Shown in pieces: positions 1 to 64,000 of a stretch of DNA of 64,000 bases. The position numbers and the translations under genes are program-made. How positions within the stretch are numbered: position 1 is the first letter of the stretch; every line of letters begins with the position of its first letter. The stretch spans positions 105,281 to 169,280 of the forward strand of contig DASXGW010000013.1 in the NCBI GenBank assembly GCA_036488875.1. Direction: 5' to 3'. The notes under the pieces are model-generated. The model saw only the letters and a list, made by a program, of their open reading frames with translations, did no database searches and was not told where the DNA came from. Origin of the DNA: Vulcanimicrobiaceae bacterium. GTDB taxonomy: Bacteria; Vulcanimicrobiota; Vulcanimicrobiia; Vulcanimicrobiales; Vulcanimicrobiaceae.

Positions 1-1222
1 GCGGCGCGAGCGCGGCGGCAGCCGTGGTGTAGAAGAAGTTGCCGGTCGCAGTTTCGTCGGCGTTGACGTAGGCGATGCATCCACGCCGCAACGCCCAGTA
101 ATGCGTTCGAACGAACGAGTTGGAGCCCACCTCGCCGATCTCTTCGCCGTCCCAGCCGCCAATCTCGATGGAATACTTGGGTCGCCAGCCTTCGTGGTAG
201 ACGTATCCGAGCGCGCGCGCCGCCTCGAGCAGCGTTGAGATGCCCGATCCGTTGTCGGTGACGCCGTACACCCACGCGTCGCGGTGTCCGCCCAAAATCA
301 CGCTGCGTGAAGCGTCTTCGCCGCGAAGAACGCCGATCGTATTCCACAACCAGATCCAGTTGTACGACTCATCGACGCGCATGTGCACGAGGTCGCGGCT
401 CGTTCCGAGCGCGTACGATGCGCCGAGTCCGCCGCGCCATGCTTGCGGACCCTCCGGACCGGCTACGTCCTCGAGCAGACGCGCGGCGGTAAGCGCGCTC
501 ACGGGCAGTACCGGGATCTTCAGCGCGGGTGCGCCGAGGCTGCCGCGCTGCACCGATCCAAGCGGGCGATAAGGGCCCGAGGGATACGCAACGCCGTGAT
601 CGATGCCGTCGCGGTCTGCCGGGTCGGAGTACAGGAGGACGCCGGCCGCGCCATGGGCCATTGCGCGGCGCGCGATGTCGCCGCGAAACTCGCCGCCGTA
701 ACGCACGAGCACGAGGCGTCCATGGACGTCGACGCCCGCCGACGTCAGCGCTCGATAGTCTTCGTCGCGCCCGTGGTTGGCGTACGCGAGCGGCGCCGTA
801 ACGTCACCCGAACCGCTCCATGCGTTGAACGGCACGCCCGCGTCGCCGCGAGACGCGTCGGGATCCTGCGCCAAACCGGCCTCTTTGAGATCGAAATCCA
901 CGTGCGGCTTCACGAGCAGCTGCAGCACGGCTTTCTTGAGAATCGGGACTTGCGCGTAGACTCGCTCGATCGACGCGTCGAAACCGTACGACGCCAACGT
1001 GTCGCGCATCCAAACGGCCATCTTGTAATCGCCGCTGCTTCCGGGATAATGCGCTTCCTGGTTCAGGCGTGCCGAGTCGTCGAGTGCACCCTGCGACGTG
1101 GGAATAGTAACGAGAAACTGCTCGATCTGGCGGTCGTCCGGGGCGCCGTTATCGGCGCGTGCGCTTCCAGCGGACAGCACGAGGCAGGCGGCGAGCGCGG
1201 CGGCGATCCAGCGATACGGCAT
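1..1222 (-). CDS. M28-family metallopeptidase, glutamate carboxypeptidase II-like (secreted); 3' end outside window
   Basis: Absent from the ORF track because its stop lies left of position 1. My minus-strand translation from ATG 1222..1220 (AAGGA upstream) gives MPYRWIAAALAACLVLSAGSARADNG (signal peptide). Further on it gives ILGGHRDAWVYGVTDNGSGISTLLEAARALG and IGGWDGEEIGEVGS, matching the Zn-ligand blocks of M28/GCPII peptidases. The frame stays open to the window edge. Confidence 0.75.
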   Translation of the reverse strand, partial: MPYRWIAAALAACLVLSAGSARADNGAPDDRQIEQFLVTIPTSQGALDDSARLNQEAHYPGSSGDYKMAVWMRDTLASYGFDASIERVYAQVPILKKAVLQLLVKPHVDFDLKEAGLAQDPDASRGDAGVPFNAWSGSGDVTAPLAYANHGRDEDYRALTSAGVDVHGRLVLVRYGGEFRGDIARRAMAHGAAGVLLYSDPADRDGIDHGVAYPSGPYRPLGSVQRGSLGAPALKIPVLPVSALTAARLLEDVAGPEGPQAWRGGLGASYALGTSRDLVHMRVDESYNWIWLWNTIGVLRGEDASRSVILGGHRDAWVYGVTDNGSGISTLLEAARALGYVYHEGWRPKYSIEIGGWDGEEIGEVGSNSFVRTHYWALRRGCIAYVNADETATGNFFYTTAAAALAP

Positions 1223-1271
1223 AATCCTTTTTTCGGCTGTCGCCGGTGAGGCCCTTAAAAGAGGGTTCCTT

Positions 1272-2342
1272 TTATCCGTCGATCGTGCGCAGCAGCGCCT
1301 CGGCTTCGCCGTTGAGACCCTGCGCGTAAACCTTCGGATGCGTGAGGTAGAAGAGCGACATGACCCGCAGAACGAACTCGTGCGGCCGTCGTTCCGGGAG
1401 CGTCGCGAAGCGGCGCCTGGCCAGGCCGGCCAAATAGCCGGCCCGCTCGCGCATTGTCGCCGGCGACGGGTAGGCGGCCGCGAAGTTGAGCTCGCCGTGC
1501 TCGCGATCCTCGGCTTGATCGATGAACGAGTCGAGCAGCACGTGAAGCGCGGCGACGGCCGGGAAATGCGCGCCGTACGCGGCCGCCGCCGAGTCGGCTC
1601 GTCCGGCAAACAGCTCGTAGAGCGGCGCATAGACTTGGAACTGCGATCCCGCCGCGCACGCGAACTCGTACCATTCCAAATCGGCAACGCGGCCGTCCTT
1701 GCGCGCCGCGAACCATTGGCGGCACGCGTGCTCGCGTTCGCCGGCCGGATAGTGTTTGTAGGTCTGCATCTCCGCGTATAACTGCGCGGCTTCGCGCAAG
1801 ATCGGCAGCAGCGCTTCGTGTCCGGCGATGCGGCGTAAGGACCGCTGCACGCGCGTGACGAGCCGCTCCAGATAACCGTTATCCTGACCCGCCGGTCCGA
1901 GCGCGTAGTAGTCGCGCGGCGACGCGTTCGGATCGAGCGCGTCGGCGATGGCCTGATGGAGCACGGGATACGCTTCGACCGGAACGTCGGCGTGGCGGTC
2001 GCACAGATTGTCGAGATAGTCGTAGATCGATTCGAGCGGCGCGATCAACTCGACGTATGCGCGCGCTTTGGTCCGGGGAAGAAAGGTCGCGAGAATGCAT
2101 CCGCCGGCAACGTGGTAGGCTTTGCCGTCGATGCTCGCGAGCGCTTCGTCGCGCAGGGCGTCGTCGCGAATCGAGCCGGCGAGCGAGCGGATTCCGTCGA
2201 GTTCCAATCGCGCGTGCGGCACGATCGTCCGTAAGAAGCGCACGATGTTCGCCGGGGTGAAGGGTCCGTCGTCCACGAGGAAGCGCAGGCGACCCGGACT
2301 GAGGAGCACGTGACGCACGGCCCATGCGATCTCATCGCGCAC
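1272..2342 (-). CDS. ytpB: Tetraprenyl-beta-curcumene synthase-like protein (YtpB / DUF2600 family)
   Basis: 356-aa ORF. Blocks DYLDNLCDR, EWYEFACAAGS and LHVLLDSFIDQAEDREHGELNF match, from memory, B. subtilis YtpB (DYLDNLCDR, EWYEFSACAGS, LHILLDYLIDQEEDLLEGDLNF). It lies 14 nt downstream of the glcE-like gene on the same strand. Confidence 0.8.
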   Translation of the reverse strand: MRDEIAWAVRHVLLSPGRLRFLVDDGPFTPANIVRFLRTIVPHARLELDGIRSLAGSIRDDALRDEALASIDGKAYHVAGGCILATFLPRTKARAYVELIAPLESIYDYLDNLCDRHADVPVEAYPVLHQAIADALDPNASPRDYYALGPAGQDNGYLERLVTRVQRSLRRIAGHEALLPILREAAQLYAEMQTYKHYPAGEREHACRQWFAARKDGRVADLEWYEFACAAGSQFQVYAPLYELFAGRADSAAAAYGAHFPAVAALHVLLDSFIDQAEDREHGELNFAAAYPSPATMRERAGYLAGLARRRFATLPERRPHEFVLRVMSLFYLTHPKVYAQGLNGEAEALLRTIDG

Positions 2343-2356
2343 TCCAGACCTCGGGC

Positions 2357-3577
2357 TTAGATTCCGCCGACGAAGCGGCCGGGATTGAGCGTACCGTTAG
2401 GATCGAACCTAGCTTTGAGTTCGCGCATGCGTTCGATTGCCGCGGGCGGCTCGCCCCAAACGTTGAGCGATCCGCGAAATGGATGCTCTCCGGCCAGGAC
2501 GATTGCTTGCGGCTGCGCGGCGTGCAGCGCCTCGTCGAAGGTTTCGATCTTCGCTCCAAGCGAGCGCGAATCTAAGTCGCTCACGCGTACCACGACGTCG
2601 CCGTTGAGCGCGTCGACAATCGTTTCGCAGCGAAGCTCGAACCGCGCCGCCAAATCGTGCACCCCCAGCGCGCGCTCGGCCGACGCGTCCGGCGTGCAGA
2701 GAATGCGATACGTGATCGATCGCTCGCCCAGCACCGCAACGTACGCGTCGACGACTCGCTCGAACGATTCGCGGGCGCCCGCGTTGATGACGCGCGTGTC
2801 GGGAACGCCCGCGCGCCCCAGCGCGGAACGCAGATCGCGCGTCGCGCGTTCGAGCAGTGCTTCGCTGCCCTCGAGAAGCGCGAAAATCCGGCCGTCGTCG
2901 CCGTCTTCGCCGTCGACCGAGTTGTGAAAGCCGTCGATCCAAAACGCGGCGGAGGGCCGAACCGGCAGCGATTCGAGAAATCTGCAGGCGTCCGCGCGCG
3001 TGCCTTCCGGCAGCGGTGCGAGGAACGCGCGCGCGCTCGCGGGCAGCGGCAGCGTCTTGAGATTGGCTTGCACTAAAACCGCAAGCGTACCGCAGGATCC
3101 GACGTAGAGACGGCTCATGTCGTAGCCCGCGACGTTCTTGACGACCATCCCGCCCGCGCGCACCGGTGTCCCGTCGGCGAGCACGGCCGTCGTGCCGATG
3201 AGATAATCGCGCGGCCGGCCGTAAAGGTGGCGGCGCGGTCCAAGCCATCCCACCGCCAAAGTTCCGCCGACCGTTGCGTCGCGCGGACGCGGAGCGTCGA
3301 ACGGTACGAACTGACCGCGCTGCGCGAGCGCAACGTTGATGGATTGAAGGATCGTTCCGCTCTGAGTCGCGATGGTGAGATCGGCTGGTTCGTAGTCGAC
3401 GATGCGATTCAATCCGATGGTCGACAGCGTAACGTCGGCGCGCGCCGGCGGCAGTCCCATCCCGGCGAGCGTGTTGCCGCCCACGATAAGGATTTTACGC
3501 CCGCCCGCGTCGCAGCTAGCGACGAGTTCGCCGAGTTCCTCGACGCTTTTCGGCGCGGCGCGCTCCGCGACGGTCAT
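2357..3577 (-). CDS. glcE: FAD-binding oxidoreductase, glycolate oxidase subunit GlcE-like
   Basis: PCMH-type FAD-binding N-terminus ([14 protein letters not shown]) and GlcE-like length. I moved the start from 3595 to ATG 3577, which forms an ATGA overlap with the upstream stop at 3574. Confidence 0.75.
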
Positions 3578-4959
3578 CCGGCGACTTCCGGACATCGCAC
3601 TCCGCTCGGAAAAATCTTGTCGGGATTGAGCATTCGCTTGGGATCGAAAACGTCGCGAACGCGCGCCATCGCCGCCAGATCGGCCGTCGAGTAGACGCGC
3701 GTCATCGCGTCGCGTTTTTCATAGCCGACGCCGTGCTCGCCGCTGATGGTACCGCCGAGTTCTACGGCAGCCTGCAGGATCGTGTTTCCGGTTTCGATGA
3801 CCGCCGCGACCTGCGCCCGATCGGTTTTGTCGTACATGAGCAGCGGATGCAGATTCCCGTCGCCCGCGTGGAAGACGTTTCCAACCGTAATCCGGTGCTT
3901 GGCGGCGGCCGCTTCGACCTCGCGCAACGCTTCGGGAAGCTTGCTGCGCGGAACGCACACGTCTTGCGTATAGTAGTTGGGTGAGATGCGGCCGGTGGCG
4001 GCGGCCGCGCCTTTTCGTCCCGCCCAGAGGGCATCCCGTTCGGCGCTCGTGCGCGCGCTTCGCCACGAAAGCGCGCCGTGCCGATCGACGATCGCGCGAA
4101 TGGACGCTTCGCACGCGTCCATGTCGTTTTCGAAGCCGGCGTTTTCGATGAGCAATACGGCGCTCGCATCGGTCGGATAACCCGCGCCGAACGCCGCCTC
4201 GACCGCACGCACGATCACTTTGTCCATCATCTCCAGCGCGGTCGGAACGATGCCCGCGCCGACGATTGCCGAAACGGCCTCGGAAGCCGCTTCGATCGAA
4301 GGAAACGCCACCACCCAAACCCGGACCGCTTCGGGAAGCCGCATCAGACGAACCCAAGCCGACGTAACGATGCCCAGCGTCCCTTCGCTGCCCACCAGCG
4401 CGGCGGTCAGATCGTAGCCCGCGTCGTCCACGGCCGTCGTGAAAACCTCACCGCGGTCATCCACGACTTCCAATGCGAGCACGTGGTTGACCGTCGTTCC
4501 GTAGGAGAGGCAGTGCGGGCCGCCGGCGTTGGTGGCGATGTTTCCGCCGATCGTCGAGATGCGCTGCGAGGACGGATCGGGCGCGTAAAATAACTGTGTG
4601 GACGCCGCGGCTACAGAGAGATCGAGGTTGATGACGCCCGGCTGCACGCGCGCGCGCCGGTTGCGCGCATCGAGTTCGAGGATGCGATTCATACGCGCAA
4701 ACGAGATGACGACTCCGCCTTCCATGGGGACGGCACCGCCGCAGAGTCCCGTACCGGCGCCGCGCGGCACCACCGCTGCGCCGACGGCCCGCGCGACGCG
4801 CACGACGGCGCTCACGTCGCGGGTGGACGCGGGTAAGACGACGGCGGCGGGAAGATTTCCGTCGGTGTATGCGTCGAAAGCGTAGGCGGCGAGGTCTTCA
4901 GGCGCCGTTAACACGGCATCTTGGCCGACCGCCTCGGCGAGGCGCTGGTGTAGCAACAC
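3574..4959 (-). CDS. glcD: FAD-linked oxidase, glycolate oxidase subunit GlcD / D-lactate dehydrogenase-like
   Basis: [16 protein letters not shown] block and C-terminal [12 protein letters not shown] block. The ORF-track start at 5157 would run through the divergent PilZ gene. In-frame GTG 4959 preceded by GAAGG gives 461 aa. The exact start is uncertain (TTG 4956 and ATG 5061 are alternatives). Confidence 0.8.
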
Positions 4960-5008
4960 GACGACCTTCGGCAGGAAGGCGAGGCTCCCCGCACCAAGGG
5001 CGTCGGCA

Positions 5009-5530
5009 GTGTTTTCATTTCTCGGCTTCGGTAAGAAGAAGAAAGCCGCGCCTAAGAGCATGGTGCGCCCGAAGGCGGGCACCGGCCAAAAACGCAACGC
5101 GTTTCGCATGCCGGTTGAGTTCGAGGTCTCGTACACGCTCGACGGCCGGCCCGGCAAACGGCGCGCGCGCGCGAACGACCTTTCATCCGGCGGCTTGCGG
5201 TTAGCGACGGACGAAGACTTAGTGCGCGGATCGCGGCTCGATCTCGAGTTTCACCTTCCCGACGAGTTTTTATCGGAGATGACCATCGAGAAGGAAGTCT
5301 TCGAACAAACGCCCTTCGGATTACGCCCGCAAACGGTGAAGGTGCAGCCGCCCGGATTCAAGCCGATGCGCATGCGTGCAACGGTCCTCATGCCGTTTTT
5401 CGATCGCGTCGAAAAGAAGTTCGCGTACGGTGCGAAGTTCGGCGCGTCGGAAAAAGAGATGCAAGAAGAGCTGGAGCGCTTCATCCACATATGGCAAATC
5501 CACTACTTGCGCACCCGCAGGCCGGACTAG
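5009..5530 (+). CDS. PilZ domain protein (predicted c-di-GMP receptor)
   Basis: RNAFR followed by NDLSSGG matches the RxxxR and D/N-x-S-x-x-G PilZ signature. Alternative start ATG 5060. The stop overlaps the namZ stop in the palindrome ACTAGT. Confidence 0.7.
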   Translation: MFSFLGFGKKKKAAPKSMVRPKAGTGQKRNAFRMPVEFEVSYTLDGRPGKRRARANDLSSGGLRLATDEDLVRGSRLDLEFHLPDEFLSEMTIEKEVFEQTPFGLRPQTVKVQPPGFKPMRMRATVLMPFFDRVEKKFAYGAKFGASEKEMQEELERFIHIWQIHYLRTRRPD

Positions 5531-6753
5531 TACAAAAGGTACTTTTCGCGGATCGTTTTGAAGCGATCGAGCGCGGCGCTCCAACCCTCCACGATCTCGC
5601 CGGCGCTCTTTCCTTCGAGTAATCCGCGGCGAAGCGAGTCCGTTCCCCAATCGTGGGCGAGTCCCGTCGCCTTGACGTGCAACGCCGATGGAAAGAGATC
5701 GCGTACCGCGGTGAGGATCTCGACCGCCGTAGGCACCGCGGCGAAGCGGCGTTCGTCGAAGACGTCGAGCTCGACACCGGAAAGTTCGCGATCTTTCCAA
5801 AACCCCGCAAACGGCGACCATGCGGCCGGACGAAACCAGACGCCCGGAAGGTCGCGCGCGTTGAGCGTGCGCGCGAGGTGCGACCCGTCGATATCCGCTC
5901 CGCCCGCATAAAAGAACGGCTTGCTGTAGCCGGTACCGTTATTGACGCCGGCGTTGTCGATCAGGCCGGTGCACAGCAGTACGAAGCAGGTTTGCCAGGT
6001 CGGAACGTTGGGCGACGTTTGCACCCACTGCAAACCGGTGTCCGGCCAGATCTGCGAGCGATCCCAGCCGCGCATTTTCACGACGTGGAGCTTCGAGCCG
6101 ATCCCGAAGCGATCGTTGAAGAGCGTGGACAACTCGCCGACGGTCATGCCATGCCGCATGGCGATCGGGTAGAGACCGATGAACGACTCGTAAGCGGGTT
6201 CGAGTACGGGCCCTTCCACGAGCTTACCGCCCACGGGATTGGGACGGTCGAGCACCCAGAACTCTTTTCCGTGCGCTGCGGCGCTTTGCATCGCGTACGC
6301 CATCGTCGAGACGAAGGTATACGCGCGCGCGCCCACGTCTTGAATGTCGAAGAGCAATACGTCGATACCGTCGAGCATCGCCGCGCTGGGGTGGCGCGTC
6401 GCGCCGTACAGACTATAGACGGGTAAACCGGTTTGCGAATCGGTGTAGGTTCCTACCGATGCGCCGGCGGCACGGTCTCCGCGAAATCCGTGCTCGGGGG
6501 CGAAGACGGCTTTGACGTGCAGCTCGGTCCCGCGGTGCACCGCATCGACGACCGATTCGAGCCGCGACGTGACGCCGGTTTGGTTGGTGATGATGCCGAC
6601 CGTTCGGTCCGCGAGCTGCGGCCACACGTCGTGCAGCAAAACGTCGTCGCCGAGCGTGACGTTCGCATGCGGGAGCGTCTCCGCGCGTGCCGGCAGCGCA
6701 CGAGAAGCCGCGAGCGCGGCAGCTGCTCCCAAGAAGTGACTGCGCCGCATCAC
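5527..6753 (-). CDS. namZ: DUF1343 family exo-beta-N-acetylmuramidase NamZ-like, Tat/Sec-exported
   Basis: 408 aa with N-terminal MMRRSHFLGAAAALAASRALPARA (twin-arginine-like signal). Blocks VGIITNQTGV, FAPEHGFRG, DVLLFDIQDVGAR and WVLDRPNP are typical of YbbC/NamZ (recalled from memory). Confidence 0.8.
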   Translation of the reverse strand: MMRRSHFLGAAAALAASRALPARAETLPHANVTLGDDVLLHDVWPQLADRTVGIITNQTGVTSRLESVVDAVHRGTELHVKAVFAPEHGFRGDRAAGASVGTYTDSQTGLPVYSLYGATRHPSAAMLDGIDVLLFDIQDVGARAYTFVSTMAYAMQSAAAHGKEFWVLDRPNPVGGKLVEGPVLEPAYESFIGLYPIAMRHGMTVGELSTLFNDRFGIGSKLHVVKMRGWDRSQIWPDTGLQWVQTSPNVPTWQTCFVLLCTGLIDNAGVNNGTGYSKPFFYAGGADIDGSHLARTLNARDLPGVWFRPAAWSPFAGFWKDRELSGVELDVFDERRFAAVPTAVEILTAVRDLFPSALHVKATGLAHDWGTDSLRRGLLEGKSAGEIVEGWSAALDRFKTIREKYLLY

Positions 6754-7196
6754 GGATCGTCGGCGAAATACTTCGTTAAGCGCTCGAGGTATTGGGTGCC
6801 GGGAACCTCCGAGAGATCGGGAAAGGGTTCCCGCCGCTTGGGCCGCGGCTTTAGGCGCACCGGGATGAACGTCAACTCGTCCACGCGTGCCGTACGCCGC
6901 GAAGCCATGATCGCGGCGATTCGCTGCGCCTCCGACCAGAAAAGGTAGTGGTTGCCGCGCAGCAGCTGCGCCTTACGCATGCCGAAAGTCCACGACTGGA
7001 GGTTCAAGTCCACCAGCGGTGTGGGGGACAGATCGTAGAGCTCGTTGACGAGGAACAGCTGGGCCGTGTCGTTGCCTTTGGTGCTGTAGAGAATGCGCTG
7101 CGTTTCGTCGGGCTTCGGACGGGGAGTGCCGCCGTGCCACTCGATCGTCGCGAGATGCATGTCGGGAAACGGCGAGACCAGCAGCTTTTGTTTCAC
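6750..7196 (-). CDS. Hypothetical protein (148 aa)
   Basis: ORF with 4-nt overlaps at both ends (with mqnD upstream and namZ downstream). Amino-acid composition looks protein-like. I recognised no motif. Confidence 0.6.
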   Translation of the reverse strand: MKQKLLVSPFPDMHLATIEWHGGTPRPKPDETQRILYSTKGNDTAQLFLVNELYDLSPTPLVDLNLQSWTFGMRKAQLLRGNHYLFWSEAQRIAAIMASRRTARVDELTFIPVRLKPRPKRREPFPDLSEVPGTQYLERLTKYFADDP

Positions 7197-8035
7197 GCTA
7201 CGAACGCGACTTCCGCGCTCTTAGTAAGAACCCCCGCTTCCCGCGCGCGCGCCAGCAACGCCGCGACCGCGCGCATTCCGTCGTCGCCCAGGTCGTCGGT
7301 AAAGTCGTTGACGTAGAGATCGATATGCTGTCGCATGACGTCGTCGCTCATCTCGACTGCGTGTTCTCGGACGTACGGCATCACGCGTTCGGGATGGGCT
7401 CGCGCGAAGGCCAGACTGCCCCGGATGGCTTCTCCCAAGCGGTGGGCCTCGCCGTCGTCGATGTCTTTGCGGACCAGAATCGCCCCCAGCGGTATCGGCA
7501 TGCGCGTGAAGTTCTCCCACCACTCGCCGAGATCGGCGATCGCGATCAAGCCTGCGTCCCGATAGGTAAAGCGCGATTCGTGGATGATGAGCCCTGCGTC
7601 GATTTTGCCTTCCGCAACGGCCGGTACGATGCGATCGAAGCGCACGCGCTCGACGTGTTTCGGACGCCCCCCCAACGCCATCTGAAGCAGAAGAAACGCC
7701 GTGGTGCGCTCGCCGGGAATAGCGATGCGTTTATCGCGCACGTCCGCAAAGAGCTCCGGCGCATTCTCCGGGCGCGCGACGAGCAGCGGGCCGCAGCCGC
7801 GTCCCACGGCACCGCCGGCGCGCAAAACGCGATAGCGCTCGGCGAGATACGGCACCGCGCCGTAGCTGACTTTGACGAGCTCGAAGTCGCCGCGTTCGGC
7901 GGCCGCGTTGAGTTCGTCGATATCGGCGAGATGCGCCTCGACCGGCGGCGCACCGTCGAGCATGCCGTTGGTCAGCGCTGCGAAGATGTACGTGTCGTTG
8001 GGACACGGCGAATAGGCGAGGGTCCGAACCGTCAC
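7193..8035 (-). CDS. mqnD: 1,4-dihydroxy-6-naphthoate synthase MqnD (futalosine pathway)
   Basis: LAYSPCPNDTYIF N-terminus plus IHESRFTY block, about 280 aa as in MqnD. The first 95 codons of the ORF-track model (start 8320) are Arg-rich and overlap mqnB. GTG 8035 forms a GTGA overlap with the mqnB stop. Confidence 0.85.
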   Translation of the reverse strand: MTVRTLAYSPCPNDTYIFAALTNGMLDGAPPVEAHLADIDELNAAAERGDFELVKVSYGAVPYLAERYRVLRAGGAVGRGCGPLLVARPENAPELFADVRDKRIAIPGERTTAFLLLQMALGGRPKHVERVRFDRIVPAVAEGKIDAGLIIHESRFTYRDAGLIAIADLGEWWENFTRMPIPLGAILVRKDIDDGEAHRLGEAIRGSLAFARAHPERVMPYVREHAVEMSDDVMRQHIDLYVNDFTDDLGDDGMRAVAALLARAREAGVLTKSAEVAFVA

Positions 8036-8652
8036 GGCACGACTTGCGCTTCGGCCGCATCGACTGCGTCGAAAAACGCCCCCAAAACGTGTTGTAATCC
8101 GCGCTGACCCGCTTCGAAGCTCCAGCCGCTTCGTTCGCGGCTTCCGACGCGATTTGAAATTCCACGCAGCTCGATCGCGGGAATGCCCGCGAGCTGCGCG
8201 GCCCGCAGCACGGCGAAACCTTCCATCGATTCGACGCCGGCTCCCAAACGCGCGATCCGTTCGGCCGTTTCTTCGCTCGACGTTACGCGCGCGACCGTGA
8301 TGCCGCGCACGACGCGGCACCCGCGGTTAGCAACTGCGGCGACCAAGCGAATATCGGAATGAACCTTGTCGACGACGCGATGGCCTTCGGGCAACTCGAT
8401 CGGCCGGCCGTCTTCGAGGCCGAGCTCCAGCACCTCGTCGCTCACGGCGACTCCTTCGCCGATCTCGGCCGCACCGCCGATCGCTCCGGCCAGGCCGGCG
8501 TTGACGAGCAGGCGATACCGCTGCTGTGCCAGGGCGCGCGTCACGGAACAAGCGGCTTCAACCGGACCGACGCCGGTGAGGAGCAGCTCGACGTCGTGCC
8601 GCGGTTTCCAAAACGAAAGCTCCTTTTCGACCGCGCAGGCTAGCAGGATCAC
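8032..8652 (-). CDS. mqnB: Futalosine hydrolase MqnB (nucleosidase family)
   Basis: 206 aa with PNP/MTA-nucleosidase-like blocks (LLLTGVGPVEAA, VESMEGFAV). Sits directly upstream of mqnD. Confidence 0.8.
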   Translation of the reverse strand: MILLACAVEKELSFWKPRHDVELLLTGVGPVEAACSVTRALAQQRYRLLVNAGLAGAIGGAAEIGEGVAVSDEVLELGLEDGRPIELPEGHRVVDKVHSDIRLVAAVANRGCRVVRGITVARVTSSEETAERIARLGAGVESMEGFAVLRAAQLAGIPAIELRGISNRVGSRERSGWSFEAGQRGLQHVLGAFFDAVDAAEAQVVP

Positions 8653-8655
8653 GCG

Positions 8656-9234
8656 CTACGGTACCCCGATGAACTTGTGAGTTTGCAGCGAGAGGCGGAA
8701 ACGCCGTGGATGCGCTTTGGCGTGCTCGAGCGCGATGCGCACGTTTTTGGGCTTATTCCCTTCGGGCTGCAGCAAGAACGGTTCTTTACCCACGAAAGGC
8801 TCGAGCTGTTCCTCGGGAACCCGTTCGTCGACGATGAGCTTGACCTCGTTCGCCCGCTCTGCCATGCGCCGATCGACGCGTTCTTTGGGCGAGACGCACA
8901 ACCAGACGTCGTCGGGAAGCTGCGCGTAGATGGTACCGTTGGATTCAACGTGCACTCGCCGGCCGTCGATGCGCAGCGCGTCGATGAGCGCCGGCGTCTC
9001 GGCTTGGGCGAGCGGCTCGCCGCCGGTCAGAATCACCATCGGACAATCGCCGCCGGCGATACGAACGTCGCGAACGACTTCATGTACCGTCGCCAGACGC
9101 TTGAGCGAATAATCCGTGTCGCAGAAATCGCAGGCCAAGTTGCAGCCGGCCAGACGCACGAACACCGCCGGCGTTCCGGTCCACGTGCCTTCGCCCTGAA
9201 TGCTGTAGAAGATCTCAGCTAACGCAAGCATCAC
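8656..9234 (-). CDS. queE: 7-carboxy-7-deazaguanine synthase QueE (radical SAM)
   Basis: IFYSIQGEG and radical-SAM cluster motif GCNLACDFCDT, 192 aa. Overlaps the queD stop by about 20 nt. Confidence 0.9.
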   Translation of the reverse strand: MMLALAEIFYSIQGEGTWTGTPAVFVRLAGCNLACDFCDTDYSLKRLATVHEVVRDVRIAGGDCPMVILTGGEPLAQAETPALIDALRIDGRRVHVESNGTIYAQLPDDVWLCVSPKERVDRRMAERANEVKLIVDERVPEEQLEPFVGKEPFLLQPEGNKPKNVRIALEHAKAHPRRFRLSLQTHKFIGVP

Positions 9235-9595
9235 GAAAATCGCTTCGGCGCAAAACCGCGCACGAATTCGACGTTTCCCACAGCACCAGTTCGTCCAGTC
9301 CCGACAGCGAGTTCTCGAGCCGTTTCCAAATCCACATGACGATGTGTTCGGCGGTAGGATTTTCGATAAAATCGTTGAGCGTCTGGTGGTCGAGTACGTC
9401 GATTACGGTTTCGCGTACCAGGCGCCGAATTTCATCGAAGTCCTCGATCATTCCGCGCGCGGGACCGTCGGTTTGAATCGGGCCGCGAACGCTTACTTCG
9501 AGACGATAGGAGTGACCGTGCATGCGCGAGCACTTGCCGGGGTGATACGGCAGCACGTGTGCCGCCTCGAATCGGAAATGCTTACGAATTTGCAT
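9215..9595 (-). CDS. queD: 6-carboxy-5,6,7,8-tetrahydropterin synthase QueD
   Basis: 126 aa. FRFEAAHVLP and CSRMHGHSYRLEV are the PTPS/QueD Zn and catalytic blocks. Confidence 0.9.
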   Translation of the reverse strand: MQIRKHFRFEAAHVLPYHPGKCSRMHGHSYRLEVSVRGPIQTDGPARGMIEDFDEIRRLVRETVIDVLDHQTLNDFIENPTAEHIVMWIWKRLENSLSGLDELVLWETSNSCAVLRRSDFRDACVS

Positions 9596-9619
9596 GGGTC
9601 AACACCGCCATCGCGAGGA

Positions 9620-9979
9620 TTAGTGAGAGATGACGGCGCCCGAGATGCAGTTGGATCGCTTTCCTTCCAGCACGTAAGCCATGTGATGGTCGTTGAGGTG
9701 ATTGTGCACCGCTTTGAACCAGTTCTTGCTGTGCTCGGTATCCGTAAAGCGGTCGGTGTCGATCAACGCCAAGCCGTAGCCAAAGCCCGACCCGGGGTCG
9801 ATATCGGCGTGAAGCGCCAAATGCTGGCCGTTCCAACCGTGCTTGCGCAACGTGCGCTGCAAGTGCTCCATGCCGATCAGCTTGATGCCGGCTTCTTTGA
9901 GAAACTGGCTGCACCAGCTCGTCCAAACGCCGTACGCGTCGAGCGTGCGAGCGACTCGTTCGTAAGCCCGTTCGTCCAC
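9620..9979 (-). CDS. Hypothetical protein (119 aa, His-rich C-terminal half)
   Basis: The ORF-track start at 10048 overlaps the E2 gene. In-frame GTG 9979 lies 1 nt after the E2 stop (TAA 9983..9981). No motif recognised (HNHLNDHH noted). Confidence 0.55.
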   Translation of the reverse strand: MDERAYERVARTLDAYGVWTSWCSQFLKEAGIKLIGMEHLQRTLRKHGWNGQHLALHADIDPGSGFGYGLALIDTDRFTDTEHSKNWFKAVHNHLNDHHMAYVLEGKRSNCISGAVISH

Positions 9980-9980
9980 G

Positions 9981-11276
9981 TTAGAGCGTGCCTTCCGGCC
10001 CCATCTTTTCGAGCCGTTTCTTGAGGTCGGCGAGGAAGCCGCTGGCAACGTACCCGTCGACGACGCGGTGATCGAGCGACAAGCACGAGTTCATCATGCT
10101 GCGGATCGCGATCGAGTCGTCTTCGCGAACGACCGGTTTTTTGACGACCGTTTCCATCGTAACGATGCCGGCTTGACCGCCGTTGATGATCGGCGCCGAC
10201 GCCCACGATCCGTTCGCGCCGTTGTTGTTCACGGTAAACGTACCGCCTGCGAGATCGTCCACGCCAAGTTTGTTGCGGCGCGCTTTGTCGATCAACTCGC
10301 CGGCGGCAATCGCCAGGCCTTTGATCGAAAGCTGATCGGCGTTCTTGATGACCGGAACGACCAGATTCGTCGCCAGACCGATGGCGATGCCGACGTTGAC
10401 GTCCTTGTTGACGTAGATGCCGTCGGCGGTGAACTTGCCGTTCATCAGCGGGAAGGCCGCCAACGACTCGACGACAGCGCGAATGAAGAACGGCAGGAGG
10501 GTTAGCTTGTAACCCGTTTCGCGCTCGAAGCGGTCCTTTTCGCGCGAGCGCCACTTCCACACGTTGGTGACGTCGATTTCGACCATCGACCACGCATGCG
10601 GTGCGGTGTGCTTGCTCTCGACCATGCGCTCGGCGATGATGCGGCGCGCCTGCGTGAGCGGTATCGTCGTTCCCGGAATCGGCTCGCCGTAGGTCGAGGT
10701 ACCCGCCGGCGGCGGCGCTTTCGGTGCCGACGGCGTCGACGGTGGCGCGGACGTTATCGCCTGACCGACTGCAGCCGACGGACCCATGCTCGCAGCCGCC
10801 AGCACGTCGTCGGCGGTCACGCGGCCGTTGGTTCCGGTTCCCTTGATCGTGCGAACGTCGAGATGATGTTCGCGAGCCAAACGGCGAACCGCCGGCGATG
10901 CGCCGCGCAGCGCGCTCTCAACATCGGCGCTGACGGCGCTCGTCTTGCCCGCGCCATTGGAGGACGGTGGTGCTGCCGGTGCCGGGGCCGATGCGTGCGC
11001 GGGCGCGGCCGGTGCCGCAGCCGATTGCGCGGCTGCGCCGACTTCGTCGATCACCGCGATCGGCGTTCCCGTTGCAACGGTTTCGCCTTCCTTCACGAGG
11101 ACTTCGCGGATCGTCCCCGTGACGGGCGACGGAACTTCCGCGTTGACCTTGTCGGTGGAAACTTCGACGAACGCTTCGTACTTGTCGACGCTGTCGCCGA
11201 CTTTCTTGAGCCACTGAGCGACGGTTCCTTCGGTCACCGTCTCACCCAACTGCGGCATCGTAATGGTTGTTGCCAT
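9981..11276 (-). CDS. 2-oxoacid dehydrogenase E2, dihydrolipoamide acyltransferase
   Basis: Lipoyl domain (TMPQLGETVTEGTV, VSTDKVNAEV), E3/E1-binding domain (SPAVRRLAREHHLDVRTIKGTGTNGRV) and catalytic block SLDHRVVDG. Start ATG 11276 (MATTITMPQLG) overlaps the E1-beta stop by 1 nt (TAATG). Confidence 0.9.
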   Translation of the reverse strand: MATTITMPQLGETVTEGTVAQWLKKVGDSVDKYEAFVEVSTDKVNAEVPSPVTGTIREVLVKEGETVATGTPIAVIDEVGAAAQSAAAPAAPAHASAPAPAAPPSSNGAGKTSAVSADVESALRGASPAVRRLAREHHLDVRTIKGTGTNGRVTADDVLAAASMGPSAAVGQAITSAPPSTPSAPKAPPPAGTSTYGEPIPGTTIPLTQARRIIAERMVESKHTAPHAWSMVEIDVTNVWKWRSREKDRFERETGYKLTLLPFFIRAVVESLAAFPLMNGKFTADGIYVNKDVNVGIAIGLATNLVVPVIKNADQLSIKGLAIAAGELIDKARRNKLGVDDLAGGTFTVNNNGANGSWASAPIINGGQAGIVTMETVVKKPVVREDDSIAIRSMMNSCLSLDHRVVDGYVASGFLADLKKRLEKMGPEGTL

Positions 11277-12289
11277 TAGAACTTCACCATCTCTCGCATC
11301 GCGTCGGCCATCTCGGCCGGCGACGACATGTACTCTTCCTCCAGCGGAAGCGCGTATCCCATGGCGGGAACGTCGGGCGCGCACAAACGGCGAATCGGCG
11401 CGTCGAGATGAAACAGAGCGTTCTCGGCGACCATCGCGCTGATCTCCGCACCGATACCGCCGAACTTGTTGTCTTCGTGAATGACGAGCAGCTTGCGCGT
11501 CTTCTCCACCGAGCGCAAGATCGCACCTTTATCCATGGGGCGGATCGAGCGCAGGTCGATCACTTCGACCGACAGGCCCTCCTCTAACTGGAGCTTCTGT
11601 GCGGCTTCGAGTGCCCAGTGCACGTAGAGGCCGTACGAGACGACGGTGAGCTGGGTGCCTTCTTTGAGCACGTTGGCTTTGCCGAACGGAATCGTGTAGT
11701 GACCGTCGGGCACCTCGCCTTTGATGAGGCGATAGGTTTTCTTGTGCTCGAGGAAGAGCACGGGATCGTTGTCGTCGATTGCGGTATTGAGCAAACCTTT
11801 GACGTCGGCGGGAAACGCCGGCGCCACGATTTTGAGCCCCGGCACGTGGTAGAAGAGCGCTTCGATCGAGACCGAGTGCGAAAGCGCGCCGCGAACCCCG
11901 CCGCCGTACGGCGTGCGAATGACGAGCGGACACGTATACTCGCCGTTGGAACGGTAGCGCGTCTTGGCCGCTTCGCCGACGATCTGGTTGAACGCAGGAT
12001 AGATGAAGTCGGCGAACTGGATCTCGGCGATCGGCCGCAATCCCTCCATCGCCATGCCGACGGCGATGCCGACGATCGAGGCTTCGGCGATCGGCGTGTC
12101 GATGATGCGCTGCGGACCGAACTCGTTGATGAAGTCCTTCGTAATCAGAAAAACGTTGCCGCGCGCGCCGACGTCTTCACCCAGAATCACCGTCCGGTCG
12201 TCATTTTTCAACGCTTCGTAGAGCGTCGCGCGGACCGCCTCGACGTTGTTCATTACCGTCGAGGTCGCGCTGCTGCTGCTCACTGCCAC
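11276..12289 (-). CDS. 2-oxoacid dehydrogenase E1 component, beta subunit
   Basis: 337 aa. IIDTPIAEASIVGIAVGMAMEGLRPIAEIQFADF is the typical E1-beta block. Alternative start ATG 12253. Confidence 0.9.
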   Translation of the reverse strand: MAVSSSSATSTVMNNVEAVRATLYEALKNDDRTVILGEDVGARGNVFLITKDFINEFGPQRIIDTPIAEASIVGIAVGMAMEGLRPIAEIQFADFIYPAFNQIVGEAAKTRYRSNGEYTCPLVIRTPYGGGVRGALSHSVSIEALFYHVPGLKIVAPAFPADVKGLLNTAIDDNDPVLFLEHKKTYRLIKGEVPDGHYTIPFGKANVLKEGTQLTVVSYGLYVHWALEAAQKLQLEEGLSVEVIDLRSIRPMDKGAILRSVEKTRKLLVIHEDNKFGGIGAEISAMVAENALFHLDAPIRRLCAPDVPAMGYALPLEEEYMSSPAEMADAMREMVKF

Positions 12290-13305
12290 GGTTCCCAGGC
12301 TCCTTCGTAAATGTGGGTGTAAAGATCGGACGCCTGCGGATACGGCTGCGCCTCCGCGGCGTCGGTCGCTTCATTCGTTTCGCGCAGAACGTCTTTGCGC
12401 ATCGTCTCGACGTCCTTTTCGTTCATGACGCCGTACTCGACGAGCAGCGCTTCGAAGCGCGGCACCGGATCGTTCTTGCGGCGCTCCTGCACGACTTCTT
12501 TGGTTCGGTACGTCATGTCGTTATCGTCGGTCGAGTGCGCGAGGTAACGGTAACAGGTGCCTTCGACGAGCGAGGGGCCCTCGCCGGCGCGCGCGCGATC
12601 CATGGCTTCCTTGACCGCGCCGTACGTTTCGATCGGATCGAAACCGTTGAAACGCGCACCCGGCATACCGTATCCCTTGGCGCGCTTCCAAATCTCCGGC
12701 TGCGCCATCTGCTTTTCGAGCGGCGTCGAGATCGCCCACTCGTTGTTTTCGACGAGCATCACCAGCGGCAGCTTGTGAATCGCGGCGAAGTTCATCGATT
12801 CGTGCCACTCGCCTTCGCTGGTAGTTCCGTCGCCGCACGTGACCAGCACCGCCCGGCCTTTTTCGCCGCGATACTTCATCGCGTACGCGGCGCCGACCGC
12901 GTGCGGAATGTGCGCCGCCAAGATCGACGAGAACGACATTAATCCCGCGGCCTTGGACGAGTAGTGATTGGGGAACTGGCGGCCCCCGTTATGATCGGCC
13001 GCGCGGGCGAAGATCGACAGTAAAATTTCATAGGGCGAGAGGCCGATGCCCAAGCACAGCCCGAGATCGCGATAGTAGGGCGCCAAAATGTCTTTGCCGC
13101 GGTTGAACGCCATCGCGGCACCGGCCTGAAGCGCTTCGTGACCCTCGCTGCCCAGCGCGAACGGGACTTTGCCTTGCCGGTTGAGCTGAAAGCCGCGATT
13201 GTCGAGCTGGCGCTGCAGCAGCATGTTGCGCAGCAGCGCGCGCAGCTGCTCGTCGCTCAGCCCGTGACGTTCGAGCCGTCCCGTTTTTACGTCAGTCTTA
13301 GCCAT
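12280..13305 (-). CDS. 2-oxoacid dehydrogenase E1 component, alpha subunit (copy 1)
   Basis: 341 aa with TPP-binding block GDGTTSEGEWHESMNFAAIHKLPLVMLVENNEWAIST. Confidence 0.9.
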   Translation of the reverse strand: MAKTDVKTGRLERHGLSDEQLRALLRNMLLQRQLDNRGFQLNRQGKVPFALGSEGHEALQAGAAMAFNRGKDILAPYYRDLGLCLGIGLSPYEILLSIFARAADHNGGRQFPNHYSSKAAGLMSFSSILAAHIPHAVGAAYAMKYRGEKGRAVLVTCGDGTTSEGEWHESMNFAAIHKLPLVMLVENNEWAISTPLEKQMAQPEIWKRAKGYGMPGARFNGFDPIETYGAVKEAMDRARAGEGPSLVEGTCYRYLAHSTDDNDMTYRTKEVVQERRKNDPVPRFEALLVEYGVMNEKDVETMRKDVLRETNEATDAAEAQPYPQASDLYTHIYEGAWEPWQ

Positions 13306-14326
13306 GTGTGTCTTTCCACGGTTCCCAACCGTCGGCGTAAACGTCTGCGTAGAGATCGTCGGGGTTCGGATACGGCATCGTTTCGGCGCGATCCGTAGCT
13401 TCGTTGGTTTCCTCGAGGACCGAACGCTTCAGCGCCTCAACTTCCGCGTCGGTCATAATGCCGTGCTCGAGCAGCGTTCGCTCGAAGCACGGAACCGGAT
13501 CGCCCTTGCGGCGCTCGGCCACTTCTTCGCGCGAGCGGTACGCGCGATCGTCGTCGTCGGTCGTATGCGCGAGAAACCGATAGCACTTTCCCTCGACGAG
13601 CGTCGGACCACCGCCGGATCGGGCGCGGTCTAGCGCGTTTTTGACGGCCGCATAGCACGCAATCGGATCCATCCCGTCGACCACGACGCCGGGCATCCCG
13701 TAGCCCTCGGCGCGTTTATAGATGTCCGGCTGTGCCATCTGCTTGGAAAGGGGCGTCGAGATCGCCCACTCGTTGTTTTCGATCAGAAAAACGACCGGCA
13801 GCCGATGGACCGCGGCGAAGTTCATCGCTTCGTGCCACTCGCCTTCGCTGGTCGCTCCGTCGCCGCACGTGGTCAGCACGGCACGTTTCTCGCCGCGGTA
13901 CTTGATCGCGTAGGCGGCGCCGACCGCGTGCGGGAGCTGCGCGGCGATCACGGAGCTGATCGAGTATAAGCCCAGTTTGCGGCTAGCGTAGTGGTGCGGA
14001 AACTGGCGCCCCGCCGAGTGATCCGCCGCGCGCCCGAACAGCGAAAGCAGCACTTCGTAGGGCGTCAGGCCGATCCCGACGTTGAGTCCCAGATCGCGGT
14101 AGTAGGGAACGAGCACGTCGGTCCCGCGCTCGAAAGCGAGCGCCGCGCCGGCCTGAACGGCCTCGTGGCCTTCCCCGGCGGATGCAAAGGGAATCTTCCC
14201 TTGGCGGTTGAGCTGGAAGCCCCGGCTCTCGAGCGTCCGGTGCATGAGCATGACGCGAAACAGCGCGACGAGTTGCTCGTCGGTCAGGCCATGCCGCTCG
14301 AAGGACGTGTCGACTTTCGGTGCCAC
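13298..14326 (-). CDS. 2-oxoacid dehydrogenase E1 component, alpha subunit (copy 2, tandem paralog)
   Basis: Collinear with copy 1 over its full length (GDGATSEGEWHEAMNFAAVHRLPVVFLIENNEWAIST). The first 106 codons of the ORF-track model (start 14644) are Arg/Pro-rich. GTG 14326 (VAPKVDTSFERHGL) aligns with the copy 1 N-terminus and gives 342 aa. Confidence 0.85.
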   Translation of the reverse strand: MAPKVDTSFERHGLTDEQLVALFRVMLMHRTLESRGFQLNRQGKIPFASAGEGHEAVQAGAALAFERGTDVLVPYYRDLGLNVGIGLTPYEVLLSLFGRAADHSAGRQFPHHYASRKLGLYSISSVIAAQLPHAVGAAYAIKYRGEKRAVLTTCGDGATSEGEWHEAMNFAAVHRLPVVFLIENNEWAISTPLSKQMAQPDIYKRAEGYGMPGVVVDGMDPIACYAAVKNALDRARSGGGPTLVEGKCYRFLAHTTDDDDRAYRSREEVAERRKGDPVPCFERTLLEHGIMTDAEVEALKRSVLEETNEATDRAETMPYPNPDDLYADVYADGWEPWKDTHG

Positions 14327-14442
14327 GGACTGCGGTACTCGCCCGGACCCGGCGATAAATCCTCTACCTTTGACCCACGGCGTCAGCGAGTGCGACCAAC
14401 GGCTCAAGGGGGTAAGCGGGCGGCCGCCCAAAAAACGCGCGG

Positions 14443-15246
14443 ATGCTTCGTACGTTAGCGGCCTTTGCAGGCCTTTCGTTCTTCCTTTGTCTCGGACTGG
14501 CGGCCCCGGCGCCGGCGAACGCGGGCGACGGCTGGGATAATCCGTTCTGCTCGGGGTTGGTCGCGGTCGTGCCCTGGGACGCGCGCGGCGGCACGCCGTC
14601 GACGAGCCTCTCGAGCGATCGGTACGTTCTCGAGGTGTTCGCAAACGGGAAAACCGATGTCGCCGGCGTGGTAACGCTCATCACGTCCGACTCGGCGTAC
14701 TCTGTCCCCATCGCACGCACCGATCTCTTACGTTCAGCCGGGAGCGACAATTTCTACGCCGAGCCCATTTTCGTTGCGTTCGACAAACCCGTCGACGTGC
14801 ATTACGCGTACGTGGATCAAATCGGCGTCGACGGTGCGGCTCCGGCAGTGTGTCCGACGGTCGTGCAGCCGGTGCGCGCGTCCACCCGGGATGCGAGCAA
14901 CGAGTCCCACGTGAGCATTGGAGCCGACGTCAAGCCCGTGAACGCGACGTTTCTTCAGGCGCTGCCAGCCCTTACGTGTGGGCGCGCCTACATTCCGGCG
15001 GAGCTCCCGCGCGGGGCCGGCGCCGTCGTCGGCGCGTACGGAAACGTGCGTAAGTCGACGGTCATTCGAATCTTCATCGATTCAAACGGCGTTCCGGCAT
15101 CCGCGAGCATCGAGCGGCCTTCGGGCATCGAAGGCCTCGACGAGAACGTGCTTGGAGTCGTGGAACACACGCGTTATTCGCCCGCAAGGTTTCTTTGCAC
15201 GCCGGTCGTCAGCGAGATGTCGATCGAAATGGAGTATAATCCTTAG
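14443..15246 (+). CDS. Secreted protein with C-terminal TonB-C-like domain
   Basis: Signal peptide MLRTLAAFAGLSFFLCLGLAAPAPANA. The C-terminal ~80 aa (VIRIFIDSNGVPASASIERPSGIEGLDENVLGVVEHTRYSPA) resembles the TonB C-terminal fold pattern. Confidence 0.65.
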   Translation: MLRTLAAFAGLSFFLCLGLAAPAPANAGDGWDNPFCSGLVAVVPWDARGGTPSTSLSSDRYVLEVFANGKTDVAGVVTLITSDSAYSVPIARTDLLRSAGSDNFYAEPIFVAFDKPVDVHYAYVDQIGVDGAAPAVCPTVVQPVRASTRDASNESHVSIGADVKPVNATFLQALPALTCGRAYIPAELPRGAGAVVGAYGNVRKSTVIRIFIDSNGVPASASIERPSGIEGLDENVLGVVEHTRYSPARFLCTPVVSEMSIEMEYNP

Positions 15247-15249
15247 CAA

Positions 15250-16166
15250 ATGTATCGCGCCGCGATCGCCACGCTGGCAGCACTCATCTGTTGCGCGTCG
15301 ACGCCGCCGGGTGATGGTTATTCACCGACGTCACTCTTCGATCTCGGATCGCGCGCCGCGGTTGGGATTCCGGCGGTCTTTACCAAGGCGGGTATCGTCG
15401 TTCGCGTCGGGATTGCGGGGCGCAATCTCGACTTCATTCTGGATTCCGGTTCTGCGTACAGCCTTCTCGATTCGCAGGTGGCGCGCGGCCTGGGCATGCC
15501 TTCGTTAGGACGGGCTACCGCGAGCTTCGGCGGAGACTACACGGTGGAAAATAGCCGTGCGCCCGATATAACCGTCGGCGATCTTCGCGCGACCAACGTC
15601 GCGATTTCCACTGCGGCCCTTCATCGGCAACCTGCAGGAAGGCGAGTCGACGGACTGCTTGGGGCGGATTTTCTCTGGAGCGGCGCCCTTGAAGTCGACT
15701 TCGAAACGCACCGCCTCATCCTTCACGGTGCCGTTCCAAGCGGGCTGCACGTCGCCGGCTGGTCCTCGATACCGCTGCGGTTCGAGTGGGGAGTCCCTTT
15801 AATCGAGGCCGCGTTTAACGGGCGAGACGGACAGTTCCTCGTCGACTTGGGCTCGACGAAACGATGCTCTATCCGCAGTACTTCTCCCAGATTCATGTCG
15901 TCGCGCCGCCTGGCAGCTACAACGGAGATACGCTGTTCACGCTTGCCGGCAAGCCCGTTCCGATCAAACACTTCATCGTGAAGCGGTTGGCTTTGGGGGA
16001 CTGGATCTTCGGTGACGCTGAGGTCGTCGTGCCGTTCGGGCCGTTCGCTCAAGGCCGCAACTACGATGGCTTGATCGGGAGGAACGCGCTCTCACATTTC
16101 AATTTGATGTTCGATTATCAAAACCGTCTGCTGTGGTTCAAGCCGATCGATGCGGGGTCCAAATGA
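15250..16166 (+). pseudogene. Two-domain retropepsin-like aspartic protease, interrupted by a 1-nt frameshift near 15859-15863
   Basis: ORF 15250..15981 carries domain 1 (FILDSGSAYSLL ... DGLLGADFL) and the start of domain 2 (FLVDLGSTK), then turns into Ser/Arg-rich junk. ORF 15864..16166, shifted by -1 in coordinates, continues domain 2 (MLYPQYF ... YDGLIGRNALSHFNLMFDY). The two parts parallel each other as an internal duplication. Confidence 0.7.
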
Positions 16167-16199
16167 AGACGCTGCTCGTCGCGTTCCTGCTGTTCGGCG

Positions 16200-18452
16200 T
16201 CAAACGCCCGTTGGGAATACCGGGCACGGGTTGGGCACCGGGAACGGAACGGGCGTCGCCGAGGGGATGACGGCCGCAGCGGTCGGCACCGCGTTTATGC
16301 GAATGTCGAGCGCGTTTCCGGTAACGTAAGCAAACGCCGATGCTTGGCCACCCGGCTCGTCGTACGACAGCGCGTACGACTGATTGTGGTCGTAATAGTA
16401 GTGCAGGATGTATGCGTACTCGTTGGACAGCGGATCGTTATAGTAGTTGCTGAAAGCCGCAGGGCTGGCGAAGTTTGCCGCCCACCCTCCGGCCGGATGC
16501 GACGAAGTGGAGAGCGCCGCGCCGCGATTGAGCTCGAGTGCCAAGCCCTTCCACACCGCAAACGCGTCGGCGCTGGCGAAAACGTTGGGGTGTTTACTGG
16601 GATGCTTGCTCGATCCGGTGCTTATCCAGTTGGTGTTCGGCGGAAGGCCAAACAGGAAACCGGCGTCGCAGCCTTTCCCGTCTTTGGACTGCGGCGGCGT
16701 GCCGTACTTAAAGAGCGCGACGGGCATCGGGGACGTGCTAGGCGAGGTGTAGGTGATTCCGGCACACGACGTTGCCGTCTTCACGTTGGTGAATCCGAAG
16801 TTGGCCGAGCCGTCGGAGCTGACGCAGTAGTTGCTTCCGCTCACTTTGGTTACACCCGATCCAGCGGTCGCGTAGAGGCGCGAGGTCGTCGCATACGACG
16901 CCAGCACGCAACTAAGATAGCCGTTGGCAAGGGGCGTCGGAACGCCCGAGCACAGGGACGGGTACGCGCCCAGATAGGCTGGATTGTAGAACCAATCGGA
17001 TCCGAAGTTCCAGACGCCTTGCGTCTTTGCCGGATTGATGATGCGCAGATCGATGATCTTGCCGTTGAACTTGCCGGTCGCAACGAGATGCTGATATTGC
17101 GGCGTGGACGACATGGCCGTGTAGATGTTGGCATAGTTGCACGACGTGACGCCGATGACTCCGGCGCCGCTCGTCGCGCAAGGTGCCGGAATTGAGCGCG
17201 CGCGGAAGCCGGCCGGCCGCGCGCTGTCGTTCCCGGCGTCGGCAAGAACCGACTTGCCGGGCTTAGCCTGCGACAGCTCCATCGGCAATCCGAGGTCCGT
17301 CACCGCGGTGAGATCCACGATCGCGCCCGACGTCGTACCAAACTCGACGACGTCCCACGGCACGTTCCAGTCCGCGTTACCGTAGGCTAGAGCGGGGCCA
17401 CCCGCCGGCATTCCAGCAAGCGGATTCGGGACGACGGTCGTGCTGCTCGAGACCGCGTACGAAATGTAGATCCGCCCCGCCGCGACGTTCGGCGGCAGCG
17501 CAAACTGCAATCCGTTCCGCCTGCCGGCGCTCTTCGGGAAACACGCCAGCGGAATCGGGTTGGCGGCGGTCGCTCCGAAAGCGCCCGCGTTCGTCATCCA
17601 CGTCGTGCCGTTACGGACGTACATGATGACCGACGCGCCGAGGCCGGAGGCGTCCGTCACGTTGATCGGAACGGTGTTGGTCGCCGGCACGGAATAGTTG
17701 GCGCAGTACCCCGGTGTCGGTCCGGTGGTCGGCTTCGTGGTCGGCTTGGTCGTCGGTGACGGCGATGGGCTCGGCGTCGGCGCGGCCGCGCACGTGAAGG
17801 CGTAATACGTGCCGCCGTGAGGGATCGTCGCGTAATGACGTTTCGAAATCGAGAAGGTCAGGAGTTTCCCGGAGAGCGTTCCGGTGACCGGTAACGTTTT
17901 CCACGTGTTCGTGCCGCCGCTTCTCTGCAGCACGTCGATGGTGCACGGCTTTCCAAGAGCCGTGCCGCTGTTGTTGGTGAGATCGAAGACCACTTGCGTG
18001 TGTTTGCCGAATTTGATCGGCACGCCGCCGTTGGCCGTCTTGAAGTAGAGAAACGCATCTTTGTCGGTGGGAAACGGCCCGAGGCGATGCCGGCCCTTCT
18101 TGGCGGCGATATTGGTCCGGTTTGCAACCGCCACGATGATTTTGTGGGCCGGAGCGGCGTTGTTCTTGGGGTACTTCACCGCCACCGTGAAGCCGGCGTA
18201 CGCCGGCATCGCGATGGATTTTCCGCCGCCGAGTTTGCCGACGAACTTGCAGACGCCGCGGAACACCCAGCCCGGCTGGGCCTTGTCGGTCGCGCAGGTT
18301 TGCAGATCGGGCGAGGCGATGGCAGTGTCGCCGGCCGCCAGCGTCGACGTCTGAGGAATAAACGGCAGGGGTGCTCCGCTTCGAGCGCCGCACGCGCACA
18401 GAACCGCGGAAAAAGCGAATAGAACGATCCAATAACGCGCCGTCGTCGACAT
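16200..18452 (-). CDS. Lipoprotein with C-terminal GH64-like (beta-1,3-glucanase / thaumatin-like) region and unknown N-terminal domain
   Basis: Start reset to ATG 18452 (GGAGG 5 nt upstream), giving MSTTARYWIVLFAFSAVLCACG (lipobox). A Pro/Thr linker follows (PTPSPSPSPTTKPTTKPTTGPTPG). After it, GRIYISYA ... WDVVEFGTTSGAIVDLTAVTDLGLPMEL ... YALSYDEPGGQASAF resemble GH64 blocks (recalled from memory). Confidence 0.65.
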   Translation of the reverse strand: MSTTARYWIVLFAFSAVLCACGARSGAPLPFIPQTSTLAAGDTAIASPDLQTCATDKAQPGWVFRGVCKFVGKLGGGKSIAMPAYAGFTVAVKYPKNNAAPAHKIIVAVANRTNIAAKKGRHRLGPFPTDKDAFLYFKTANGGVPIKFGKHTQVVFDLTNNSGTALGKPCTIDVLQRSGGTNTWKTLPVTGTLSGKLLTFSISKRHYATIPHGGTYYAFTCAAAPTPSPSPSPTTKPTTKPTTGPTPGYCANYSVPATNTVPINVTDASGLGASVIMYVRNGTTWMTNAGAFGATAANPIPLACFPKSAGRRNGLQFALPPNVAAGRIYISYAVSSSTTVVPNPLAGMPAGGPALAYGNADWNVPWDVVEFGTTSGAIVDLTAVTDLGLPMELSQAKPGKSVLADAGNDSARPAGFRARSIPAPCATSGAGVIGVTSCNYANIYTAMSSTPQYQHLVATGKFNGKIIDLRIINPAKTQGVWNFGSDWFYNPAYLGAYPSLCSGVPTPLANGYLSCVLASYATTSRLYATAGSGVTKVSGSNYCVSSDGSANFGFTNVKTATSCAGITYTSPSTSPMPVALFKYGTPPQSKDGKGCDAGFLFGLPPNTNWISTGSSKHPSKHPNVFASADAFAVWKGLALELNRGAALSTSSHPAGGWAANFASPAAFSNYYNDPLSNEYAYILHYYYDHNQSYALSYDEPGGQASAFAYVTGNALDIRINAVPTAAAVIPSATPVPFPVPNPCPVFPTGV

Positions 18453-18567
18453 GGGCACCTCCGGCCTGCTCGGGAAGCAGGCTACAGCACGCTTTTCAGC
18501 TACCCTAGTCATTGTCCCTCGATGCCGGGCGAGGGAAGCCTGGTAACGTTTTCGTAACAGGGCCTTT

Positions 18568-19731
18568 GTGGCTATGGCAATTCCGGTCGAGGTACCCCGC
18601 GACGAGCTCGTACGGTATCGGCGGCACATTCACGCGCACCCCGAGCTCTCGATGGAAGAGTTCGAAACGGCCGCGTTCATCGAAGGCGAGCTGGCAAGCG
18701 GTGGTTTCGACGAAATTCGGACCGGCATCGGAAAAACCGGCATTCTCGCGACGCTCAAAGGCGGGCGTCCAGGTCCGGTAACGCTGCTGCGCGCCGATAT
18801 GGACGCGTTGCCCGTCACCGAGGAAGGCGAGGCCGCATATCGATCGCAGCGTCCCGGCGTGATGCACGCCTGCGGACACGACGCTCATGTGGCGATCCTG
18901 CTTTCGGCAGCGCGCGCCTTAGCCAAACGCCGCGATGAGATCAAGGGAACGCTGGTCTTTTGCTTTCAACCCGGCGAAGAGGGCTTCGCCGGAAACAAGC
19001 TGATGATCGAAGACGGGGCGCTCGAGAATCCGCACGTCGATCGCACATTCGCGCTTCACGTGTACACCGGATTGGAAGCCGGCAAGATCGGCATTCGCGA
19101 CGGCGCGTTCTTCGCGTCGTCGGATCGCTTCGAGATCACCTTGCTTGGGAAAGGCGGGCACGGCGCGATGCCGCACTCGTCTGTCGATCCCATCGTGGCG
19201 GCAGCGCAACTCGTGCTGATGCTGCAGACGATCGCGAGCCGCGAAATCGCACCCAAGGATCCAGTGGTCGTTACCGTTGGTTCCGTTCACTCCGGCACAA
19301 CGTTCAACGTTATTCCGGACAGGGCGCTGCTGCAGGGTACGGTGCGGGCGCTCGATCCCGCAGTGCGCGACTCGCTGCCGAAACGAATCGAGCGAATAAC
19401 CGAAGGTTTGTGCGATGCTTTGCGTCTCGATTACGAGTACGAGTATCAGTGGGGCTACCCGCCGACGGTCAACGATAAGACGGTCAACGACGTCGTCCGG
19501 GCCGTGGGATGCGACGTTGCCGGCGAGGCGAACGTCATCGATCCGCACGACATCGTGATGTGGGCCGAAGACATGGCGTTCATGCAGATGGAGCGCCCGG
19601 GGTCGTACTTCATCCTCGGCGCGCGCGGCCTCGAAAAGGGCGTCGAGCCGCAGCACAGCGCTCGCTACGACATCGACGAACGCGTGCTGGAGATCGGGTT
19701 CAAGATGATGGTGGGAATCGGCCTGAGTTAA
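18568..19731 (+). CDS. M20 family amidohydrolase (N-acyl-L-amino acid amidohydrolase / hippurate hydrolase-like)
   Basis: 387 aa with LRADMDALP, MHACGHDAH and GEEGFAG blocks. Confidence 0.85.
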   Translation: MAMAIPVEVPRDELVRYRRHIHAHPELSMEEFETAAFIEGELASGGFDEIRTGIGKTGILATLKGGRPGPVTLLRADMDALPVTEEGEAAYRSQRPGVMHACGHDAHVAILLSAARALAKRRDEIKGTLVFCFQPGEEGFAGNKLMIEDGALENPHVDRTFALHVYTGLEAGKIGIRDGAFFASSDRFEITLLGKGGHGAMPHSSVDPIVAAAQLVLMLQTIASREIAPKDPVVVTVGSVHSGTTFNVIPDRALLQGTVRALDPAVRDSLPKRIERITEGLCDALRLDYEYEYQWGYPPTVNDKTVNDVVRAVGCDVAGEANVIDPHDIVMWAEDMAFMQMERPGSYFILGARGLEKGVEPQHSARYDIDERVLEIGFKMMVGIGLS

Positions 19732-20081
19732 GATCCGGTCTCTTTTTCGCTCACGGTCATCACCCAGCGGATCGCACGGGCATATTGATCGAGCTCCCGC
19801 ACCGATCGTTGCAGCCAGCGGAAGCTTTCGTCCCGGCCGCCGCGCGAGGTTCGCGTCCGTTCGATGCGTTTGACGTACTCGACCGCCGCTTCGAGCTGCG
19901 CCTCGAGGTTTGGCCACTCGTCGCGCAACGCACGCTCCGACGGCTCCGCAAGGCGATCGATCACCGGAGGCGCGGCATCTTGGCCGTGCTGCATGGCAAA
20001 CTCGAGCCGGGCGAGCGCGTATTGGCTGCGCGCGGTGATGAACGACCCAAGGAGCTGAACGAGGCGTACATCCATCGGCAT
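19728..20081 (-). CDS. Hypothetical helical protein (117 aa)
   Basis: The C-terminal part of ORF 19728..20384 has protein-like composition. The upstream part overlaps the divergent oxidoreductase gene and looks like out-of-frame noise. Start ATG 20081 (MPMDVRLVQ) chosen. Confidence 0.45.
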   Translation of the reverse strand: MPMDVRLVQLLGSFITARSQYALARLEFAMQHGQDAAPPVIDRLAEPSERALRDEWPNLEAQLEAAVEYVKRIERTRTSRGGRDESFRWLQRSVRELDQYARAIRWVMTVSEKETGS

Positions 20082-20105
20082 GACGACTTCGGTCGATAGC
20101 GAACC

Positions 20106-21386
20106 TTGGCCTGGCCGGCAAGCGCAAACTGCTGCGTGGAGGGACATTTGGCGACTTCGGACGTTCGCAAATACGTTATCATCGGCAACGGGTTTGCAGG
20201 TACCACTGCGGCCGAGCAGCTGCGCAAGCACGATCCGTCGTGCGAGATCGTGCTCTTCGGCGACGAGCCGTACACGCTCTACAACCGCATTTCGCTGCCG
20301 CCGATGCTGCGCAGGCAAATTCCCGAAGCAAAGGTGATGATCCGAAATGAAGCGTGGCACGAGCAGCACCGAATCGAGCTGCACCTACGGACGCGCGTCG
20401 AGCGGATCGTTCCGCAAGAGCGCGTGGTGATGGCCGGCGGCAAGTCCTACCCGTTCGACGCGCTGCTGATCGCGACCGGCGGGCGTCCAAATCCAACCGG
20501 AAAGCCCGGAGCCGACGGCGCCGCCAATCTTTACCCGTTTCAGTATCTCGACGACACGCGCGCGATCTCCGAACAGATCGATCGCAGCAAGGCGGCCGTC
20601 GCCATCGGCGGATCGTTCATCGCCTACGAACTGGCCGAAGCGTTTAGCTCGCGAGGCGTGGAGACGCACTGGCTGATGCGCGGGCCGCGCGGATTGCACC
20701 GCGTCATGGACGACCTGGCCGGCGAGCTGCTGCACGACGCGGCGCAAGCCGACGGCGTGCACATGCACTATGGCCACGAAGTTGAGGAGTTCGTTCGCTC
20801 CAACGGCGTCATCACGAAAGTGCGAACGAATGGTGGACTCGAGATCGAAGCGCAGTGCTATGCGTACGGCTTCGGCCTCGCGATGAACACCGAAGTTTGC
20901 GACGGCAGCGGCATCGAGACGAGCAAGAACGGCATCCTCTGCGACGACCATCTCGAAACGAATATTCGTGGCGTCTTTGCGGCGGGCGACATCGCCGACT
21001 TCTACGACCCGATCCTCGAAATACGCTATCGCATGGGCACCTGGAACAACGCCGGCGCGCACGGAAAAGTCGCGGCGCTCAACATGATGGGCGGCAGCGA
21101 CGTCTATCACGACGTTCCGGAGTACTCGTCGCTGCTGTTCAAGGGACAAACGATCACGCAGTTCGGCATGGGTCCCGAGCTGCGTTCCGATCTCGACATG
21201 GTGCGCAAGATCGACCGCGAGAAGAAGTGGTACCGTGCGCTGTTCTTCTGGCAGGATCGCCTCGTCGGCGGATTGATGCTGGGCAAAGGCAACCGTGCCG
21301 GCAAGCGCAAGTACGTCGAAGCGATCAAGAGCAAAGAAGCGTTCCCGAAACCGCAGTGGGAAGCGTTGCTGGATTGGACCGCTTAA
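20106..21386 (+). CDS. NAD(P)/FAD-dependent pyridine nucleotide-disulfide oxidoreductase family protein
   Basis: YVIIGNGFAGTTAA and AVAIGGSFIAYELA dinucleotide folds plus the GVFAAGDIA block. The start may lie a few codons downstream (TTG near 20148). Confidence 0.8.
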   Translation: MAWPASANCCVEGHLATSDVRKYVIIGNGFAGTTAAEQLRKHDPSCEIVLFGDEPYTLYNRISLPPMLRRQIPEAKVMIRNEAWHEQHRIELHLRTRVERIVPQERVVMAGGKSYPFDALLIATGGRPNPTGKPGADGAANLYPFQYLDDTRAISEQIDRSKAAVAIGGSFIAYELAEAFSSRGVETHWLMRGPRGLHRVMDDLAGELLHDAAQADGVHMHYGHEVEEFVRSNGVITKVRTNGGLEIEAQCYAYGFGLAMNTEVCDGSGIETSKNGILCDDHLETNIRGVFAAGDIADFYDPILEIRYRMGTWNNAGAHGKVAALNMMGGSDVYHDVPEYSSLLFKGQTITQFGMGPELRSDLDMVRKIDREKKWYRALFFWQDRLVGGLMLGKGNRAGKRKYVEAIKSKEAFPKPQWEALLDWTA

Positions 21387-22165
21387 GCGATCATCGAGAT
21401 CGGCGCCTTTGCCGTGCGCACGAGCTTCGTCGTCATGCGCTGCGCGTCGTAGCGGTGTAATAAGAAGCCGCCCGGCTCCCACGAGAGGCCGGGCGCGCGC
21501 GGATGGATGACGAGCGTCGGCGCCGTACTCGGCGCCGTGACGCCCAAAACCCCGCACCACGTTCGTACCAGCGGTTGGTGAATGTGCCCGCAAACGATGC
21601 GACAGATCTGAGGAAACTCGCGAACGATCGCGCCGAGTCCGTGACGTCCCTCAAACGGCGGTCCGTCGAAGTTCGGTACGCCGGTGGGGAAGGGCGGATG
21701 GTGCATCGCCAGGATCGTCGGTGTGATGGGGCGCTCCGCTAATCGATCCGCCAGCCACTCGAGCCTTGCGTCGTCTAAGTAGCCGGAGCGGCGGCGGCCT
21801 TCGCTGGTGTCGAGCGCGACGACGCGCATCGACGAAAACTCAATCGTAAACTGGATCGCCGGCCCGAACGCATGCAGATACGCATCGCCGGGAAAGGCGG
21901 CTCGCAGTGCGTTACGGTCGTCGTGATTGCCCGGGATCAAATAGACCGGGATATCGGACTCCGCCAGGATCTCTCGGAGCCGGCGGTACTCTTCGGGTGT
22001 GCCGGACTCCGTGAGATCGCCGGTGGCGACGATGCAGGCCGGCCGCTCCGGCCACTGCGCGATCGCGGCGAGCGCCCGGCGAAGCGGCTGCGCGACGTGG
22101 GGCATGTGGTGCAGAAAATGCCCGCGCCGTTTGATATGCAAGTCGGTGATCTGTGCGACGATCAC
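21383..22165 (-). CDS. Metallophosphoesterase (CpdA/GpdQ-like phosphodiesterase)
   Basis: ITDLHI, ATGDLTESG, IPGNHD and GHIH blocks. Confidence 0.8.
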   Translation of the reverse strand: MIVAQITDLHIKRRGHFLHHMPHVAQPLRRALAAIAQWPERPACIVATGDLTESGTPEEYRRLREILAESDIPVYLIPGNHDDRNALRAAFPGDAYLHAFGPAIQFTIEFSSMRVVALDTSEGRRRSGYLDDARLEWLADRLAERPITPTILAMHHPPFPTGVPNFDGPPFEGRHGLGAIVREFPQICRIVCGHIHQPLVRTWCGVLGVTAPSTAPTLVIHPRAPGLSWEPGGFLLHRYDAQRMTTKLVRTAKAPISMIA

Positions 22166-22234
22166 TCTAACAGCGTAACAGCTTTACGTTATCTGCACGT
22201 TAAAAGGTTCTTGACGGTAAGCACTATTCTCGGG

Positions 22235-23287
22235 CTACGGCAGCGTGCGGAAACGTGTCACCATCCCCGCTTCGAGGTGAACGTTCAGATGGCAGTGGAA
22301 GAGCCAGACGCCCGGATCGTCGGGAATCATGTCGGCGACCGCCATGCCCATAGGGCCCAGCTGCGCCGTATCGGTGCGCATACCGTTGATAGTGACGGTC
22401 TCGCCATGCCAGTGAGGCGCGTGAAAATCGAAGTCGCTCATCGTCGTCATGAGGTACCAGCGCGTCCGTTCTCCCCGGTGCACGTCTATCATCGGCATGT
22501 TGCCATATATATAACCGTTGATCGAGAACATCGTGTTGTCGTCGACGAAGCCGGAACTGGTTGGCTTTAAGTGGCGCGGATTGATCGCCGGATCGGCGAC
22601 GTTCTGGCTAAACAGGCGGCTTTGGCTTTCGTCGAATTGGGCGTACATCGCAAACACCTCACGATCGACGTCGTTTGGAGTCCCGTCACCCTTGGCGGCT
22701 CCACGGCGCGTTACGACGATTGGTCCCACGAGGCCGGTGTTCACGTCGCGCAGCTCGTCAGTGTGCGAATGGTACATCCATAATACGGAGCTTTGATCCA
22801 TCGGTCCGGGACCCGATCGTTCCGGCACGTCGAAGTGATACGTGTACGTGGCACCTGGAGCTACCGCGTCTCCCGGCTTTACTTGCGGTCCGACTCCGTC
22901 GCGATACGGAGCCCCTTCCGACGTCTTCAAATAACGCAAACCGTGGACGTGAAAGCTCAGCGGCAGATGTGAGTTGTTTTTGAACACGACGACGACCGAA
23001 TCGCCGACGACGGCGCGGATGGGCGGCCCCAGCGTTCCCATGTACTGATCGCTTTGGCTGCGAGTCTCCCGCGTCTCGAACGTCGGGTCGGTATATCCGT
23101 GATAGACGATCTTATGATAGGAAAAGCCGAGCTGGTCCTTATCGGGTTTGAGAGCCGCACCGGTGAGCACGTTCGTGCCGCTCGGCGCGTAGTTCCAAAC
23201 GATCTCGTCGGCAGCGATGTAATACGTGCGCTCCGCGGCTACGGCGGGTGCGCAACACAGCAGCACCAGGCAAATAACGCGAATCAT
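22235..23287 (-). CDS. Two-domain multicopper oxidase, ceruloplasmin/hephaestin-like, secreted
   Basis: Start reset to ATG 23287 (MIRVICLVLLCCAPAVAA signal). YYIAADEIVWNYAP resembles the ceruloplasmin/factor VIII A-domain opening. Copper ligand blocks: SFHVHG, WMYHSH, HAPHWHG and HCHLNVHLEAGM. At 350 aa it holds two cupredoxin domains. Confidence 0.85.
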   Translation of the reverse strand: MIRVICLVLLCCAPAVAAERTYYIAADEIVWNYAPSGTNVLTGAALKPDKDQLGFSYHKIVYHGYTDPTFETRETRSQSDQYMGTLGPPIRAVVGDSVVVVFKNNSHLPLSFHVHGLRYLKTSEGAPYRDGVGPQVKPGDAVAPGATYTYHFDVPERSGPGPMDQSSVLWMYHSHTDELRDVNTGLVGPIVVTRRGAAKGDGTPNDVDREVFAMYAQFDESQSRLFSQNVADPAINPRHLKPTSSGFVDDNTMFSINGYIYGNMPMIDVHRGERTRWYLMTTMSDFDFHAPHWHGETVTINGMRTDTAQLGPMGMAVADMIPDDPGVWLFHCHLNVHLEAGMVTRFRTLP

Positions 23288-23484
23288 GTCGTTCCCGCTT
23301 TCCGAACCCGTAACTCGGCCAGGTGGGCGTCGATGAAATCGGCAACGTCGCGGGGCTGAGTCACGAAAAAGCGCTTTCCCGACACGACCTCGAGGACGGA
23401 GCCTCGCCATTGCGCGTCGCTATCGGGCTCTTCGGTCAGCCACATGCGAACCAGGAACGTCGCGTCTTGCCGCTTCGGGTTCAT
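23284..23484 (-). CDS. Small conserved-looking protein (66 aa), translationally coupled to the multicopper oxidase
   Basis: Its stop overlaps the MCO start (ATGA at 23284..23287). The sequence FLVRMWLTEEPDSDAQWRGSVLEVVSGKRFFVTQPRDVADFI resembles a widespread uncharacterised small-protein pattern (hydrophobic-R-x-W ... WRG-x-V-x-x-V-x-SG) that I recall only from memory. Confidence 0.55.
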   Translation of the reverse strand: MNPKRQDATFLVRMWLTEEPDSDAQWRGSVLEVVSGKRFFVTQPRDVADFIDAHLAELRVRKAGTT

Positions 23485-23581
23485 GCGCCGAGCATAGGCC
23501 GTGCGCGTGCCGCAGGCGTGCCGAGGCTCGGGAGCAAGCGAGCGAGCTAACGGGAACCGCGAGCTAGGCGGGAAATCGGAA

Positions 23582-26500
23582 ATGCCGATGTTGGAAATTC
23601 GGTTGTTCGGTCAACCCGACATCCGCTGCGACGGTACCCCCGTCAAATTTGCCAAGCGCTCCGCCACGCTCGCAATGCTCGCGCACATCGTGCTCAAGGG
23701 AGGACGAGCGCTGTCACGCGAGTCGCTAGCGTTCACGCTCTTTCCGGACGACGACGAAGTCAATGCCCTAGCGGAGTTGCGCCGTTATCTATACCTTGCG
23801 AACAAAGCGCTGCCCGCTCGAGATGGCGACCCGTGGATCGTGAGCGATGCCGAAACGGTTCGCTGGAACGATCTCGGCGGCGCATTCGTGGACGTCGCGG
23901 AGTTCGAGCGCCTAGCGGGCGAACCGCACGCGTGGCAGCGCGCCGTCGACCTCTACGGCGGCGATTTGCTCGAAAACGTTTACGAGGATTGGGTAGTCGC
24001 GGAGCGCGAACGGCTGCGTGCGCGCTACTTCGTACTGCTCGACGATTTGATCGCCCGCTATCGCTCCGAGCGAAACTTTCCCGCCGCCATTAGCTGTGCC
24101 AAGCGCGTGCTAACGAGCGATCCGTGGCGAGAGGACGCATTGCGCGCTCTCGTCGCGATTCGGTACGAGTCCGGCGATACCGCCGGCGCACTTGCCGAAT
24201 ACGACCGGTTTGCCAAGCGCCTGCGCGACGAGCTCGCCGTCGCACCGATGCCGGAAACCGTCGCGATTCGCCAGTTGATTTTGCGCCAAGAAGCCGTTCC
24301 GGGCGCCGTCGGCGTTGCGGCTGCAAAACCCGAAGAGGTTCGGCGTACGGTTTCGATTCTTCCGTTCGTCGGGCGCACCAAAGAGCTGGCGTTCCTTCGC
24401 AACGCATGGGGTCGTGCGGCCCGCGGACCGGCCGCTTTGGTCGTGATCGCCGGTGAGGCCGGCGTCGGCAAGTCCCGCCTTACGGCCGAACTCGCACGCA
24501 TGGTTCAAGCCGAGGGTGGAAGAGTGTTCGTCGGAACGACGGCGTCGCCGGAGGCGATGCCCTATCAAGCGGTCGTCGGAGCGCTGCGAGCCGGCATGCC
24601 GCTGCTGCTTGCGCGGCAAATCTCACCCGAGCGCCGGACCGTCTTGTCACCGTTGCTGCCGGAACTGCGCGATCCCGACGTTTCCGACGTGCGCTTCTCG
24701 GAGACGTCGCCCGAACGTGCGACCGCACGCATCTACGAAGCGTTGTCTTTTGCGGTGCGAGCGCTGGCATCTCCGCGCCCGCTGTTGCTCGTGCTCGAAG
24801 ACCTGCATTGGGCCGGCTCGGCGACCATCGAGGCGCTCGGCGGAATATTTCGCGATGCGATCCGCTCGCCGATACTCGTCGTCGCGACGTGCCGGCAGGA
24901 GGAGACACCCGTAAACCACCCGTTGCGGGCGCTCCAGCGCTCGTTGCGAACCCACGGCGCCGTAGAAGAGCTCGAGCTCGAGCGATTAGATGAAGAACAG
25001 GTCGGCGAGCTCGTCGGCCGCGTTGAAGGTTTGCGCGAGCGTGGGGAAGAGTTCGTGCGGGCTTTATACGCTCAATGCGAAGGTAACCCGTTGTTTCTCG
25101 AAGGGGCGATCAATGCGTTGCTCGAGAATCGCGAAGCTCGGCTCGAAGATGCAACGATGTCGGGCACGATCGCAAGGCGCGTCGAGCGGCTCGGACTGGA
25201 AGGCCGTTCGGTGGCAGAGATTGCCGCGGTCGTAGGGGCGGGCTGCAGCGTTCCACTGATTCGCGACGTGTCGAATCTTTCGAGCACCGCGATCGCGCGC
25301 GGCCTCGACGAGCTCCTCGATCAGCGCATTCTTCGCGAAGCGGGTGCGCGTGCCGGCTACGACTACGTTTTTAGCCACCATCTGATTGCCGACGCCATCT
25401 ATTCCGGGATCGAGCCGGCATTCCGCGAGCAGCGGCATTTCAGGGTTGCCGAATGTCTCGAAGCAGTTTTCGAATCCGACGCGTCGGTCTCGCCGCGCGA
25501 AGTCGCGCGCCACTACGAGTCGGCGGGCGCGCGCGAGCGAGCGGCAAAATGGTATCTGACCGCTGCACGGGACGCTGCGGCCGTGCACGCACACGGCGAC
25601 GCGATCGAACTCGCCGGGAAAGCCCTTCACAACGCCGATTTCGACGACGTGCGCCGCGAGACGCTCGAAATCCGTGAAACGGCGCGCAGCCGGCGCGGCG
25701 ACCGCGACGGACAGCGGCGCGATATCGATGCGCTCGAGCGACTGGCGATCGCCGATCGGCCCGCGCAGTTTGACGTCCTGCTTCGGCGCATTTGGCTCGC
25801 TCGGTCCTTGGGCGACGCGAATGAAGAGCGCGAATATCTCGCGCGCCTTGAGGAGCTTGCCGCCCAGCTCGACGACGCGGCGCGCGCGCGCGCACTCGCG
25901 CAGGCAGCAACGTATCTGGGCAACTGCAGCCGATCCGCGGAGGCCATCGTTCCGGCTCGGCGCGCACTGGAGCTTTACGAGTGCAGCGGCGATCTGCAAG
26001 GACAGCTCGAGTGTCTTTGCGTGCTCGTCGAGTACGCGACGAATATCGGCGACCTGGAGGCCGCTCGCGGCTACATGGATCAGATCCGCGAACGCGCGGC
26101 GAGGCTCGGCGACCAGGCAATGGAGGCACGTGCGCTGGCCGCCGCCAGTGTCGCGGCGCTGCTGCGCCAAGAGTATCGCGAATGCTTCTTGCTGACGGAG
26201 CGCTGCCTAGAACTCCGTTTGACGCTCAACGATCGCGAAGGTGAGGCGGCCTCGCGCAGCCGTTTGGCGGTGACCGCCGCATGGCTCGGCGACTATAGCG
26301 TTGCGCTGCGTGAGTTCGATGCGGCGATCGCGATCTACGAGTCGCTCGGGCATAAGCGCGGGCTCGCCGCCACGCACGCGAATAAGACGCTGCTGCTCAT
26401 GCGGACGGGGATGTTCGCCGAAGCGCTCGCCTCGATCGAACGATCGAACGATCTGTTCGAAAAGGTCCAAGAACGGCGGACCATTGCGGCCAATCAAGTC

Positions 26501-27055
26501 AACGCGAGTTTCGTCAACCTCCAGCTGGGAGACGCGACCCAAGCCAAAGCTTTCGCGACGTCGGCGCTGCAGATCACGCGCGAGATGGCCTATCCCGTAT
26601 TCGAAGCCGCCGCACTAGCCAATCTCGGCAACGCCGAGCTCGCCCTCGGCGAGACCGGAGCGGCGATCGAACACATGGAGGCCGGCTTGGCGATTCGCCG
26701 CTCGATTCAAGAGCCTCGGGATTTCGTCGACGACCTTGCCGACCTCACGCTCGCGTATGTGATCGCCGGACGAAACGACCAGGCTCTCGCGACGGCCCGC
26801 GAGCTTCTTTCAATCGGAAGTGCGTCGTTCGACGGTGCGTTTTGGCCGCAGTATGCGTGGTGGGCCGCTTCGCAAGGCCTAGCTGCCGGCGGCGACGCGA
26901 GCGAGGCGCGCCGAGCCGCCGCGCGGGCGCGCCTCGAGCTTGCGGAATTTGCCGAGCGCATCGGGGACGACGCAACGCGAAGCGCATTTTTGCGCGTACC
27001 GGTCAACGCGACGATCCTACGCAACGATCCTCATGGCGTCACGATGCTGCAATGA
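23582..27055 (+). CDS. SARP/AfsR-family regulator: winged-helix + BTAD, AAA/STAND ATPase, TPR array
   Basis: N-terminus MPMLEIRLFGQPDIRCDG ... ALAELRRYL (OmpR-type wHTH). BTAD block DPWREDALRALVAIRYESGDTAGALAEYDRFAKRLRDELAVAP. Walker A GEAGVGKSRL and Walker B LLLVLEDLHWA. The C-terminal ~600 aa is helical and repeat-rich. Start ATG 23582 or 23588. Confidence 0.85.
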   Translation: MPMLEIRLFGQPDIRCDGTPVKFAKRSATLAMLAHIVLKGGRALSRESLAFTLFPDDDEVNALAELRRYLYLANKALPARDGDPWIVSDAETVRWNDLGGAFVDVAEFERLAGEPHAWQRAVDLYGGDLLENVYEDWVVAERERLRARYFVLLDDLIARYRSERNFPAAISCAKRVLTSDPWREDALRALVAIRYESGDTAGALAEYDRFAKRLRDELAVAPMPETVAIRQLILRQEAVPGAVGVAAAKPEEVRRTVSILPFVGRTKELAFLRNAWGRAARGPAALVVIAGEAGVGKSRLTAELARMVQAEGGRVFVGTTASPEAMPYQAVVGALRAGMPLLLARQISPERRTVLSPLLPELRDPDVSDVRFSETSPERATARIYEALSFAVRALASPRPLLLVLEDLHWAGSATIEALGGIFRDAIRSPILVVATCRQEETPVNHPLRALQRSLRTHGAVEELELERLDEEQVGELVGRVEGLRERGEEFVRALYAQCEGNPLFLEGAINALLENREARLEDATMSGTIARRVERLGLEGRSVAEIAAVVGAGCSVPLIRDVSNLSSTAIARGLDELLDQRILREAGARAGYDYVFSHHLIADAIYSGIEPAFREQRHFRVAECLEAVFESDASVSPREVARHYESAGARERAAKWYLTAARDAAAVHAHGDAIELAGKALHNADFDDVRRETLEIRETARSRRGDRDGQRRDIDALERLAIADRPAQFDVLLRRIWLARSLGDANEEREYLARLEELAAQLDDAARARALAQAATYLGNCSRSAEAIVPARRALELYECSGDLQGQLECLCVLVEYATNIGDLEAARGYMDQIRERAARLGDQAMEARALAAASVAALLRQEYRECFLLTERCLELRLTLNDREGEAASRSRLAVTAAWLGDYSVALREFDAAIAIYESLGHKRGLAATHANKTLLLMRTGMFAEALASIERSNDLFEKVQERRTIAANQVNASFVNLQLGDATQAKAFATSALQITREMAYPVFEAAALANLGNAELALGETGAAIEHMEAGLAIRRSIQEPRDFVDDLADLTLAYVIAGRNDQALATARELLSIGSASFDGAFWPQYAWWAASQGLAAGGDASEARRAAARARLELAEFAERIGDDATRSAFLRVPVNATILRNDPHGVTMLQ

Positions 27056-27989
27056 GTTCGAAAAACGTCGAGAGGTCGACGTTGCCGCCGGAGATCACGC
27101 ACGCGATCGGGCCGTCGCTCTGGACTTTACCGCTGAGTACTGCGGCGACAGGTAACGCGCCCGCGCCTTCGGCGATCACACGCGATTTCTCGGCGAGCAC
27201 GCGCATAGCCGACTTGATCTCGTGGAGCGTCACGACGATCGCGCCGTCGACCAGACCCTGCATCCGCTCCCACATACGGGGAAAAACGCTCGTTCCGCCC
27301 GCGCCGTCGACGAACGTTTTGGACCAGCCGGGAAACTCCGACGCTTTGCCGGCAGCAAACGACACGCTGGCGGGCGCCGCAGTCTCGGGCTCGGCAACGT
27401 AGATCTTGACGCCGCTCTTGCGCGCGCGGACGCCGCTGGCAACGCCTGTTGCCAATCCGCCGCCGCCCATCGCGCAGACGACGGTCGCAACGCTCGGCAA
27501 GTCTTCGACGATCTCTAGACCCATCGTCGCATTGCCCGCGATGAAATCGTCGTCGTCGAACGGATGGACGAACGTGCCTTCGACGCCCGGGAAGCTGCCG
27601 CGTTCCATCGCTTCCCAACACGCGTCGAACGGCGCCTTGACGAGATGCGCTCCGAGCGCTCGCATCCGCTCGACCTTCGTGGCCGGCGCGGTTTCGATAG
27701 TAACGACGGTGCAGGGGACGCCGGCTTGCCGCGCGGCGTACGCGACGCCTTGTCCCGCGTTTCCCGCGCTGACGGTCCATACGCCGAGCGCGCGCCGGTC
27801 CGGCGGCAGCATCGCTATCGCGTTGGCCGCTCCGCGCAGCTTGAACGAGTTGATCGGCTGCAAGTTCTCGAGCTTGAGGTAGATCTCGGTGTCGCCGCCG
27901 GTCTGCAGCTTCACCAGCGGCGTGCGCAAAATGGTCCCGGCGATCCGTTCGCGCGCCGCCTCGATCGCTTCGGGGGTAATCGGCTTCAC
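27039..27989 (-). CDS. PLP-dependent threonine ammonia-lyase / serine-threonine dehydratase (short form)
   Basis: PINSFKLRGA (PLP lysine) and GGGGL glycine loop. GTG 27989 forms a GTGA overlap with the upstream stop. The ORF-track extension is Arg-rich. Confidence 0.85.
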   Translation of the reverse strand: MKPITPEAIEAARERIAGTILRTPLVKLQTGGDTEIYLKLENLQPINSFKLRGAANAIAMLPPDRRALGVWTVSAGNAGQGVAYAARQAGVPCTVVTIETAPATKVERMRALGAHLVKAPFDACWEAMERGSFPGVEGTFVHPFDDDDFIAGNATMGLEIVEDLPSVATVVCAMGGGGLATGVASGVRARKSGVKIYVAEPETAAPASVSFAAGKASEFPGWSKTFVDGAGGTSVFPRMWERMQGLVDGAIVVTLHEIKSAMRVLAEKSRVIAEGAGALPVAAVLSGKVQSDGPIACVISGGNVDLSTFFELIAAS

Positions 27990-29008
27990 GGCGCCACCGC
28001 GCGCTGCAAAGCGTCGGCAAACGCGTCGACGTCTTCGGGCGTCGTGGCCCAGTGCGTCATCCAGCGCACCTCGGACGAGCGTTCGTCCCACACCAGAAAT
28101 GAGTAGTCGCGCTGGGCGCGCTCGATGGCGGCGCGGTCCATCGTGGCGAAAATGGCGTTGCATCGGACCGGCCGCGTGATACGAATGCCGTCAATGCCGC
28201 GGACGCGCTCTTCCAAGCGTTTGGTCATGGAGTTGGCGTGCGAGGCGTATTGCAACCACAGATCGCCGGTGAGCACGGCTTCGAACTGGGCGGCGATAAA
28301 GCGCATTTTCGACGAAAGCTGCATCGCCTGTTTTTGTACGAACGCGGCCGATCCGGTGCCGAGGCCGGGCTTGAGAAAACAGATCGCGTCGCCCAGCATC
28401 ATGCCGTTTTTGGTTCCACCGAACGACAAGAGATCGACGCTGGCCGTCATGACCTTTAGCGAAACGCCCAGGGCGGCCGCGGCGTTGCTGAGCCGCGCGC
28501 CGTCGACGTGAACGTTCAGTCCGTGCTCGTGAGCGAACGCGCAGAGCGTCCGCAGCTCCTCGAGCTCGTACACCCCGCCATACTCGGTCGCTTGCGAGAT
28601 CGAAAGGATGCGCGGCTGCGGAAAGTGCACGTCGACGGGTTTTAAGTACGGCTCGAGATCGGACGGCTTCAGCTTTCCGTCCTCGGTGGGGATCGGAATG
28701 ATTTTCGAACCGCTGAAACGCTCGAACGCGCCGCACTCGTCGGTTTGCAAATGCGCGGTTTCGGGACACAGCACGGCTTCCCACGGGCGCAGCAGCGCGC
28801 TCAACCCCGCGACGTTGGCTCCGGTACCGTTAAACGCAAAATAGACGTCGGTCTCGGCGCCGAACTGCTCGCGGAAGCGCTGCTTGGCGCGCGCGGTCCA
28901 GTCGTCGCCGCCATAAGGAATGGCGGCGCCCTCGTTTGCAGCCAATAGCGCTTTGACGATCTCGGGTCCGACGGGTGCGGTATTATCGCTGGCGAAGTTG
29001 CGATTCAC
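27986..29008 (-). CDS. ltaE: Low-specificity L-threonine aldolase
   Basis: NFASDNTAPV, FNGTGANV and SFGGTKNG (PLP lysine) blocks. GTG 29008 overlaps the upstream stop by 1 nt (TAGTG). 340 aa. Confidence 0.85.
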   Translation of the reverse strand: MNRNFASDNTAPVGPEIVKALLAANEGAAIPYGGDDWTARAKQRFREQFGAETDVYFAFNGTGANVAGLSALLRPWEAVLCPETAHLQTDECGAFERFSGSKIIPIPTEDGKLKPSDLEPYLKPVDVHFPQPRILSISQATEYGGVYELEELRTLCAFAHEHGLNVHVDGARLSNAAAALGVSLKVMTASVDLLSFGGTKNGMMLGDAICFLKPGLGTGSAAFVQKQAMQLSSKMRFIAAQFEAVLTGDLWLQYASHANSMTKRLEERVRGIDGIRITRPVRCNAIFATMDRAAIERAQRDYSFLVWDERSSEVRWMTHWATTPEDVDAFADALQRAVAP

Positions 29009-30366
29009 TATAGCGTCACCGTCGTTCCGCGCTGTGCGACGCTGGCGTTCCAACCGAACGCCGCATTGGCCAAGGTCGCAACCGCCGTCGCCGATTCGAC
29101 TTCGCCGTGCACGGCGAAGAGGCGCGGCTTCGTCGTACACGTCCCGAACCAGCGCTTGAGATCGTTCTGATCCGCGTGCGCCGAGAAGCCGGAAAGATGG
29201 ACGATGCCGGCTTTGATCGGCAGGGTATCGCCAAAAATGCGGACGGTGTGCGCGCCGTGAATCATCAGATACCCTAGCGTTCCCGCGCTTTGATATCCCG
29301 CAAAAATCACGGTTGCCGTCGAATCGCTCAGCCGGTTGTGCAGATGGTGCAGGATGCGCCCGCCCGACGCCATGCCGCTCGCTGAGATGATGACACACGG
29401 ATGGTGGATCGCGTTGAGCGCCTTCGAATCGTCGCTCGTGACGCACACCGTGAAGTTTTTCACGCCGAAGGGCGAGCGTGCGCTGTCGCGCGGAATCGGC
29501 TTGTGCGCGTCGGGAAACGACTCGAACAAGTCGTCGACCTTGGAGGCCATCGGACTGTCGAGATAGACCGGCAATGCCGCGATCTTCGAGTCGATCCGTT
29601 GAAGCTGCCCGATCGCCAGCAGAATGTCTTGCGAGCGTTCCACCGCAAATGCCGGGATGACGATCGGGCCGCCCCGCGCTATGGCCGCAACGAGCGCCGA
29701 GCGCAGCTCGTCGGAGGGATCCGGCGGGTGTACGCGATCGCCGTAGGTCGATTCGCTGACCAAAACTTCGGCTGCGCCGATCGGATCGGGATCGTACATC
29801 AGCGGCCGATCGTACCGTCCGAGATCGCCCGAGAACGTCACGCGTTTCCCCTCGATCGACATCGAGGCGAACGCCGAACCGATGATGTGACCGGCGTTGT
29901 GATAGGTCGCGGTGGCGCCGTCCACGAGATCGAACGTCTGACCCAGCGGAACCGTCTTCACCAGCTTCATCGTGGCGGCGACGTCGTCTTCGTTATAGTA
30001 CATCGGCGGCGCGTGCGGACGTTCGTGATGGAATCCGCGCTGGTGGAGCGTTTGCTGCAAGTGCGCCGAATCGTCGAGCACGATCTGCATCAGTGGACGC
30101 GTCGGGGGCGTGCAGTAGATCGGGCCGGAGAACCCGTCGTGCACGAGTTTCGGCAGATAGCCGACGTGATCCAGATGACCGTGCGTGATGACGACCGCGT
30201 CGATCTGCTTTGCGGGAACGGGCAGCGGCAGATCGTTGAGCGCTCGCACGTCGACGACGCCCTGAAATAAGCCGCAATCGACGAAGACGTGCTTTCCGCC
30301 GACGGTCAATAAATGTTTGCTGCCGGTTACGGTGCCGGCCGCACCGACGAATGTAAGCTCAGCCAC
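29008..30366 (-). CDS. MBL-fold beta-CASP family hydrolase (predicted RNA/DNA nuclease)
   Basis: FVDCGLFQG, ITHGHLDHVG, ESTYGDR and SGFSAHAD blocks. 452 aa, typical of bacterial beta-CASP proteins. Confidence 0.85.
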   Translation of the reverse strand: MAELTFVGAAGTVTGSKHLLTVGGKHVFVDCGLFQGVVDVRALNDLPLPVPAKQIDAVVITHGHLDHVGYLPKLVHDGFSGPIYCTPPTRPLMQIVLDDSAHLQQTLHQRGFHHERPHAPPMYYNEDDVAATMKLVKTVPLGQTFDLVDGATATYHNAGHIIGSAFASMSIEGKRVTFSGDLGRYDRPLMYDPDPIGAAEVLVSESTYGDRVHPPDPSDELRSALVAAIARGGPIVIPAFAVERSQDILLAIGQLQRIDSKIAALPVYLDSPMASKVDDLFESFPDAHKPIPRDSARSPFGVKNFTVCVTSDDSKALNAIHHPCVIISASGMASGGRILHHLHNRLSDSTATVIFAGYQSAGTLGYLMIHGAHTVRIFGDTLPIKAGIVHLSGFSAHADQNDLKRWFGTCTTKPRLFAVHGEVESATAVATLANAAFGWNASVAQRGTTVTL

Positions 30367-30976
30367 GAGTTTCTTCCGTTACGGGGGCGCGCCGGATCGG
30401 GAACTCTTCGGTGCGATTGAACGCCACGGCGCTTGGAATGGGGTTCTTCTCGTAGATATCGATGAGGCGATCGACGAGTTTTTCGGGAGCGTCGTCGGTA
30501 ACGATGATGGAACCCGTCTCTTTCTGCACCATCTTCGCGATGGGCACGAACTCGTTGCTGATGCCGCCCGAGTTGGTCAAAATGCCGATGAGCTTACCTT
30601 CGTCGTAGGCGATGCAGAACTCACCGAGCGTGCCGCTGCGGCCTCCGACGAAGATGACGAAATCGGAGCTGTGGATATTGTGCGTCTCGCGTCCCATCAA
30701 GCCGGATCCGGTGAAGACGATCGCGGTGTACGGCTGCAGCGGCGAGCCGTAAACGTTGACGTGTTCCTCGCGCGAGAGCGCCGGCGAGACCCCAAGGCTC
30801 ACGCCGCCGGCCTCGGTCGCGCCCAAAACGGCCGCGTGGGGCAATCCCGGGCAGGCGCCGGTCACGATCGTGCAGCCGCGTTCGGCAATCCGATGGCCGA
30901 CCCGGCGCGCCAGGGCGAGATGCTCGGCCCCGATGTGCCCGCCGGCCGACCCCATGACGCCGATTTGGATGTGCAT
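30359..30976 (-). CDS. LOG-like / TIGR00725-type Rossmann protein
   Basis: IGVMGSAG N-terminus and FVGGRSGTLGE (the GGxGTxxE LOG-family block). Overlaps the downstream beta-CASP gene by 8 nt. Confidence 0.7.
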   Translation of the reverse strand: MHIQIGVMGSAGGHIGAEHLALARRVGHRIAERGCTIVTGACPGLPHAAVLGATEAGGVSLGVSPALSREEHVNVYGSPLQPYTAIVFTGSGLMGRETHNIHSSDFVIFVGGRSGTLGEFCIAYDEGKLIGILTNSGGISNEFVPIAKMVQKETGSIIVTDDAPEKLVDRLIDIYEKNPIPSAVAFNRTEEFPIRRAPVTEETRG

Positions 30977-30990
30977 GTGTCACACGTATC

Positions 30991-31719
30991 GTGAAACCGC
31001 TCAACGGTACCTACCAAGACTTTGGCCGCCGGTGGAAGGCGCTGCGCTCGGATCGCATGACGGTTCGCGAAGTCGCCTGCGTCGGCGCGCCGCGCACCTT
31101 ATTGTGTGTCGAATGGGGCGATGCGCGACTGTCGTCGATCGCGCTGAGCGCGGGCGTGCACGGCGACGAGCCCGCCGGTCCGTGGGCGCTTCTCGACCTC
31201 GTCGAGGACGGCGCGCTCGACGAACGATTCGCCTATCGCATTTGGCCGTGCACCAATCCGAGCGGATTCGAGGCCGGAACGCGCGAGAGCGCGGAAGGCG
31301 TCGACGTGAACCGCACCTTCGGGCGCGGCGGCCAATCGCCCGAAGCGCGCGCCGTCGTCACGGCAAACCGCGATCGCAAGTTCGTGCTCTCGCTCGATCT
31401 TCACGAAGACTGCGACGCAAGCGGCTTTTATTGCTACGAATACGGCGGCGGAAAAATTGGACTGCAAACGGTTGCCGCGCTCTCCGCCGCCGGGTATCCG
31501 CTCGAACTGCTGCACCGGCTTACGCCCGACCCCACGGCTGAAGCCGCGACGCTCGGCGGCCTCTCGTACTCGCTGGCGATTGCCCGTCATGCCGCCCGCC
31601 ACGCGCTCACCTTTGAAACGCCCTCGCGCGCAGCGTGGGAAAGCCGTATCGGCATGCACCGGACGGCCGTTCTCGCTGCGATATCCGTCGTTTCAGGATT
31701 CCGGCTCGAGGGCGCGTAA
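30991..31719 (+). CDS. M14 / succinylglutamate desuccinylase-aspartoacylase-like zinc peptidase
   Basis: GVHGDEPAG, NPSGF and DLHED blocks. The start is uncertain: GTG 30991 lies only 14 nt from the divergent LOG-like start, and ATG 31057 is an alternative. Confidence 0.65.
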   Translation: MKPLNGTYQDFGRRWKALRSDRMTVREVACVGAPRTLLCVEWGDARLSSIALSAGVHGDEPAGPWALLDLVEDGALDERFAYRIWPCTNPSGFEAGTRESAEGVDVNRTFGRGGQSPEARAVVTANRDRKFVLSLDLHEDCDASGFYCYEYGGGKIGLQTVAALSAAGYPLELLHRLTPDPTAEAATLGGLSYSLAIARHAARHALTFETPSRAAWESRIGMHRTAVLAAISVVSGFRLEGA

Positions 31720-31728
31720 GTAGGCGGT

Positions 31729-33384
31729 ATGCCACCTACCCGCGATCAGCTCGAAGTCGACGTTCTCTTCGTCGGCGCCGGCCCAGCCAGCCTCGCCGGA
31801 GCGATCCGGCTCGGAGAGCTTGCCAAAGCCGCCGGACGCGCGCTCGAAATTCTCGTTATCGAAAAGGGCGGCGAGGTCGGCAATCACGGACTCTCGGGTG
31901 CGGTGGTCGATCCGCGGGGTCTCGACGAGTTGATTCCGGATTGGCGCGACAGCGCGCCTATCGAATCGCCCGTGACCAGCGACGAGCTGTGGTTCCTGAC
32001 GTCGAGCGGGAAGATCAAAGCGCCGTTTACTCCGCCGCCGCTCAACAATCACGGCAAGTACGTCGCTTCGCTGCAGAAGCTCACGAAGTGGCTCGGTGAT
32101 AAAGCCGAAGCGGCCGGCGCGCAAGTGTTTCCGGCGTTTCCGGGACAAGAGTTGTTGTGGGACGGCGATCGCGTCGTCGGCGTGCGCACGGGCGATAAAG
32201 GCGTCGATCACAACGGAAATCCGAAATCGAACTACGAGCCGGGCGCCGATCTCATTGCCAAGATCGTGGTGTTAGGCGAAGGCCCGCGTGGAACGCTCGC
32301 CAAGCAAGCCTTGGCGAAGCTGCCGCTGAACGACGGCCGCGAGCCGCAGGTGTACGCTGCCGGAATTAAAGAGCTTTGGCAGCTTCCCGACGATCGCTTC
32401 AAAGCCGGATCGGTGATTCACACCCTTGGCTATCCGTTGCCTGCCGAAACGTTCGGCGGCGGATTCATCTACGGCATGGCCGGCAACATCCTCGACCTCG
32501 GCATGGTGACCGGTCTGGATTATAAGAATCCGACGACCGATCCGCACAACGAGCTGCAGCGGATGAAAGAGCATCCGGTCCTTGCGAAGATGCTCGAAGG
32601 CGGCAAGATGATTCGCTACGGCGCCAAAGCGATTCCCGAAGGCGGGTTGTTTGCAATGCCGCGTCCGTACGCCGACGGTTTGATGCTCGTCGGCGATACG
32701 GGCGGCTTCCTCAACGGCATGCGGCTCAAAGGCATTCATCTCGCGATCAAGTCGGGCATCATGGCGGCGGAGACGGCCTGGGACGCGCTCCAAGCCGATA
32801 CGTACGACGCGCAGACGCTGTCGGCGCTGGAGCGGCGTTTCAAAGATTCGTGGGCGTACTCGGAGCTGCGCGTGGCGCGGAACTTCCATCAGGGATTCAA
32901 ACGCGGTATGTGGGCCGGTATGTTCAACGCAGGCCTGGCGACCTTCACCGGCGGACGCGGTTTCGGCATCGTTGACCGAATCAAGGGCGAGCCGGGCTAC
33001 GAAGTTATGGAGAAGGCCGGTTACAAACCGAAGGAGACGCCGCGCGCCAAGCTCGACAACGTGCTGACCTTCGACAAGCTCACCGACGTGTATCTAAGCG
33101 GAGCGATGCACGAGGAAGATCAGCCGAGCCACCTCAAGGTCTCCGACACGAACATCTGCCGCGACCGGTGCACGGTCGAATACGGTAATCCGTGCCAGTA
33201 TTTCTGCCCGGCGAAAGTCTACGAACCGCTCTTTGAGAAGAGCAACGGCGGTGTAGAAGGCCGCCTGCAGATCAACTTCACCAACTGCGTGCACTGCAAG
33301 ACCTGCGACATCATCGATCCCTATCAAATCATCACCTGGGTGCCTCCACAAGGTGGTGAAGGTCCCGTTTACACCGGGATGTGA
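31729..33384 (+). CDS. Electron-transfer flavoprotein:ubiquinone oxidoreductase (ETF-QO)
   Basis: VLFVGAGPASLAGA FAD fold. C-terminal 4Fe-4S region CQYFCPAKVYE ... NCVHCKTCDIIDP. 551 aa. Confidence 0.9.
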   Translation: MPPTRDQLEVDVLFVGAGPASLAGAIRLGELAKAAGRALEILVIEKGGEVGNHGLSGAVVDPRGLDELIPDWRDSAPIESPVTSDELWFLTSSGKIKAPFTPPPLNNHGKYVASLQKLTKWLGDKAEAAGAQVFPAFPGQELLWDGDRVVGVRTGDKGVDHNGNPKSNYEPGADLIAKIVVLGEGPRGTLAKQALAKLPLNDGREPQVYAAGIKELWQLPDDRFKAGSVIHTLGYPLPAETFGGGFIYGMAGNILDLGMVTGLDYKNPTTDPHNELQRMKEHPVLAKMLEGGKMIRYGAKAIPEGGLFAMPRPYADGLMLVGDTGGFLNGMRLKGIHLAIKSGIMAAETAWDALQADTYDAQTLSALERRFKDSWAYSELRVARNFHQGFKRGMWAGMFNAGLATFTGGRGFGIVDRIKGEPGYEVMEKAGYKPKETPRAKLDNVLTFDKLTDVYLSGAMHEEDQPSHLKVSDTNICRDRCTVEYGNPCQYFCPAKVYEPLFEKSNGGVEGRLQINFTNCVHCKTCDIIDPYQIITWVPPQGGEGPVYTGM

Positions 33385-34511
33385 TGCACGACGAAACTCT
33401 AGGCGTGCATGCGGGACGCAGTGTCGATCCGGCAACCGGTGCGATCGCGATTCCGCTGCATCTCTCGACGACGTTCGAACGCGATGCCGGCGGCGAATAC
33501 TCGCGCGGCTACATTTACAGTCGTGAAGGCAACCCCGTGCGCAATGCATTGGAGCGCTGCGTCGCCGAGCTGGAAGGCGGGAGCGAAGCGATCGCGTTTC
33601 CTTCGGGAATGGCGGCGGCGTTCGCGGTTTTGCAGGCGCTGCGGCCGGGCGATCGCGTCGTGGTCGCGCGCGACACGTACTTCGGCGTACGGGAGCTGCT
33701 GATCGACTATTTCCCGCAATGGGGTGTCGAAGCGGTTTTCGTCGACGTCGACGAGCCTGGTGCACTACGCTCCGCGTGTACGCCGTCGACGCGGATGGTG
33801 TGGATCGAAACGCCATCCAATCCGCTGCTGGAAGTCATCGACATTGAAGCGGCCGCAAAGACCGCTCACGACGCCGGCGCGCTGCTGGTGTGCGAGAACA
33901 CGTTCGCGACGCCGATCGTTCAGCGGCCGTTCGCACACGGAGCCGACGCAGTCGTGCACTCCGTTACGAAATACCTTTCCGGCCACAGCGACGTTTTGGC
34001 CGGCGCCGTCGTCTTCAAGGAGCCGGGTGAGTTCAAACGCCGCGTTCGAAGCTTTCAAACCAATGCCGGTTCGACCATCGATCCGTTTAGTGCGTGGCTC
34101 ACCTTGCGGGGCATTCAAACGCTCGCGATTCGGATGCGCGCCCACTGCGACAACGCGCTTGCCGTCGCCCGCTTCTTGAACGATCACCCCGCGGTGACGC
34201 GCGTGTATTATCCGGGATTGGAGAGCCATCCCGGCCATGCCGTCGCAAAGAAGCAGATGCGTGGTTTCGGCGGGATGTTGTCGTTCGAGGTGCGCGGCGG
34301 CCGGGCGGAAGCGTTCGGGATGCTCGCCGGCCTCAAGCTCGTCGCCCGCGCCACCAGCTTGGGCGGCACGCATTCGTTGATCGAGCACCGCGCGTCGATC
34401 GAAGGCGCGCACACGCGCGCCCCTGAGTCGCTGGTGCGTCTCTCCGTCGGCATCGAGCATCCCGACGACATCGTCGCGGACTTGCGGCAGGCGTTGGAGG
34501 CAGCCGGGTGA
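33381..34511 (+). CDS. Cys/Met-metabolism PLP enzyme (cystathionine gamma-synthase / beta-lyase family)
   Basis: [12 protein letters not shown] (PLP lysine) and [10 protein letters not shown] blocks. 4-nt overlap with the ETF-QO stop. Confidence 0.85.
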
Positions 34512-35056
34512 CGATGCTCGTTGCCGGGCTGTTCGGTCATCGGCGCGCGCCCGATCCGTTCTACGCGTCGTGGTTTCATGCGGTCGCGCAGTGGACCAGC
34601 GATCATTGGCAGGTGCTCGCCGTCGTCATTCCGGTCGGAGGGGGCATCGCGGCCGGCATCATCAACCACTATCTGTCCCTCTCGCGCGAGAATCGTACGC
34701 GCCGACTGACGCGGCGCGACTTGCGCGTGCGCGTGCACGCCGACTTGGCAGCGCGTCTGCTCGCACACTGCAGCTACGTGCAAAACGCATATCGAGGCAA
34801 GGCACTGGATGCGGCGATATGGCGGCGCAGCAACGCAAGTCTCTACGAACGAGCGCAGATGAGCGACCTCATCGACGTTCTCGGGCCGCGGTACGTCACG
34901 TTCATGGCGGCGATCGAGCGCGAGAAGCGGATCGTCGATGATGTAACCGCGGACGCGAAGGCCTTAAAAGGTGCACGCGAAGTGCTGCAGCTCTACGCGC
35001 CGTTCATCGCTGAGTTCGGCGAGCCCAAACAGGCCCGCCGGTTGAAGCGCACGTGA
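34508..35056 (+). CDS. Hypothetical membrane-anchored protein (182 aa)
   Basis: One hydrophobic segment (WQVLAVVIPVGGGIAAGIINHYL). 4-nt overlaps with both neighbours. Confidence 0.55.
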   Translation: MTMLVAGLFGHRRAPDPFYASWFHAVAQWTSDHWQVLAVVIPVGGGIAAGIINHYLSLSRENRTRRLTRRDLRVRVHADLAARLLAHCSYVQNAYRGKALDAAIWRRSNASLYERAQMSDLIDVLGPRYVTFMAAIEREKRIVDDVTADAKALKGAREVLQLYAPFIAEFGEPKQARRLKRT

Positions 35057-36165
35057 GCCCCGGCGGCGACGTCGCCGTCATCGGCGGCGGCTTGATCGGG
35101 CTTTCGATCGCATTCGAACTGGCCGAACGCGGCGCCGCCGTGCGCGTGTACGATCGCGACGAGCCGGCGCGCGCCGCGTCGTGGGCCGGCGCGGGAATGC
35201 TCTCCCCGCACGCCGAGCCGATCGACGAAGCACTGCTGCGCCTGTGCGAAGAGTCGTTGGAGGCCTATCCGGCATTCGTGGCACGCGTACGCGACGCGAG
35301 CGGCGTCGATCCGCATCTGCACCTCAACGGCCACGTGCACGCCGCCTTCGACGATCTTGCACTCGAGCGAATGCGCGAACGGGCCGACGCGCTGCGAACG
35401 CGGGGCGTTGCGTGCGAGGTTCTCGACCGGGCGCGGCTGCTGGCGACCGAACCGTGGCTCGGCGCACACGCCACGGGCGCGCTAGCGATCGCGGGGGAAG
35501 GTCAAGTCGATAACCGGCTTCTCGGAAGAGCGTTGATCGCGGCGTGCGCGGCGCGCGGGGTATCGGTAACGCGCGTTGCGTCACTGCGCGTGGAGTGCGA
35601 TAAGCGGCGCGTGCTCGGCGTACGCAACGATTTCGGTTTTACGCCGGCGGCCGCAGTCGTCAACGCCTGCGGCGCATGGTCGGCCGCGCTCGCCGGCATT
35701 CCGGACGAAGCGCGCCCCGCCGTCGAGCCGTTCAAGGGACAAATGCTGGCGTTGCAAGCGCCCGTCGATCTGGTTCGCCGCTCGACGTGGCTGCCCAACG
35801 CTTACGTCGTACCGCGTGACGACGGCAGGCTGCTGATCGGCGCGACGGTCGAGCGCGCGCACGCCGATACTCGCGTTACGTCCGAAGGGCTGCACCGCTT
35901 GCTGCACGCGGCGCTCGACTCGGCGCCCGCGCTGGCCGGTTTTGCCGTCACCGAGACGTGGGCGGGCGTACGTCCGGGAAGCGCCGACGGCCTCCCGTTC
36001 ATTGGGCCGACCCCGATCGACGGCTTGTACGTTGCGACCGGGCATTTCAAGAACGGAATCCTCCTGTCGGCAGTGACCGCACGCCTCGTTGCCGAGGCTA
36101 TCGCGGGCAACGCCGACCCGCAGCTGGCGGCCTTTTCGCTGCACCGTCGAATGAAGGCATCGTGA
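35053..36165 (+). CDS. thiO: Glycine oxidase ThiO
   Basis: DVAVIGGGLIGLSIAFELAERG FAD fold, 370 aa, directly upstream of thiS-thiG. Confidence 0.85.
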   Translation: MSPGGDVAVIGGGLIGLSIAFELAERGAAVRVYDRDEPARAASWAGAGMLSPHAEPIDEALLRLCEESLEAYPAFVARVRDASGVDPHLHLNGHVHAAFDDLALERMRERADALRTRGVACEVLDRARLLATEPWLGAHATGALAIAGEGQVDNRLLGRALIAACAARGVSVTRVASLRVECDKRRVLGVRNDFGFTPAAAVVNACGAWSAALAGIPDEARPAVEPFKGQMLALQAPVDLVRRSTWLPNAYVVPRDDGRLLIGATVERAHADTRVTSEGLHRLLHAALDSAPALAGFAVTETWAGVRPGSADGLPFIGPTPIDGLYVATGHFKNGILLSAVTARLVAEAIAGNADPQLAAFSLHRRMKAS

Positions 36166-36362
36166 TAGCGGTAGTCAACGGCGAAGCGCACGACTTGCCC
36201 GACGGAGCAACCGTAGGGGCGCTGCTCGAGCTTCTGGGGACCAAACGCACCGGAATAGCGGTAGCGCATAACGAGCGCGTCGTTCCGCGAGCGCACTACG
36301 ATACGCACGTCATTGTGGACGGGGACCGCGTCGAAATCATTCGCGCCGTCGCTGGTGGATAA
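36162..36362 (+). CDS. thiS: Sulfur carrier protein ThiS
   Basis: 66 aa from GTG 36162 (GTGA overlap with the thiO stop). It ends in the ...VAGG C-terminal di-glycine and is hidden inside the longer ORF-track entry 35958..36362. Confidence 0.85.
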
Positions 36363-36364
36363 TT

Positions 36365-37159
36365 GTGGCTAACAAAGACATTCTCAAAATCGGAAACTAC
36401 GAGTTCGCGTCGCGTCTCATCGTCGGAACGGGAAAGTACCCGTCGATGGACGTCATGCGTGCGGCGCACGCGGCCAGCGGCGCCGAGATGGTGACCGTTG
36501 CGATCCGCCGCATCGCCCTCGACGATCCCACCGGGAAGACGCTGCTCGACTTCGTCGATCGCCAACGGCTGCGCGTGCTTCCGAATACGGCGGGTTGTTT
36601 CAACGCCAAAGATGCCGTGCTCACCGCGCAGCTCGCGCGCGAGTTGTTGGAAACCGATCTCATCAAGCTCGAGGTCATCGGCGACGCGCAGACGCTCCAT
36701 CCCGACGCCGCCGAAACGGTGAAAGCTGCCGAAACGCTCGTGAACGACGGGTTCACGGTGCTGCCGTATATCGGCGACGACCCGGTCGCGTGCAAACAGC
36801 TCGAAGAGGTGGGCTGCGCCGCCATCATGCCGCTCGCGGCGCCGATCGGCAGCGGTCTGGGCGTGTGCAATCCGTATTCGATCCGCATCATCAAGGAGCG
36901 CGCGACGATTCCGGTGATCGTTGACGCCGGCGTGGGAACCGCCTCCGACGCGGCCATCGCGATGGAGCTGGGCGTCGACGCGCTGCTGATGAACACCGGC
37001 ATAGCGGCCGCGCGCGATCCGGTCGCGATGGCCGAGGCCATGAAGCATGCCGTGATCGCGGGCCGCAAAGCGTTTCTCGCGGGGCGCATGGAGAAGCGGC
37101 TCTACGCGAACGCGTCGAGTCCGATGCGCGACCTCATCTCGACGACCGAACGTGTCTAA
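36365..37159 (+). CDS. thiG: Thiazole synthase ThiG
   Basis: 264 aa with [16 protein letters not shown] and [14 protein letters not shown] blocks. Confidence 0.9.
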
Positions 37160-37481
37160 GGTCGAGCAGCTGCAAGTCGAGCAGCTGGCGGAGTGGCGTC
37201 GTACGGGTAAAGCTCACGTGCTGCTCGACGTCCGCGAAGACGACGAGGTCGCGCTGGCCTCACTCGACGGCGCCCTGCACGTGCCGATGAACGACGTTCC
37301 GTCGCGCGCCGCGGAGATTCCGCACGACACTGCGGTTGCCGTTCTCTGTCATGCCGGCGTGCGCAGTCACGCGGTTGCGCGATATCTCGCCGAACACGGT
37401 TACGAAACGGTCTACAACGTGGCCGGCGGCATTGACCGCTACGCCGCCATCGTCGATCCGTCTATTCCGAGATACGGGTAA
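37152..37481 (+). CDS. Rhodanese-like single-domain sulfurtransferase
   Basis: Active-site loop CHAGVRS. 109 aa. 8-nt overlap with the thiG end. Confidence 0.8.
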
Positions 37482-37483
37482 CG

Positions 37484-38086
37484 TTAGCGGCGCCGGGCGA
37501 TAACGAACCAATGAACCGCGCCCGCTAGCGGAGTTTCGCGGTGCGCCCACTTCCCCGCGATCTCGTCGACGCCGCACTCTTCGATCCACTCGATCTCATA
37601 TTGCGGCTCCAGCAGCGCGTCGACTTGGGAGCGCGTGAAGAACGCGTGCGCGACGCCGGCTTCATCGCCCCCCTCCGGCGCATACGTCGAAGGGTCGAGC
37701 TCGGTTCCTTTCCCGAATCGCGCGTCGCTCGTCGATCCGAGCGTCGCAGCAAAAACGGCATCCGGTTCAAGGTGTGCGGCTAACGCGTCGAGGCGCTCGG
37801 CGATCTGTGCAGCGGTGCCGTGGAGAAAGCCGTGGGTCGAAACCGCTCCGGCAAATGCGCCGTGCAACGATCGCATCGCACTGACCCGCATCGCGGCCTC
37901 GTCGTCGACGGCAAGCACGTCGAATCCGGCGCGCTCCAGCGCCGCGGCGTTGCGCCCGCTCCCCGCCGCCACGTCCAGCACGCGGACGCGACCCGGAAGC
38001 CGCTCGCGCAGACGCTCGATCGCGCGCAGCGCCAACGGATGCGGCGGGCGAATGGGGGCGTCGTCTTGTGGCGAAGTAGGCGGCAT
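37484..38086 (-). CDS. Class I SAM-dependent methyltransferase
   Basis: Motif I VLDVAAGSGRNAAAL. The ATG 38086 start lies 2 nt from the divergent K+ channel ATG (CATCGATG), so the true start may be the in-frame TTG near 38035. Confidence 0.7.
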   Translation of the reverse strand: MPPTSPQDDAPIRPPHPLALRAIERLRERLPGRVRVLDVAAGSGRNAAALERAGFDVLAVDDEAAMRVSAMRSLHGAFAGAVSTHGFLHGTAAQIAERLDALAAHLEPDAVFAATLGSTSDARFGKGTELDPSTYAPEGGDEAGVAHAFFTRSQVDALLEPQYEIEWIEECGVDEIAGKWAHRETPLAGAVHWFVIARRR

Positions 38087-38088
38087 CG

Positions 38089-40008
38089 ATGGCGTCAGAG
38101 ACTCTGATTATTGTCGTCGGCGGTGACTACCTCGCGCTCGAGATCTGCAAAGAGATTCTAAAGACCGCGGGGCACGCGGTCGTGCTCATGTGGAAGCACG
38201 CCGACGAACGAGCTGGCCGCTTGATGCGGCACGAGACCGATCTTCTGGCCGAGGAGTTCGGCTACGACTTTACGTTTCTCAACGAGGACCCGACCGAGCC
38301 GGGCGCGCTGCGCCGTGCCGGGCTCGAACCCTCCGCCGGCCAGAGCGACGGCCGAAATTTCTGCGTCGTCACGGTCGCGCAAGACGACCGTCTCAACTTG
38401 CGCGTGGCGCTGCTGGCGCGCGATATCAACGAACGGGTTCGGGTGACCCTTCGCCAGTTCAATCCGCTGCTCGGCCACAAGATCCAAGAGGGCTTGCGTT
38501 ACAACTGCACGGCGATTTCGCCGGCGGCTCACGCGGCGGCAACCTACGCCGCCTCAGCCGTCGACGTGTCGTGCTTCTACGCACTGCCGTTTCCGACGCT
38601 CGAGTCGATGGTGGCACGCGTGGCGCACCGCCGAGAAGCGGGCATCGATCCCGGCACCGTTGCCGAAGAAGGCTCGGAGCTTTTCGGTTTTTGCGACCGG
38701 CGTGCGGCGGATTTTGGCGTCGCCGGACTGACGATTGTCGACGCGGAGACGCAACTGAGCGCGCGCGTCGTTTCGGTCGGCGGACGCGCCCCATTTCTCT
38801 GCCACGGCGAGGAAGAACATTTCGACGAGGAGCTCCTCGCGCGTCCGCTGGCCGGTGACGACCGAATCGTCGTGTTCGGACCCGTCGCAAAGCTCAAGGC
38901 GATCGGCCCGCAGTCATCGCAACGGCGCGGGATGCGGCGCGAGCGGCTGCGTTCGCAGTGGCGCGACGTGGTCTCAGGCATTCGCCGGATCGAACCCGTA
39001 CTGGGCACGGCGATTCTGATCAGCGTTATCTGCTACATCGCGTTCGTCGTATTCTTCTCGCGAACGATGCGGTGGGACGTTCCCGCGACGATGTATTTCG
39101 TCTTGACCACGATGACCACGGTCGGCTACGGCGACGTATCGCCCTGTAGAGGCTGCGAGCACGGCCCGATCGCGGCCGCGCAAGCTATTCCGCTCTTCGT
39201 GGACATGGCGGTCATGCTCGTCGGCGTCACGACGGTAGCGATTCTGACCGCATCGCTGACGTCGGCGCTCAACGCGGCCGCGCTTCGCCGCATTCGCGGC
39301 TTACGCCGCATCCATCGCAGCGGTCACGTGATCGTGTGCGGCGCCGGCAACGTTGGAACGCTGGTGATCGATTACTTACGTCAACTCGGCGAGCAAGTGG
39401 TGGTCGTTGAAAAGAACCCCGACAACCTGCTCATCGAACTCGCCCGCGATCGGAAGATCGACCTCTTGACGGGCGACGCCACCAATGACGAGACGATTAC
39501 CTACTGCGGCCCCGAACGCGCTAAGAGCCTCGTGGGCGTCACGAACAGCGACACGGCGAATCTCGAAACGGCGCTGGGCGCGCGGTCGCGCGTGCGCAGC
39601 ACGATCGACGCGGCGCTGCACATCGTCCTGCGCATCGACGATATGGCCTTTGGGAGGTCGATCAAACGCCATTTCGGCATCTCGTCGTTCTCGACGACGG
39701 AGCTCACGGCGCCCACGATCGCCGGTCTGGCACGCTTCGAAAGCACCCGCGGACGCTTCGAAATCTTTTCGGGCACCGACTACGAGCAGACGTTTCAACT
39801 CGCCGAGCGCTTCCAAGGGCCCGAGAACGCACCGCCGCCCGCCCCGCCCGAGCGCCCGGGATACAAGGTGCGCTGGGTGCCCCTGTACGCCTGGCGGGAG
39901 AGGGGGGCAGGCAAGGGAGAGGCGGTGCCGATACACAAGTTTGCGACTGAGGTCTACAGTGGGGATCGGCTACTTTTCATGGTCCCGCTGGACCAATTTA
40001 GCGAATAG
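38089..40008 (+). CDS. Potassium channel with RCK/TrkA-N-type domains on both sides of the pore
   Basis: Two-TM pore with selectivity filter TTVGYGD. The downstream Rossmann domain has HVIVCGAGNVGTLV. The ~300-aa N-terminal cytoplasmic region opens with the Rossmann-like LIIVVGGDYLAL. Confidence 0.85.
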   Translation: MASETLIIVVGGDYLALEICKEILKTAGHAVVLMWKHADERAGRLMRHETDLLAEEFGYDFTFLNEDPTEPGALRRAGLEPSAGQSDGRNFCVVTVAQDDRLNLRVALLARDINERVRVTLRQFNPLLGHKIQEGLRYNCTAISPAAHAAATYAASAVDVSCFYALPFPTLESMVARVAHRREAGIDPGTVAEEGSELFGFCDRRAADFGVAGLTIVDAETQLSARVVSVGGRAPFLCHGEEEHFDEELLARPLAGDDRIVVFGPVAKLKAIGPQSSQRRGMRRERLRSQWRDVVSGIRRIEPVLGTAILISVICYIAFVVFFSRTMRWDVPATMYFVLTTMTTVGYGDVSPCRGCEHGPIAAAQAIPLFVDMAVMLVGVTTVAILTASLTSALNAAALRRIRGLRRIHRSGHVIVCGAGNVGTLVIDYLRQLGEQVVVVEKNPDNLLIELARDRKIDLLTGDATNDETITYCGPERAKSLVGVTNSDTANLETALGARSRVRSTIDAALHIVLRIDDMAFGRSIKRHFGISSFSTTELTAPTIAGLARFESTRGRFEIFSGTDYEQTFQLAERFQGPENAPPPAPPERPGYKVRWVPLYAWRERGAGKGEAVPIHKFATEVYSGDRLLFMVPLDQFSE

Positions 40009-40034
40009 GTGAAGGGGGCGTTGTTATCGCGTCA

Positions 40035-40811
40035 GTGATGGCATCCACCATTCGCATGCGAGTGGTGGGTTCGAGTCCTTCGGTGCAGCGTCCGGGCCGG
40101 GCGTGCAGCAGCTATTTGTTGCGCTCGCGCGATGCGGCCGTGCTGCTGGACATCGGCAGCGGCGCGCTGGGAAATCTGCACCTGGCGATCGACTATCCGC
40201 AGCTCGATGCCGTGATCGTGTCGCACATGCACGCCGACCACTTTCTCGACATCATTCCCCTGCGGTACGGACTCAAGTACGGCCCGCTGCTTCGCGACGG
40301 CCGCATGCCGTTGTGGCTGCCTCCCGGCGGTTCGGACATTCTGCGCACGATCGCCAAGGCGTTCACAAACGAGGGTCCTAAGGACTTTCTCGACGAGGTC
40401 TTCGAGGTTCACGAGTACGACCCGTCGCAGCCGCTGGAAATCAATGACATGCGGTTAACGTTCCGGAGAACGCGTCACTACATCGACACGTTCGCCATTC
40501 GCGCCGATCGCGCAAACGCTTCCATCGTCTACTCCAGCGATACCGCGCCGTGCGACGCGGTCGAGGAACTCGCGCACGATTGCTCGCTGTTTATCTGTGA
40601 GGCGACGATCGGATTAGGGACCGAACAGGGCGTGCGCGGTCATCTTACCGCCGAGGAAGCCGGACAAATGGCAACGCGGGCGGGGGCGCACCGCCTGATC
40701 CTGACGCATTACGGCAGTACGTATGCGGCCGACGAACTCGAGGAAGCCGCGCAGATCGCCTTCAAGGGCCGCATCTCCATAGCCGACGACGGAGTCGAAC
40801 TCTCGCTGTAG
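40035..40811 (+). CDS. MBL-fold metallo-hydrolase (RNase Z/BN-like)
   Basis: VSHMHADHFLD (the HxHxDH motif). 258 aa. Confidence 0.8.
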   Translation: MMASTIRMRVVGSSPSVQRPGRACSSYLLRSRDAAVLLDIGSGALGNLHLAIDYPQLDAVIVSHMHADHFLDIIPLRYGLKYGPLLRDGRMPLWLPPGGSDILRTIAKAFTNEGPKDFLDEVFEVHEYDPSQPLEINDMRLTFRRTRHYIDTFAIRADRANASIVYSSDTAPCDAVEELAHDCSLFICEATIGLGTEQGVRGHLTAEEAGQMATRAGAHRLILTHYGSTYAADELEEAAQIAFKGRISIADDGVELSL

Positions 40812-40913
40812 AAGGGCTGATTTAGTCCAGCTCGTCGTCGGCTCGGGTCTCGTGTACCACAGTACACTTCGACCACTCGCCTCCTAGATCTGAACTAAAT
40901 CAGCCCTTCTACA
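40807..40913. repeat. 107-bp element bounded by a perfect 20-bp inverted repeat (TGTAGAAGGGCTGATTTAGT / ACTAAATCAGCCCTTCTACA) with an inner 6-bp hairpin
   Basis: The arms at 40807..40826 and 40894..40913 are exact reverse complements. The 67-nt spacer contains GTGTAC-caca-GTACAC (40852..40867). The element fills the gap between convergent genes, and the left arm contains the TAG stop at 40809..40811. It is locally AT-richer than its surroundings. Confidence 0.8.
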
Positions 40914-40916
40914 TTT

Positions 40917-41930
40917 TTACAGAATGCGGGCTCCCACGCACGCGGACAGTGCGTGCAGTTGGTGGATTGCCGCCGCTTGCAGCATCCTCACGACATTGCC
41001 TTCGTATCTCTGCAGCGCCGAGAGAATGTCGAGAAAACGGCGTCGATTGTAGAAAGCAATGCCATCGAAGACCTCATCGGCTTGCGAGATCGTCAGCTCC
41101 GCGCTCAAGAGCTTGCGAAAGACGGCGCGGGGTACGTCCATGGCGGTCGAGTCGCCCAGCATCACGTTGGTGAGCGTGACGATGTCGCCGTCGTCCTCGC
41201 GTCGCGGATAGCGAATGCCGTCGACCATCCGAACTGCGGCGGCATCGCGGTCGATGACCAGCCGTTTGTTGGCGTAGATGTCGACGGTGATCGCCAAGCT
41301 GTACCCGTACGGTGACCGATGCGCGAATCCGTAATGGAGTGCGACGGCCCACGCGTCGCGGACGTTGTAGCGCGCGAAGACTTCGGCCTCGAACGTTCCC
41401 GCCACCGTAACTCCGTCATCGGTTGCGTAGTCGCATCCGGTGGGCGAGTGGTTGACCAGTTCGAGTAACGGAGCGATATGCGGCTTGCCTCTGAAATAGA
41501 CGTCGCGCGTTTCGATATAGTTCTTGAGACACGCCTCGATCGTCGGGGCCTCGAATCGACTCTCCGGGTTGCCTACCGCGCCCATCGTGCAGATCCGGCG
41601 CTTGATCTCGTCGGGAAGTTCGTACCAGCCGGTCTGCTGCGCAGCGATCTCCTCGAAGAGACCGGCGCTCCATCCGAAGTGACGCTGATACGTCTCGAAG
41701 AACGCGCGTTCGCGGGCGCCGATTTTGCCGTGCGCGTTGACCGTCAGGCGGCCGTCGCGTACTTCGACGTCACTGATGGGAACCAGCAGATTGGGCGGGA
41801 CGTGAACGATCGCCGGTTTGGCCGGATCGAGAACGAGAACGCCGCGACCCGTTGCGCCTTCACCGATGCGGGCGTTTTCAAAAACCCCGCCCAGCGAGCG
41901 AAACTCAGCGAGCAGTTCTTCCGGGTTCAA
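40917..41930 (-). CDS. SET-domain-like protein (Rubisco-LSMT-type lysine methyltransferase fold)
   Basis: APLLELVNHS and EVFARYNVRDAWAVALHYGF resemble the NH(S) and YGF blocks of LSMT-type SET domains (recalled from memory). The ORF-track start at 42014 overlaps the pyrE-like gene by 88 nt. In-frame TTG 41930 gives a TTGA overlap. Confidence 0.6.
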   Translation of the reverse strand: MNPEELLAEFRSLGGVFENARIGEGATGRGVLVLDPAKPAIVHVPPNLLVPISDVEVRDGRLTVNAHGKIGARERAFFETYQRHFGWSAGLFEEIAAQQTGWYELPDEIKRRICTMGAVGNPESRFEAPTIEACLKNYIETRDVYFRGKPHIAPLLELVNHSPTGCDYATDDGVTVAGTFEAEVFARYNVRDAWAVALHYGFAHRSPYGYSLAITVDIYANKRLVIDRDAAAVRMVDGIRYPRREDDGDIVTLTNVMLGDSTAMDVPRAVFRKLLSAELTISQADEVFDGIAFYNRRRFLDILSALQRYEGNVVRMLQAAAIHQLHALSACVGARIL

Positions 41931-42496
41931 TTCTCCATGCGCGTCTCGGGACGCGGCAGCGAGAAGTGGATCAAAGCCCGCACCGGTGCCAATCCGCGAC
42001 TGACGACCGCGCACGGCGTGACGTGCAGCCCCAACTCTTCCAGACGCGCCGTCGCCGTCATCAGCTCGCGTCCGTTCGTGACGACGTCCTCCAGCAGCAG
42101 CACGGATTGCCCGTTCTCGTAGGGTCCCTCGACGTACTCGTTGGCGAACGCACCGTAGCCTTTCGGCTTCTTGCGCACCGCGATCATCGGAATCCCCGAC
42201 ATTTGTGAAACGGCGGTGGCGATCACCACGCCGCCCAGTTCCGTTCCGCCGATCAAATGGGGGTTGACCTCGGCGATGAGCGGCGTGAAGAGGCGCGCGA
42301 TTCGCCGCAAGACGTTGGGGTCGGAGAACAGGCTGAACTTGTCGATGTAGTAGTCGCTGCGCATCCCGCCCGCCAGAACGTAATCGCCGCGCGTGAGAGC
42401 GCGCTCGACGATAATCTTACGCAGCCAGACGAGTTCGGGCAGCGGACCGGTAGGACGATCGGGCTTCCCTAGATGCTCCATTGCCACGCGTTCCAC
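41927..42496 (-). CDS. pyrE: Orotate phosphoribosyltransferase-like type I PRTase
   Basis: PRPP-binding block VLLLEDVVTNGRE and IGGTELGGVVIA. About 185 aa. Alternative start ATG 42481. Confidence 0.75.
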   Translation of the reverse strand: MERVAMEHLGKPDRPTGPLPELVWLRKIIVERALTRGDYVLAGGMRSDYYIDKFSLFSDPNVLRRIARLFTPLIAEVNPHLIGGTELGGVVIATAVSQMSGIPMIAVRKKPKGYGAFANEYVEGPYENGQSVLLLEDVVTNGRELMTATARLEELGLHVTPCAVVSRGLAPVRALIHFSLPRPETRMEN

Positions 42497-44094
42497 GACT
42501 CTAGCACCGGGTTAGGATCGAAGCCCTTGAAGTCGATGCTGATCGGCTCCATCTGCCGCGTCCACCAGAAATAGATGTACGGATTGTCGCGCGCCACCAG
42601 CTGCTCGATCGTGCCGTACGCGTCCTTACGCTGCGCCTGGCCGTATTCGTTGAGTGCGCCCGTCTGCGCGCGCTGCATGTCTTGGTTGCAGTATCGCGAG
42701 TAGTTGTAGCCTCCGGGCGGCACGTTTTCGCACATCATCTGCGAGCTGTCGTCCGGATCGATTCCGGCATACCAGCCGGCCCACGATAAATCGAACTTGC
42801 CGAGCTGCAGGATGCCGCCCATTCCGGCCGGCGCGAAGAGTTGATCGCCCGGATAGTACTTGATCTCCATCTGGATGCCGACTTGGCGCAGCATTTGCTG
42901 GAGTTCGACGACGCCTTGACGCCGCGTCGCATTGGAGTTGTTCGAAACCGTAACGAGAATGAGCGGCTGACCGTCCTTGCGCACGATGCCGTCGGGGCCC
43001 GGAATCCAGCCGTCGCCGCGAAGCAGATCGCGCGCTTTTTGCGGATCGTGCGGAGCCGACTTCACCGACGGGTCGAAAGCCCACATCCAGTCCGGAATGT
43101 CCCCGGTCGCAACCTTCATCTGACCGTGCGTGAGCGTTTGAACGAGCTGATCTTTGTCGATCGCATAGGCGATCGCCTGACGCACGACCGGATCGCTCAC
43201 GTTAGGGCGCGACGTGTTGACCGTAAGATATTCGTAACCGTTGACGTTCACCCACACGAGCTTGATGTCCGCGACCGATTTGAGCGCCGGATACGTATTG
43301 GGTGAAGCTTGGAACATGTAGTCCACGGCGTGCGTCTTGAGCAAATTCACCGACGTATTCTCGTCTGGAATAATCTTGATCTCGATCCGGCGAAGCGCCG
43401 GAGTGCCCATGAAGAAATTGTCGTTACGCACCAGCGAGATATGATCGCCGTGCGACCACTCCGCGAAACGGAACGGCCCGTCGCTGACGCTGGGCTCGTT
43501 GTTGAATGGAATTTGATTGATGTCGGGATACTTCGAGAGCACGTGCGCGGGCGCCACGGGATACGGCTGGTCGCTCATGGCGAAGAAGGTGTTGACGAAC
43601 GGGGAGAAGCGCTGCTTGAGGTGTACGACCGCCGTATATTTGTCCGGCGTATCGATGCTCTTGACGAAGTCGTAGCCGTGGCGCGAGACGACGTTGTTGG
43701 CCGGATTCATGATCGCTTGCCACGACCACTTGACGTCCGTGGACGTCACCGGTACGCCGTCGCTCCACTTGGCGTCTTTGCGCAGGTGATAGGTAATCGT
43801 CAACCCGTCGGAGCTGATGCCGCCGTTGTCTTGCGACGGTACCACGAGCGCGAGGGCCGGAACGGGATTGCCTTTATCGTCCGCCCATAAGAGCGGTTCG
43901 TCCATGAGGAAGTCGATGAAACCGTCGGTCGTGTTCGAGTTGAGAAGCGGGTTGAGATTCTTAACGTCTTGCTGTATGGCAATTCGCAAGATCCCCGGAA
44001 CCGTGCCTGGAAGACGGCCTCCGCCGCCGTTGCCCACGCGACTGCAGGCAGCCAGCACGGCGAGAGCCAGCGCGCACGGTAAGGCGCGCTTCAT
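42469..44094 (-). CDS. ABC transporter substrate-binding lipoprotein, family 5 (peptide/nickel type)
   Basis: Start reset to ATG 44094 (ATGA overlap with the EF-G stop), giving MKRALPCALALAVLAACS (lipobox). 541 aa with family-5 SBP-like composition. The ORF-track extension is Arg-rich and overlaps the EF-G gene. Confidence 0.8.
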   Translation of the reverse strand: MKRALPCALALAVLAACSRVGNGGGGRLPGTVPGILRIAIQQDVKNLNPLLNSNTTDGFIDFLMDEPLLWADDKGNPVPALALVVPSQDNGGISSDGLTITYHLRKDAKWSDGVPVTSTDVKWSWQAIMNPANNVVSRHGYDFVKSIDTPDKYTAVVHLKQRFSPFVNTFFAMSDQPYPVAPAHVLSKYPDINQIPFNNEPSVSDGPFRFAEWSHGDHISLVRNDNFFMGTPALRRIEIKIIPDENTSVNLLKTHAVDYMFQASPNTYPALKSVADIKLVWVNVNGYEYLTVNTSRPNVSDPVVRQAIAYAIDKDQLVQTLTHGQMKVATGDIPDWMWAFDPSVKSAPHDPQKARDLLRGDGWIPGPDGIVRKDGQPLILVTVSNNSNATRRQGVVELQQMLRQVGIQMEIKYYPGDQLFAPAGMGGILQLGKFDLSWAGWYAGIDPDDSSQMMCENVPPGGYNYSRYCNQDMQRAQTGALNEYGQAQRKDAYGTIEQLVARDNPYIYFWWTRQMEPISIDFKGFDPNPVLESWNAWQWSI

Positions 44095-46127
44095 ACGGCC
44101 GCCTTTGGCGCTACGCGATTTCCGGGAACCGGATCGTAGCGCTCGTGACGCCATGAGTAGGTGCCCAGCCCCTGCGTCGCGGTGCGCAGCTCGGTGATGT
44201 AGCGCGCAAGCTCCACTTGCGGAACGTACGCTTCGACGACGTCGTATCCGCTGCGGTCGCTCGGATTCATACCGAGAATCTGTCCGCGCTTTCCGGTAAG
44301 CTGCGCAATGACGGTGGATGTATAGGTCGTCGGCACGGTGACCTGCACGTGCACGATAGGTTCGAGCACGACGGGATTGCACTTCGGCAGCGCTTCGCGC
44401 ACGCCCATCCCGGCCGCCGTCTTGAACGACTGCTCGCTGGAATCGACGTCGTGATACTGCCCGTCGAAGAGGACGACGTGCAAGTCGGTCACCGGATAAC
44501 CGCTGCTCCCATGAATAAGGGCTTCGCGCACCCCTTTTTCAACGGCTGGAATGAACTGCCGCGGAACGACGCCGCCGACGATCTTCTGTTCGAAGGTAAC
44601 GCCCGATCCGCGTTCGCGCGGCTCGAAGCGCAGCCAAACGTCGCCGAACTGTCCGTGTCCGCCGGTCTGATGTTTGTACCGAGAGTGAATCTCCGCACCG
44701 TTGGCGATCGTCTCGACGTAGGGAATCGTCGGCGGGGCTACGTCGACTTCCACCTTATATTTGCGCGCCAGCCGCTCGACGGCCATCGAGACGTGCTGCT
44801 CGCCGCGGCCGAGCAGCAGCAACTCGTGCGTGACGTCGGCGCGATCTAAACGCAGCGCCGGATCTTCGTCGACGATGCGTGCGAGCATCTGCGAGATCTT
44901 TGCTTCGTCGATGCGCTCCTTGGGCTTGATCGCGACGCCAAACACCGGTTCGGCAACCGCGACACGCGGCAGCAGCACCTTTTGCCCGTTCGACGTAAGC
45001 GTATCGCCGGTCGATACCGACTCGAGACGGCCGAACGCGACGATCGCACCGGGGCCGGCTTCCGGAATGGCTTCTTGCTTCTTGCCCTGCAGGCGGTAGA
45101 GTCCGCCGAGCCGCACTTTCTCGCCGTCCTTGCTGACGTTGGTCAGCGTCGCGTCAGATTTCACCGTGCCGCTGAGAATGCGCGCGACCGATACCTTGCC
45201 GCTCTGCGGATGAATCGACGTCTTGATGACGCGCGCGATCGCCGGACCCGAGGAATCGGGTTGAATCGGGCGGCCTTCGGCATCGACGTGCGGAGCGTCG
45301 GCCGGCGACGGGAACCATTTCTCTATCGCCCTCACTAATGCGGCGACGCCGGCGCCGGAGACGCCGGCTCCGACGAGCACCGGGACGATCTGATCGTGCG
45401 AGCACTCGCTGCACAGATCGCGCTCGACCTCGTCCATCGGCGGATCGATCCCCTCCAGAAGCTCTTCCATCAAATGGTCGTCGAAGTCGGCCATCGCTTC
45501 GAGCAGCTCGCCGCGGGCGCGCTGTACTTGGTCTTGGAGATCGCCGGGAATCGCGTCTTCGCGTTCCTTGTCTCCCTCAAACGTGCGGCCTTTGATCTCC
45601 GCGAGATCGACGTAACCGCGGAACTGTTCGGCGTTGCCGATCGGCCACTGTTCGGCGACGACGTGACGGCCGTAGGCTTCTTGTAATGCGGCGAGCGTTC
45701 CGGCGAAGTCGGCGCCGGGACGATCCATCTTGTTGATGACGAACAAGTGCGGCATCTTCGTCGACTCGAGGAGATCCACGATACCCTGCGTGTGCACGAC
45801 CCTGCCGGGATCGGCTTCGACGACGACGACCGCGGCATCGACGCCGGCGAGCGCGAGGCGCGTCTCTTCGAAGAAATCGATAAAGCCGGGACAGTCGACG
45901 ATGGTAATGTCGATTTCGTCCGCGGTCGTATGCGCGAACCCAACCGTCGTACTTTGGGCGTGGGCGGTGTCTTCGGGCTCGTGATCGGTGACGGTGGTAC
46001 CGTCGGCAATCGAGCCCCGGCGACCGATCGCGCCGGTATGTGCGAGGACCGCTTCAACGAGCGTCGTCTTTCCGCCGTGGTGCGGTCCGACGAATGCGAT
46101 ATTACGTAGGCGAGCGATGTCCGCCAT
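44091..46127 (-). CDS. Elongation factor G paralog (translational GTPase)
   Basis: G1 GPHHGGKTT, G3 DCPGFIDF, G4 NKMD, then EF-G domains II-V. 678 aa. GAGGAG sits upstream of the ATG. Confidence 0.85.
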   Translation of the reverse strand: MADIARLRNIAFVGPHHGGKTTLVEAVLAHTGAIGRRGSIADGTTVTDHEPEDTAHAQSTTVGFAHTTADEIDITIVDCPGFIDFFEETRLALAGVDAAVVVVEADPGRVVHTQGIVDLLESTKMPHLFVINKMDRPGADFAGTLAALQEAYGRHVVAEQWPIGNAEQFRGYVDLAEIKGRTFEGDKEREDAIPGDLQDQVQRARGELLEAMADFDDHLMEELLEGIDPPMDEVERDLCSECSHDQIVPVLVGAGVSGAGVAALVRAIEKWFPSPADAPHVDAEGRPIQPDSSGPAIARVIKTSIHPQSGKVSVARILSGTVKSDATLTNVSKDGEKVRLGGLYRLQGKKQEAIPEAGPGAIVAFGRLESVSTGDTLTSNGQKVLLPRVAVAEPVFGVAIKPKERIDEAKISQMLARIVDEDPALRLDRADVTHELLLLGRGEQHVSMAVERLARKYKVEVDVAPPTIPYVETIANGAEIHSRYKHQTGGHGQFGDVWLRFEPRERGSGVTFEQKIVGGVVPRQFIPAVEKGVREALIHGSSGYPVTDLHVVLFDGQYHDVDSSEQSFKTAAGMGVREALPKCNPVVLEPIVHVQVTVPTTYTSTVIAQLTGKRGQILGMNPSDRSGYDVVEAYVPQVELARYITELRTATQGLGTYSWRHERYDPVPGNRVAPKAAV

Positions 46128-46159
46128 CCCTACTCTCCTCTACGGTTGTTGGTGAAGCC

Positions 46160-47731
46160 TTAACGCCGTTTGGCAGACTTTTTCTTTGTCGCCGACCCTT
46201 TGCTCGATGGCTTCGTGACTTTTTTGACTTGCTTCTTAACCGCTGGTTTGGCGGCAAGTTTCTTGCTTTTCGCCGCGGATTTCACCGCAGTCTTTTTGGC
46301 GAGCGCCTTTTTTACCGCGGGCTTACGTGCGGGCGGCTTGGTCGCCGGCTTGCTCTTGGCGTTCTTGGAACGCGGCGCGGGCGCCGCCGCCTTCTTAGCG
46401 GCGGGCTTGACCGGTTTTGGCGGCTTTGCCGGCTTGACGGGTTTGGCGATCTTGGCGGCGGCCGGTTTGGGAGCGGCAGTTTTCTTGGAGGGCGGCGGCG
46501 CCTTCGCGGGAGCCGCTTTTGCGGGAACGCGGGCCGCTTTGGCCTTGCTGGATTGCGTCGAGGAATCCGGCGTGCGGCGCGACGTGCTCGGTGAACGCGT
46601 TGCGTCGGCTGCCCGCTTCTTCGGCCCCGCCTCGCGGGGCGAACGCGGCCCTTCGCGCCGGCCGCCCGCGGTTTCGGCCTCTTCGGGGAGTCCGAGCTCG
46701 GCGCGGCTGTAGCCGGTGATGCTGCTGCCCGGCGTGGAGGTCTCGCGCGTCTTAGCTTGCGCTTCCAGGTGCTCGCGCGTCGCGCGCAGAGCCACGCGCG
46801 CCAGCCGGCCGCCGACCGGGAAAACGATTTCGTTGATCTTCGCCTCGTCCAAGAGTCGCAGAATCGCGTCGAAGCCGTGGCCTTGATCCTTGGGACTGTG
46901 CGCGTCGGAGCCGATCGCGATGCCGACGCCGCGATCCTTGGCCTTACGAATCAACCGGGCGTTGGCTTCGAGGAACTGTCTTTTCAGATCTTCGGAACTG
47001 TCGCGATACAAGAAACGCGTGTTGATCTCGACGGCCGTTCCGCGAGCGTGACAGATCTCCAAGAGCCGGTCTTCGTAGCCTTCGAGCGCTTTCTGCGCGG
47101 GCCAATGACCGAATACGGCCGGACCGTAGAAGTGTCCGGCAACGTTACCGGGCAGCTTCTCGAGGTCGTCGAAAAGCTTCGTGGTGTAGAGTTGCCAGAT
47201 GCGATCGGCTCCCACGACGTCGTAGAGATGCGCGAACTCGTCGTTATCGAAAGCCCACGACCAGTCGGCGCCCTTTTCGGGATGATCGATGTTGATGAAG
47301 TGTACCGAGCGAATGACGCCGTCGGGCCGCATCGCGTCGACGATGTTTTGCGCGTCGGGTCTTGCACGCGGATCGTTGTCGACCTCGGCGCCGATCGAGA
47401 ACCGCATCCCGCGGCGCAAGCCGTCCGACACGACCGACGCATGCGCGACGTCCACGCCGGCCGTTTCGGCCGCTCCGTAGAGGTCGCCGGCATGCGCGAG
47501 CTTGAGCGCGCGCCGCACGGTGTTGACCGCTCCCGGGTCTTCGAACGTCAGGTAGTTGATGTGGTCGGCCACCATCAAAAAGCGCGGCGACCCACGACGG
47601 CAGGCGTGGTAGAACCACAGAAAGAGCATGCGTGGCGTGTACGCAATCGGACGCTCCTCGGCAAACGGGCGATGCTCGCCCTTTGCGTGTCCGTGGACGT
47701 CCGGTATGGCGGCGATGCGAGGGTCGCTCAG
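46160..47731 (-). CDS. PHP-domain (HisJ-type) phosphoesterase fused to a C-terminal histone-H1-like Lys/Ala/Pro-rich tail
   Basis: PHP metal-ligand blocks IPDVHGH, VADHINY, RSVHF, VAGHFYG, VEINT and GSDAH. These are followed by a Ser/Thr/Pro/Arg linker and a 128-aa tail (46163..46546). DVHGH precedes the first ATG (47629). The only upstream in-frame start-like codon is CTG 47731, which overlaps the pcp-like stop (CTGA), so the start is uncertain. Confidence 0.75.
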   Translation of the reverse strand: MSDPRIAAIPDVHGHAKGEHRPFAEERPIAYTPRMLFLWFYHACRRGSPRFLMVADHINYLTFEDPGAVNTVRRALKLAHAGDLYGAAETAGVDVAHASVVSDGLRRGMRFSIGAEVDNDPRARPDAQNIVDAMRPDGVIRSVHFINIDHPEKGADWSWAFDNDEFAHLYDVVGADRIWQLYTTKLFDDLEKLPGNVAGHFYGPAVFGHWPAQKALEGYEDRLLEICHARGTAVEINTRFLYRDSSEDLKRQFLEANARLIRKAKDRGVGIAIGSDAHSPKDQGHGFDAILRLLDEAKINEIVFPVGGRLARVALRATREHLEAQAKTRETSTPGSSITGYSRAELGLPEEAETAGGRREGPRSPREAGPKKRAADATRSPSTSRRTPDSSTQSSKAKAARVPAKAAPAKAPPPSKKTAAPKPAAAKIAKPVKPAKPPKPVKPAAKKAAAPAPRSKNAKSKPATKPPARKPAVKKALAKKTAVKSAAKSKKLAAKPAVKKQVKKVTKPSSKGSATKKKSAKRR

Positions 47732-48444
47732 CGTTCTACTTCCTTTACTCCGCGAGGGATCCACATCTGCCGGCGTCCTTTGTCTTTCGGCGAAGGCTCC
47801 GGCGGCTCGGCGGCGCGCTGATCGACCCACGGTATCACGGTCTCGATCAGCACCTCCACCCCCTTCTTCATGAGCTCGTAGCTCATCGAGGGGTTGGATT
47901 CCGACCCTGCGGCGATTGCCTGGGCAGGGAGAAACGGAAAGTGCAGGAGCCCAGCGATGACCGGAGTCGCGGAACTTTCGGTGAGGCCGAGCAGCTCGTA
48001 GAGCATCTGGTTGCCTAGGAACGTTCCGGCCGAGTTTGAGACGTAACCGGGTACGCCATTGGCGTGCCACGCCTCGACGATGCGTTCGAACGGGAGGTTC
48101 GAAAGACGCGCGTCGGCACCGCCTCGCGCGACGACGTCGCCCTTGCGCATAACGCCGACGTTATCGGGATGCTCGAAGTCGAGAACGTTGACCGCGACGC
48201 GCTCGAGCGCCATTGCGGTGCGTCCGCCGAACTGTCCCGTCGCGATGACGATGTCGGGATCTTCCTCGAGGAGCGTCTGCTCCATGCGCTCGCGCATCGT
48301 GCGTGTTTCGGCCGGTAAGATGCGGACGGAAAGAGGGCGGCCGGAAATCAGCCGCCCCTCCAAACTACGGGCAACCAGCTCGCTGGGATTGATTTTGTCG
48401 CCACCGTACGGCTCAAAACCGGTGATAAGGACGCGTTTAGGCAC
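47728..48444 (-). CDS. Pyroglutamyl-peptidase I (Pcp, C15) homolog lacking the catalytic cysteine
   Basis: Collinear with Bacillus Pcp as I recall it (VLITGFEPYGG, ALERVAVNV, SNSAGTFLGNQMLY, LLHFPF). Glu81 and His168 equivalents are present. Position 144 is Gly (GGC at 48015..48013) where Pcp has AGTFVCNH. Confidence 0.8.
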   Translation of the reverse strand: MPKRVLITGFEPYGGDKINPSELVARSLEGRLISGRPLSVRILPAETRTMRERMEQTLLEEDPDIVIATGQFGGRTAMALERVAVNVLDFEHPDNVGVMRKGDVVARGGADARLSNLPFERIVEAWHANGVPGYVSNSAGTFLGNQMLYELLGLTESSATPVIAGLLHFPFLPAQAIAAGSESNPSMSYELMKKGVEVLIETVIPWVDQRAAEPPEPSPKDKGRRQMWIPRGVKEVER

Positions 48445-48464
48445 CTTCGCTTAGGTTGGCGCCG

Positions 48465-49196
48465 TTATCCGCGATATCCCTCCATTTTGAGAAGCCGCGC
48501 CTTCATGTCGAGTCCGTAGAAGTAGTTGTGTAAGCCGCCCGACGAGTCCACCACGCGGTGACACGGAAAGAGCAGCGGCAACGGATTGCGCGCCATCACC
48601 CGCCCGACCGCCCGCGCGGCGCGGGGCTTGCCGATTTGCGTCGCGACCCAGCCGTACGATCGCACCTCGCCCGGGGGAATCGAAGCCGCAGCGCGCAGGG
48701 CCGCTTGTTCGAACGGGGTCAGGTCGCTGATGTCGACGACCTGATCGTCGAGTTTCCACGTTGCGAAGAATCGATCGAGCGTCGGCTGCAGCCACGACGG
48801 CGCTTCGCCGACGGTGACCGGACGGCGCAGCCGGGCTTCGATGCGCGAACGGACGTTTTCCAACGGCTCGCCCGTTTCGAAGCCGATATACGCAATCCGG
48901 TTCTCTTTGAACCCGACGTACAACCGTCCGATGGGCGTCGTTACCGATGACAGAACGACCGGAGATCGGTGTCTTCCTTTGAGCGTGAGAATGTGCTCGA
49001 CCACGCGTTTGGTGAGGTCGCATGAGGGCTCGGGCTGCGGGAGGCACGACAGGCAAAACGCGACGCCTTCGTATTGTTCGTAGAGTTCTTGACACGGAGG
49101 ACACGCTCGCAAGTGGCCGCTAACGGCTTCTCTGAGCGATTTGGTGCAGTCGCCACGAATCTCGTCCCATAACGACTCGACCTCACGACAGCGCAT
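48465..49196 (-). CDS. Anti-sigma factor: ZAS zinc-finger fused to a full O6-alkylguanine-DNA alkyltransferase (MGMT/Ogt) module
   Basis: ZAS signature H28-x3-C32-x2-C35 (GHLRACPPC). Ogt N-domain-like TPIGRLYVGFKENRIAYIGF. DNA-binding domain with NPLPLLFPC212HRVV. No transmembrane segment. The start lies 14 nt inside the end of the ECF sigma gene. Confidence 0.85.
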   Translation of the reverse strand: MRCREVESLWDEIRGDCTKSLREAVSGHLRACPPCQELYEQYEGVAFCLSCLPQPEPSCDLTKRVVEHILTLKGRHRSPVVLSSVTTPIGRLYVGFKENRIAYIGFETGEPLENVRSRIEARLRRPVTVGEAPSWLQPTLDRFFATWKLDDQVVDISDLTPFEQAALRAAASIPPGEVRSYGWVATQIGKPRAARAVGRVMARNPLPLLFPCHRVVDSSGGLHNYFYGLDMKARLLKMEGYRG

Positions 49197-49845
49197 GCAC
49201 GGAATCTCCTTCAGGGGTGAGTCGTCCGATCTGCGGACCCAAAATGCGTCGCAGAATTCGCACGGCGCGATGGACGTGAGACTTCACGGTGCCGATCGGC
49301 TGATGCAGAATCTCCGCAATTTCCGGGTGAGAGCGGCCTTCGATGAAACGTAACGTCGCGGCCGCGCGAAGATGGACGGGGAGCTGTAACAAAGCGCGCT
49401 CGACCAAAGCCACGTCGGCGTTCTGCTCGACGATGGTCTCCGGCTGCGGCGGTCCCTCGTTCGACTCGCGCAAGAGCGCGTCGGGATCGGCCAGTGCGTC
49501 GAGTGCGACGTTGGAAGGCCGTTTGCTGCGGAGCCGGTTGCGCGTGACGTTGAGCGTGATCGTGTAGAGCCATGGCTGGAGGCGGAGCTCCCCGCGTTGC
49601 TCGGGCGACATTTTTCCGAGCGCGCGATAGGCCCGCACGAAGGCATCTTGGACGATCTCCTCCGCGTCCTCGCGGTTACCGGTCATGCGCAGGGCGAAAC
49701 CATACAGCCGTCGCTGATAGTCGTCGACGATCCGCTCGAAGTTCTCGATTCCGGCAGCCGGCTGCGGCTGGCCGGCCGCAACCCTTCCGGAGGGAACCGC
49801 AGATGGCACGAACACTCCCTGTCGGAGCGGTGCGAGCACACTCAT
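49183..49845 (-). CDS. ECF-type RNA polymerase sigma-70 factor
   Basis: Region 2 (YGFALRMTGNREDAEEIVQDAFVRAY, PWLYTITLN) and region 4 (SHPEIAEILHQPIGTVKSHVHRA). Start uncertain: ATG 49845 is preferred, and the ORF-track TTG 49923 is possible. Confidence 0.85.
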   Translation of the reverse strand: MSVLAPLRQGVFVPSAVPSGRVAAGQPQPAAGIENFERIVDDYQRRLYGFALRMTGNREDAEEIVQDAFVRAYRALGKMSPEQRGELRLQPWLYTITLNVTRNRLRSKRPSNVALDALADPDALLRESNEGPPQPETIVEQNADVALVERALLQLPVHLRAAATLRFIEGRSHPEIAEILHQPIGTVKSHVHRAVRILRRILGPQIGRLTPEGDSVHALS

Positions 49846-50000
49846 TACGTGACTGGAGACCACCGCTGCCGCCTGGAAGGTTTCATACCCCCCGCAGGCC
49901 GCCTCCTTGCCTGTGGATAGCAAAAGGGGATTTTTTCGGGGCCTCCTAATGCCTCACCATGGCCCTCCTATTCCGGGCGATCCGGATCGACGTGAGAAAC

Positions 50001-50040
50001 AACCGCTTAATCGCACGACGATAAAGCGGTTTTTTGTTTC
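50001..50040 (+). terminator. Rho-independent-terminator-like hairpin in the 5' leader of gene 50059..50451
   Basis: AACCGCTT (50001..50008) pairs with AAGCGGTT (50024..50031) across a 15-nt loop and is followed by TTTTTGTTT. There is no plus-strand gene upstream to terminate. The hairpin ends about 15 nt before the GGGAG RBS. Confidence 0.45.
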
Positions 50041-50058
50041 CTTCAAAAGGGAGAACGA

Positions 50059-50451
50059 ATGCATCAAGCCATCGAACCGACGGAAATCGCGCTCGACGCG
50101 TACACGATGTGCAGCTTTTTACCCAACCTCGATTCGGCGCGCGCGATACCCTTGGTATTGATCGGTTACCGCCAAGGCGAGGATCCGTGGTTCGTTTGGC
50201 TCGTTCCAAAAGACGGAATCGATTCGACTGGTTTGACGGATGATCCGTATTACGCAAAAGTGCTGCGCGATCCGCACTCGTATTTTACGAGAAAGCTCAG
50301 CAAATATATCGAGGAGACGGGCTGCGTGAAGCGCGGAATTGAGATGCTGGTGGACTGCCACCAGAATCATCTCGCGTTCACCCCGCTTACCGAGCTGGGA
50401 GAAACGCCGTTCCGGCACCCGCTCCAGGTTGAGCTGGTAGGGGCGTTTTAA
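50059..50451 (+). CDS. Hypothetical protein (130 aa)
   Basis: ATG preceded by AAAAGGGAGAACGA. Ordinary protein-like composition. No motif recognised. Confidence 0.65.
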   Translation: MHQAIEPTEIALDAYTMCSFLPNLDSARAIPLVLIGYRQGEDPWFVWLVPKDGIDSTGLTDDPYYAKVLRDPHSYFTRKLSKYIEETGCVKRGIEMLVDCHQNHLAFTPLTELGETPFRHPLQVELVGAF

Positions 50452-51277
50452 GCAGCTCCCGCTCCCGCGCGCGAATGTAGCGCCGGTACGTGATTTGCAC
50501 GGGCACCGCTTGCGCGGACTCGCTGAGTTGCGCGTGAATGGTGAGCGTCGCGTCGAGTGCCAAGAGCAGCGCGTCGTCGAGCGCGTAGTAGGCGATTCCG
50601 TCCAAGCGCATCTTCCCCGACATCGTTGCGTGACCGCCGGGTAGACCGCCACTCATTGGCCCCGCCGCTTCGAATCGGACCGCCACCGCGGGACGCCCGG
50701 CGATCTCACCGCCGGTGCCGGGACGCAGGTAGCCGCGCAGAACGGCATCCCCTCCTAGGGGCGAGGTCGCGTTGAACGGCACGGACGCGTGCAAATGCAG
50801 AAGATCGCGCATCGTGGCGCGGTCGAGCTGCACCGCAAACGGCTGGTTGAGGATCGTGAGAAAGTCGGGATCCTCGTCCCAGCTGTCTTCGAAGGTTCCT
50901 CCGGGCCGAAGTTCTTGAATGAAACGGGCGGTGGCGTCGTGCTTTCCGCCGGCATCGCTGCGTACGTAGTGCGCCTGCGCTTCGAACCGCGCTCCCTTGC
51001 CTTGTTTCGCGACGATGAGCGTCTCGGTACCGTCGTACGTCACGCGCGACGTCGTCTGGGAGGCCCCGATCCGGTAGACGTCTTGCCCGCTGACGGTGTA
51101 CGGCTGATCCGCCGCAGCGACGGCGGTCGTCGCAACGATTGCCGCGATCAAAGCGAGGCTCAACGGTGCGCGTGAAATGTCCGAACCCCGTTTCTGGCAA
51201 GTGGCTGCTAGCAGTATACCCGGTTTATCGTAACACGCCCGCAGCGTCGCGGTAGACGACGACGGTAATAGCCGCAA
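50387..51277 (-). CDS. Hypothetical secreted protein (296 aa)
   Basis: Hydrophobic signal-like segment APLSLALIAAIVATTAVAAA followed by a beta-rich-looking sequence. The 3' end overlaps the convergent gene by 65 nt and the 5' end overlaps the upstream gene by 53 nt, so both termini are uncertain. Confidence 0.55.
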   Translation of the reverse strand: MRLLPSSSTATLRACYDKPGILLAATCQKRGSDISRAPLSLALIAAIVATTAVAAADQPYTVSGQDVYRIGASQTTSRVTYDGTETLIVAKQGKGARFEAQAHYVRSDAGGKHDATARFIQELRPGGTFEDSWDEDPDFLTILNQPFAVQLDRATMRDLLHLHASVPFNATSPLGGDAVLRGYLRPGTGGEIAGRPAVAVRFEAAGPMSGGLPGGHATMSGKMRLDGIAYYALDDALLLALDATLTIHAQLSESAQAVPVQITYRRYIRARERELLKTPLPAQPGAGAGTAFLPAR

Positions 51278-51815
51278 TCGGCGGCGCGAAGACCGTCGCG
51301 ATGGGTATCTCCGCCCAGAACTCCGCCTGCGGCACGTGAAAATGCACCAGCGCGAAATAGAGCGCGTTCTGCGCCACGAACTCGAGCAGCGACAGTGAGA
51401 CGATCGCCAGCGCCCGCACGAAGACGGTGCTATTCCAGGCCGTCACGACGCTGCGCACGAGGGAACGAGGGATCACCGTCAAGACGGAAACGTCGTCGTC
51501 GACAACGGCCGCGGTGTCGGCGAATACCGCGACGACGGAGAAGCCGAAAGCCGCAAGGCCCGCGAGCAGTTGGAGGGGATTGGCGGACGTGCTATAGATG
51601 AGAGCCGCGATCCATACGTAGCTGAGCAAGAAATCCAAGACGATGACGGCCCACGCTCGTTCGAGGAAGCGCTCCCAGACTAGACTCTCCGCTATCGGCG
51701 TTTCAGCGGCGTCGGTCGAGACGAACGCGTAGACGAGCGCGGCTACCAATGGTACGGCGATCGCGCCGCCGAGCTCGTCAGCGTGCGGTACGCGCCAGAC
51801 GAGTGCCAAGGCCAC
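51225..51815 (-). CDS. Hypothetical multi-pass membrane protein
   Basis: Several hydrophobic helices. The in-frame region upstream of GTG 51815 (KPFRPFLELTGLAFQLTFRRWQLYTTAVLVAFAAQ) looks like genuine N-terminal sequence but contains no ATG, GTG or TTG, so the N-terminus is unresolved. Confidence 0.6.
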   Translation of the reverse strand: MALALVWRVPHADELGGAIAVPLVAALVYAFVSTDAAETPIAESLVWERFLERAWAVIVLDFLLSYVWIAALIYSTSANPLQLLAGLAAFGFSVVAVFADTAAVVDDDVSVLTVIPRSLVRSVVTAWNSTVFVRALAIVSLSLLEFVAQNALYFALVHFHVPQAEFWAEIPIATVFAPPIAAITVVVYRDAAGVLR

Positions 51816-51918
51816 CTGTGCGGCGAACGCAACGAGGACCGCGGTCGTATAGAGCTGCCAACGGCGAAACGTCAGTTGGAAAGCCAGTCCCGTGAGTTCG
51901 AGAAACGGGCGGAAGGGT

Positions 51919-52227
51919 TTAACGCCGCACTCCGGCTCGCTGCGTCAGGAAGAAGCGGACGTCCGCAGAGCCTTCGCAGACGACGACTGCGTCCGCATCG
52001 ACGAAGCTGCGGCCATTGATGTCGACGATGAAATCGCCCCGAGCCAGGCCGGCGAGCGTCCTGTGGACGCTGCGCATGAACTTGTCGGACGGAGCGCGGG
52101 ATCCGATTGCTTCCCTAACGGCTAGCGCGAGCAGCTCGCGAACGCGCAACGGCGTTGCAAGCGCGAAGGCGGCCGATCCGTCGGCGGCGACGGCGTGGAG
52201 ATCCAACGGAACCCGAACGCGAATCAC
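51919..52227 (-). CDS. Hypothetical small protein (102 aa)
   Basis: Only the C-terminal ~100 codons of ORF 51919..52524 have protein-like composition; upstream is Arg-rich noise overlapping the divergent gene. GTG 52227 chosen. Confidence 0.4.
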   Translation of the reverse strand: MIRVRVPLDLHAVAADGSAAFALATPLRVRELLALAVREAIGSRAPSDKFMRSVHRTLAGLARGDFIVDINGRSFVDADAVVVCEGSADVRFFLTQRAGVRR

Positions 52228-52289
52228 GATGGAACATTTTCTGCTGCATCGAGGAGCTGCCTGCCTGCGGGGATAACGGTAATTAAATA

Positions 52290-52688
52290 ATGTCCCACTT
52301 TGGGAACGTGCCGGCCGACGTACTGGTCGGCACCGTAGAGAAGCTCGTCTCGAAAATGGATGAGGCGGAACTTGCCGCCGCTTTCTCGCACGAGCTGTCG
52401 ACGATGCCGCCCGAAGCCGCCGCTGCGTTCGTCGAAGCGATGTTCGACGCGTTTCGCGATCGCGGCGAGTCGTCCGAGGACGCAGCCGAAGGAGCGGGCA
52501 CGACGATCGCGAGCATTCAAGCACGCGACGGCGTTGCGACGCAGGCGTTCGTCGAGTACGCGCGTCAGAATCCGGGGTTGATGAAGGAGGCCACGATCGT
52601 CTTCGTGGAGCGCCATCCCGATCTGGCCGGCGCGCTGCCCGCGGTTTTGAGAAGCGCGATTGCCGAGCGGTTGACGAACGTCACGTGA
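52290..52688 (+). CDS. Hypothetical acidic protein (132 aa)
   Basis: ATG in an AT-rich context (TAATTAAATAATG). Helical, Ala/Glu-rich composition. 4-nt overlap with the next gene. Confidence 0.6.
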   Translation: MSHFGNVPADVLVGTVEKLVSKMDEAELAAAFSHELSTMPPEAAAAFVEAMFDAFRDRGESSEDAAEGAGTTIASIQARDGVATQAFVEYARQNPGLMKEATIVFVERHPDLAGALPAVLRSAIAERLTNVT

Positions 52689-53488
52689 GCGACGGACCGC
52701 GGCGTCGCCGCTCAGAAGAGGATTCCGGCGGCGGAGGCGGCGGTGGACTGCCGCTCTTCCCGTTGATCCTCGTTGTCATTTTTGCCGGTCTGCTGCTCGG
52801 CGGTGTGCTGGCGAAGTTCTTCGGCGGCGCGTCTTCATCGAAATCGACGCCCCCGCCGAGCACGTTTACGATTGCGCCCGAACGGTCGACGGCTCCGCTC
52901 GCGATGGTAACGCGCGGCGCGACGCCTCGTCCGATCCCGACCGAGACCGCTGGTGCGACCGCGAAGCCATCGGCAAAACCGTCCGAAAAAGCGTCGCCCG
53001 CCGCATCCGCCAAGCCGTCGAGTGCGCCGAGCGAATCTCCAACCCCCAAAGCGTCGCCGAAGCCGATCCCGTCGCCGTCGGCGCGGGTCGTTTACGTGAC
53101 GCCCGCACCGCACCGGCCGACTGCAGCACCCAGCAACGTCTTCACGCCGTCCGCAGCAACGCCCGTTATCGCCGCGGCGACGTCACCGGCACCGAACTAC
53201 GTCGCGGCCGGAGGCGATCAAGCCGCTTCGATCGTGCGCTCGTATTTAGGTGCGCTCGCGCGCGGCGATCGCGCGACCGCGACGAGCTATCTCGCGCATG
53301 GGCTTCCCAGCGAAGCCTTCATGGATGCCAACGCGCGGATCGTTTCGGTTCATAGCGAAAACAGCGCGAGCCCGTACAAAGTCAGTGCCGACGTACAAAC
53401 CGCCACCGGCGAATACTACATCACGTTTACGCTGCAGCAGGGTACCGGCGGTCTGCAGATCGTCGACCACTACGCGATCAAACCGTAG
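52685..53488 (+). CDS. Single-pass membrane protein with Pro/Ser/Ala-rich linker and small C-terminal globular domain
   Basis: Starts at GTG (GTGA overlap). TM segment LPLFPLILVVIFAGLLLGGVLAKFF, a ~130-aa low-complexity PSA linker, then a ~85-aa C-terminal domain (IVRSYLGALARGD ... YYITFTLQQ). Confidence 0.65.
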   Translation: MSDGPRRRRSEEDSGGGGGGGLPLFPLILVVIFAGLLLGGVLAKFFGGASSSKSTPPPSTFTIAPERSTAPLAMVTRGATPRPIPTETAGATAKPSAKPSEKASPAASAKPSSAPSESPTPKASPKPIPSPSARVVYVTPAPHRPTAAPSNVFTPSAATPVIAAATSPAPNYVAAGGDQAASIVRSYLGALARGDRATATSYLAHGLPSEAFMDANARIVSVHSENSASPYKVSADVQTATGEYYITFTLQQGTGGLQIVDHYAIKP

Positions 53489-53494
53489 CAGCCG

Positions 53495-55126
53495 CTAGAT
53501 TTCGGCGCCTAATCCCGTTACGGCACGTACTTGCAGTTGGCCGAACATTTCTTGGGCTTCGCGATCGGGGGCGACGAGCGTTCCGATGATGGCGCAGACG
53601 AAGCCGACCGGAATCGAAACGATGCCGGGATTTTCAATCGGGAAGATCGCGTGCGGGCCCATCCCTACGGGGCTGATCGCAATCAGACCGATCGACGATG
53701 CGAGACCGCCGAGCATGCCCGCGATCGCACCGCCGCCGGAAAAGCGCTTCCACCACAGCGACAGCAAGATCACCGGAACGTTGGCGCTGGCCGCGACCGC
53801 AAAGATGAGTCCGACGAGAAATCCGACGTTGTATCCGCGTAGCGAAATCGAGAGCACGGCGGAAATGACGGCGACAACGACGGCCGTCGCGCGCGCGACG
53901 TAGAGGTTTTCGGTTTCGTCACCCTTGCCGTCTCGAACGAGATTGAACCAGATGTCGTGCGCGAACGCCGATGAGGCCGCGATGGTGAGTCCGGCGACGA
54001 CGGCGAGAATCGTTGCGAATGCCACGGCCGAAACGAACGCCGCCAGCATCGAGCCGCCCAGGTGCGCGGCCAGCAGCGGAACCGCTAAGTTGCTATCTTG
54101 CTTGGGAACGATGTAGTTGTTCGCGACCAGATCCGCGTTGAGCTTGTCGGCTTGTTCGGGGTGGTGCGCGATGTAGGAAATGGCCTGGCCCGCGTACAGG
54201 CGAGTACCGATTTGCTGCTCGCCGACGATCGTCGCGGCACCGAGTCCCATGAACGAGATGAGCACGTAGAAGATGCCGATGAGCACCATCGCCCACGCGA
54301 CCGACCGCCGTGCGGCGTTTGCGGAAGGCACCGTAAAGAAACGGATGAGAACGTGTGGAAGCCCCGCGGTCCCGAGGGCCTGCGAAAGCGAGAACGATAG
54401 CAGGTTCCACGCGCCGACCGATCCGATGAAGAGCAGGCCGGGGTTGAGGAGGTTTGCGCTTGCGCCGGCAGCCTTGTGCACCGCGCTTGCCGCCTGCAGC
54501 ATCGCTCCAATCGAAAAGTTGAAGTGAACCAGCACCAGCGCCGACAGAATGACCGAGCTTACCAGCAGCAGCCCGGCTTTGATGACCTGCACCCACGTCG
54601 TGGCGAGCATGCCGCCGAAGAACACGTACGTGAGCATCAACGCTGCCACGACCACGATTGCCACGATGTCGCTGAGCTGCGGTAAGAGCAAGTGAACGAC
54701 CGCTCCGCCGCCGACCATCTGCGCGATCATGTAGAAGATGCTGATCACCAGGGTCGAAAGGGCGGCGACCGCGCGAACGTTCCGGCCGCGTAAGCGAAAC
54801 GAAATCAAGTCGGCCATCGTGTACTTGCCGGTATTGCGCAGCTGCTCGGCGACGAGTAAGAGCACAACCAGGAAACCGACGAATGCTCCGGTCGCGTACA
54901 TGAAGCCGTCGAATCCGTAGAACGCGACCAACCCGGTAATGCCCAAAAACGATGCGGCGGACATGTAGTCCCCGGCGATCGCCCAGCCGTTTTGCAGGCC
55001 GCCGATGCGGCGATGGGCGGTATAAAAACCGCGGCTGGTCGTGCTTTGTCCGGCGGCCAGGTACGTCACGACCAGCGTGATGCCGACGAAGATCCCGAAC
55101 ATCACGAGCGTCTCTTGCGTGCGCAT
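53495..55126 (-). CDS. actP: Cation/acetate symporter ActP (sodium:solute symporter family)
   Basis: Start reset to ATG 55126 (MRTQETLVMFGIFVG), a 1-nt overlap with the DUF485 stop. 543 aa with many TM helices. The RRIGGLQNGWAIAGDYMSAASFLG block is typical of ActP. Confidence 0.85.
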   Translation of the reverse strand: MRTQETLVMFGIFVGITLVVTYLAAGQSTTSRGFYTAHRRIGGLQNGWAIAGDYMSAASFLGITGLVAFYGFDGFMYATGAFVGFLVVLLLVAEQLRNTGKYTMADLISFRLRGRNVRAVAALSTLVISIFYMIAQMVGGGAVVHLLLPQLSDIVAIVVVAALMLTYVFFGGMLATTWVQVIKAGLLLVSSVILSALVLVHFNFSIGAMLQAASAVHKAAGASANLLNPGLLFIGSVGAWNLLSFSLSQALGTAGLPHVLIRFFTVPSANAARRSVAWAMVLIGIFYVLISFMGLGAATIVGEQQIGTRLYAGQAISYIAHHPEQADKLNADLVANNYIVPKQDSNLAVPLLAAHLGGSMLAAFVSAVAFATILAVVAGLTIAASSAFAHDIWFNLVRDGKGDETENLYVARATAVVVAVISAVLSISLRGYNVGFLVGLIFAVAASANVPVILLSLWWKRFSGGGAIAGMLGGLASSIGLIAISPVGMGPHAIFPIENPGIVSIPVGFVCAIIGTLVAPDREAQEMFGQLQVRAVTGLGAEI

Positions 55127-55479
55127 CAGCCGGCGGTCTCCTCGGTCTCGCGAATCTCTTCCGTCTCGTGTTTGCGGCAGAGCGCGGCCTGCAAATCGAA
55201 CGCGCGCGCCCGCCACAGGTAGGCCGCAAGCAGCCCCCACGCCATGACGAACTGCGCGAGCGCGTAGCAATAGGCCCAGGTCAACGACCCAATCGCGGGC
55301 CGGCTCATCGCCGCCGGAGCGAACCCCGCCGAGACCGGCAGGCCCAGGTAGAACGCGATGAAAAAGATCGTCGCCGGAACGACGAACCATCGCCGAGCTC
55401 GAACCAGCGATCGAAACTCGGGTTCCGCGGCGAGTGCGTCCCACTGTGCCGTCGTGACGTGATGGTGCTGGCCTTGCAT
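55126..55479 (-). CDS. DUF485 (YjcH-like) inner-membrane protein
   Basis: 117 aa from ATG 55479, two TM helices. FRSLVRARRWFVVPATIFF is typical of the small partner gene found upstream of actP. Confidence 0.75.
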   Translation of the reverse strand: MQGQHHHVTTAQWDALAAEPEFRSLVRARRWFVVPATIFFIAFYLGLPVSAGFAPAAMSRPAIGSLTWAYCYALAQFVMAWGLLAAYLWRARAFDLQAALCRKHETEEIRETEETAG

Positions 55480-55484
55480 GCGGC

Positions 55485-55715
55485 CTACATTCGCAGTATG
55501 CGGCGAATGTCCGCGCCGACGAACTCCTCTGCTGCGAGACCCGCGATCAACACGGCGCTCCCGACGATGGCGAAAACCGGGGCGGCCGGGTCGGCCGGAT
55601 AGGACGTTGCCGAGTACACCATCCAGAGCGCGGCGGCGAACAATACGGCCGCCGCGAGCGCGCGGACGAGCCACTGCAGTACCGGACGGCGGCGCGATTT
55701 AACGAGGATCATTCC
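55485..55715 (-). CDS. Possible small two-TM membrane protein (76 aa)
   Basis: In ORF 55485..56066 only the portion downstream of sufU is free of overlap. ATG 55715 gives MILVKSRRRPVLQWLVRALAAAVLFAAALW... Confidence 0.35.
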   Translation of the reverse strand, partial: GMILVKSRRRPVLQWLVRALAAAVLFAAALWMVYSATSYPADPAAPVFAIVGSAVLIAGLAAEEFVGADIRRILRM

Positions 55716-55780
55716 GGCAAACGCGACGAGTGCCGCGCAGCTAAAGCGCGCGAACTCGGCTAAGACGAACGAGTAAGTAG

Positions 55781-56170
55781 CTATTCCTCGTCCGGCCAAC
55801 CGGCGATTTCGCCGATCGCAGCGCTCTTGAGGACGCGCAGGCCAAGCATCGCGCACTTCATACGCGTGGGGCTGATACCGATGCCGACGTTCTCGAGCAC
55901 GATGTCCTTGGACAGCTTCGCGGCGTCTTGGAGCTTCATCCCCTTGACGGCTTCGGTAAGCATCGACGTCGACGCTTGGCTGATCGCGCAGCCTTTGCCG
56001 GAAAACTTCAAGTCGCTGATCACGCCGTCGTCGACTTTCAGCTCGATGCGGACCTGGTCGCCGCACAACGGGTTGAGGTCCTCGGCTTGCGCGTCGGGGC
56101 TCTCGATGTGACCGAAGTTGCGGGGATTGCGGTAGTGGTCGAGGATGTAGTCGCGGTAGAAATCGTCCAT
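55781..56170 (-). CDS. sufU: SufU-type sulfur-transfer / Fe-S scaffold-like protein
   Basis: HYRNPRNFG, NPLCGDQV, GKGCAIS and MKCA cysteine blocks. 129 aa. Confidence 0.85.
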   Translation of the reverse strand: MDDFYRDYILDHYRNPRNFGHIESPDAQAEDLNPLCGDQVRIELKVDDGVISDLKFSGKGCAISQASTSMLTEAVKGMKLQDAAKLSKDIVLENVGIGISPTRMKCAMLGLRVLKSAAIGEIAGWPDEE

Positions 56171-56173
56171 TCG

Positions 56174-57418
56174 CTACAGTTTAAAGACGTGCGCGGCCTT
56201 GTCGAGCCCGTCTACGAGCGCATCGACGTCGGCCTCGGTGTTGTACAGATAAAACGACGCGCGGGCCGTCGCCGGCCAGCCCATCTTTTCCATTAGCGGC
56301 ATCGCGCAGTGGTGTCCGCCACGGATGCAGACGCCTTCGCTGTCGAGAACCGACGCCAGATCGTGCGCGTGAATGTCGGCGAAGTTGAATGAGATGACGC
56401 CCGACACTTCCTCGGGATTGCGCGGGCCGTAGATATGCAAGCCGCGCCGCTCGAACTCGCCGAGCCGCTCGAGCGCGTAACCCGTCAGACGCAGCTCGTG
56501 ATCGCGAATCCACGGCATGCCCACGTCCTGCAGGTAATCGATGGCAACGCCGAATGCGATGGCGTCGGCGATATTGCTCGTTCCCGCTTCGAACTTCCAC
56601 GGCAGATCGTTAAACGTCGTGTGCGCGTACTCGACTTTGCGGATCATGTCGCCGCCGGTGTCGAACGGCGGCATCGCTTCGAGCAGCGCGCGCTTGCCGT
56701 ACAGGACGCCGATCCCGGTCGGACCGAGCATCTTGTGTCCGCTGAACGTATAGAAGTCTGCGCCGAGCGCCCTCACGTCGACCGGAAGGTGCGGCGCGCC
56801 TTGCGCACCGTCGATGAGGACGACGGCACCGGCACGGTGGGCTCGCTCGACGATCTCACGTACCGGCGCGATAGTGCCTAGCGCGTTGCTGACGTGGGCG
56901 ACCGCGACGAGCTTAGCGCCGTCGAGCAGCGCGTCGAGATTGCCGAGGACGAAGCGCCCGGACGAGTCGATCGGAATGAACCGAAGCTCTGCGCCGGTTC
57001 GCTGTGCGAGCAGCTGCCACGGCACGAGATCGGAATGGTGCTCCAGCTCGCTGAGTACGATGGCGTCGCCGCGCTTGACGTTGGTCGATCCCCACGAATA
57101 AGCGACCAGATTGATCGCCTCGGTCGTGTTGCGCACCCAGATGACCTCGGCGGGATCGGCGTTGATGAACCGCGCGACCTTCAGCCGTGCGCCTTCGAAC
57201 TCATCGGTAGCGCGGGCGGCAATCTCGTAGACGCCGCGGTGGATGTTGGCGTTGTACTGCTCGTAGTAGTCGACCAGTGCCGCAATCACCGATCGCGGCT
57301 TTTGCGACGTGGCGGCGGAGTCGAGATAGACCAGCCGTTTTCCACGCGACGTCGGCCGGGCCAGAATCGGAAAGTCGGCGACGATTCGCTCGAGCTTCTT
57401 ATCGGTGGCGGCGATCAT
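56174..57418 (-). CDS. sufS: Cysteine desulfurase SufS (class II)
   Basis: YLDSAATSQKP, SGHKMLGPTG (PLP lysine) and RGGHHCA (active Cys) blocks. Confidence 0.9.
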   Translation of the reverse strand: MIAATDKKLERIVADFPILARPTSRGKRLVYLDSAATSQKPRSVIAALVDYYEQYNANIHRGVYEIAARATDEFEGARLKVARFINADPAEVIWVRNTTEAINLVAYSWGSTNVKRGDAIVLSELEHHSDLVPWQLLAQRTGAELRFIPIDSSGRFVLGNLDALLDGAKLVAVAHVSNALGTIAPVREIVERAHRAGAVVLIDGAQGAPHLPVDVRALGADFYTFSGHKMLGPTGIGVLYGKRALLEAMPPFDTGGDMIRKVEYAHTTFNDLPWKFEAGTSNIADAIAFGVAIDYLQDVGMPWIRDHELRLTGYALERLGEFERRGLHIYGPRNPEEVSGVISFNFADIHAHDLASVLDSEGVCIRGGHHCAMPLMEKMGWPATARASFYLYNTEADVDALVDGLDKAAHVFKL

Positions 57419-58602
57419 GATGCTTTAGTGCGCAGGGCTTCCCGCAGCTCTTCGCGCAGCGCCTCGGTAGGAAAGTTCGCGATGCCCGGCTCGAAAAAGC
57501 CCAGCGCGATCATGCGCTCGGCGGCCGTTGGTTCGATGCCGCGGCTTTCCAGGTAAAAGATTTGCTCTTCGTCGAGCGCACCGACCGTTGCGCCGTGATA
57601 CGCTTTGACGTCGTTGGCCGCGATTTCCAGCGCGGGAACGGAATCGATGTGCGCGCGCTTGGAGAGCAGCAGCGCGTCGTCACGCAGGCTCGCGTCGGTG
57701 CCTTGGGCGTTAGCGGCGATGCGAATGTTGCCGAGGTATCGCGCTTGCCCGCTTCCGGCTGCGGCCGACTTCACGTGCGTCTGCGACGACGATTCACCGA
57801 CGACGTGATCGACGGTGCTCACGATGTCGACGTGCTGCGATCCGATCGGGAAGAAGAGCGACGTTATGGCGGCTTCGACACCCGGCTGTGCGATCGTTGC
57901 CGACAGGTCACCGACGCTCAAGTCGGCCCCGAAATCCGCCGATGCCCAGGCGATTTTTGCGTCGCGTCCCGGGCGTGCGGCGCGGGTCGCGAAAAAGCGC
58001 GCGCCGGCATCGAGCTGCTGATAGGCGGCGCACGTGAGATCGCTGTTGTCTTCGTTCACCGCTTCGGTGACGGCGCACACGAACGCGCCGGCGCCGCCGG
58101 TATAGCGTTCCAGCACCGTCGCGCGCGCCCCGCGCTCGAGCAGCACGACGGTATAGGGAAAGACGCCCGCGTTCGGCGCTATCGAATAGGTTATGGTAAT
58201 CGGTTCGCTGCAGTCGTAATCCGCAGGCACGTATACGAAGCATCCGGCCGACGCAAACGCGCGAGCGAGCGCGCCGAACTTCGCGGTCGTCGCTTCGGTC
58301 GCACCAAACGCGCGCGCGAGCAGCTCGGCGTGGCGGCGCGCCGCCGTGCTCAGGTCGCAGGCGATGACGCGCTCGGAGGCACGCTCGATGCGGACCGTCG
58401 CCCCTTCGGGCGAGATCGTATCGGCGTCGGGCGCGATTGCGTCGAGATCGACGCGCCAAAAGCGCGAGGGTCTTTGGCGCCCGCTGGGCGTGGTCAGGAA
58501 ACGATCGAGCGCTTCCGCGCGCGCTTTTGGCGCTAAGAGGGTCGCGTCGAGTCCTTCGATGCGCTGATGGAGTTCCGTTTCGGGGATCGTCGCGCTAGGC
58601 AA
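57415..58602 (-). CDS. sufD: Fe-S cluster assembly protein SufD (SufB/SufD family)
   Basis: 395 aa. The C-terminal block DDALLLSKRAHIDSVPALEIAANDVKAYHGATVGALDEEQIFYLESRGI is typical of the SufB/D beta-helix. The length fits SufD rather than SufB. Confidence 0.8.
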   Translation of the reverse strand: MPSATIPETELHQRIEGLDATLLAPKARAEALDRFLTTPSGRQRPSRFWRVDLDAIAPDADTISPEGATVRIERASERVIACDLSTAARRHAELLARAFGATEATTAKFGALARAFASAGCFVYVPADYDCSEPITITYSIAPNAGVFPYTVVLLERGARATVLERYTGGAGAFVCAVTEAVNEDNSDLTCAAYQQLDAGARFFATRAARPGRDAKIAWASADFGADLSVGDLSATIAQPGVEAAITSLFFPIGSQHVDIVSTVDHVVGESSSQTHVKSAAAGSGQARYLGNIRIAANAQGTDASLRDDALLLSKRAHIDSVPALEIAANDVKAYHGATVGALDEEQIFYLESRGIEPTAAERMIALGFFEPGIANFPTEALREELREALRTKAS

Positions 58603-59365
58603 TGGCGCCGATCTCCTCGCGAATGGTGTCGTAACCTTCGCGCTCGATCCTATGCGCGAGCTCCTGGTCGCCGGTCTTGACGATGCGCCCGTCGATCATG
58701 ATGTGCACGACGTCCGCCGCGACGTGCTGAAGGATCCGCGGATAATGCGTGATGACGAGAAAGCCGGTGTTGCGTCCCTCGTCGCTCGCGCGCAGCGCTG
58801 CAATCGATTCGCCGACAGCTCTAAGCGAGTCGACGTCGAGACCCGAGTCCGTCTCGTCGAGCACGGCGTACTTGGGCGCGAGCACGGCGAGTTGAAGCAT
58901 TTCGAGCCGCTTCTTTTCACCGCCGGAGAACCCGTCGTTGAGATAGCGTCCCATAAAGGACGGATCCATACCGAGAAGTTCCATCTTTTCGAGCAGCAAC
59001 GCGCGGAATTTTGCGGGCGGCAAATCGCCGGGGCGCTCGGCTTGGCGCGCGGCATGCAAAAAGTTGGCGACTTTCACGCCCGGAATCGCGGCCGGATATT
59101 GAAACGAAAGGAACAGGCCGGCACGCGCGCGCTTATCGGGCGCGAGGGCCAGCAAGTCCGCGCCGTCGAGAGTCACCGATCCCTTGTTGACGGCATACTG
59201 CGGATGGCCGGTCAAAGAGAAGGCGAGCGTCGACTTGCCGCTGCCGTTAGGCCCCATCAGCGCGTGAACTTTTCCGGGCTCGACGACGAGGTCGATGCCT
59301 TTGAGAATCTCGTTTCCGGCGACGCTGCAGTGCAGGTCGGCGATGCGCAAACCCTGGTCGGACAC
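58595..59365 (-). CDS. sufC: Fe-S cluster assembly ATPase SufC
   Basis: Walker A GPNGSGKST, signature FSGGEKKR, Walker B AVLDETDSGLD. GTG start. Confidence 0.9.
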   Translation of the reverse strand: MSDQGLRIADLHCSVAGNEILKGIDLVVEPGKVHALMGPNGSGKSTLAFSLTGHPQYAVNKGSVTLDGADLLALAPDKRARAGLFLSFQYPAAIPGVKVANFLHAARQAERPGDLPPAKFRALLLEKMELLGMDPSFMGRYLNDGFSGGEKKRLEMLQLAVLAPKYAVLDETDSGLDVDSLRAVGESIAALRASDEGRNTGFLVITHYPRILQHVAADVVHIMIDGRIVKTGDQELAHRIEREGYDTIREEIGAIA

Positions 59366-59413
59366 GTGCGGGGTTCCTTTCTTTTGAGCCTCTGGTATCG
59401 TAGCCGAGCCTGT

Positions 59414-59447
59414 CCTAGAAAGTCAAGGAAAAACTTTACTATCTAGG
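59414..59447. promoter_or_regulatory. Imperfect palindrome in the sufC/sufR divergent intergenic region (candidate SufR operator)
   Basis: CCTAGAAAGT-caaggaaaa-ACTTTACTATCTAGG. Outer arms CCTAG/CTAGG and inner arms AAAGT/ACTTT are reverse complements. It lies in the AT-richest part of the 107-nt intergenic region. Confidence 0.3.
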
Positions 59448-59472
59448 GGGTCCGTGCTAGGATAGGCTCAAG

Positions 59473-60105
59473 GTGACCGTAGACCGCTTTTTCCAGACGA
59501 CCCGGGGCAAGATCGTGGCGGAACTTCGCCGCCGCGGAACGGCTTCGGCGGCAGACTTAGCGCGCGAGTTCGGGCTCTCGCCCAACGCCGTGCGCCAGCA
59601 GCTTGTTGTCCTGGAGCGCGACGGCCTGGTCGTCGAGAAATCGGTGCGGCGCGGCCCCACCAAGCCCACGCTCGAGTTTTCGCTCACCAACGACGCCGAC
59701 AAGCTCTTCCCGCAGGCCTACGACAAGATGCTCGACGCGGTTCTTCGCGAGGTGCGCGACCAGTTCGGGTCGCCGGCCGTCGAGCGCATCTTTGAGGGGC
59801 TCTCGCGTAGGGCGGTCGAACGCGCACGCCACAAAATTACCGCGCAAGAACCCGAACAGCGCGTCGCTCAACTCACGCAGATGCTGCGCGATAACGGTGT
59901 CGTCGCCGAGTACAGTTTGATCGACGGCGGCTACGCGCTGCACGAGCACAACTGTCCGTATTCGGGCGTGGTTAAGGAACATCCGGAGGTGTGCCAGGTG
60001 ATCCACCAGGTCATCGACGAGACGATCGGCGGCGAGCACGTGCAAACGGAGTCGCTAGCACATGGCGGCAAGGAGTGCCGCTTCGAGATGAAACCTACTG
60101 CATAG
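59473..60105 (+). CDS. sufR: SufR-like transcriptional regulator (wHTH + C-terminal Cys cluster)
   Basis: N-terminal HTH (TRGKIVAELRRRGTASAADLAREFGLSPNAVRQQLVVLERDGLV). C-terminal cysteines C-x12-C-x27-C (CPYSGVVKEHPEVC ... KEC). Divergent from the suf operon. Confidence 0.75.
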   Translation: MTVDRFFQTTRGKIVAELRRRGTASAADLAREFGLSPNAVRQQLVVLERDGLVVEKSVRRGPTKPTLEFSLTNDADKLFPQAYDKMLDAVLREVRDQFGSPAVERIFEGLSRRAVERARHKITAQEPEQRVAQLTQMLRDNGVVAEYSLIDGGYALHEHNCPYSGVVKEHPEVCQVIHQVIDETIGGEHVQTESLAHGGKECRFEMKPTA

Positions 60106-60120
60106 GGGAATAACGAGAGT

Positions 60121-60618
60121 ATGGATTTTCCGAAGTTTCAGCGATTGGTCGAAGAGCGTACCGGGTTCCGCACGATGGAGAACGCGACCGCGAGCGGCGA
60201 GTATTTCAGCGACTCGTGCGGTGACATGTACAACTTCTTCCTGAAGGTCGGCCCGGGTGCGGTGATCGAGGACATCTCGTACTTCACGACCGGTTGCGGT
60301 TTCGGTACCGCGACCTGCAGCTTGGTCGTCGATTTGGCCAAAGGCAAGACGGTGGACGAAGCGGCGACGATCGCCGCCTCCGACGTCGAGTCGCAGCTCG
60401 GCGGATATCCCGAAAAGAAAAAAGATTATCCCGAGCGCGCGCTCGAGGCGCTCCACGTCGCGCTCGACGATTACCGGCAGAAGGTTTCGAGCGGGGCCGT
60501 TCCCGATTACGGCACGATGCCTCGCGCCGCTGCCGCCCCGGCGGCAGAAGTTGTCGAGCCCAAGGCCAACGGCACCGCCGCCGCCGACGACGGGAAGCTT
60601 TTGATCAAACTGCGCTAA
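60121..60618 (+). CDS. IscU/NifU-N-like Fe-S scaffold protein with Ala/Pro-rich C-terminal extension
   Basis: Three scaffold cysteines in SCGD, TGCGFG and ATCS contexts. 15 nt downstream of sufR. Confidence 0.75.
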   Translation: MDFPKFQRLVEERTGFRTMENATASGEYFSDSCGDMYNFFLKVGPGAVIEDISYFTTGCGFGTATCSLVVDLAKGKTVDEAATIAASDVESQLGGYPEKKKDYPERALEALHVALDDYRQKVSSGAVPDYGTMPRAAAAPAAEVVEPKANGTAAADDGKLLIKLR

Positions 60619-60620
60619 CG

Positions 60621-61166
60621 CTATTTTCGCAGCAGCTCAGACGTCGCGCTAACCACATAGCGCGACGTATTTTTTTCTTTGTCGTGGACCGACTCGAAGA
60701 GCGTCAGCGCACGGATCCGCAGGGTTACCGGTGCAACGTTTACGAGCGGCAGCGGCCGGCGCGGATCCTTCACTCGCGCGACGGTGACGTGCGCGACGGC
60801 GTCGTCTTTGAAAGTAAACCCGAGGCCGGCATACCCGCTGCGAAGGCGCTCGCACACCGTGCGAAAGTCGCGTCCCTGTTCGCGAGCTCCAACGTAAACG
60901 ATCCGCGGCTTTTGCTCGTGCGGGAACGCGCCGACCTTGTCGAGCGCAACGTCGAGCGGAGCGGTCGCCGCCGCCGCTTCGTCCATGACGCGCACGATCT
61001 CGACGTGGCGTTCCGGATCCACGTTGCCTAAAAAAGCCAGCGTGACGTGCAGCTTGTCCAGCCCTTCGAACTTTGCCGCGAATCCGCTGCGCGCGAGCTC
61101 CTCGATGACGGCACCGCACGCAGCGCGCGCTGTATCGTCGAGCTCGATGCCCGCGAACAGCCTCAC
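60621..61166 (-). CDS. thpR: RNA 2',3'-cyclic phosphodiesterase (2H phosphoesterase, ThpR/LigT)
   Basis: Two H-x-T-x motifs (HVTLAFLG and HVTVARV). 181 aa. Confidence 0.85.
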   Translation of the reverse strand: MRLFAGIELDDTARAACGAVIEELARSGFAAKFEGLDKLHVTLAFLGNVDPERHVEIVRVMDEAAAATAPLDVALDKVGAFPHEQKPRIVYVGAREQGRDFRTVCERLRSGYAGLGFTFKDDAVAHVTVARVKDPRRPLPLVNVAPVTLRIRALTLFESVHDKEKNTSRYVVSATSELLRK

Positions 61167-61801
61167 AGATACGGATTCGATTGCCGCTCGGTGCCGATCG
61201 TCGTAAAAGGTCCGTGACCGGGAACGACCGGCGTTGCATCGTCGTACGGTAAGAGTTTTTCGCGTATCGAATCGACGATGTCTTCCATCGACGTCCCGCC
61301 CAAGTCCCAGCGCCCGATCGATCCGGCAAAGAGCGTATCGCCCGTGAGCAGCGTGGTGCGCAGACCTTCACCGTCGCGCAGCGCGAAGCAGACGCTTCCC
61401 GGCGTGTGACCCGGCGTGTGTAGCACGTCGAGGCGCACGCTGCCAACGCGAAGCGAGTCGCCGTCGCGCAGGTCACCGTCGAGCGGTACGATCGGGGGCG
61501 CATGCGCCAAACCGATCCAGCGAGCTTGAATCGCGAGCGTTTCATACAGCGGAAGATCGGCCGGGTGAAGAAGGCCGCCGGCGCCGGTGAGTTCTTTGAG
61601 CCGCCCGAGGTCGCCGATGTGATCGATGTGCGCGTGCGTGTGCACGAGCAGCTTGGCGCGAAGATTTCGTTGCTTCAAGTACTCCGCAACTTCGTCGACG
61701 CCGTCACCGCCGTCGACCACGATGGCCTCTCCGCTGGTTTCGTCGGCAACGATCGTGCAGTTGCACGCGAGCGGTCCCACCGTAAACGTTTCGCAGATCA
61801 C
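61163..61801 (-). CDS. MBL-fold hydrolase (glyoxalase II-like)
   Basis: HTHAHIDHIGD motif. 212 aa. 4-nt overlap with thpR. Confidence 0.8.
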   Translation of the reverse strand: MICETFTVGPLACNCTIVADETSGEAIVVDGGDGVDEVAEYLKQRNLRAKLLVHTHAHIDHIGDLGRLKELTGAGGLLHPADLPLYETLAIQARWIGLAHAPPIVPLDGDLRDGDSLRVGSVRLDVLHTPGHTPGSVCFALRDGEGLRTTLLTGDTLFAGSIGRWDLGGTSMEDIVDSIREKLLPYDDATPVVPGHGPFTTIGTERQSNPYL

Positions 61802-61819
61802 CCGTCTGCGTTTACCGGC

Positions 61820-63517
61820 TCAACACGGGTTTCCCGTCTTGCCGTCTTGCCCGACCGCGCCTTCGTCGGAGCTGCCTCCGGAGCCGCCGGCGGCGGGCGG
61901 ATTTCCGTCGGATCCGTTCCCTCCGTTAAAACTCTTCGATAGATCTTTGCTGCTCGTACTCGAGCCATACGTGATGATGCTGATGTAATCGATCAAGCCG
62001 TTTTCGTAGAGGCGGCCGCCGTTGCCGCCCTTGTAGCCGGCTCCGGTCGCCGGCGGTGTGTCGGGACACCAGTACGTCCCCGGGCCACCATTCCCAAATT
62101 GATCGATTGTGATCGACAACCCGAACTGCTTGAGCGACGCGATCGCGATGTGCTTGGGAGGAACGAGGGTGAGGTCGCCTCCGTTTCCGCCGGCAACGCC
62201 CGTGTTCAAGTCGCCTTGGCTCCAATTGCCGCCCCAACCGCCTTCGACTCGATACGCCGCGTACGATCCGTTGACCGGCCGGCTATGCGCGTCGTTACGA
62301 TCGCCGGTACCTTTCTTTCCAATCTGCGCAAAGTCGATTTCGGCCGAGCCGCCGTTGCTGACGCCGCTTCCCGGGGCGGCGCCGAGTCCGTGTAATCCGA
62401 ATCCGGCCAAAATACAGTTCTGACAGGCGCCGTAGTAACCGGAGCCTATTTCGGCGCCGCTGAACGCCGAAACGCTTCCGCCGCTGCCGGGCTGCCACAT
62501 CGACGACTTGGGCCACGATTTCGCTTTGATGAAGATCGAGCCGCCGCCGCCGCCCGCACCTTGCACGAACGTTATGTCGTATCCGTTCGGATGAGTGGGC
62601 GTCCCGTTTAGCGGATAGCCGTTCGAGCTGCTGTAGCCGATGCCCGACCAAAAAGACGCCGCCAACGTGCCGCCCTTACCGCCGTGACCGGCCATCAGGT
62701 TCGGCGAGCTGCCGGTAATCTTGCTCGTCGTGATCTCGATCGAACCGGCGTGACCGCCGTTGCTTCCCGTGAACGTATAGCCGTCGGCGGTCGCGGTTCC
62801 GGCGTTGTCGTCCTTTCCATCCCCGCCGTTGCCCGACAGTATCGGACTCTCGATCTCTACGACGTCGGGCGGGTACGCCTTGACCGTCTTGTGGCCGTCT
62901 TTTTTCGCGAGCGCTTGCGTGCGCGAGACGGCATCGGACGTGCCGATGACGATCGATCCGCCGTTCTGTCCGTTAGGCCGGTTCTTGTCGGTGCCGCCTT
63001 TGGCGCCGTCATCGAAGGCGATGCCGACACCGAATCGCGCGATGCACGGCTGCTTCGGATTGGCGTTTTGCTTAGTACTCGACGTGATGCCGGCGTTGTC
63101 GCCCGAAGCGATCTCCCACTTGCTCTGCAGATCGATGTGGCACGCGCTCACGAAGTCGTCGACCGGCCCGGCGTACTTACCGTTCTTGGTCGTCTCGATG
63201 CCTCCGTACGGCCCCACGATCGTAAACGACGGCGTAAAGAACGCAACTTGTATCCCGCGCGGAACCACGAGCGTGCCGGAGATCGTAATCGAGGCGCTCG
63301 CAAAGACCGCGAGGTTCTTGGTCACCTTCACCGTCTTGCCGGTCGCGACGCTCCAGTTTTTCGTGTTGACGACGCCGCCGGCAGTGGCGCCGGCGGGCGT
63401 GACGTCCGACGTGGTCGCCGGAAACGCCGGTGCGGGGATTTGCGGAAGCGCTCCGCCTCCGCGGCACGCGCTCAAAGCCGACGCGGCGACAAACGCATAG
63501 ACGCGCAACGATCTCAT
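61820..63517 (-). CDS. Glycine-rich secreted lipoprotein of unknown function
   Basis: Signal/lipobox MRSLRVYAFVAASALSAC. Repeated GG-x-GG motifs, each followed by a short beta-strand-like stretch (SGNGGDGKDD, GSNGGHAGSIEI, GHGGKGGTLAA, GAGGGGGSIFI, PGSGGSVSAF, GGNGGDLTLV, GGNGGRLYE, NGGNGSDG, AGGSGGSSD). Confidence 0.7.
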   Translation of the reverse strand: MRSLRVYAFVAASALSACRGGGALPQIPAPAFPATTSDVTPAGATAGGVVNTKNWSVATGKTVKVTKNLAVFASASITISGTLVVPRGIQVAFFTPSFTIVGPYGGIETTKNGKYAGPVDDFVSACHIDLQSKWEIASGDNAGITSSTKQNANPKQPCIARFGVGIAFDDGAKGGTDKNRPNGQNGGSIVIGTSDAVSRTQALAKKDGHKTVKAYPPDVVEIESPILSGNGGDGKDDNAGTATADGYTFTGSNGGHAGSIEITTSKITGSSPNLMAGHGGKGGTLAASFWSGIGYSSSNGYPLNGTPTHPNGYDITFVQGAGGGGGSIFIKAKSWPKSSMWQPGSGGSVSAFSGAEIGSGYYGACQNCILAGFGLHGLGAAPGSGVSNGGSAEIDFAQIGKKGTGDRNDAHSRPVNGSYAAYRVEGGWGGNWSQGDLNTGVAGGNGGDLTLVPPKHIAIASLKQFGLSITIDQFGNGGPGTYWCPDTPPATGAGYKGGNGGRLYENGLIDYISIITYGSSTSSKDLSKSFNGGNGSDGNPPAAGGSGGSSDEGAVGQDGKTGNPC

Positions 63518-63570
63518 ACGGCACCCCCTCGTAGCAAGAGAGTGACTTACGTCAAAAAAGCGAGTCCTTC

Positions 63571-64000
63571 CTAGTCAACCTGGATCCCGAAATCGTGGAA
63601 GCCGCCGTTGAAGTATCCAAGCGGCGTGCCGGGCCGGCCCGCACAAGCAATGACGCGCCCCAAGAAGATGGAGTGGGAGCCCGCATGGTGCTCTTCGGTG
63701 ACCGTGCACTCGAAGTGCGCGATCGTTCCCTCCAGTACCGGGGCGCCGGTTTCGCCGACGCGGTACTGCATCTCGTCGAACTGGCGGTCGCGGATCTTCC
63801 CGGAGAAACGTTCCGCGAGGTCGCGCTGACTTCCGGCGAGCACGTTGACGCAGAACGCGCGCGATGCCGAGATGAAGAGATAGCTGCGCGCCGCGCGATT
63901 GATGCAGATGAGGACGATCGGCGGATCGGCCGAAACGCTGGCAAACGCGCTGACCGTAATGCCGCGCGGCTCACCGTCTTTGAAGCTCGTGACGACCGTG
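63571..64000 (-). CDS. Flavin reductase-like FMN-binding protein; 5' end outside window
   Basis: The ORF-track entry 63571..63843 starts at an internal GTG. The frame stays open to the window edge: TVVTSFKDGEPRGITVSAFASVSADPPIVLICINRAARSY ..., the typical flavin-reductase block. Confidence 0.8.
   Translation of the reverse strand, partial: TVVTSFKDGEPRGITVSAFASVSADPPIVLICINRAARSYLFISASRAFCVNVLAGSQRDLAERFSGKIRDRQFDEMQYRVGETGAPVLEGTIAHFECTVTEEHHAGSHSIFLGRVIACAGRPGTPLGYFNGGFHDFGIQVD

What the first reader, a model, noticed from the sequence alone, without database searches (positions are those of the whole stretch)
46160..49923. Co-directional module: ECF sigma, ZAS-MGMT anti-sigma, Cys-less Pcp, PHP phosphoesterase with DNA-binding-type tail
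Seen in sequence: four minus-strand genes are separated by -14, 20 and about -4 nt, so they are probably one transcript. Two of them carry DNA-related modules: the MGMT domain and the histone-H1-like tail on a PHP phosphoesterase. Established knowledge: PHP domains act as 3'-phosphoesterases/exonucleases in PolX and Pol III, and ECF sigmas usually autoregulate their own operon. Inference: the operon may be a self-contained DNA-alkylation or DNA-damage response unit. On the minus strand upstream of the sigma gene there is GGAAAC (50041..50036), then 15 nt, then CGTC (50020..50017). This resembles ECF-type AAC...CGT promoters, but the spacing is one to two nt shorter than the usual 16-17.
Basis: inference. 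Interest (0 to 1): 0.6.

Follow-up and report, generated by a model that had tools for sequence, protein, structure and literature searches.

The report
Sigma switch with alkyl-repair inhibitor
A soil bacterium (Eremiobacterota) encodes a stress sigma factor next to an inhibitor fused to a single-use DNA-alkylation repair enzyme; this pairing is conserved across phyla and may sense alkylation damage, but the two downstream enzymes have no shown DNA-repair role.

Summary
The four genes exist as described. Spacing is -14 nt, +20 nt, and -4 nt (CTG start) or -37 nt (GTG start). They open an eight-gene co-directional array.

The solid core is two genes. One is an ECF sigma. The other is a soluble zinc anti-sigma domain (C3/H28/C32/C35) fused to a complete Ogt/MGMT with an intact PCHR site. 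A sigma of this kind sits directly upstream of an MGMT-type partner in all 56 Baltobacterales loci and 79 of 80 loci from other phyla.

The conserved ECF-type promoter is TGAAAC-N16-GTGGTC (49885..49858), 12 nt before the true sigma start at ATG 49845.

Pcp is optional: present in 24 of 57 loci. It keeps Cys in basal lineages and has Gly in 16, still under purifying selection.

The PHP enzyme is of the histidinol-phosphatase (HisJ) type, not the polymerase type. It has the same order-restricted distribution as the anti-sigma and always follows it. Its Lys/Ala/Pro tail stands out in this genome. It is kept in genomes lacking a histidine-pathway marker.

No wider regulon was found. Sensing by consumption of the alkyltransferase is inferred, not shown. 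The sigma–MGMT association is catalogued (ECF122) but unstudied.

The parts
49858..49885 (-). Conserved ECF-type promoter: -35 TGAAAC (49885..49880), 16 nt, -10 GTGGTC (49863..49858). It ends 12 nt before the sigma ATG, so the mRNA is near-leaderless with no Shine-Dalgarno.
   Evidence: TGAAAC lies at a fixed distance from the ATG in all 42 upstream regions compared, this window included. An equivalent motif, TGCAAC(C)-N16-17-GTGTT(C/T) plus a 9-12 nt leader, lies upstream of the sigma genes of other phyla.
49183..49845 (-). ECF sigma factor, 220 aa from ATG 49845. The ORF stays open up to TTG 49923.
   Evidence: Pfam Sigma70_r2 and r4_2. TIGR02937 scores 98 bits against a cut-off of 42.9; the best equivalog-like hit is SigW, below its cut-off. 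Homology in relatives begins at residue 23-27 of the ORF. The ATG is conserved in all 42 upstream regions compared.
48465..49196 (-). Soluble anti-sigma/alkyltransferase fusion, 243 aa. Residues 1-75 form a ZAS anti-sigma domain with zinc ligands C3, H28, C32, C35. Residues 80-240 form a complete Ogt/MGMT. The acceptor Cys212 is TGT at 48563..48561, within PCHRV.
   Evidence: PF01035 6e-29. The Ogt equivalog model aligns residues 85-241. A family profile hits RsiW at 9e-7 over residues 1-77, with weak RsrA, ChrR and RslA hits. AlphaFold pLDDT is 89, with four N-terminal helices plus an Ogt fold; TM is 0.75 to M. tuberculosis OGT and 0.77 to E. coli Ada-C. Zinc ligands and eight MGMT catalytic residues are conserved in 53-55 of 55 orthologs.
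47728..48444 (-). Pyroglutamyl-peptidase I homolog with nucleophile Cys144 replaced by Gly (GGC 48015..48013). Glu81 and His168 are kept.
   Evidence: PF01470 9e-55. The gene is present in 24 of 57 loci: Cys in 7 basal lineages, Gly in 16, and one degraded copy. dN/dS in the Gly clade is about 0.17.
46160..47764 (-). HisJ-type PHP phosphoesterase. It starts at CTG 47731 (4-nt overlap with the Pcp stop) or GTG 47764. The catalytic domain spans about 380 aa.
   Evidence: NCBIfam HisJ-family hits are all below their cut-offs. The closest solved structure is T. thermophilus histidinol phosphatase 2yxo, E 4e-10. Conservation begins at ..LSDPRIAAIPDVHGH, and many orthologs have ATG at the position of the window's CTG. 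The -4 overlap holds in 17 of 22 loci. The public gene call of 489 aa starts after the HxH motif.
46163..46549 (-). Polycationic Lys/Ala/Pro tail of the PHP protein, about 129 aa with net charge +44.
   Evidence: Composition. It is the only ORF in the 3.7-Mb genome that passes a strict K/A/P window, and one of five under a relaxed one. The tail is kept in orthologs: median K/A/P is 0.72 over the last 100 aa in 52 loci. One ortholog cluster carries PF07382 and another a JGI name 'histone H1/5'.
44091..46127 (-). EF-G paralog (EF-G2-like), 32 nt downstream of PHP, with its own Shine-Dalgarno.
   Evidence: Pfam and NCBIfam EF-G domains. The canonical EF-G lies elsewhere in the genome at 35% identity. 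An EF-G2 match follows PHP in 45 of the 51 loci scored; in six SBP follows PHP directly.
42469..44094 (-). Family-5 solute-binding lipoprotein. Its start overlaps the EF-G2 stop (ATGA). It lies downstream of PHP in every locus that extends far enough.
   Evidence: PF00496 1e-81. Synteny.
50017..50041 (-). It is not conserved.
   Evidence: Present in 1 of 42 related upstream regions, namely this window. It lies 18 nt from the start of the divergent gene at 50059.

Best explanation
The core of this region is a self-activating two-gene switch.

Shown by comparison:
- An ECF sigma factor is made together with a soluble partner.
- The partner's N-terminal zinc anti-sigma domain is of the kind that holds a sigma inactive.
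- The rest of the partner is a complete, catalytically intact O6-alkylguanine-DNA alkyltransferase.
- The pair, its 14-nt overlap and its promoter (TGAAAC-N16-GTGGTC, near-leaderless) are conserved.
- The same sigma/MGMT-partner/promoter arrangement occurs in at least five other phyla. There the partner usually also carries Ada's methyl-phosphotriester zinc domain.

Inferred:
- Alkylation damage would therefore consume the inhibitor, free the sigma and re-express sigma and inhibitor from the sigma's own promoter.
- This would replenish the repair enzyme and reset the switch once damage is gone.

Weakly supported:
- The only conserved sigma-type promoter lies in front of the sigma.
- Downstream spacing is tight and conserved.
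- No convincing terminator follows.
- So transcription probably reads through into Pcp, PHP, EF-G2 and the binding protein.

Roles of the downstream genes:
- Pcp is a dispensable passenger.
- PHP is a histidinol-phosphatase-type enzyme with a polycationic tail. It is a lineage-specific companion of unknown role. A DNA-repair function for it is not shown.
For: The pair:
- Sigma and ZAS-MGMT are adjacent in 56 of 56 Baltobacterales loci, with a -14 overlap in 49 of 56.
- A homologous sigma lies immediately upstream of an MGMT(+Ada_Zn) gene in 79 of 80 loci from Chloroflexota, Actinomycetota, Dormibacterota, Acidobacteriota and Gemmatimonadota.

Anti-sigma domain:
- C3/H28/C32/C35 are conserved in 54-55 of 55 orthologs.
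- The family profile hits RsiW at 9e-7.
- zf-HC2 passes its cut-off in homologs.
- The model shows four N-terminal helices.

Active alkyltransferase:
- Y181, R195, N204, C212, H213, R214, Y225 and E239 are conserved in 53-55 of 55 orthologs.
- The fold matches M. tuberculosis OGT and E. coli Ada-C.
- The genome holds two to three other MGMT-like loci.

Promoter.

No second such promoter lies inside the 57 loci.

Alkylation theme in relatives:
- An Ada_Zn domain is present.
- An HhH-GPD glycosylase is adjacent in 4 loci. One of these also has a second MGMT-Ada_Zn ORF.

Spacing and terminators.

Literature: ECF122 has conserved neighbouring O6-methylguanine methyltransferases and an unknown mechanism (PMC8999054).
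Against: - No experiment or transcript data exist.
- Sigma binding, zinc binding and alkyl transfer are all inferred.
- Most relatives in other phyla lack the HxxxCxxC motif and keep only a short N-terminal segment. How their partner holds the sigma is unclear.
- The ZAS domain could be the true sensor instead (see the first rival).
- No regulon beyond the operon was found. The strict motif gives 20 hits against 14 in the control in this genome.
- Four of the five fixed-spacing hits lie inside ORFs.
- The best-looking extra target, cysK, keeps the motif only within the genus.
- A weak sigma-70-like site (9 of 12 matches) lies just upstream of Pcp. In some genera 300-1300 nt separate the anti-sigma gene from PHP. 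Independent transcription of the downstream genes is therefore possible.
Confidence: 0.5

Rival explanations
1. RsrA-like thiol switch. The zinc-thiolate anti-sigma domain itself is the sensor, responding to oxidants or soft electrophiles. The fused alkyltransferase is only a repair enzyme that is co-expressed and tethered. Its own alkylation state does not control the sigma.
For: - The full Cx24HxxxCxxC motif is conserved in 54-55 of 55 orthologs.
- A further CxxC (C48, C51) is kept in 43-45 of 55.
- The profile resembles RsiW, RsrA and ChrR.
- The promoter's -10 (GGT/GTT) and spacing resemble SigR/SigH-type promoters (own knowledge).
- Candidate motif-bearing genes in this genome are thiol or electrophile-type: cysK, an aldo-keto reductase and a zinc alcohol dehydrogenase.
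Against: - Most relatives in other phyla keep the sigma/MGMT pairing and promoter but lack the zinc motif. The conserved partner feature is therefore the alkyltransferase, not the ZAS.
- The cysK site is not conserved beyond the genus.
- Many ZAS proteins are not redox sensors (own knowledge).
Confidence: 0.22
2. All four genes form one dedicated DNA-damage unit. PHP acts on DNA through its histone-like tail, for example as a 3'-phosphoesterase. The Cys-less Pcp has a related non-catalytic role.
For: - PHP has the same distribution as ZAS-MGMT: 46 of 46 genomes of the two Baltobacterales families and 0 of 75 elsewhere in the phylum.
- PHP follows ZAS-MGMT in every one of the 56 related loci and in this window.
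- The Pcp stop and PHP start overlap by 4 nt in 17 of 22 loci.
- The PHP tail stands out in the genome and is conserved.
- PHP is kept in 26 of 38 genomes that lack imidazoleglycerol-phosphate dehydratase (IGPD), so histidine synthesis does not explain it there.
- The Gly form of Pcp is under purifying selection.
Against: - The PHP domain is of the histidinol-phosphatase type. A 47%-identical tail-less paralog lies inside a his operon.
- No PHP or Pcp lies next to the pair in 80 loci of other phyla.
- Pcp is absent from 33 of 57 loci and carries a normal Cys in basal lineages.
- The whole block, including an unrelated binding protein and upstream hypothetical genes, is syntenic across the order. 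Adjacency alone is therefore weak evidence.
- The tight co-directional array continues for four more unrelated genes.
Confidence: 0.15
3. Only the first two genes are a functional unit. Pcp, PHP, EF-G2 and the binding protein are unrelated genes, with PHP a histidinol-phosphate phosphatase. They sit downstream through conserved synteny in a compact genome and have promoters of their own.
For: - PHP shows histidinol-phosphatase homology.
- In ten genomes that do have the histidine-pathway marker IGPD, the tailed PHP is the only homolog of this type.
- A weak sigma-70-like site lies upstream of Pcp.
- Gaps of 300-1300 nt occur in some genera.
- There is no linkage in other phyla.
- Tight packing is general in this window.
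Against: - PHP is retained in 26 genomes that lack IGPD.
- Its distribution is identical to that of the anti-sigma.
- Spacing is short or overlapping in most loci, and no terminator is predicted.
- EF-G2 and ZAS-MGMT have Shine-Dalgarno sequences, whereas the sigma, the first gene, has none. This fits one transcript starting at the sigma (sequence inspection).
Confidence: 0.3

Closest known systems
ECF122 group of the ECF sigma classification (Casas-Pastor et al. 2021, as summarised in PMC8999054)
   Same: An ECF sigma has a conserved O6-methylguanine-DNA methyltransferase gene in its neighbourhood, and the regulatory mechanism is listed as unknown. Loci from Actinomycetota are among the relatives found here.
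   Different: - ECF122 is listed among sigmas without a cognate anti-sigma. Here the MGMT protein carries a recognisable zinc anti-sigma domain.
- Group membership of this sigma could not be tested, because no ECF-group models were on hand.
- The listed example is from Cellulomonas; this one is from Eremiobacterota.
ZAS anti-sigma / ECF sigma pairs (RsrA-SigR, RslA-SigL, ChrR-RpoE, cytoplasmic domain of RsiW-SigW)
   Same: - HxxxCxxC plus an upstream Cys.
- A helical N-terminal domain.
- A gene overlapping the 3' end of the sigma gene.
- A self-promoter with an AAC-type -35. TGAAAC is also the SigW -35 (own knowledge).
- The profile hits RsiW at 9e-7.
   Different: - The output side is a complete suicide DNA-repair enzyme, not a short tail, a cupin or a membrane anchor.
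- The protein is soluble.
- The proposed trigger is alkyl transfer, not disulfide formation or proteolysis.
E. coli Ada (adaptive response to alkylation)
   Same: A self-alkylating O6-alkylguanine transferase domain is built into a transcription regulator that controls its own gene. Relatives in other phyla also carry the N-Ada Cys4 zinc domain.
   Different: - There is no AraC-type DNA-binding domain.
- Control would work by releasing a sigma factor rather than by activating sigma-70 promoters.
- The Eremiobacterota form lacks the N-Ada zinc domain altogether.
HisJ-type histidinol-phosphate phosphatases of the PHP family (T. thermophilus 2yxo, L. lactis 4gc3)
   Same: The catalytic domain is homologous, E 4e-10 to 2yxo. 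The HxH and GSDAH motifs are present. A 47%-identical paralog lies between hisB and hisH in a related genome.
   Different: - It scores below the curated HisJ cut-offs.
- It carries a 129-aa polycationic tail.
- It sits next to the sigma/anti-sigma pair.
- It is kept in genomes without IGPD.
Pyroglutamyl-peptidase I (peptidase family C15)
   Same: The protein matches over its full length at 9e-55, and Glu81 and His168 are kept.
   Different: The nucleophile Cys144 is Gly in this genome and in 15 of the related loci, so the known cysteine-peptidase chemistry is not possible as such.

Membership tests
ECF (group IV) sigma-70 factors | Regions 2 and 4 only, matching the ECF superfamily model | tested here: met
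   PF04542 1.8e-16 and PF08281 4.4e-14. TIGR02937 scores 98.2 bits against a cut-off of 42.9.
ECF122 group | Assignment by the ECF-group profile models | not testable with these tools
   No ECF-group models or supplementary tables were available.
ECF122 group | Conserved O6-methylguanine-DNA methyltransferase next to the sigma | tested here: met
   All 56 related Baltobacterales loci and this window, plus 79 of 80 distant loci.
ZAS (zinc-binding) class I anti-sigma factors | HxxxCxxC motif plus an upstream Cys/His ligand in an N-terminal helical domain | tested here: met
   C3, H28, C32 and C35 are conserved in 54-55 of 55 orthologs. The model has helices at 3-14, 19-31, 33-50 and 61-74. The profile hits RsiW at 9e-7. 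Pfam zf-HC2 is below its cut-off for this protein (19.7 against 22.2) but above it in homologs.
ZAS (zinc-binding) class I anti-sigma factors | Gene immediately downstream of, and coupled to, its ECF sigma | tested here: met
   A 14-nt overlap in 49 of 56 loci.
ZAS (zinc-binding) class I anti-sigma factors | Binds zinc and sequesters the sigma | not testable with these tools
   This needs biochemistry.
O6-alkylguanine-DNA alkyltransferase (Ogt/MGMT) | PCHR acceptor cysteine and the DNA-binding and flipping residues | tested here: met
   PCHRV is present. Y181, R195, N204, C212, H213, R214, Y225 and E239 are conserved in 53-55 of 55 orthologs. PF01035 6e-29.
O6-alkylguanine-DNA alkyltransferase (Ogt/MGMT) | Two-domain Ogt fold | tested here: met
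   Foldseek TM 0.74-0.77 to M. tuberculosis OGT and E. coli Ada-C, E about 1e-11. The Ogt model aligns residues 85-241.
E. coli-type Ada regulator | N-terminal Cys4 zinc methyl-phosphotriester domain | tested here: not met
   Absent from the window protein, which ends after the MGMT domain. Present at the C-terminus of relatives in other phyla.
E. coli-type Ada regulator | AraC-type helix-turn-helix | tested here: not met
   No such Pfam hit.
Pyroglutamyl-peptidase I (C15) | Glu-Cys-His catalytic triad | tested here: not met
   Cys144 is Gly; Glu81 and His168 are kept.
HisJ-family histidinol-phosphate phosphatase | Score above the curated family cut-off | tested here: not met
   TIGR01856 scores 55.7 against 90.2. 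PRK07328 scores 64.7 against 202.
HisJ-family histidinol-phosphate phosphatase | Functions within a histidine pathway | tested here: not met
   No IGPD (PF00475) in this genome or in 26 of the 38 genomes searched, 23 of them Baltobacterales that keep the gene; the marker was found in all 14 control genomes. No hisG, hisIE, hisH or hisB hits by tblastn. Completeness is 97.6%, so absence is likely but not certain.
PolX / Pol III-type PHP 3'-phosphoesterase or exonuclease | Closest relatives are polymerase-associated PHP domains | tested here: not met
   The only solved relatives found are histidinol phosphatases. All NCBIfam hits are HisJ-like.

The most novel reading that the evidence does not exclude
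In Baltobacterales the Ada-type zinc domain, which repairs methyl-phosphotriesters in relatives, is missing. A histidinol-phosphatase-derived PHP enzyme with a 129-residue polycationic tail has been recruited next to the sigma/anti-sigma pair instead. The boldest reading not excluded is that this enzyme works on the DNA backbone as a tethered, catalytic phosphoesterase. Possible substrates are 3'-blocked ends or alkyl-phosphotriesters. The operon would then be a three-part alkylation response: a suicide sensor and repair enzyme, a sigma factor, and a backbone-repair enzyme.
Probability: 0.08. Interest if true: 0.8.

Novelty: new variant of a known kind. Interest (0 to 1): 0.5.

Why it matters
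The classic bacterial response to DNA alkylation, Ada, uses a self-methylating protein as a transcription activator. Here the same suicide chemistry appears wired into a different regulatory logic: a sigma/anti-sigma switch in which the sensor would be consumed one molecule per lesion.

The pairing is widespread in soil phyla and catalogued, but untested. This locus provides what an experiment needs:
- a defined promoter;
- a true sigma start;
- clear mutational targets: Cys212 against the zinc ligands C3, H28, C32, C35.

The work also separates what is solid (two genes and a promoter) from what is only neighbourhood (Pcp, PHP). It flags an unusual histidinol-phosphatase relative with a histone-like tail that persists in genomes without a histidine pathway.

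Tried and rejected
1. It occurs in 1 of 42 related upstream regions, and some intergenic regions are too short to hold it.

2. Regulon search in the window's genome.
   - TGAAAC-N17-19-GGTY gives 20 hits against 14 in the reversed control.
   - Candidates with leaderless geometry were cysK, an aldo-keto reductase and recQ.
   - The cysK site is conserved only within the genus.
   - Of the five fixed-spacing hits, four lie inside ORFs. The exception is the sigma's own promoter; the aldo-keto reductase site overlaps only the last codons of the upstream ORF.
   - Across 25 genomes the motif is about 2.3 times as frequent as the control (roughly 140 against 60 by my tally). No recurrent target was identified.
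   - The regulon is therefore left undefined.

3. No second sigma-type promoter lies inside the 57 loci.

4. I tested whether the sigma/ZAS-MGMT/PHP trio was inserted as a unit into an older block. In the sister order, orthologs of EF-G2 and the upstream hypothetical gene lie 40-50 kb apart with other neighbours. The test was uninformative.

5. PHP as the housekeeping histidinol phosphatase is weakened by the absence of IGPD in most genomes that keep it. It is not excluded for the basal genera that have IGPD.

6. A terminator and sigma-70 promoter scan gave hits within chance.

8. The alignment of 17 distant homologs was too diverse for a locus scan. A 7-sequence alignment worked.

9. Foldseek on the whole model returned only alkyltransferases. 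It gave no independent structural match for the small N-terminal domain.

Full report
**Observation**

- The sigma (49183..49923) has Sigma70 regions 2 and 4 and matches the ECF superfamily model at 98 bits against a cut-off of 42.9.
- The next protein (48465..49196, 243 aa) has the MGMT DNA-binding domain at 6e-29. It aligns to an Ogt model over residues 85-241. It begins with MRC...H28LRAC32PPC35.
- The third (47728..48444) is a full-length pyroglutamyl-peptidase I homolog at 9e-55. Its active-site block reads GTFLGN, so Cys144 is Gly.
- The fourth ends at 46160. It is a HisJ-like PHP protein with a C-terminal tail that is 74% Lys/Ala/Pro with net charge +44.

The spacing is as stated: -14, +20, and -4 if PHP starts at CTG 47731, or -37 from GTG 47764.

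The organism belongs to Eremiobacterota. The closest contigs are named Baltobacteraceae.

**The real promoter and sigma start**

I aligned the sigma upstream regions of 41 related loci with that of this window. All 42 carry TGAAAC about 38-40 nt before a conserved ATG, which is 49845 in the window.

A G(G/T)T(C/T) element follows 16-18 nt after the hexamer. It ends about 12 nt before the ATG. There is no Shine-Dalgarno.

In the window this is TGAAAC 49885..49880 and GTGGTC 49863..49858.

Homology to other sigmas begins at residue 23-27 of the long ORF. The gene therefore starts at 49845 and the mRNA is near-leaderless.

Three relatives have just 77-86 nt between the divergent gene and the sigma start.

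**The sigma/anti-sigma pair across phyla**

A search of 1.8 billion representatives found full-length relatives at about 35% identity. They have the same ZAS-plus-MGMT layout. Most also have a C-terminal domain that Pfam calls Ada_Zn_binding.

A locus scan with seven of these returned 80 loci from Chloroflexota, Actinomycetota, Dormibacterota, Acidobacteriota, Gemmatimonadota and others.

- In 79 of the 80, a homolog of the window's sigma (E 1e-10 to 1e-45) lies immediately upstream, often with a 4-nt overlap. The exception sits at a contig end.
- Upstream of those sigmas is TGCAAC(C)-N16-17-GTGTT(C/T), followed 9-12 nt later by ATG. This is the same promoter architecture.
- Only five of the 80 partners keep HxxxCxxC. 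The rest have a short N-terminal segment.

A profile of the family matched these solved structures:

- RsiW at 9e-7 over residues 1-77;
- RsrA, ChrR and RslA weakly;
- alkyltransferases over residues 76-244;
- N-Ada at about 5e-10 over residues 256-305.

The AlphaFold model of the window protein has pLDDT 89. It shows four N-terminal helices and an Ogt fold, with TM about 0.75 to M. tuberculosis OGT and E. coli Ada-C.

In 55 Baltobacterales orthologs the four zinc ligands and eight alkyltransferase catalytic residues are essentially invariant.

Within Eremiobacterota the full-length fusion is confined to the window's family and its sister family.

The literature lists ECF122 as a sigma group with conserved neighbouring O6-methylguanine methyltransferases and unknown regulation (PMC8999054). 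I found no paper on an alkyltransferase anti-sigma.

**Mechanism**

Shown by comparison: the pair, the coupling, the intact active site and the self-promoter.

Inferred from established knowledge:

- Alkyltransferases of this family act once, and the alkylated protein is destabilised.
- ZAS domains sequester their sigma.

From these I infer that alkylation damage consumes the inhibitor and frees the sigma. Sigma and inhibitor are then re-made together, which resets the circuit.

The main rival is an RsrA-like thiol switch in the ZAS domain. It is weakened because most relatives keep the pairing without the zinc motif.

**Are Pcp and PHP part of it?**

Across 56 loci of the order the gene order is sigma, ZAS-MGMT, [Pcp], PHP, [EF-G2], binding protein.

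*Pcp*

- It is present in 24 of 57 loci.
- It has the normal Cys in seven basal lineages and Gly in 16. One copy is degraded.
- The Gly form has dN/dS of about 0.17, so it is still constrained.
- It is an optional gene that lost its nucleophile in one clade.

*PHP: evidence for a link*

- It always follows the pair.
- In 121 genomes of the phylum it occurs in exactly the two families that have ZAS-MGMT: 46 of 46 against 0 of 75.
- Its start overlaps the Pcp stop by 4 nt in 17 of 22 loci. Where Pcp is absent, the median gap to ZAS-MGMT is 92 nt.
- Its tail is the only segment in the genome that passes a strict K/A/P filter. Orthologs keep the tail.
- IGPD is absent from this genome and from 26 of the 38 genomes searched, 23 of them Baltobacterales that keep PHP; the marker was found in all 14 control genomes.

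*PHP: evidence against a link*

- The catalytic domain is of the histidinol-phosphatase type, E 4e-10 to 2yxo.
- A 47%-identical tail-less paralog lies between hisB and hisH in two relatives.
- None of the 80 distant loci has a PHP or Pcp neighbour. There the commonest downstream gene is an EamA transporter (37 loci). Four loci have an adjacent HhH-GPD glycosylase.
- The flanking binding protein and an upstream hypothetical gene are equally syntenic in the order.
- The tight co-directional array in the window runs on through eight genes to 40917.

The link of PHP to the switch is therefore suggestive but unproven. The polymerase-type PHP analogy is not supported.

**Regulon and transcription**

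- No second TGAAAC-type promoter occurs within the 57 loci.
- In the window's genome the motif is barely above the control, at 20 against 14.
- The cysK site is conserved only within the genus.
- Four of the five fixed-spacing hits lie inside ORFs.
- Across 25 genomes the motif is enriched about 2.3-fold without a recurrent target.
- Terminator and sigma-70 scans are at chance level. A 9-of-12 sigma-70-like site lies before Pcp.

**Verdict**

- The pair is a new variant (ZAS plus MGMT, without the Ada zinc domain, in Eremiobacterota) of a catalogued but unstudied sigma/alkyltransferase system.
- The promoter has been relocated.
- Pcp is a passenger.
- PHP is an intriguing companion of unknown role.

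Earlier notes from this scan describe the same kind of pair in many other genomes. I treat them as leads, not as evidence.

Noticed in passing
window 47629..47764: The public gene call for PHP (489 aa, identical to the window over 89% of the query) starts at ATG 47629 and cuts off the conserved PDVHGH metal motif. Orthologs show conservation from ..LSDPRI. Many have ATG where the window has CTG 47731, which is preceded by AAGGAAG at good Shine-Dalgarno distance. This points to a probable CTG start.
   Followed up: partly
L203 6120..7109 (G079) and G091:C22:104946-105824: Two related genomes carry a second, tail-less PHP paralog (47% identity) inside a complete-looking his operon (hisG, hisC, hisB, PHP, hisH, hisF, hisIE, hisD). 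The IGPD of that operon scores lower than the IGPD of other family members (about 161 bits against 184-196).
   Followed up: partly
whole genome G000 and 37 other Eremiobacterota genomes: IGPD (PF00475) is absent from 26 of 38 high-quality Eremiobacterota genomes, including single-contig ones. tblastn finds no hisG, hisIE, hisH or hisB in the window's genome. Histidine auxotrophy may be common in this family.
   Followed up: partly
G000 C6:329089..331279: A HisD homolog (37% identity to the G079 copy) overlaps a Cof-type HAD phosphatase gene and lies next to dnaE and the ftsQAZ genes, in a genome that otherwise seems to lack the histidine pathway.
   Followed up: no
L137..L163, 70 nt upstream of cysK orthologs: Many genera have GGTTAT-like hexamers 8-12 nt before the cysK ATG and no Shine-Dalgarno. 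Leaderless or near-leaderless mRNAs may be common in Baltobacteraceae.
   Followed up: no
L048 6890..8645: In one Chloroflexia locus the ZAS-MGMT-Ada_Zn gene is followed by a second MGMT-Ada_Zn coding region and then, overlapping its stop, an HhH-GPD (AlkA-like) glycosylase gene.
   Followed up: partly
L046, L057, L061, L065, L095, L116 (sigma upstream regions): The distant promoters are quasi-palindromic. TGCAACC ... GTGTTTCA reads as TGAAACAC ... GGTTGCA on the other strand, so motif scans hit both strands at the same site.
   Followed up: partly
window 49044..49055 (residues 48-51 of ZAS-MGMT): A second CxxC (C48, C51, in AFCLSCLP) follows the zinc motif. It is kept in 43-45 of 55 orthologs and may be an extra thiol or metal site.
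   Followed up: no
window 40917..49923: Eight co-directional minus-strand genes have no gap above 32 nt: sigma, ZAS-MGMT, Pcp, PHP, EF-G2, binding protein, a phosphoribosyltransferase-like gene and a SET-like gene. The array ends where a convergent gene and the inverted repeat at 40807..40913 lie.
   Followed up: no
window 50001..50031: An 8-bp hairpin (AACCGCTT ... AAGCGGTT) flanked by A/T runs lies between the sigma promoter region and the divergent gene at 50059.
   Followed up: no
protein P0150 (representative library): A 425-aa entry joins the C-terminal part of a sigma of this family to a garbled ZAS-MGMT sequence. It is probably a frameshifted gene call rather than a true fusion.
   Followed up: no

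What the first reader, a model, noticed from the sequence alone, without database searches (positions are those of the whole stretch)
48465..49923. ECF sigma factor paired with a soluble anti-sigma built from a ZAS zinc finger fused to a complete, active-site-intact O6-alkylguanine-DNA alkyltransferase
Seen in sequence: the 243-aa ORF 48465..49196 starts 14 nt inside the end of an ECF sigma gene and has no hydrophobic segment. Residues 1-50 carry the ZAS signature H28-x3-C32-x2-C35 (GHLRACPPC) plus C3. Residues ~80-243 are a full alkyltransferase: an Ogt N-domain-like TPIGRLYVGFKENRIAYIGF and a DNA-binding domain with NPLPLLFPC212HRVV. Established knowledge: ZAS domains (RsrA, RslA, ChrR) sequester their cognate ECF sigma. 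MGMT/Ogt proteins are single-turnover acceptors that are irreversibly alkylated on the PCHR cysteine. E. coli Ada shows that methyl transfer onto a protein Cys can act as a transcriptional switch. Inference: suicide alkylation of C212, or DNA-lesion binding, could release the sigma factor. That would be an Ada-like adaptive response wired through a sigma/anti-sigma pair. I know of no characterised anti-sigma with this sensor module.
Basis: partly seen in the sequence, partly recalled or inferred. Interest (0 to 1): 0.85.

Follow-up and report, generated by a model that had tools for sequence, protein, structure and literature searches.

The report
DNA-repair enzyme doubling as anti-sigma factor
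In an uncultured soil bacterium (Eremiobacterota), a stress sigma factor is paired with an inhibitor that is itself a single-use DNA alkylation-repair enzyme, so using up the enzyme may switch on its own resupply. The gene pairing was already catalogued in Actinobacteria, but it was never recognised as an anti-sigma fusion and has never been tested.

Summary
On the minus strand, an ECF sigma gene (conserved start at 49845) overlaps by 14 nt a 243-aa soluble protein. That protein has an N-terminal class-I zinc anti-sigma domain (C3/H28/C32/C35) and a complete two-domain O6-alkylguanine alkyltransferase with every catalytic residue intact.

The fusion is not an assembly artefact. It recurs in 44 Eremiobacterota genomes, always with the sigma gene upstream and overlapping. 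It always sits behind a conserved, near-leaderless ECF-type promoter (TGAAACC-N15/16-GTGGTC).

Distant relatives in Acidobacteriota and other phyla carry the same ZAS–Ogt core plus an Ada methyl-phosphotriester zinc domain. They too sit directly behind an overlapping ECF sigma gene (9 of 9 loci checked).

The ECF–Ogt gene pairing is already catalogued for actinobacterial groups ECF122 and ECF203, described as "no anti-sigma factor, mechanism unknown". No experimental work was found.

Best reading: an autoregulated alkylation-damage module in which irreversible alkylation of the suicide enzyme frees the sigma factor. The anatomy is well supported. The trigger is inferred, and a thiol or zinc trigger in the ZAS domain remains a serious rival.

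Verdict: a new variant of a known kind.

The parts
49858..49885 (-). Putative autoregulated ECF-type promoter, TGAAACC-N16-GTGGTC. It ends 12 nt before the sigma ATG and there is no Shine-Dalgarno sequence, so the mRNA is leaderless or nearly so.
   Evidence: The motif is at a fixed distance (GAAAC 36-39 nt before the ATG) in the orthologous loci. A strict pattern hits 41 of 44 loci at this position and only once elsewhere in 654 kb. It occurs once in the 64-kb window.
49183..49845 (-). ECF sigma factor gene (220 aa from the conserved start MSVLAPL...). The maximal ORF extends to the TTG at 49923.
   Evidence: Pfam Sigma70_r2 (E 1.8e-16) and Sigma70_r4_2 (E 4.4e-14). TIGR02937 sigma70-ECF scores 98 bits against a cutoff of 43, and no equivalog model passes its cutoff. 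The start is set by conservation across 43 loci.
49183..49196 (-). 14-nt overlap of the sigma stop with the anti-sigma start (ATGCGCTGTCGTGA), implying translational coupling. The same bases encode the first ZAS cysteine (C3).
   Evidence: The same overlap is seen in nearly all intact Eremiobacterota loci, and sigma lies directly upstream in 44 of 44. Overlaps of 4-14 nt occur in 9 of 9 loci from other lineages.
48465..49196 (-). Gene for the 243-aa soluble ZAS anti-sigma / O6-alkylguanine-DNA alkyltransferase fusion.
48972..49196 (-). Class-I anti-sigma domain with a zinc motif (residues 1-75). Helices at 3-14, 19-31, 33-50 and 61-75. Predicted ligands are C3, H28, C32 and C35. Extra conserved cysteines at C17, C48 and C59.
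   Evidence: The four ligands are invariant in 27 divergent sequences. The domain profile hits RsiW at 3e-8 across residues 1-73, then RslA, DdvA, ChrR and RsrA. zf-HC2 scores 25.1 bits on the isolated domain. AlphaFold pLDDT is 88-95 for residues 1-50.
48747..48959 (-). Ogt N-terminal (ribonuclease-like) domain, residues about 80-150. It starts only about 5 residues after anti-sigma helix IV.
   Evidence: NCBIfam PRK10286 alignment covers residues 85-241. The AlphaFold model shows strands 80-106 and helices 112-146 at pLDDT above 90. Foldseek gives TM 0.77 to M. tuberculosis OGT over 166 columns.
48477..48716 (-). Ogt C-terminal DNA-binding and alkyl-acceptor domain (residues 161-240). The PCHR acceptor Cys212 codon is at 48561..48563.
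   Evidence: PF01035 scores E 6e-29. Human AGT residues Y114, R128, N137, P140, C145, H146, R147, Y158 and E172 map to identical residues Y181, R195, N204, P207, C212, H213, R214, Y225 and E239. All of these except P207 (nearly invariant) are invariant in 119 sequences.
47728..48444 (-). Pyroglutamyl peptidase (Peptidase_C15) gene 20 nt downstream. It is possibly co-transcribed here but is not part of the conserved core.
   Evidence: Pfam E 9e-55. It is present downstream in only 18 of 44 orthologous loci.

Best explanation
This is a two-gene, self-activating alkylation-damage module. It consists of an ECF sigma factor and a cytoplasmic class-I zinc anti-sigma factor whose sensor or output domain is an active, single-turnover O6-alkylguanine-DNA alkyltransferase (Ogt).

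Shown by sequence:
- The two genes are translationally coupled, which would favour matched (about 1:1) synthesis.
- They sit behind a conserved ECF-type promoter.
- The anti-sigma domain, the DNA-binding surface and the PCHR acceptor site are all intact and under strong conservation.

Inferred:
- At rest, the N-terminal four-helix domain holds the sigma factor (helices I-III on sigma-4, helix IV on sigma-2, as in RsiW/SigW).
- When the Ogt domain repairs an O6-alkylguanine, Cys212 is irreversibly alkylated.
- As in other AGTs, this perturbs the interface between the N- and C-terminal domains and destabilises the protein. The Ogt N-domain begins about 5 residues after sigma-binding helix IV.
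- The spent anti-sigma therefore lets go of sigma, is degraded, or both.
- Free sigma transcribes its own operon and replaces the consumed repair enzyme. Induction would thus be stoichiometric with the damage repaired.

In relatives that also carry the Ada zinc domain, methyl-phosphotriester repair could feed into the same switch.
For: Anatomy:
- Domain hits.
- The N-terminal profile hits solved anti-sigma domains almost exclusively: RsiW 3e-8, RslA 4e-6, DdvA, ChrR and RsrA.
- The AlphaFold model has mean pLDDT 89.9, with four N-terminal helices followed by a two-domain OGT fold. TM to M. tuberculosis OGT is 0.77.
- All nine AGT catalytic or DNA-flipping residues are identical to human AGT. 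All but P207, which is nearly invariant, are invariant in 119 sequences.

Pairing:
- Sigma lies directly upstream and overlapping in 44 of 44 Eremiobacterota loci.
- The same holds in 9 of 9 loci from other lineages whose remaining neighbours are unrelated.

Autoregulation: a conserved promoter motif sits at a fixed distance from the sigma ATG and is essentially unique to that position.

Alkylation theme:
- Relatives are ZAS + Ogt + Ada_Zn_binding. In 120 of them, 120 have HxxxCxxC, 119 have PCHR and 112 have the Ada Cys4 motif.
- Actinomycetota forms have lost the ZAS cysteines but keep Ogt, Ada_Zn and the upstream sigma. This argues that the zinc thiols are not the universal sensor.

Plausibility of the trigger: alkylated AGTs are permanently inactivated, destabilised through the N/C domain interface and degraded in vivo (PMC4605297).

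Prior bioinformatic link of ECF sigma factors to Ogt and DNA-damage repair: ECF122 and ECF203.
Against: - No experiment exists for any member.
- Sigma binding was not modelled, because no multimer tool was available.
- Cys212 lies in the C-terminal domain, one domain away from the anti-sigma helices, and no allosteric path has been shown.
- In E. coli Ada the activating methylation is on the N-terminal zinc site, not on the AGT cysteine (PMC10779285). The window protein lacks that zinc domain.
- The ZAS domain plus extra conserved cysteines (C17, C48, C59) fits a thiol sensor equally well.
- Only the operon's own promoter was found, so the wider regulon, and hence the physiological theme, is unknown.
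Confidence: 0.45

Rival explanations
1. The ZAS zinc-thiolate site is the sensor, as in RsrA. Oxidants or soft electrophiles oxidise or alkylate C3/C32/C35 (and possibly C17/C48/C59), zinc is lost and sigma is released. The Ogt domain is simply the effector. It is fused to the regulator so that it is made in step with sigma, and its own alkylation state does not signal.
For: The C/H/C/C ligands are invariant across phyla. The Eremiobacterota clade has additional conserved cysteines. RsrA is inactivated by a disulfide between its zinc ligands, and direct alkylation is considered plausible (PMC5288332). Zinc thiolates are the alkyl acceptors in Ada itself.
Against: Many ZAS domains, such as RsiW, RslA and ChrR (the best matches), are not thiol switches. 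Actinomycetota relatives keep the sigma-Ogt pairing without any ZAS cysteines. This rival does not explain why two different alkyl-acceptor domains (Ogt, Ada_Zn) are recruited to this anti-sigma family.
Confidence: 0.25
2. Partner switching on DNA. The Ogt domain's engagement with damaged DNA (base flipping, cooperative binding) is sterically incompatible with holding sigma. Recruitment to lesions would then release sigma before or independently of alkyl transfer.
For: The arginine finger, the tyrosine and the helix-turn-helix are intact. Anti-sigma helix IV is only about 5 residues from the Ogt N-domain, so steric coupling is conceivable.
Against: A pure DNA-binding sensor would not need the acceptor cysteine (ATL proteins lack it), yet PCHR is conserved in 263 of 264 sequences. 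No structural model of the ternary situation could be made.
Confidence: 0.12
3. There is no signal-dependent release. The fusion merely provides hard-wired negative feedback or stoichiometric co-production of Ogt with a sigma factor that is controlled elsewhere, for example through its conserved N-terminal extension or by transcription. Alternatively, the N-terminal domain no longer binds sigma.
For: The sigma has a conserved 35-aa N-terminal extension of unknown role. ECF122 and ECF203 were classified as lacking anti-sigma factors. zf-HC2 is marginal in the full-length scan.
Against: The full four-helix anti-sigma profile matches RsiW across residues 1-73. The zinc ligands are strictly conserved, and the overlapping gene pair is maintained across phyla while all other neighbours change.
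Confidence: 0.13
4. Assembly or annotation artefact: a frameshift or missed stop has joined separate anti-sigma and ogt genes.
For: None was found. A few long-read loci (L039, L042-L044) do show local frameshifts.
Against: The same uninterrupted 242-250-aa ORF occurs in 144 clusters from independent assemblies and in 40 intact genome loci. The fused architecture also exists in distant phyla.
Confidence: 0.01

Closest known systems
ECF groups ECF122 and ECF203 (Casas-Pastor et al. 2021, NAR; original ECF122 from Huang et al. 2015)
   Same: An ECF sigma gene is followed at position +1 by a 6-O-methylguanine DNA methyltransferase gene. In ECF203 the context also includes Ada_Zn_binding. The authors inferred a role in DNA-damage repair and listed regulation as unknown. 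An Actinomycetota locus of this type (L050) has a sigma 42% identical to the window's sigma.
   Different: Both groups are reported as 100% Actinobacteria, with 'no putative anti-sigma factors'. ECF122 has a CTCAC...CGTCTAC promoter, and no conserved promoter motif is reported for ECF203. Here the host is Eremiobacterota, the +1 protein carries a complete ZAS anti-sigma domain, and the promoter is TGAAACC...GTGGTC. Group membership could not be tested because the ECF Hub HMMs were not available.
Soluble or cytoplasmic ZAS anti-sigma factors with solved sigma complexes: RsiW/SigW (5wuq), RslA/SigL (3hug), ChrR/SigE (2q1z), RsrA/SigR (5frf)
   Same: A four-helix class-I anti-sigma domain with C...HxxxCxxC zinc ligands, encoded directly after and co-transcribed with an autoregulated ECF sigma.
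   Different: The domain attached to the anti-sigma helices is a suicide DNA-repair enzyme. The known examples carry a cupin domain (ChrR), a membrane anchor with regulated proteolysis (RsiW, RslA), or nothing (RsrA). The input signal is unknown.
E. coli Ada adaptive response
   Same: A protein that is both an O6-alkylguanine alkyltransferase and the regulator of its own induction. Relatives of the window protein even carry the Ada Cys4 methyl-phosphotriester domain.
   Different: Ada activates transcription directly, through an AraC-type HTH, after methylation of Cys38. Here there is no HTH or AraC domain, and in the window protein no Ada zinc domain. The output would be release of a sigma factor.
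Stand-alone bacterial Ogt (M. tuberculosis OGT, 4bhb/4wx9; E. coli Ogt)
   Same: The same two-domain fold (TM 0.77, about 32% identity) and identical catalytic residues.
   Different: The window protein has an extra 75-residue anti-sigma domain, obligatory pairing with a sigma gene, and a family-specific invariant Trp183. The known AGT fusions listed in the 2023 family review (EndoV, histone-like, Ada) do not include any sigma or anti-sigma fusion; the review has zero mentions of 'sigma'.

Membership tests
Class-I zinc anti-sigma domain (ZAS; Pfam zf-HC2 PF13490) | HxxxCxxC motif plus an upstream Cys about 25 residues before the His | tested here: met
   C3, H28, C32 and C35 are invariant in 27 divergent sequences. 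The motif is present in 143 of 144 close and 118 of 120 distant relatives.
Class-I zinc anti-sigma domain (ZAS; Pfam zf-HC2 PF13490) | Score at or above the Pfam gathering threshold (22.2 bits) | tested here: met
   The full-length scan gives 19.7 bits, below the threshold. The isolated 80-aa domain gives 25.1 bits, and 21 of 27 family members hit.
Class-I zinc anti-sigma domain (ZAS; Pfam zf-HC2 PF13490) | Four-helix anti-sigma domain homologous to those in solved sigma/anti-sigma complexes | tested here: met
   The profile hits RsiW (5wuq_C) at E 3e-8 over residues 1-73, then RslA, DdvA, ChrR and RsrA. The AlphaFold model shows helices at 3-14, 19-31, 33-50 and 61-75. Foldseek did not list anti-sigma structures, because the Ogt part dominates the hits.
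Class-I zinc anti-sigma domain (ZAS; Pfam zf-HC2 PF13490) | Encoded next to and co-transcribed with its cognate ECF sigma | tested here: met
   A 14-nt overlap in the window. Sigma upstream in 44 of 44 related loci and 9 of 9 loci from other lineages.
Class-I zinc anti-sigma domain (ZAS; Pfam zf-HC2 PF13490) | Physically binds and inhibits the sigma factor; binds zinc | not testable with these tools
   No multimer prediction was available, and biochemistry would be required.
O6-alkylguanine-DNA alkyltransferase (AGT/Ogt) | DNA_binding_1 domain with the PCHR acceptor cysteine | tested here: met
   PF01035 scores 100 bits against a cutoff of 27. TIGR00589 scores 87 bits against 46. P211-C212-H213-R214 are invariant.
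O6-alkylguanine-DNA alkyltransferase (AGT/Ogt) | Catalytic network and base-flipping residues (human Y114, R128, N137, H146, Y158, E172) | tested here: met
   All are identical in the window protein and invariant in 119 sequences.
O6-alkylguanine-DNA alkyltransferase (AGT/Ogt) | N-terminal ribonuclease-like domain (PF02870) | tested here: met
   Pfam PF02870 is not reported for the window protein, although it is for the relatives P0147 and P0170. The NCBIfam Ogt model covers residues 85-241. The model superposes on complete OGT structures with TM 0.77-0.79.
O6-alkylguanine-DNA alkyltransferase (AGT/Ogt) | Stoichiometric alkyl transfer from DNA to the cysteine | not testable with these tools
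   Requires an enzyme assay.
ECF sigma group ECF122 / ECF203 | Ogt-family gene at position +1 | tested here: met
   compared with the published description.
ECF sigma group ECF122 / ECF203 | Score above the group HMM threshold (ECF Hub) | not testable with these tools
   The group HMMs are not available. The window sigma scores 96 bits against an Actinomycetota Ogt-linked sigma, against 86 bits for the best PDB ECF. This is suggestive only.
ECF sigma group ECF122 / ECF203 | Restricted to Actinobacteria, with no anti-sigma domain in the neighbourhood. ECF122 promoter is CTCAC-Xn-CGTCTAC; no conserved motif is reported for ECF203. | tested here: not met
   The host is Eremiobacterota. A ZAS domain is present. 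The promoter is TGAAACC-N15/16-G(T/C)GGTC.
E. coli Ada | N-terminal Ada_Zn_binding domain (Cys4, Cys38 acceptor) and an AraC-type HTH | tested here: not met
   The window protein has no PF02805 or HTH hit. PF02805 is present at the C-terminus of distant relatives, which also lack an AraC HTH.

The most novel reading that the evidence does not exclude
A suicide-enzyme anti-sigma factor. Each O6-alkylguanine repaired irreversibly consumes one anti-sigma molecule and liberates one sigma factor, giving a stoichiometric, self-replenishing readout of DNA alkylation damage.

This would be a second, sigma-based solution to the adaptive response, evolutionarily independent of the Ada/AraC design. It would be spread across Eremiobacterota, Acidobacteriota, Actinomycetota and other phyla. 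In many lineages the Ada methyl-phosphotriester zinc domain would be plugged into the same anti-sigma scaffold as a second alkyl sensor.
Probability: 0.4. Interest if true: 0.85.

Novelty: new variant of a known kind. Interest (0 to 1): 0.68.

Why it matters
If the trigger is confirmed, this would be the first anti-sigma factor whose sensor is a single-turnover DNA-repair enzyme. It would be a new input class for ECF signalling, in which irreversible covalent consumption replaces proteolysis, partner switching or redox sensing.

It would also be a new architecture for the bacterial adaptive response to alkylation. It would explain two ECF groups (ECF122 and ECF203) that the field currently lists as "no anti-sigma factor, mechanism unknown".

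It would extend the system to poorly known soil phyla. The module is compact (two genes plus a defined promoter), so it is directly testable in a surrogate host and potentially useful as an alkylation-damage biosensor.

Tried and rejected
- Frameshift or fusion artefact: rejected, because the ORF recurs across independent assemblies.
- Other regulon members: the promoter motif occurs nowhere else in the 64-kb window. It occurs only once outside the sigma promoters in 654 kb of related loci. Whole genomes could not be scanned.
- Conserved functional partners beyond the pair: the downstream pyroglutamyl peptidase is present in only 18 of 44 loci. An upstream hypothetical protein and a divergent 130-aa gene are syntenic only within Eremiobacterota and absent from other phyla's loci. 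They are therefore not part of the core.
- Leader-peptide idea for the hairpin upstream of the divergent gene: rejected, because the uORF is not conserved and there is no Rfam match.
- Foldseek on the full model to recover anti-sigma structures: it returned only AGT hits, since the small helical domain is masked. The profile-versus-PDB sequence search was used instead.
- First AlphaFold run with only close homologues: poor N-terminus (pLDDT about 40-59). This was remedied with a 119-sequence alignment.
- Huang et al. 2015 (original ECF122 description): could not be read.
- Literature searches for any characterised anti-sigma/alkyltransferase pair: nothing found.
- Sigma/anti-sigma complex prediction: not possible with the single-chain tool.
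Full report
**1. The observation**

On the minus strand of the window there is a 243-aa ORF (48465..49196). Its ATG lies 14 nt inside the 3' end of an ECF sigma ORF that ends at 49183.

Domain searches give the following:
- Pfam finds DNA_binding_1, the AGT catalytic domain, at residues 161-240 (E 6e-29).
- Pfam finds zf-HC2 at residues 6-36. It scores 19.7 bits, just under the 22.2-bit cutoff in the full-length scan. It scores 25.1 bits when the 80-residue N-terminus is scanned alone.
- NCBIfam aligns residues 85-241 to nearly the whole E. coli-type Ogt model.
- The upstream ORF has Sigma70_r2 and Sigma70_r4_2 and passes the generic ECF model. It passes no specific equivalog.

The protein has no hydrophobic segment. 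Its cysteines are C3, C17, C32, C35, C48, C51, C59 and C212.

One correction is needed. Alignment of 43 orthologous loci shows that the sigma gene starts at a conserved ATG (MSALAPLL...; window 49845), giving 220 aa. It does not start at the upstream TTG.

**2. The fusion is real**

- The full-length protein has more than 140 cluster representatives of 242-250 aa, at 64-96% identity, from many independent assemblies.
- 143 of 144 keep the ZAS motif and 144 of 144 keep PCHR.
- A scan of one genome per species found 44 loci. Nearly all are labelled Eremiobacterota, Vulcanimicrobiota or Baltobacteraceae.
- All 44 have the sigma gene directly upstream. Nearly all intact loci have the same overlap.

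**3. The N-terminal domain is an anti-sigma domain**

- In alignments of close and very divergent members, the only invariant N-terminal residues are C3, H28, C32 and C35. These are the ZAS zinc ligands.
- A profile of 27 N-terminal domains was searched against all PDB sequences. It returns RsiW (E 3e-8, aligned over residues 1-73, all four helices), RslA, DdvA, ChrR, a CHAT-domain protein and RsrA. Nothing else is significant.
- With a 119-sequence alignment, AlphaFold2 gives mean pLDDT 89.9. It shows helices at 3-14, 19-31, 33-50 and 61-75, followed after about 5 residues by the Ogt fold.

**4. The Ogt part looks fully functional**

- The model superposes on M. tuberculosis, E. coli Ada-C, human and archaeal AGT structures, with target-normalised TM of 0.72-0.79 for the best-fitting entries.
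- Human AGT residues Y114, R128, N137, P140, C145, H146, R147, Y158 and E172 map to identical residues in the window protein.
- All of these except P207, which is nearly invariant, are invariant in 119 family members.
- The protein is therefore not an ATL-like degenerate sensor. Alkyl transfer is under selection.

**5. Regulation**

A motif, GTGAAACC-N15/16-G(T/C)GGTC, lies immediately upstream of the conserved sigma ATG. Its GAAAC sits 36-39 nt before the ATG in almost every locus. A strict pattern gives these counts:
- 41 of 44 loci match at that position. The exceptions are one truncated contig, one locus with a variant -10 element and one degraded locus.
- Only one match occurs elsewhere in 654 kb.
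- Exactly one match occurs in the window, at 49858..49885.

The motif resembles SigW/SigX-type ECF promoters (TGAAAC -35). This comparison rests on established knowledge rather than a tool result. It ends 12 nt before the ATG with no Shine-Dalgarno sequence, which implies a leaderless or nearly leaderless, autoregulated operon. No further regulon members could be identified with the sequence available.

**6. The wider family**

An exhaustive HMMER search of 1.84 billion representatives found full-length relatives at 33-41% identity.

- Pfam shows that many are triple fusions of zf-HC2 + DNA_binding_1 + Ada_Zn_binding. They carry the Cys4 methyl-phosphotriester acceptor domain of E. coli Ada at the C-terminus.
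- A profile search returned 120 such proteins of 289-316 aa. Some are labelled Acidobacteriota or Thermoanaerobaculia.
- Among those 120, 120 have HxxxCxxC, 119 have PCHR and 112 have the Ada Cys4 motif.
- In nine loci outside the window's clade, an ECF sigma gene of 163-202 aa lies directly upstream and overlaps by 4-14 nt. These loci cover triple fusions, a ZAS-Ogt form from another lineage, a 'bacterium HR23' genome, an Actinomycetota form and the nearest outgroup. All other neighbours differ.
- The overlap ATGCNNTGTGA simultaneously encodes the sigma C-terminus and stop codon and the anti-sigma Met-x-Cys.
- Actinomycetota forms lack the ZAS cysteines. They keep a roughly 45-residue extension that aligns weakly to the helix III-IV part of the anti-sigma profile. 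The sigma gene is still upstream.
- The Ogt-linked sigmas from three of these lineages score 96-122 bits against the window sigma, higher than any PDB ECF (86 bits). The others are on a par.

**7. What was already known**

- Casas-Pastor et al. (2021) describe ECF122 as 100% Actinobacteria, with 'no putative AS factors' and a 6-O-methylguanine DNA methyltransferase at +1 in all subgroups. [quoted passage not shown]
- The same paper describes ECF203 (Actinobacteria) with Ogt at +1 plus Ada_Zn_binding and TetR.
- A 2022 review lists ECF122 under 'unknown mechanism'.
- A 2023 review of the alkyltransferase family lists the Ada, EndoV and histone-like fusions and never mentions sigma factors.
- No experimental study of any such pair was found.

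The gene pairing is therefore known bioinformatically. The following appear not to have been described: the recognition that the Ogt protein itself carries a bona fide ZAS anti-sigma domain, its occurrence outside Actinobacteria, and the triple fusion with the Ada zinc domain.

**8. Mechanism**

*Shown by sequence and structure prediction.* The module consists of a translationally coupled sigma/anti-sigma pair, an intact alkyl-acceptor enzyme, and a self-promoter.

*From established knowledge.*
- Class-I anti-sigma domains clamp sigma-2 and sigma-4.
- AGTs are irreversibly alkylated. They are then destabilised through the N/C interdomain contact and degraded (PMC4605297).
- Ada shows that protein alkylation can switch transcription.

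*Inferred.* Alkylation of C212 inactivates or destabilises the anti-sigma. Sigma is freed and re-induces the operon, so spent Ogt is replaced in proportion to the damage. I put this at about 0.45.

*Rivals.*
- ZAS thiol or zinc sensing with Ogt as a passenger effector: 0.25. This fits the extra cysteines and the RsrA precedent. It is weakened by the cysteine-less actinobacterial forms.
- Release driven by DNA or lesion binering without alkyl transfer: 0.12.
- No inducible release at all: 0.13.

**9. Verdict**

The anatomy is confirmed and robust. The physiological theme, alkylation damage, is well supported by the domain repertoire of the family. The trigger is untested.

This is a new variant of a known kind: an ECF/ZAS pair with an unprecedented sensor or effector module. 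It was partly anticipated by the ECF122/ECF203 catalogue entries. It is of good interest because it is compact, widespread and directly testable.

Noticed in passing
window 50059..50451 (+) and its leader at about 49958..50058: A conserved 130-aa gene (MxQAIEPTEI..DAYTMCSF) with a strong SD runs divergently from the sigma operon. It has no Pfam or NCBIfam hit and is syntenic throughout Eremiobacterota. Its 5' leader contains a hairpin plus T-run (about 50003..50040) whose stem varies with compensatory changes between loci. A uORF there is not conserved, and there is no Rfam match. The element may be an attenuator or a bidirectional terminator.
   Followed up: partly
window 49741..49845 (-), the first ~35 codons of the sigma gene: The sigma factor carries a conserved N-terminal extension (MSALAPLL.GV.VP...) before region 2. 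Synonymous third-position changes show that it is coding. Its function is unknown; it may be a regulatory pro-peptide or a degradation tag.
   Followed up: partly
window 49846..49885 (-): The promoter motif ends 12 nt before the ATG and there is no Shine-Dalgarno sequence. The -35 to ATG distance is fixed at 36-39 nt across the orthologous loci examined. This suggests leaderless translation in Eremiobacterota.
   Followed up: partly
window 49020..49022 (C59 codon), also C17 and C48; protein residues 48-59, 'CLSCLPQPEPSC': An extra cysteine (C59) at the N-cap of anti-sigma helix IV is invariant in the Eremiobacterota clade, and C17 and C48 are nearly invariant. A cysteine at the same place ('SC', 'CPxSC') recurs in many triple-fusion relatives. 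It may form a second metal or redox site.
   Followed up: no
L050 (Actinomycetota) 2417..3801; proteins P0171, P0172, P0195, P0205, P0281: Ogt + Ada_Zn proteins without ZAS cysteines keep a roughly 45-residue N-terminal extension that aligns weakly to anti-sigma profile positions 40-71 (helix III end and helix IV). An ECF sigma still lies directly upstream. This may be a minimal, zinc-free anti-sigma remnant, relevant to the 'no anti-sigma' groups ECF122 and ECF203.
   Followed up: partly
window 46160..48070 (-): A PHP/HisJ-like phosphatase domain protein with a very long Lys/Ala/Pro-rich C-terminal tail that resembles histone H1.
   Followed up: no
protein residue W183 (window 48648..48650): Trp183 in the 'SY.W.A' segment is invariant in 119 sigma-linked Ogt proteins. 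Canonical AGTs (human, M. tuberculosis) have Q or E at this position. It is a family-specific surface residue that could mark an interaction site.
   Followed up: no
L054 3879..6191 and L053 566..1330: In two unrelated lineages the sigma/ZAS-Ogt pair sits next to other DNA-repair genes: NAD-dependent DNA ligase LigA plus an exonuclease/BRCT protein in L054, and RecO in L053. This is anecdotal and was not tested for significance.
   Followed up: no
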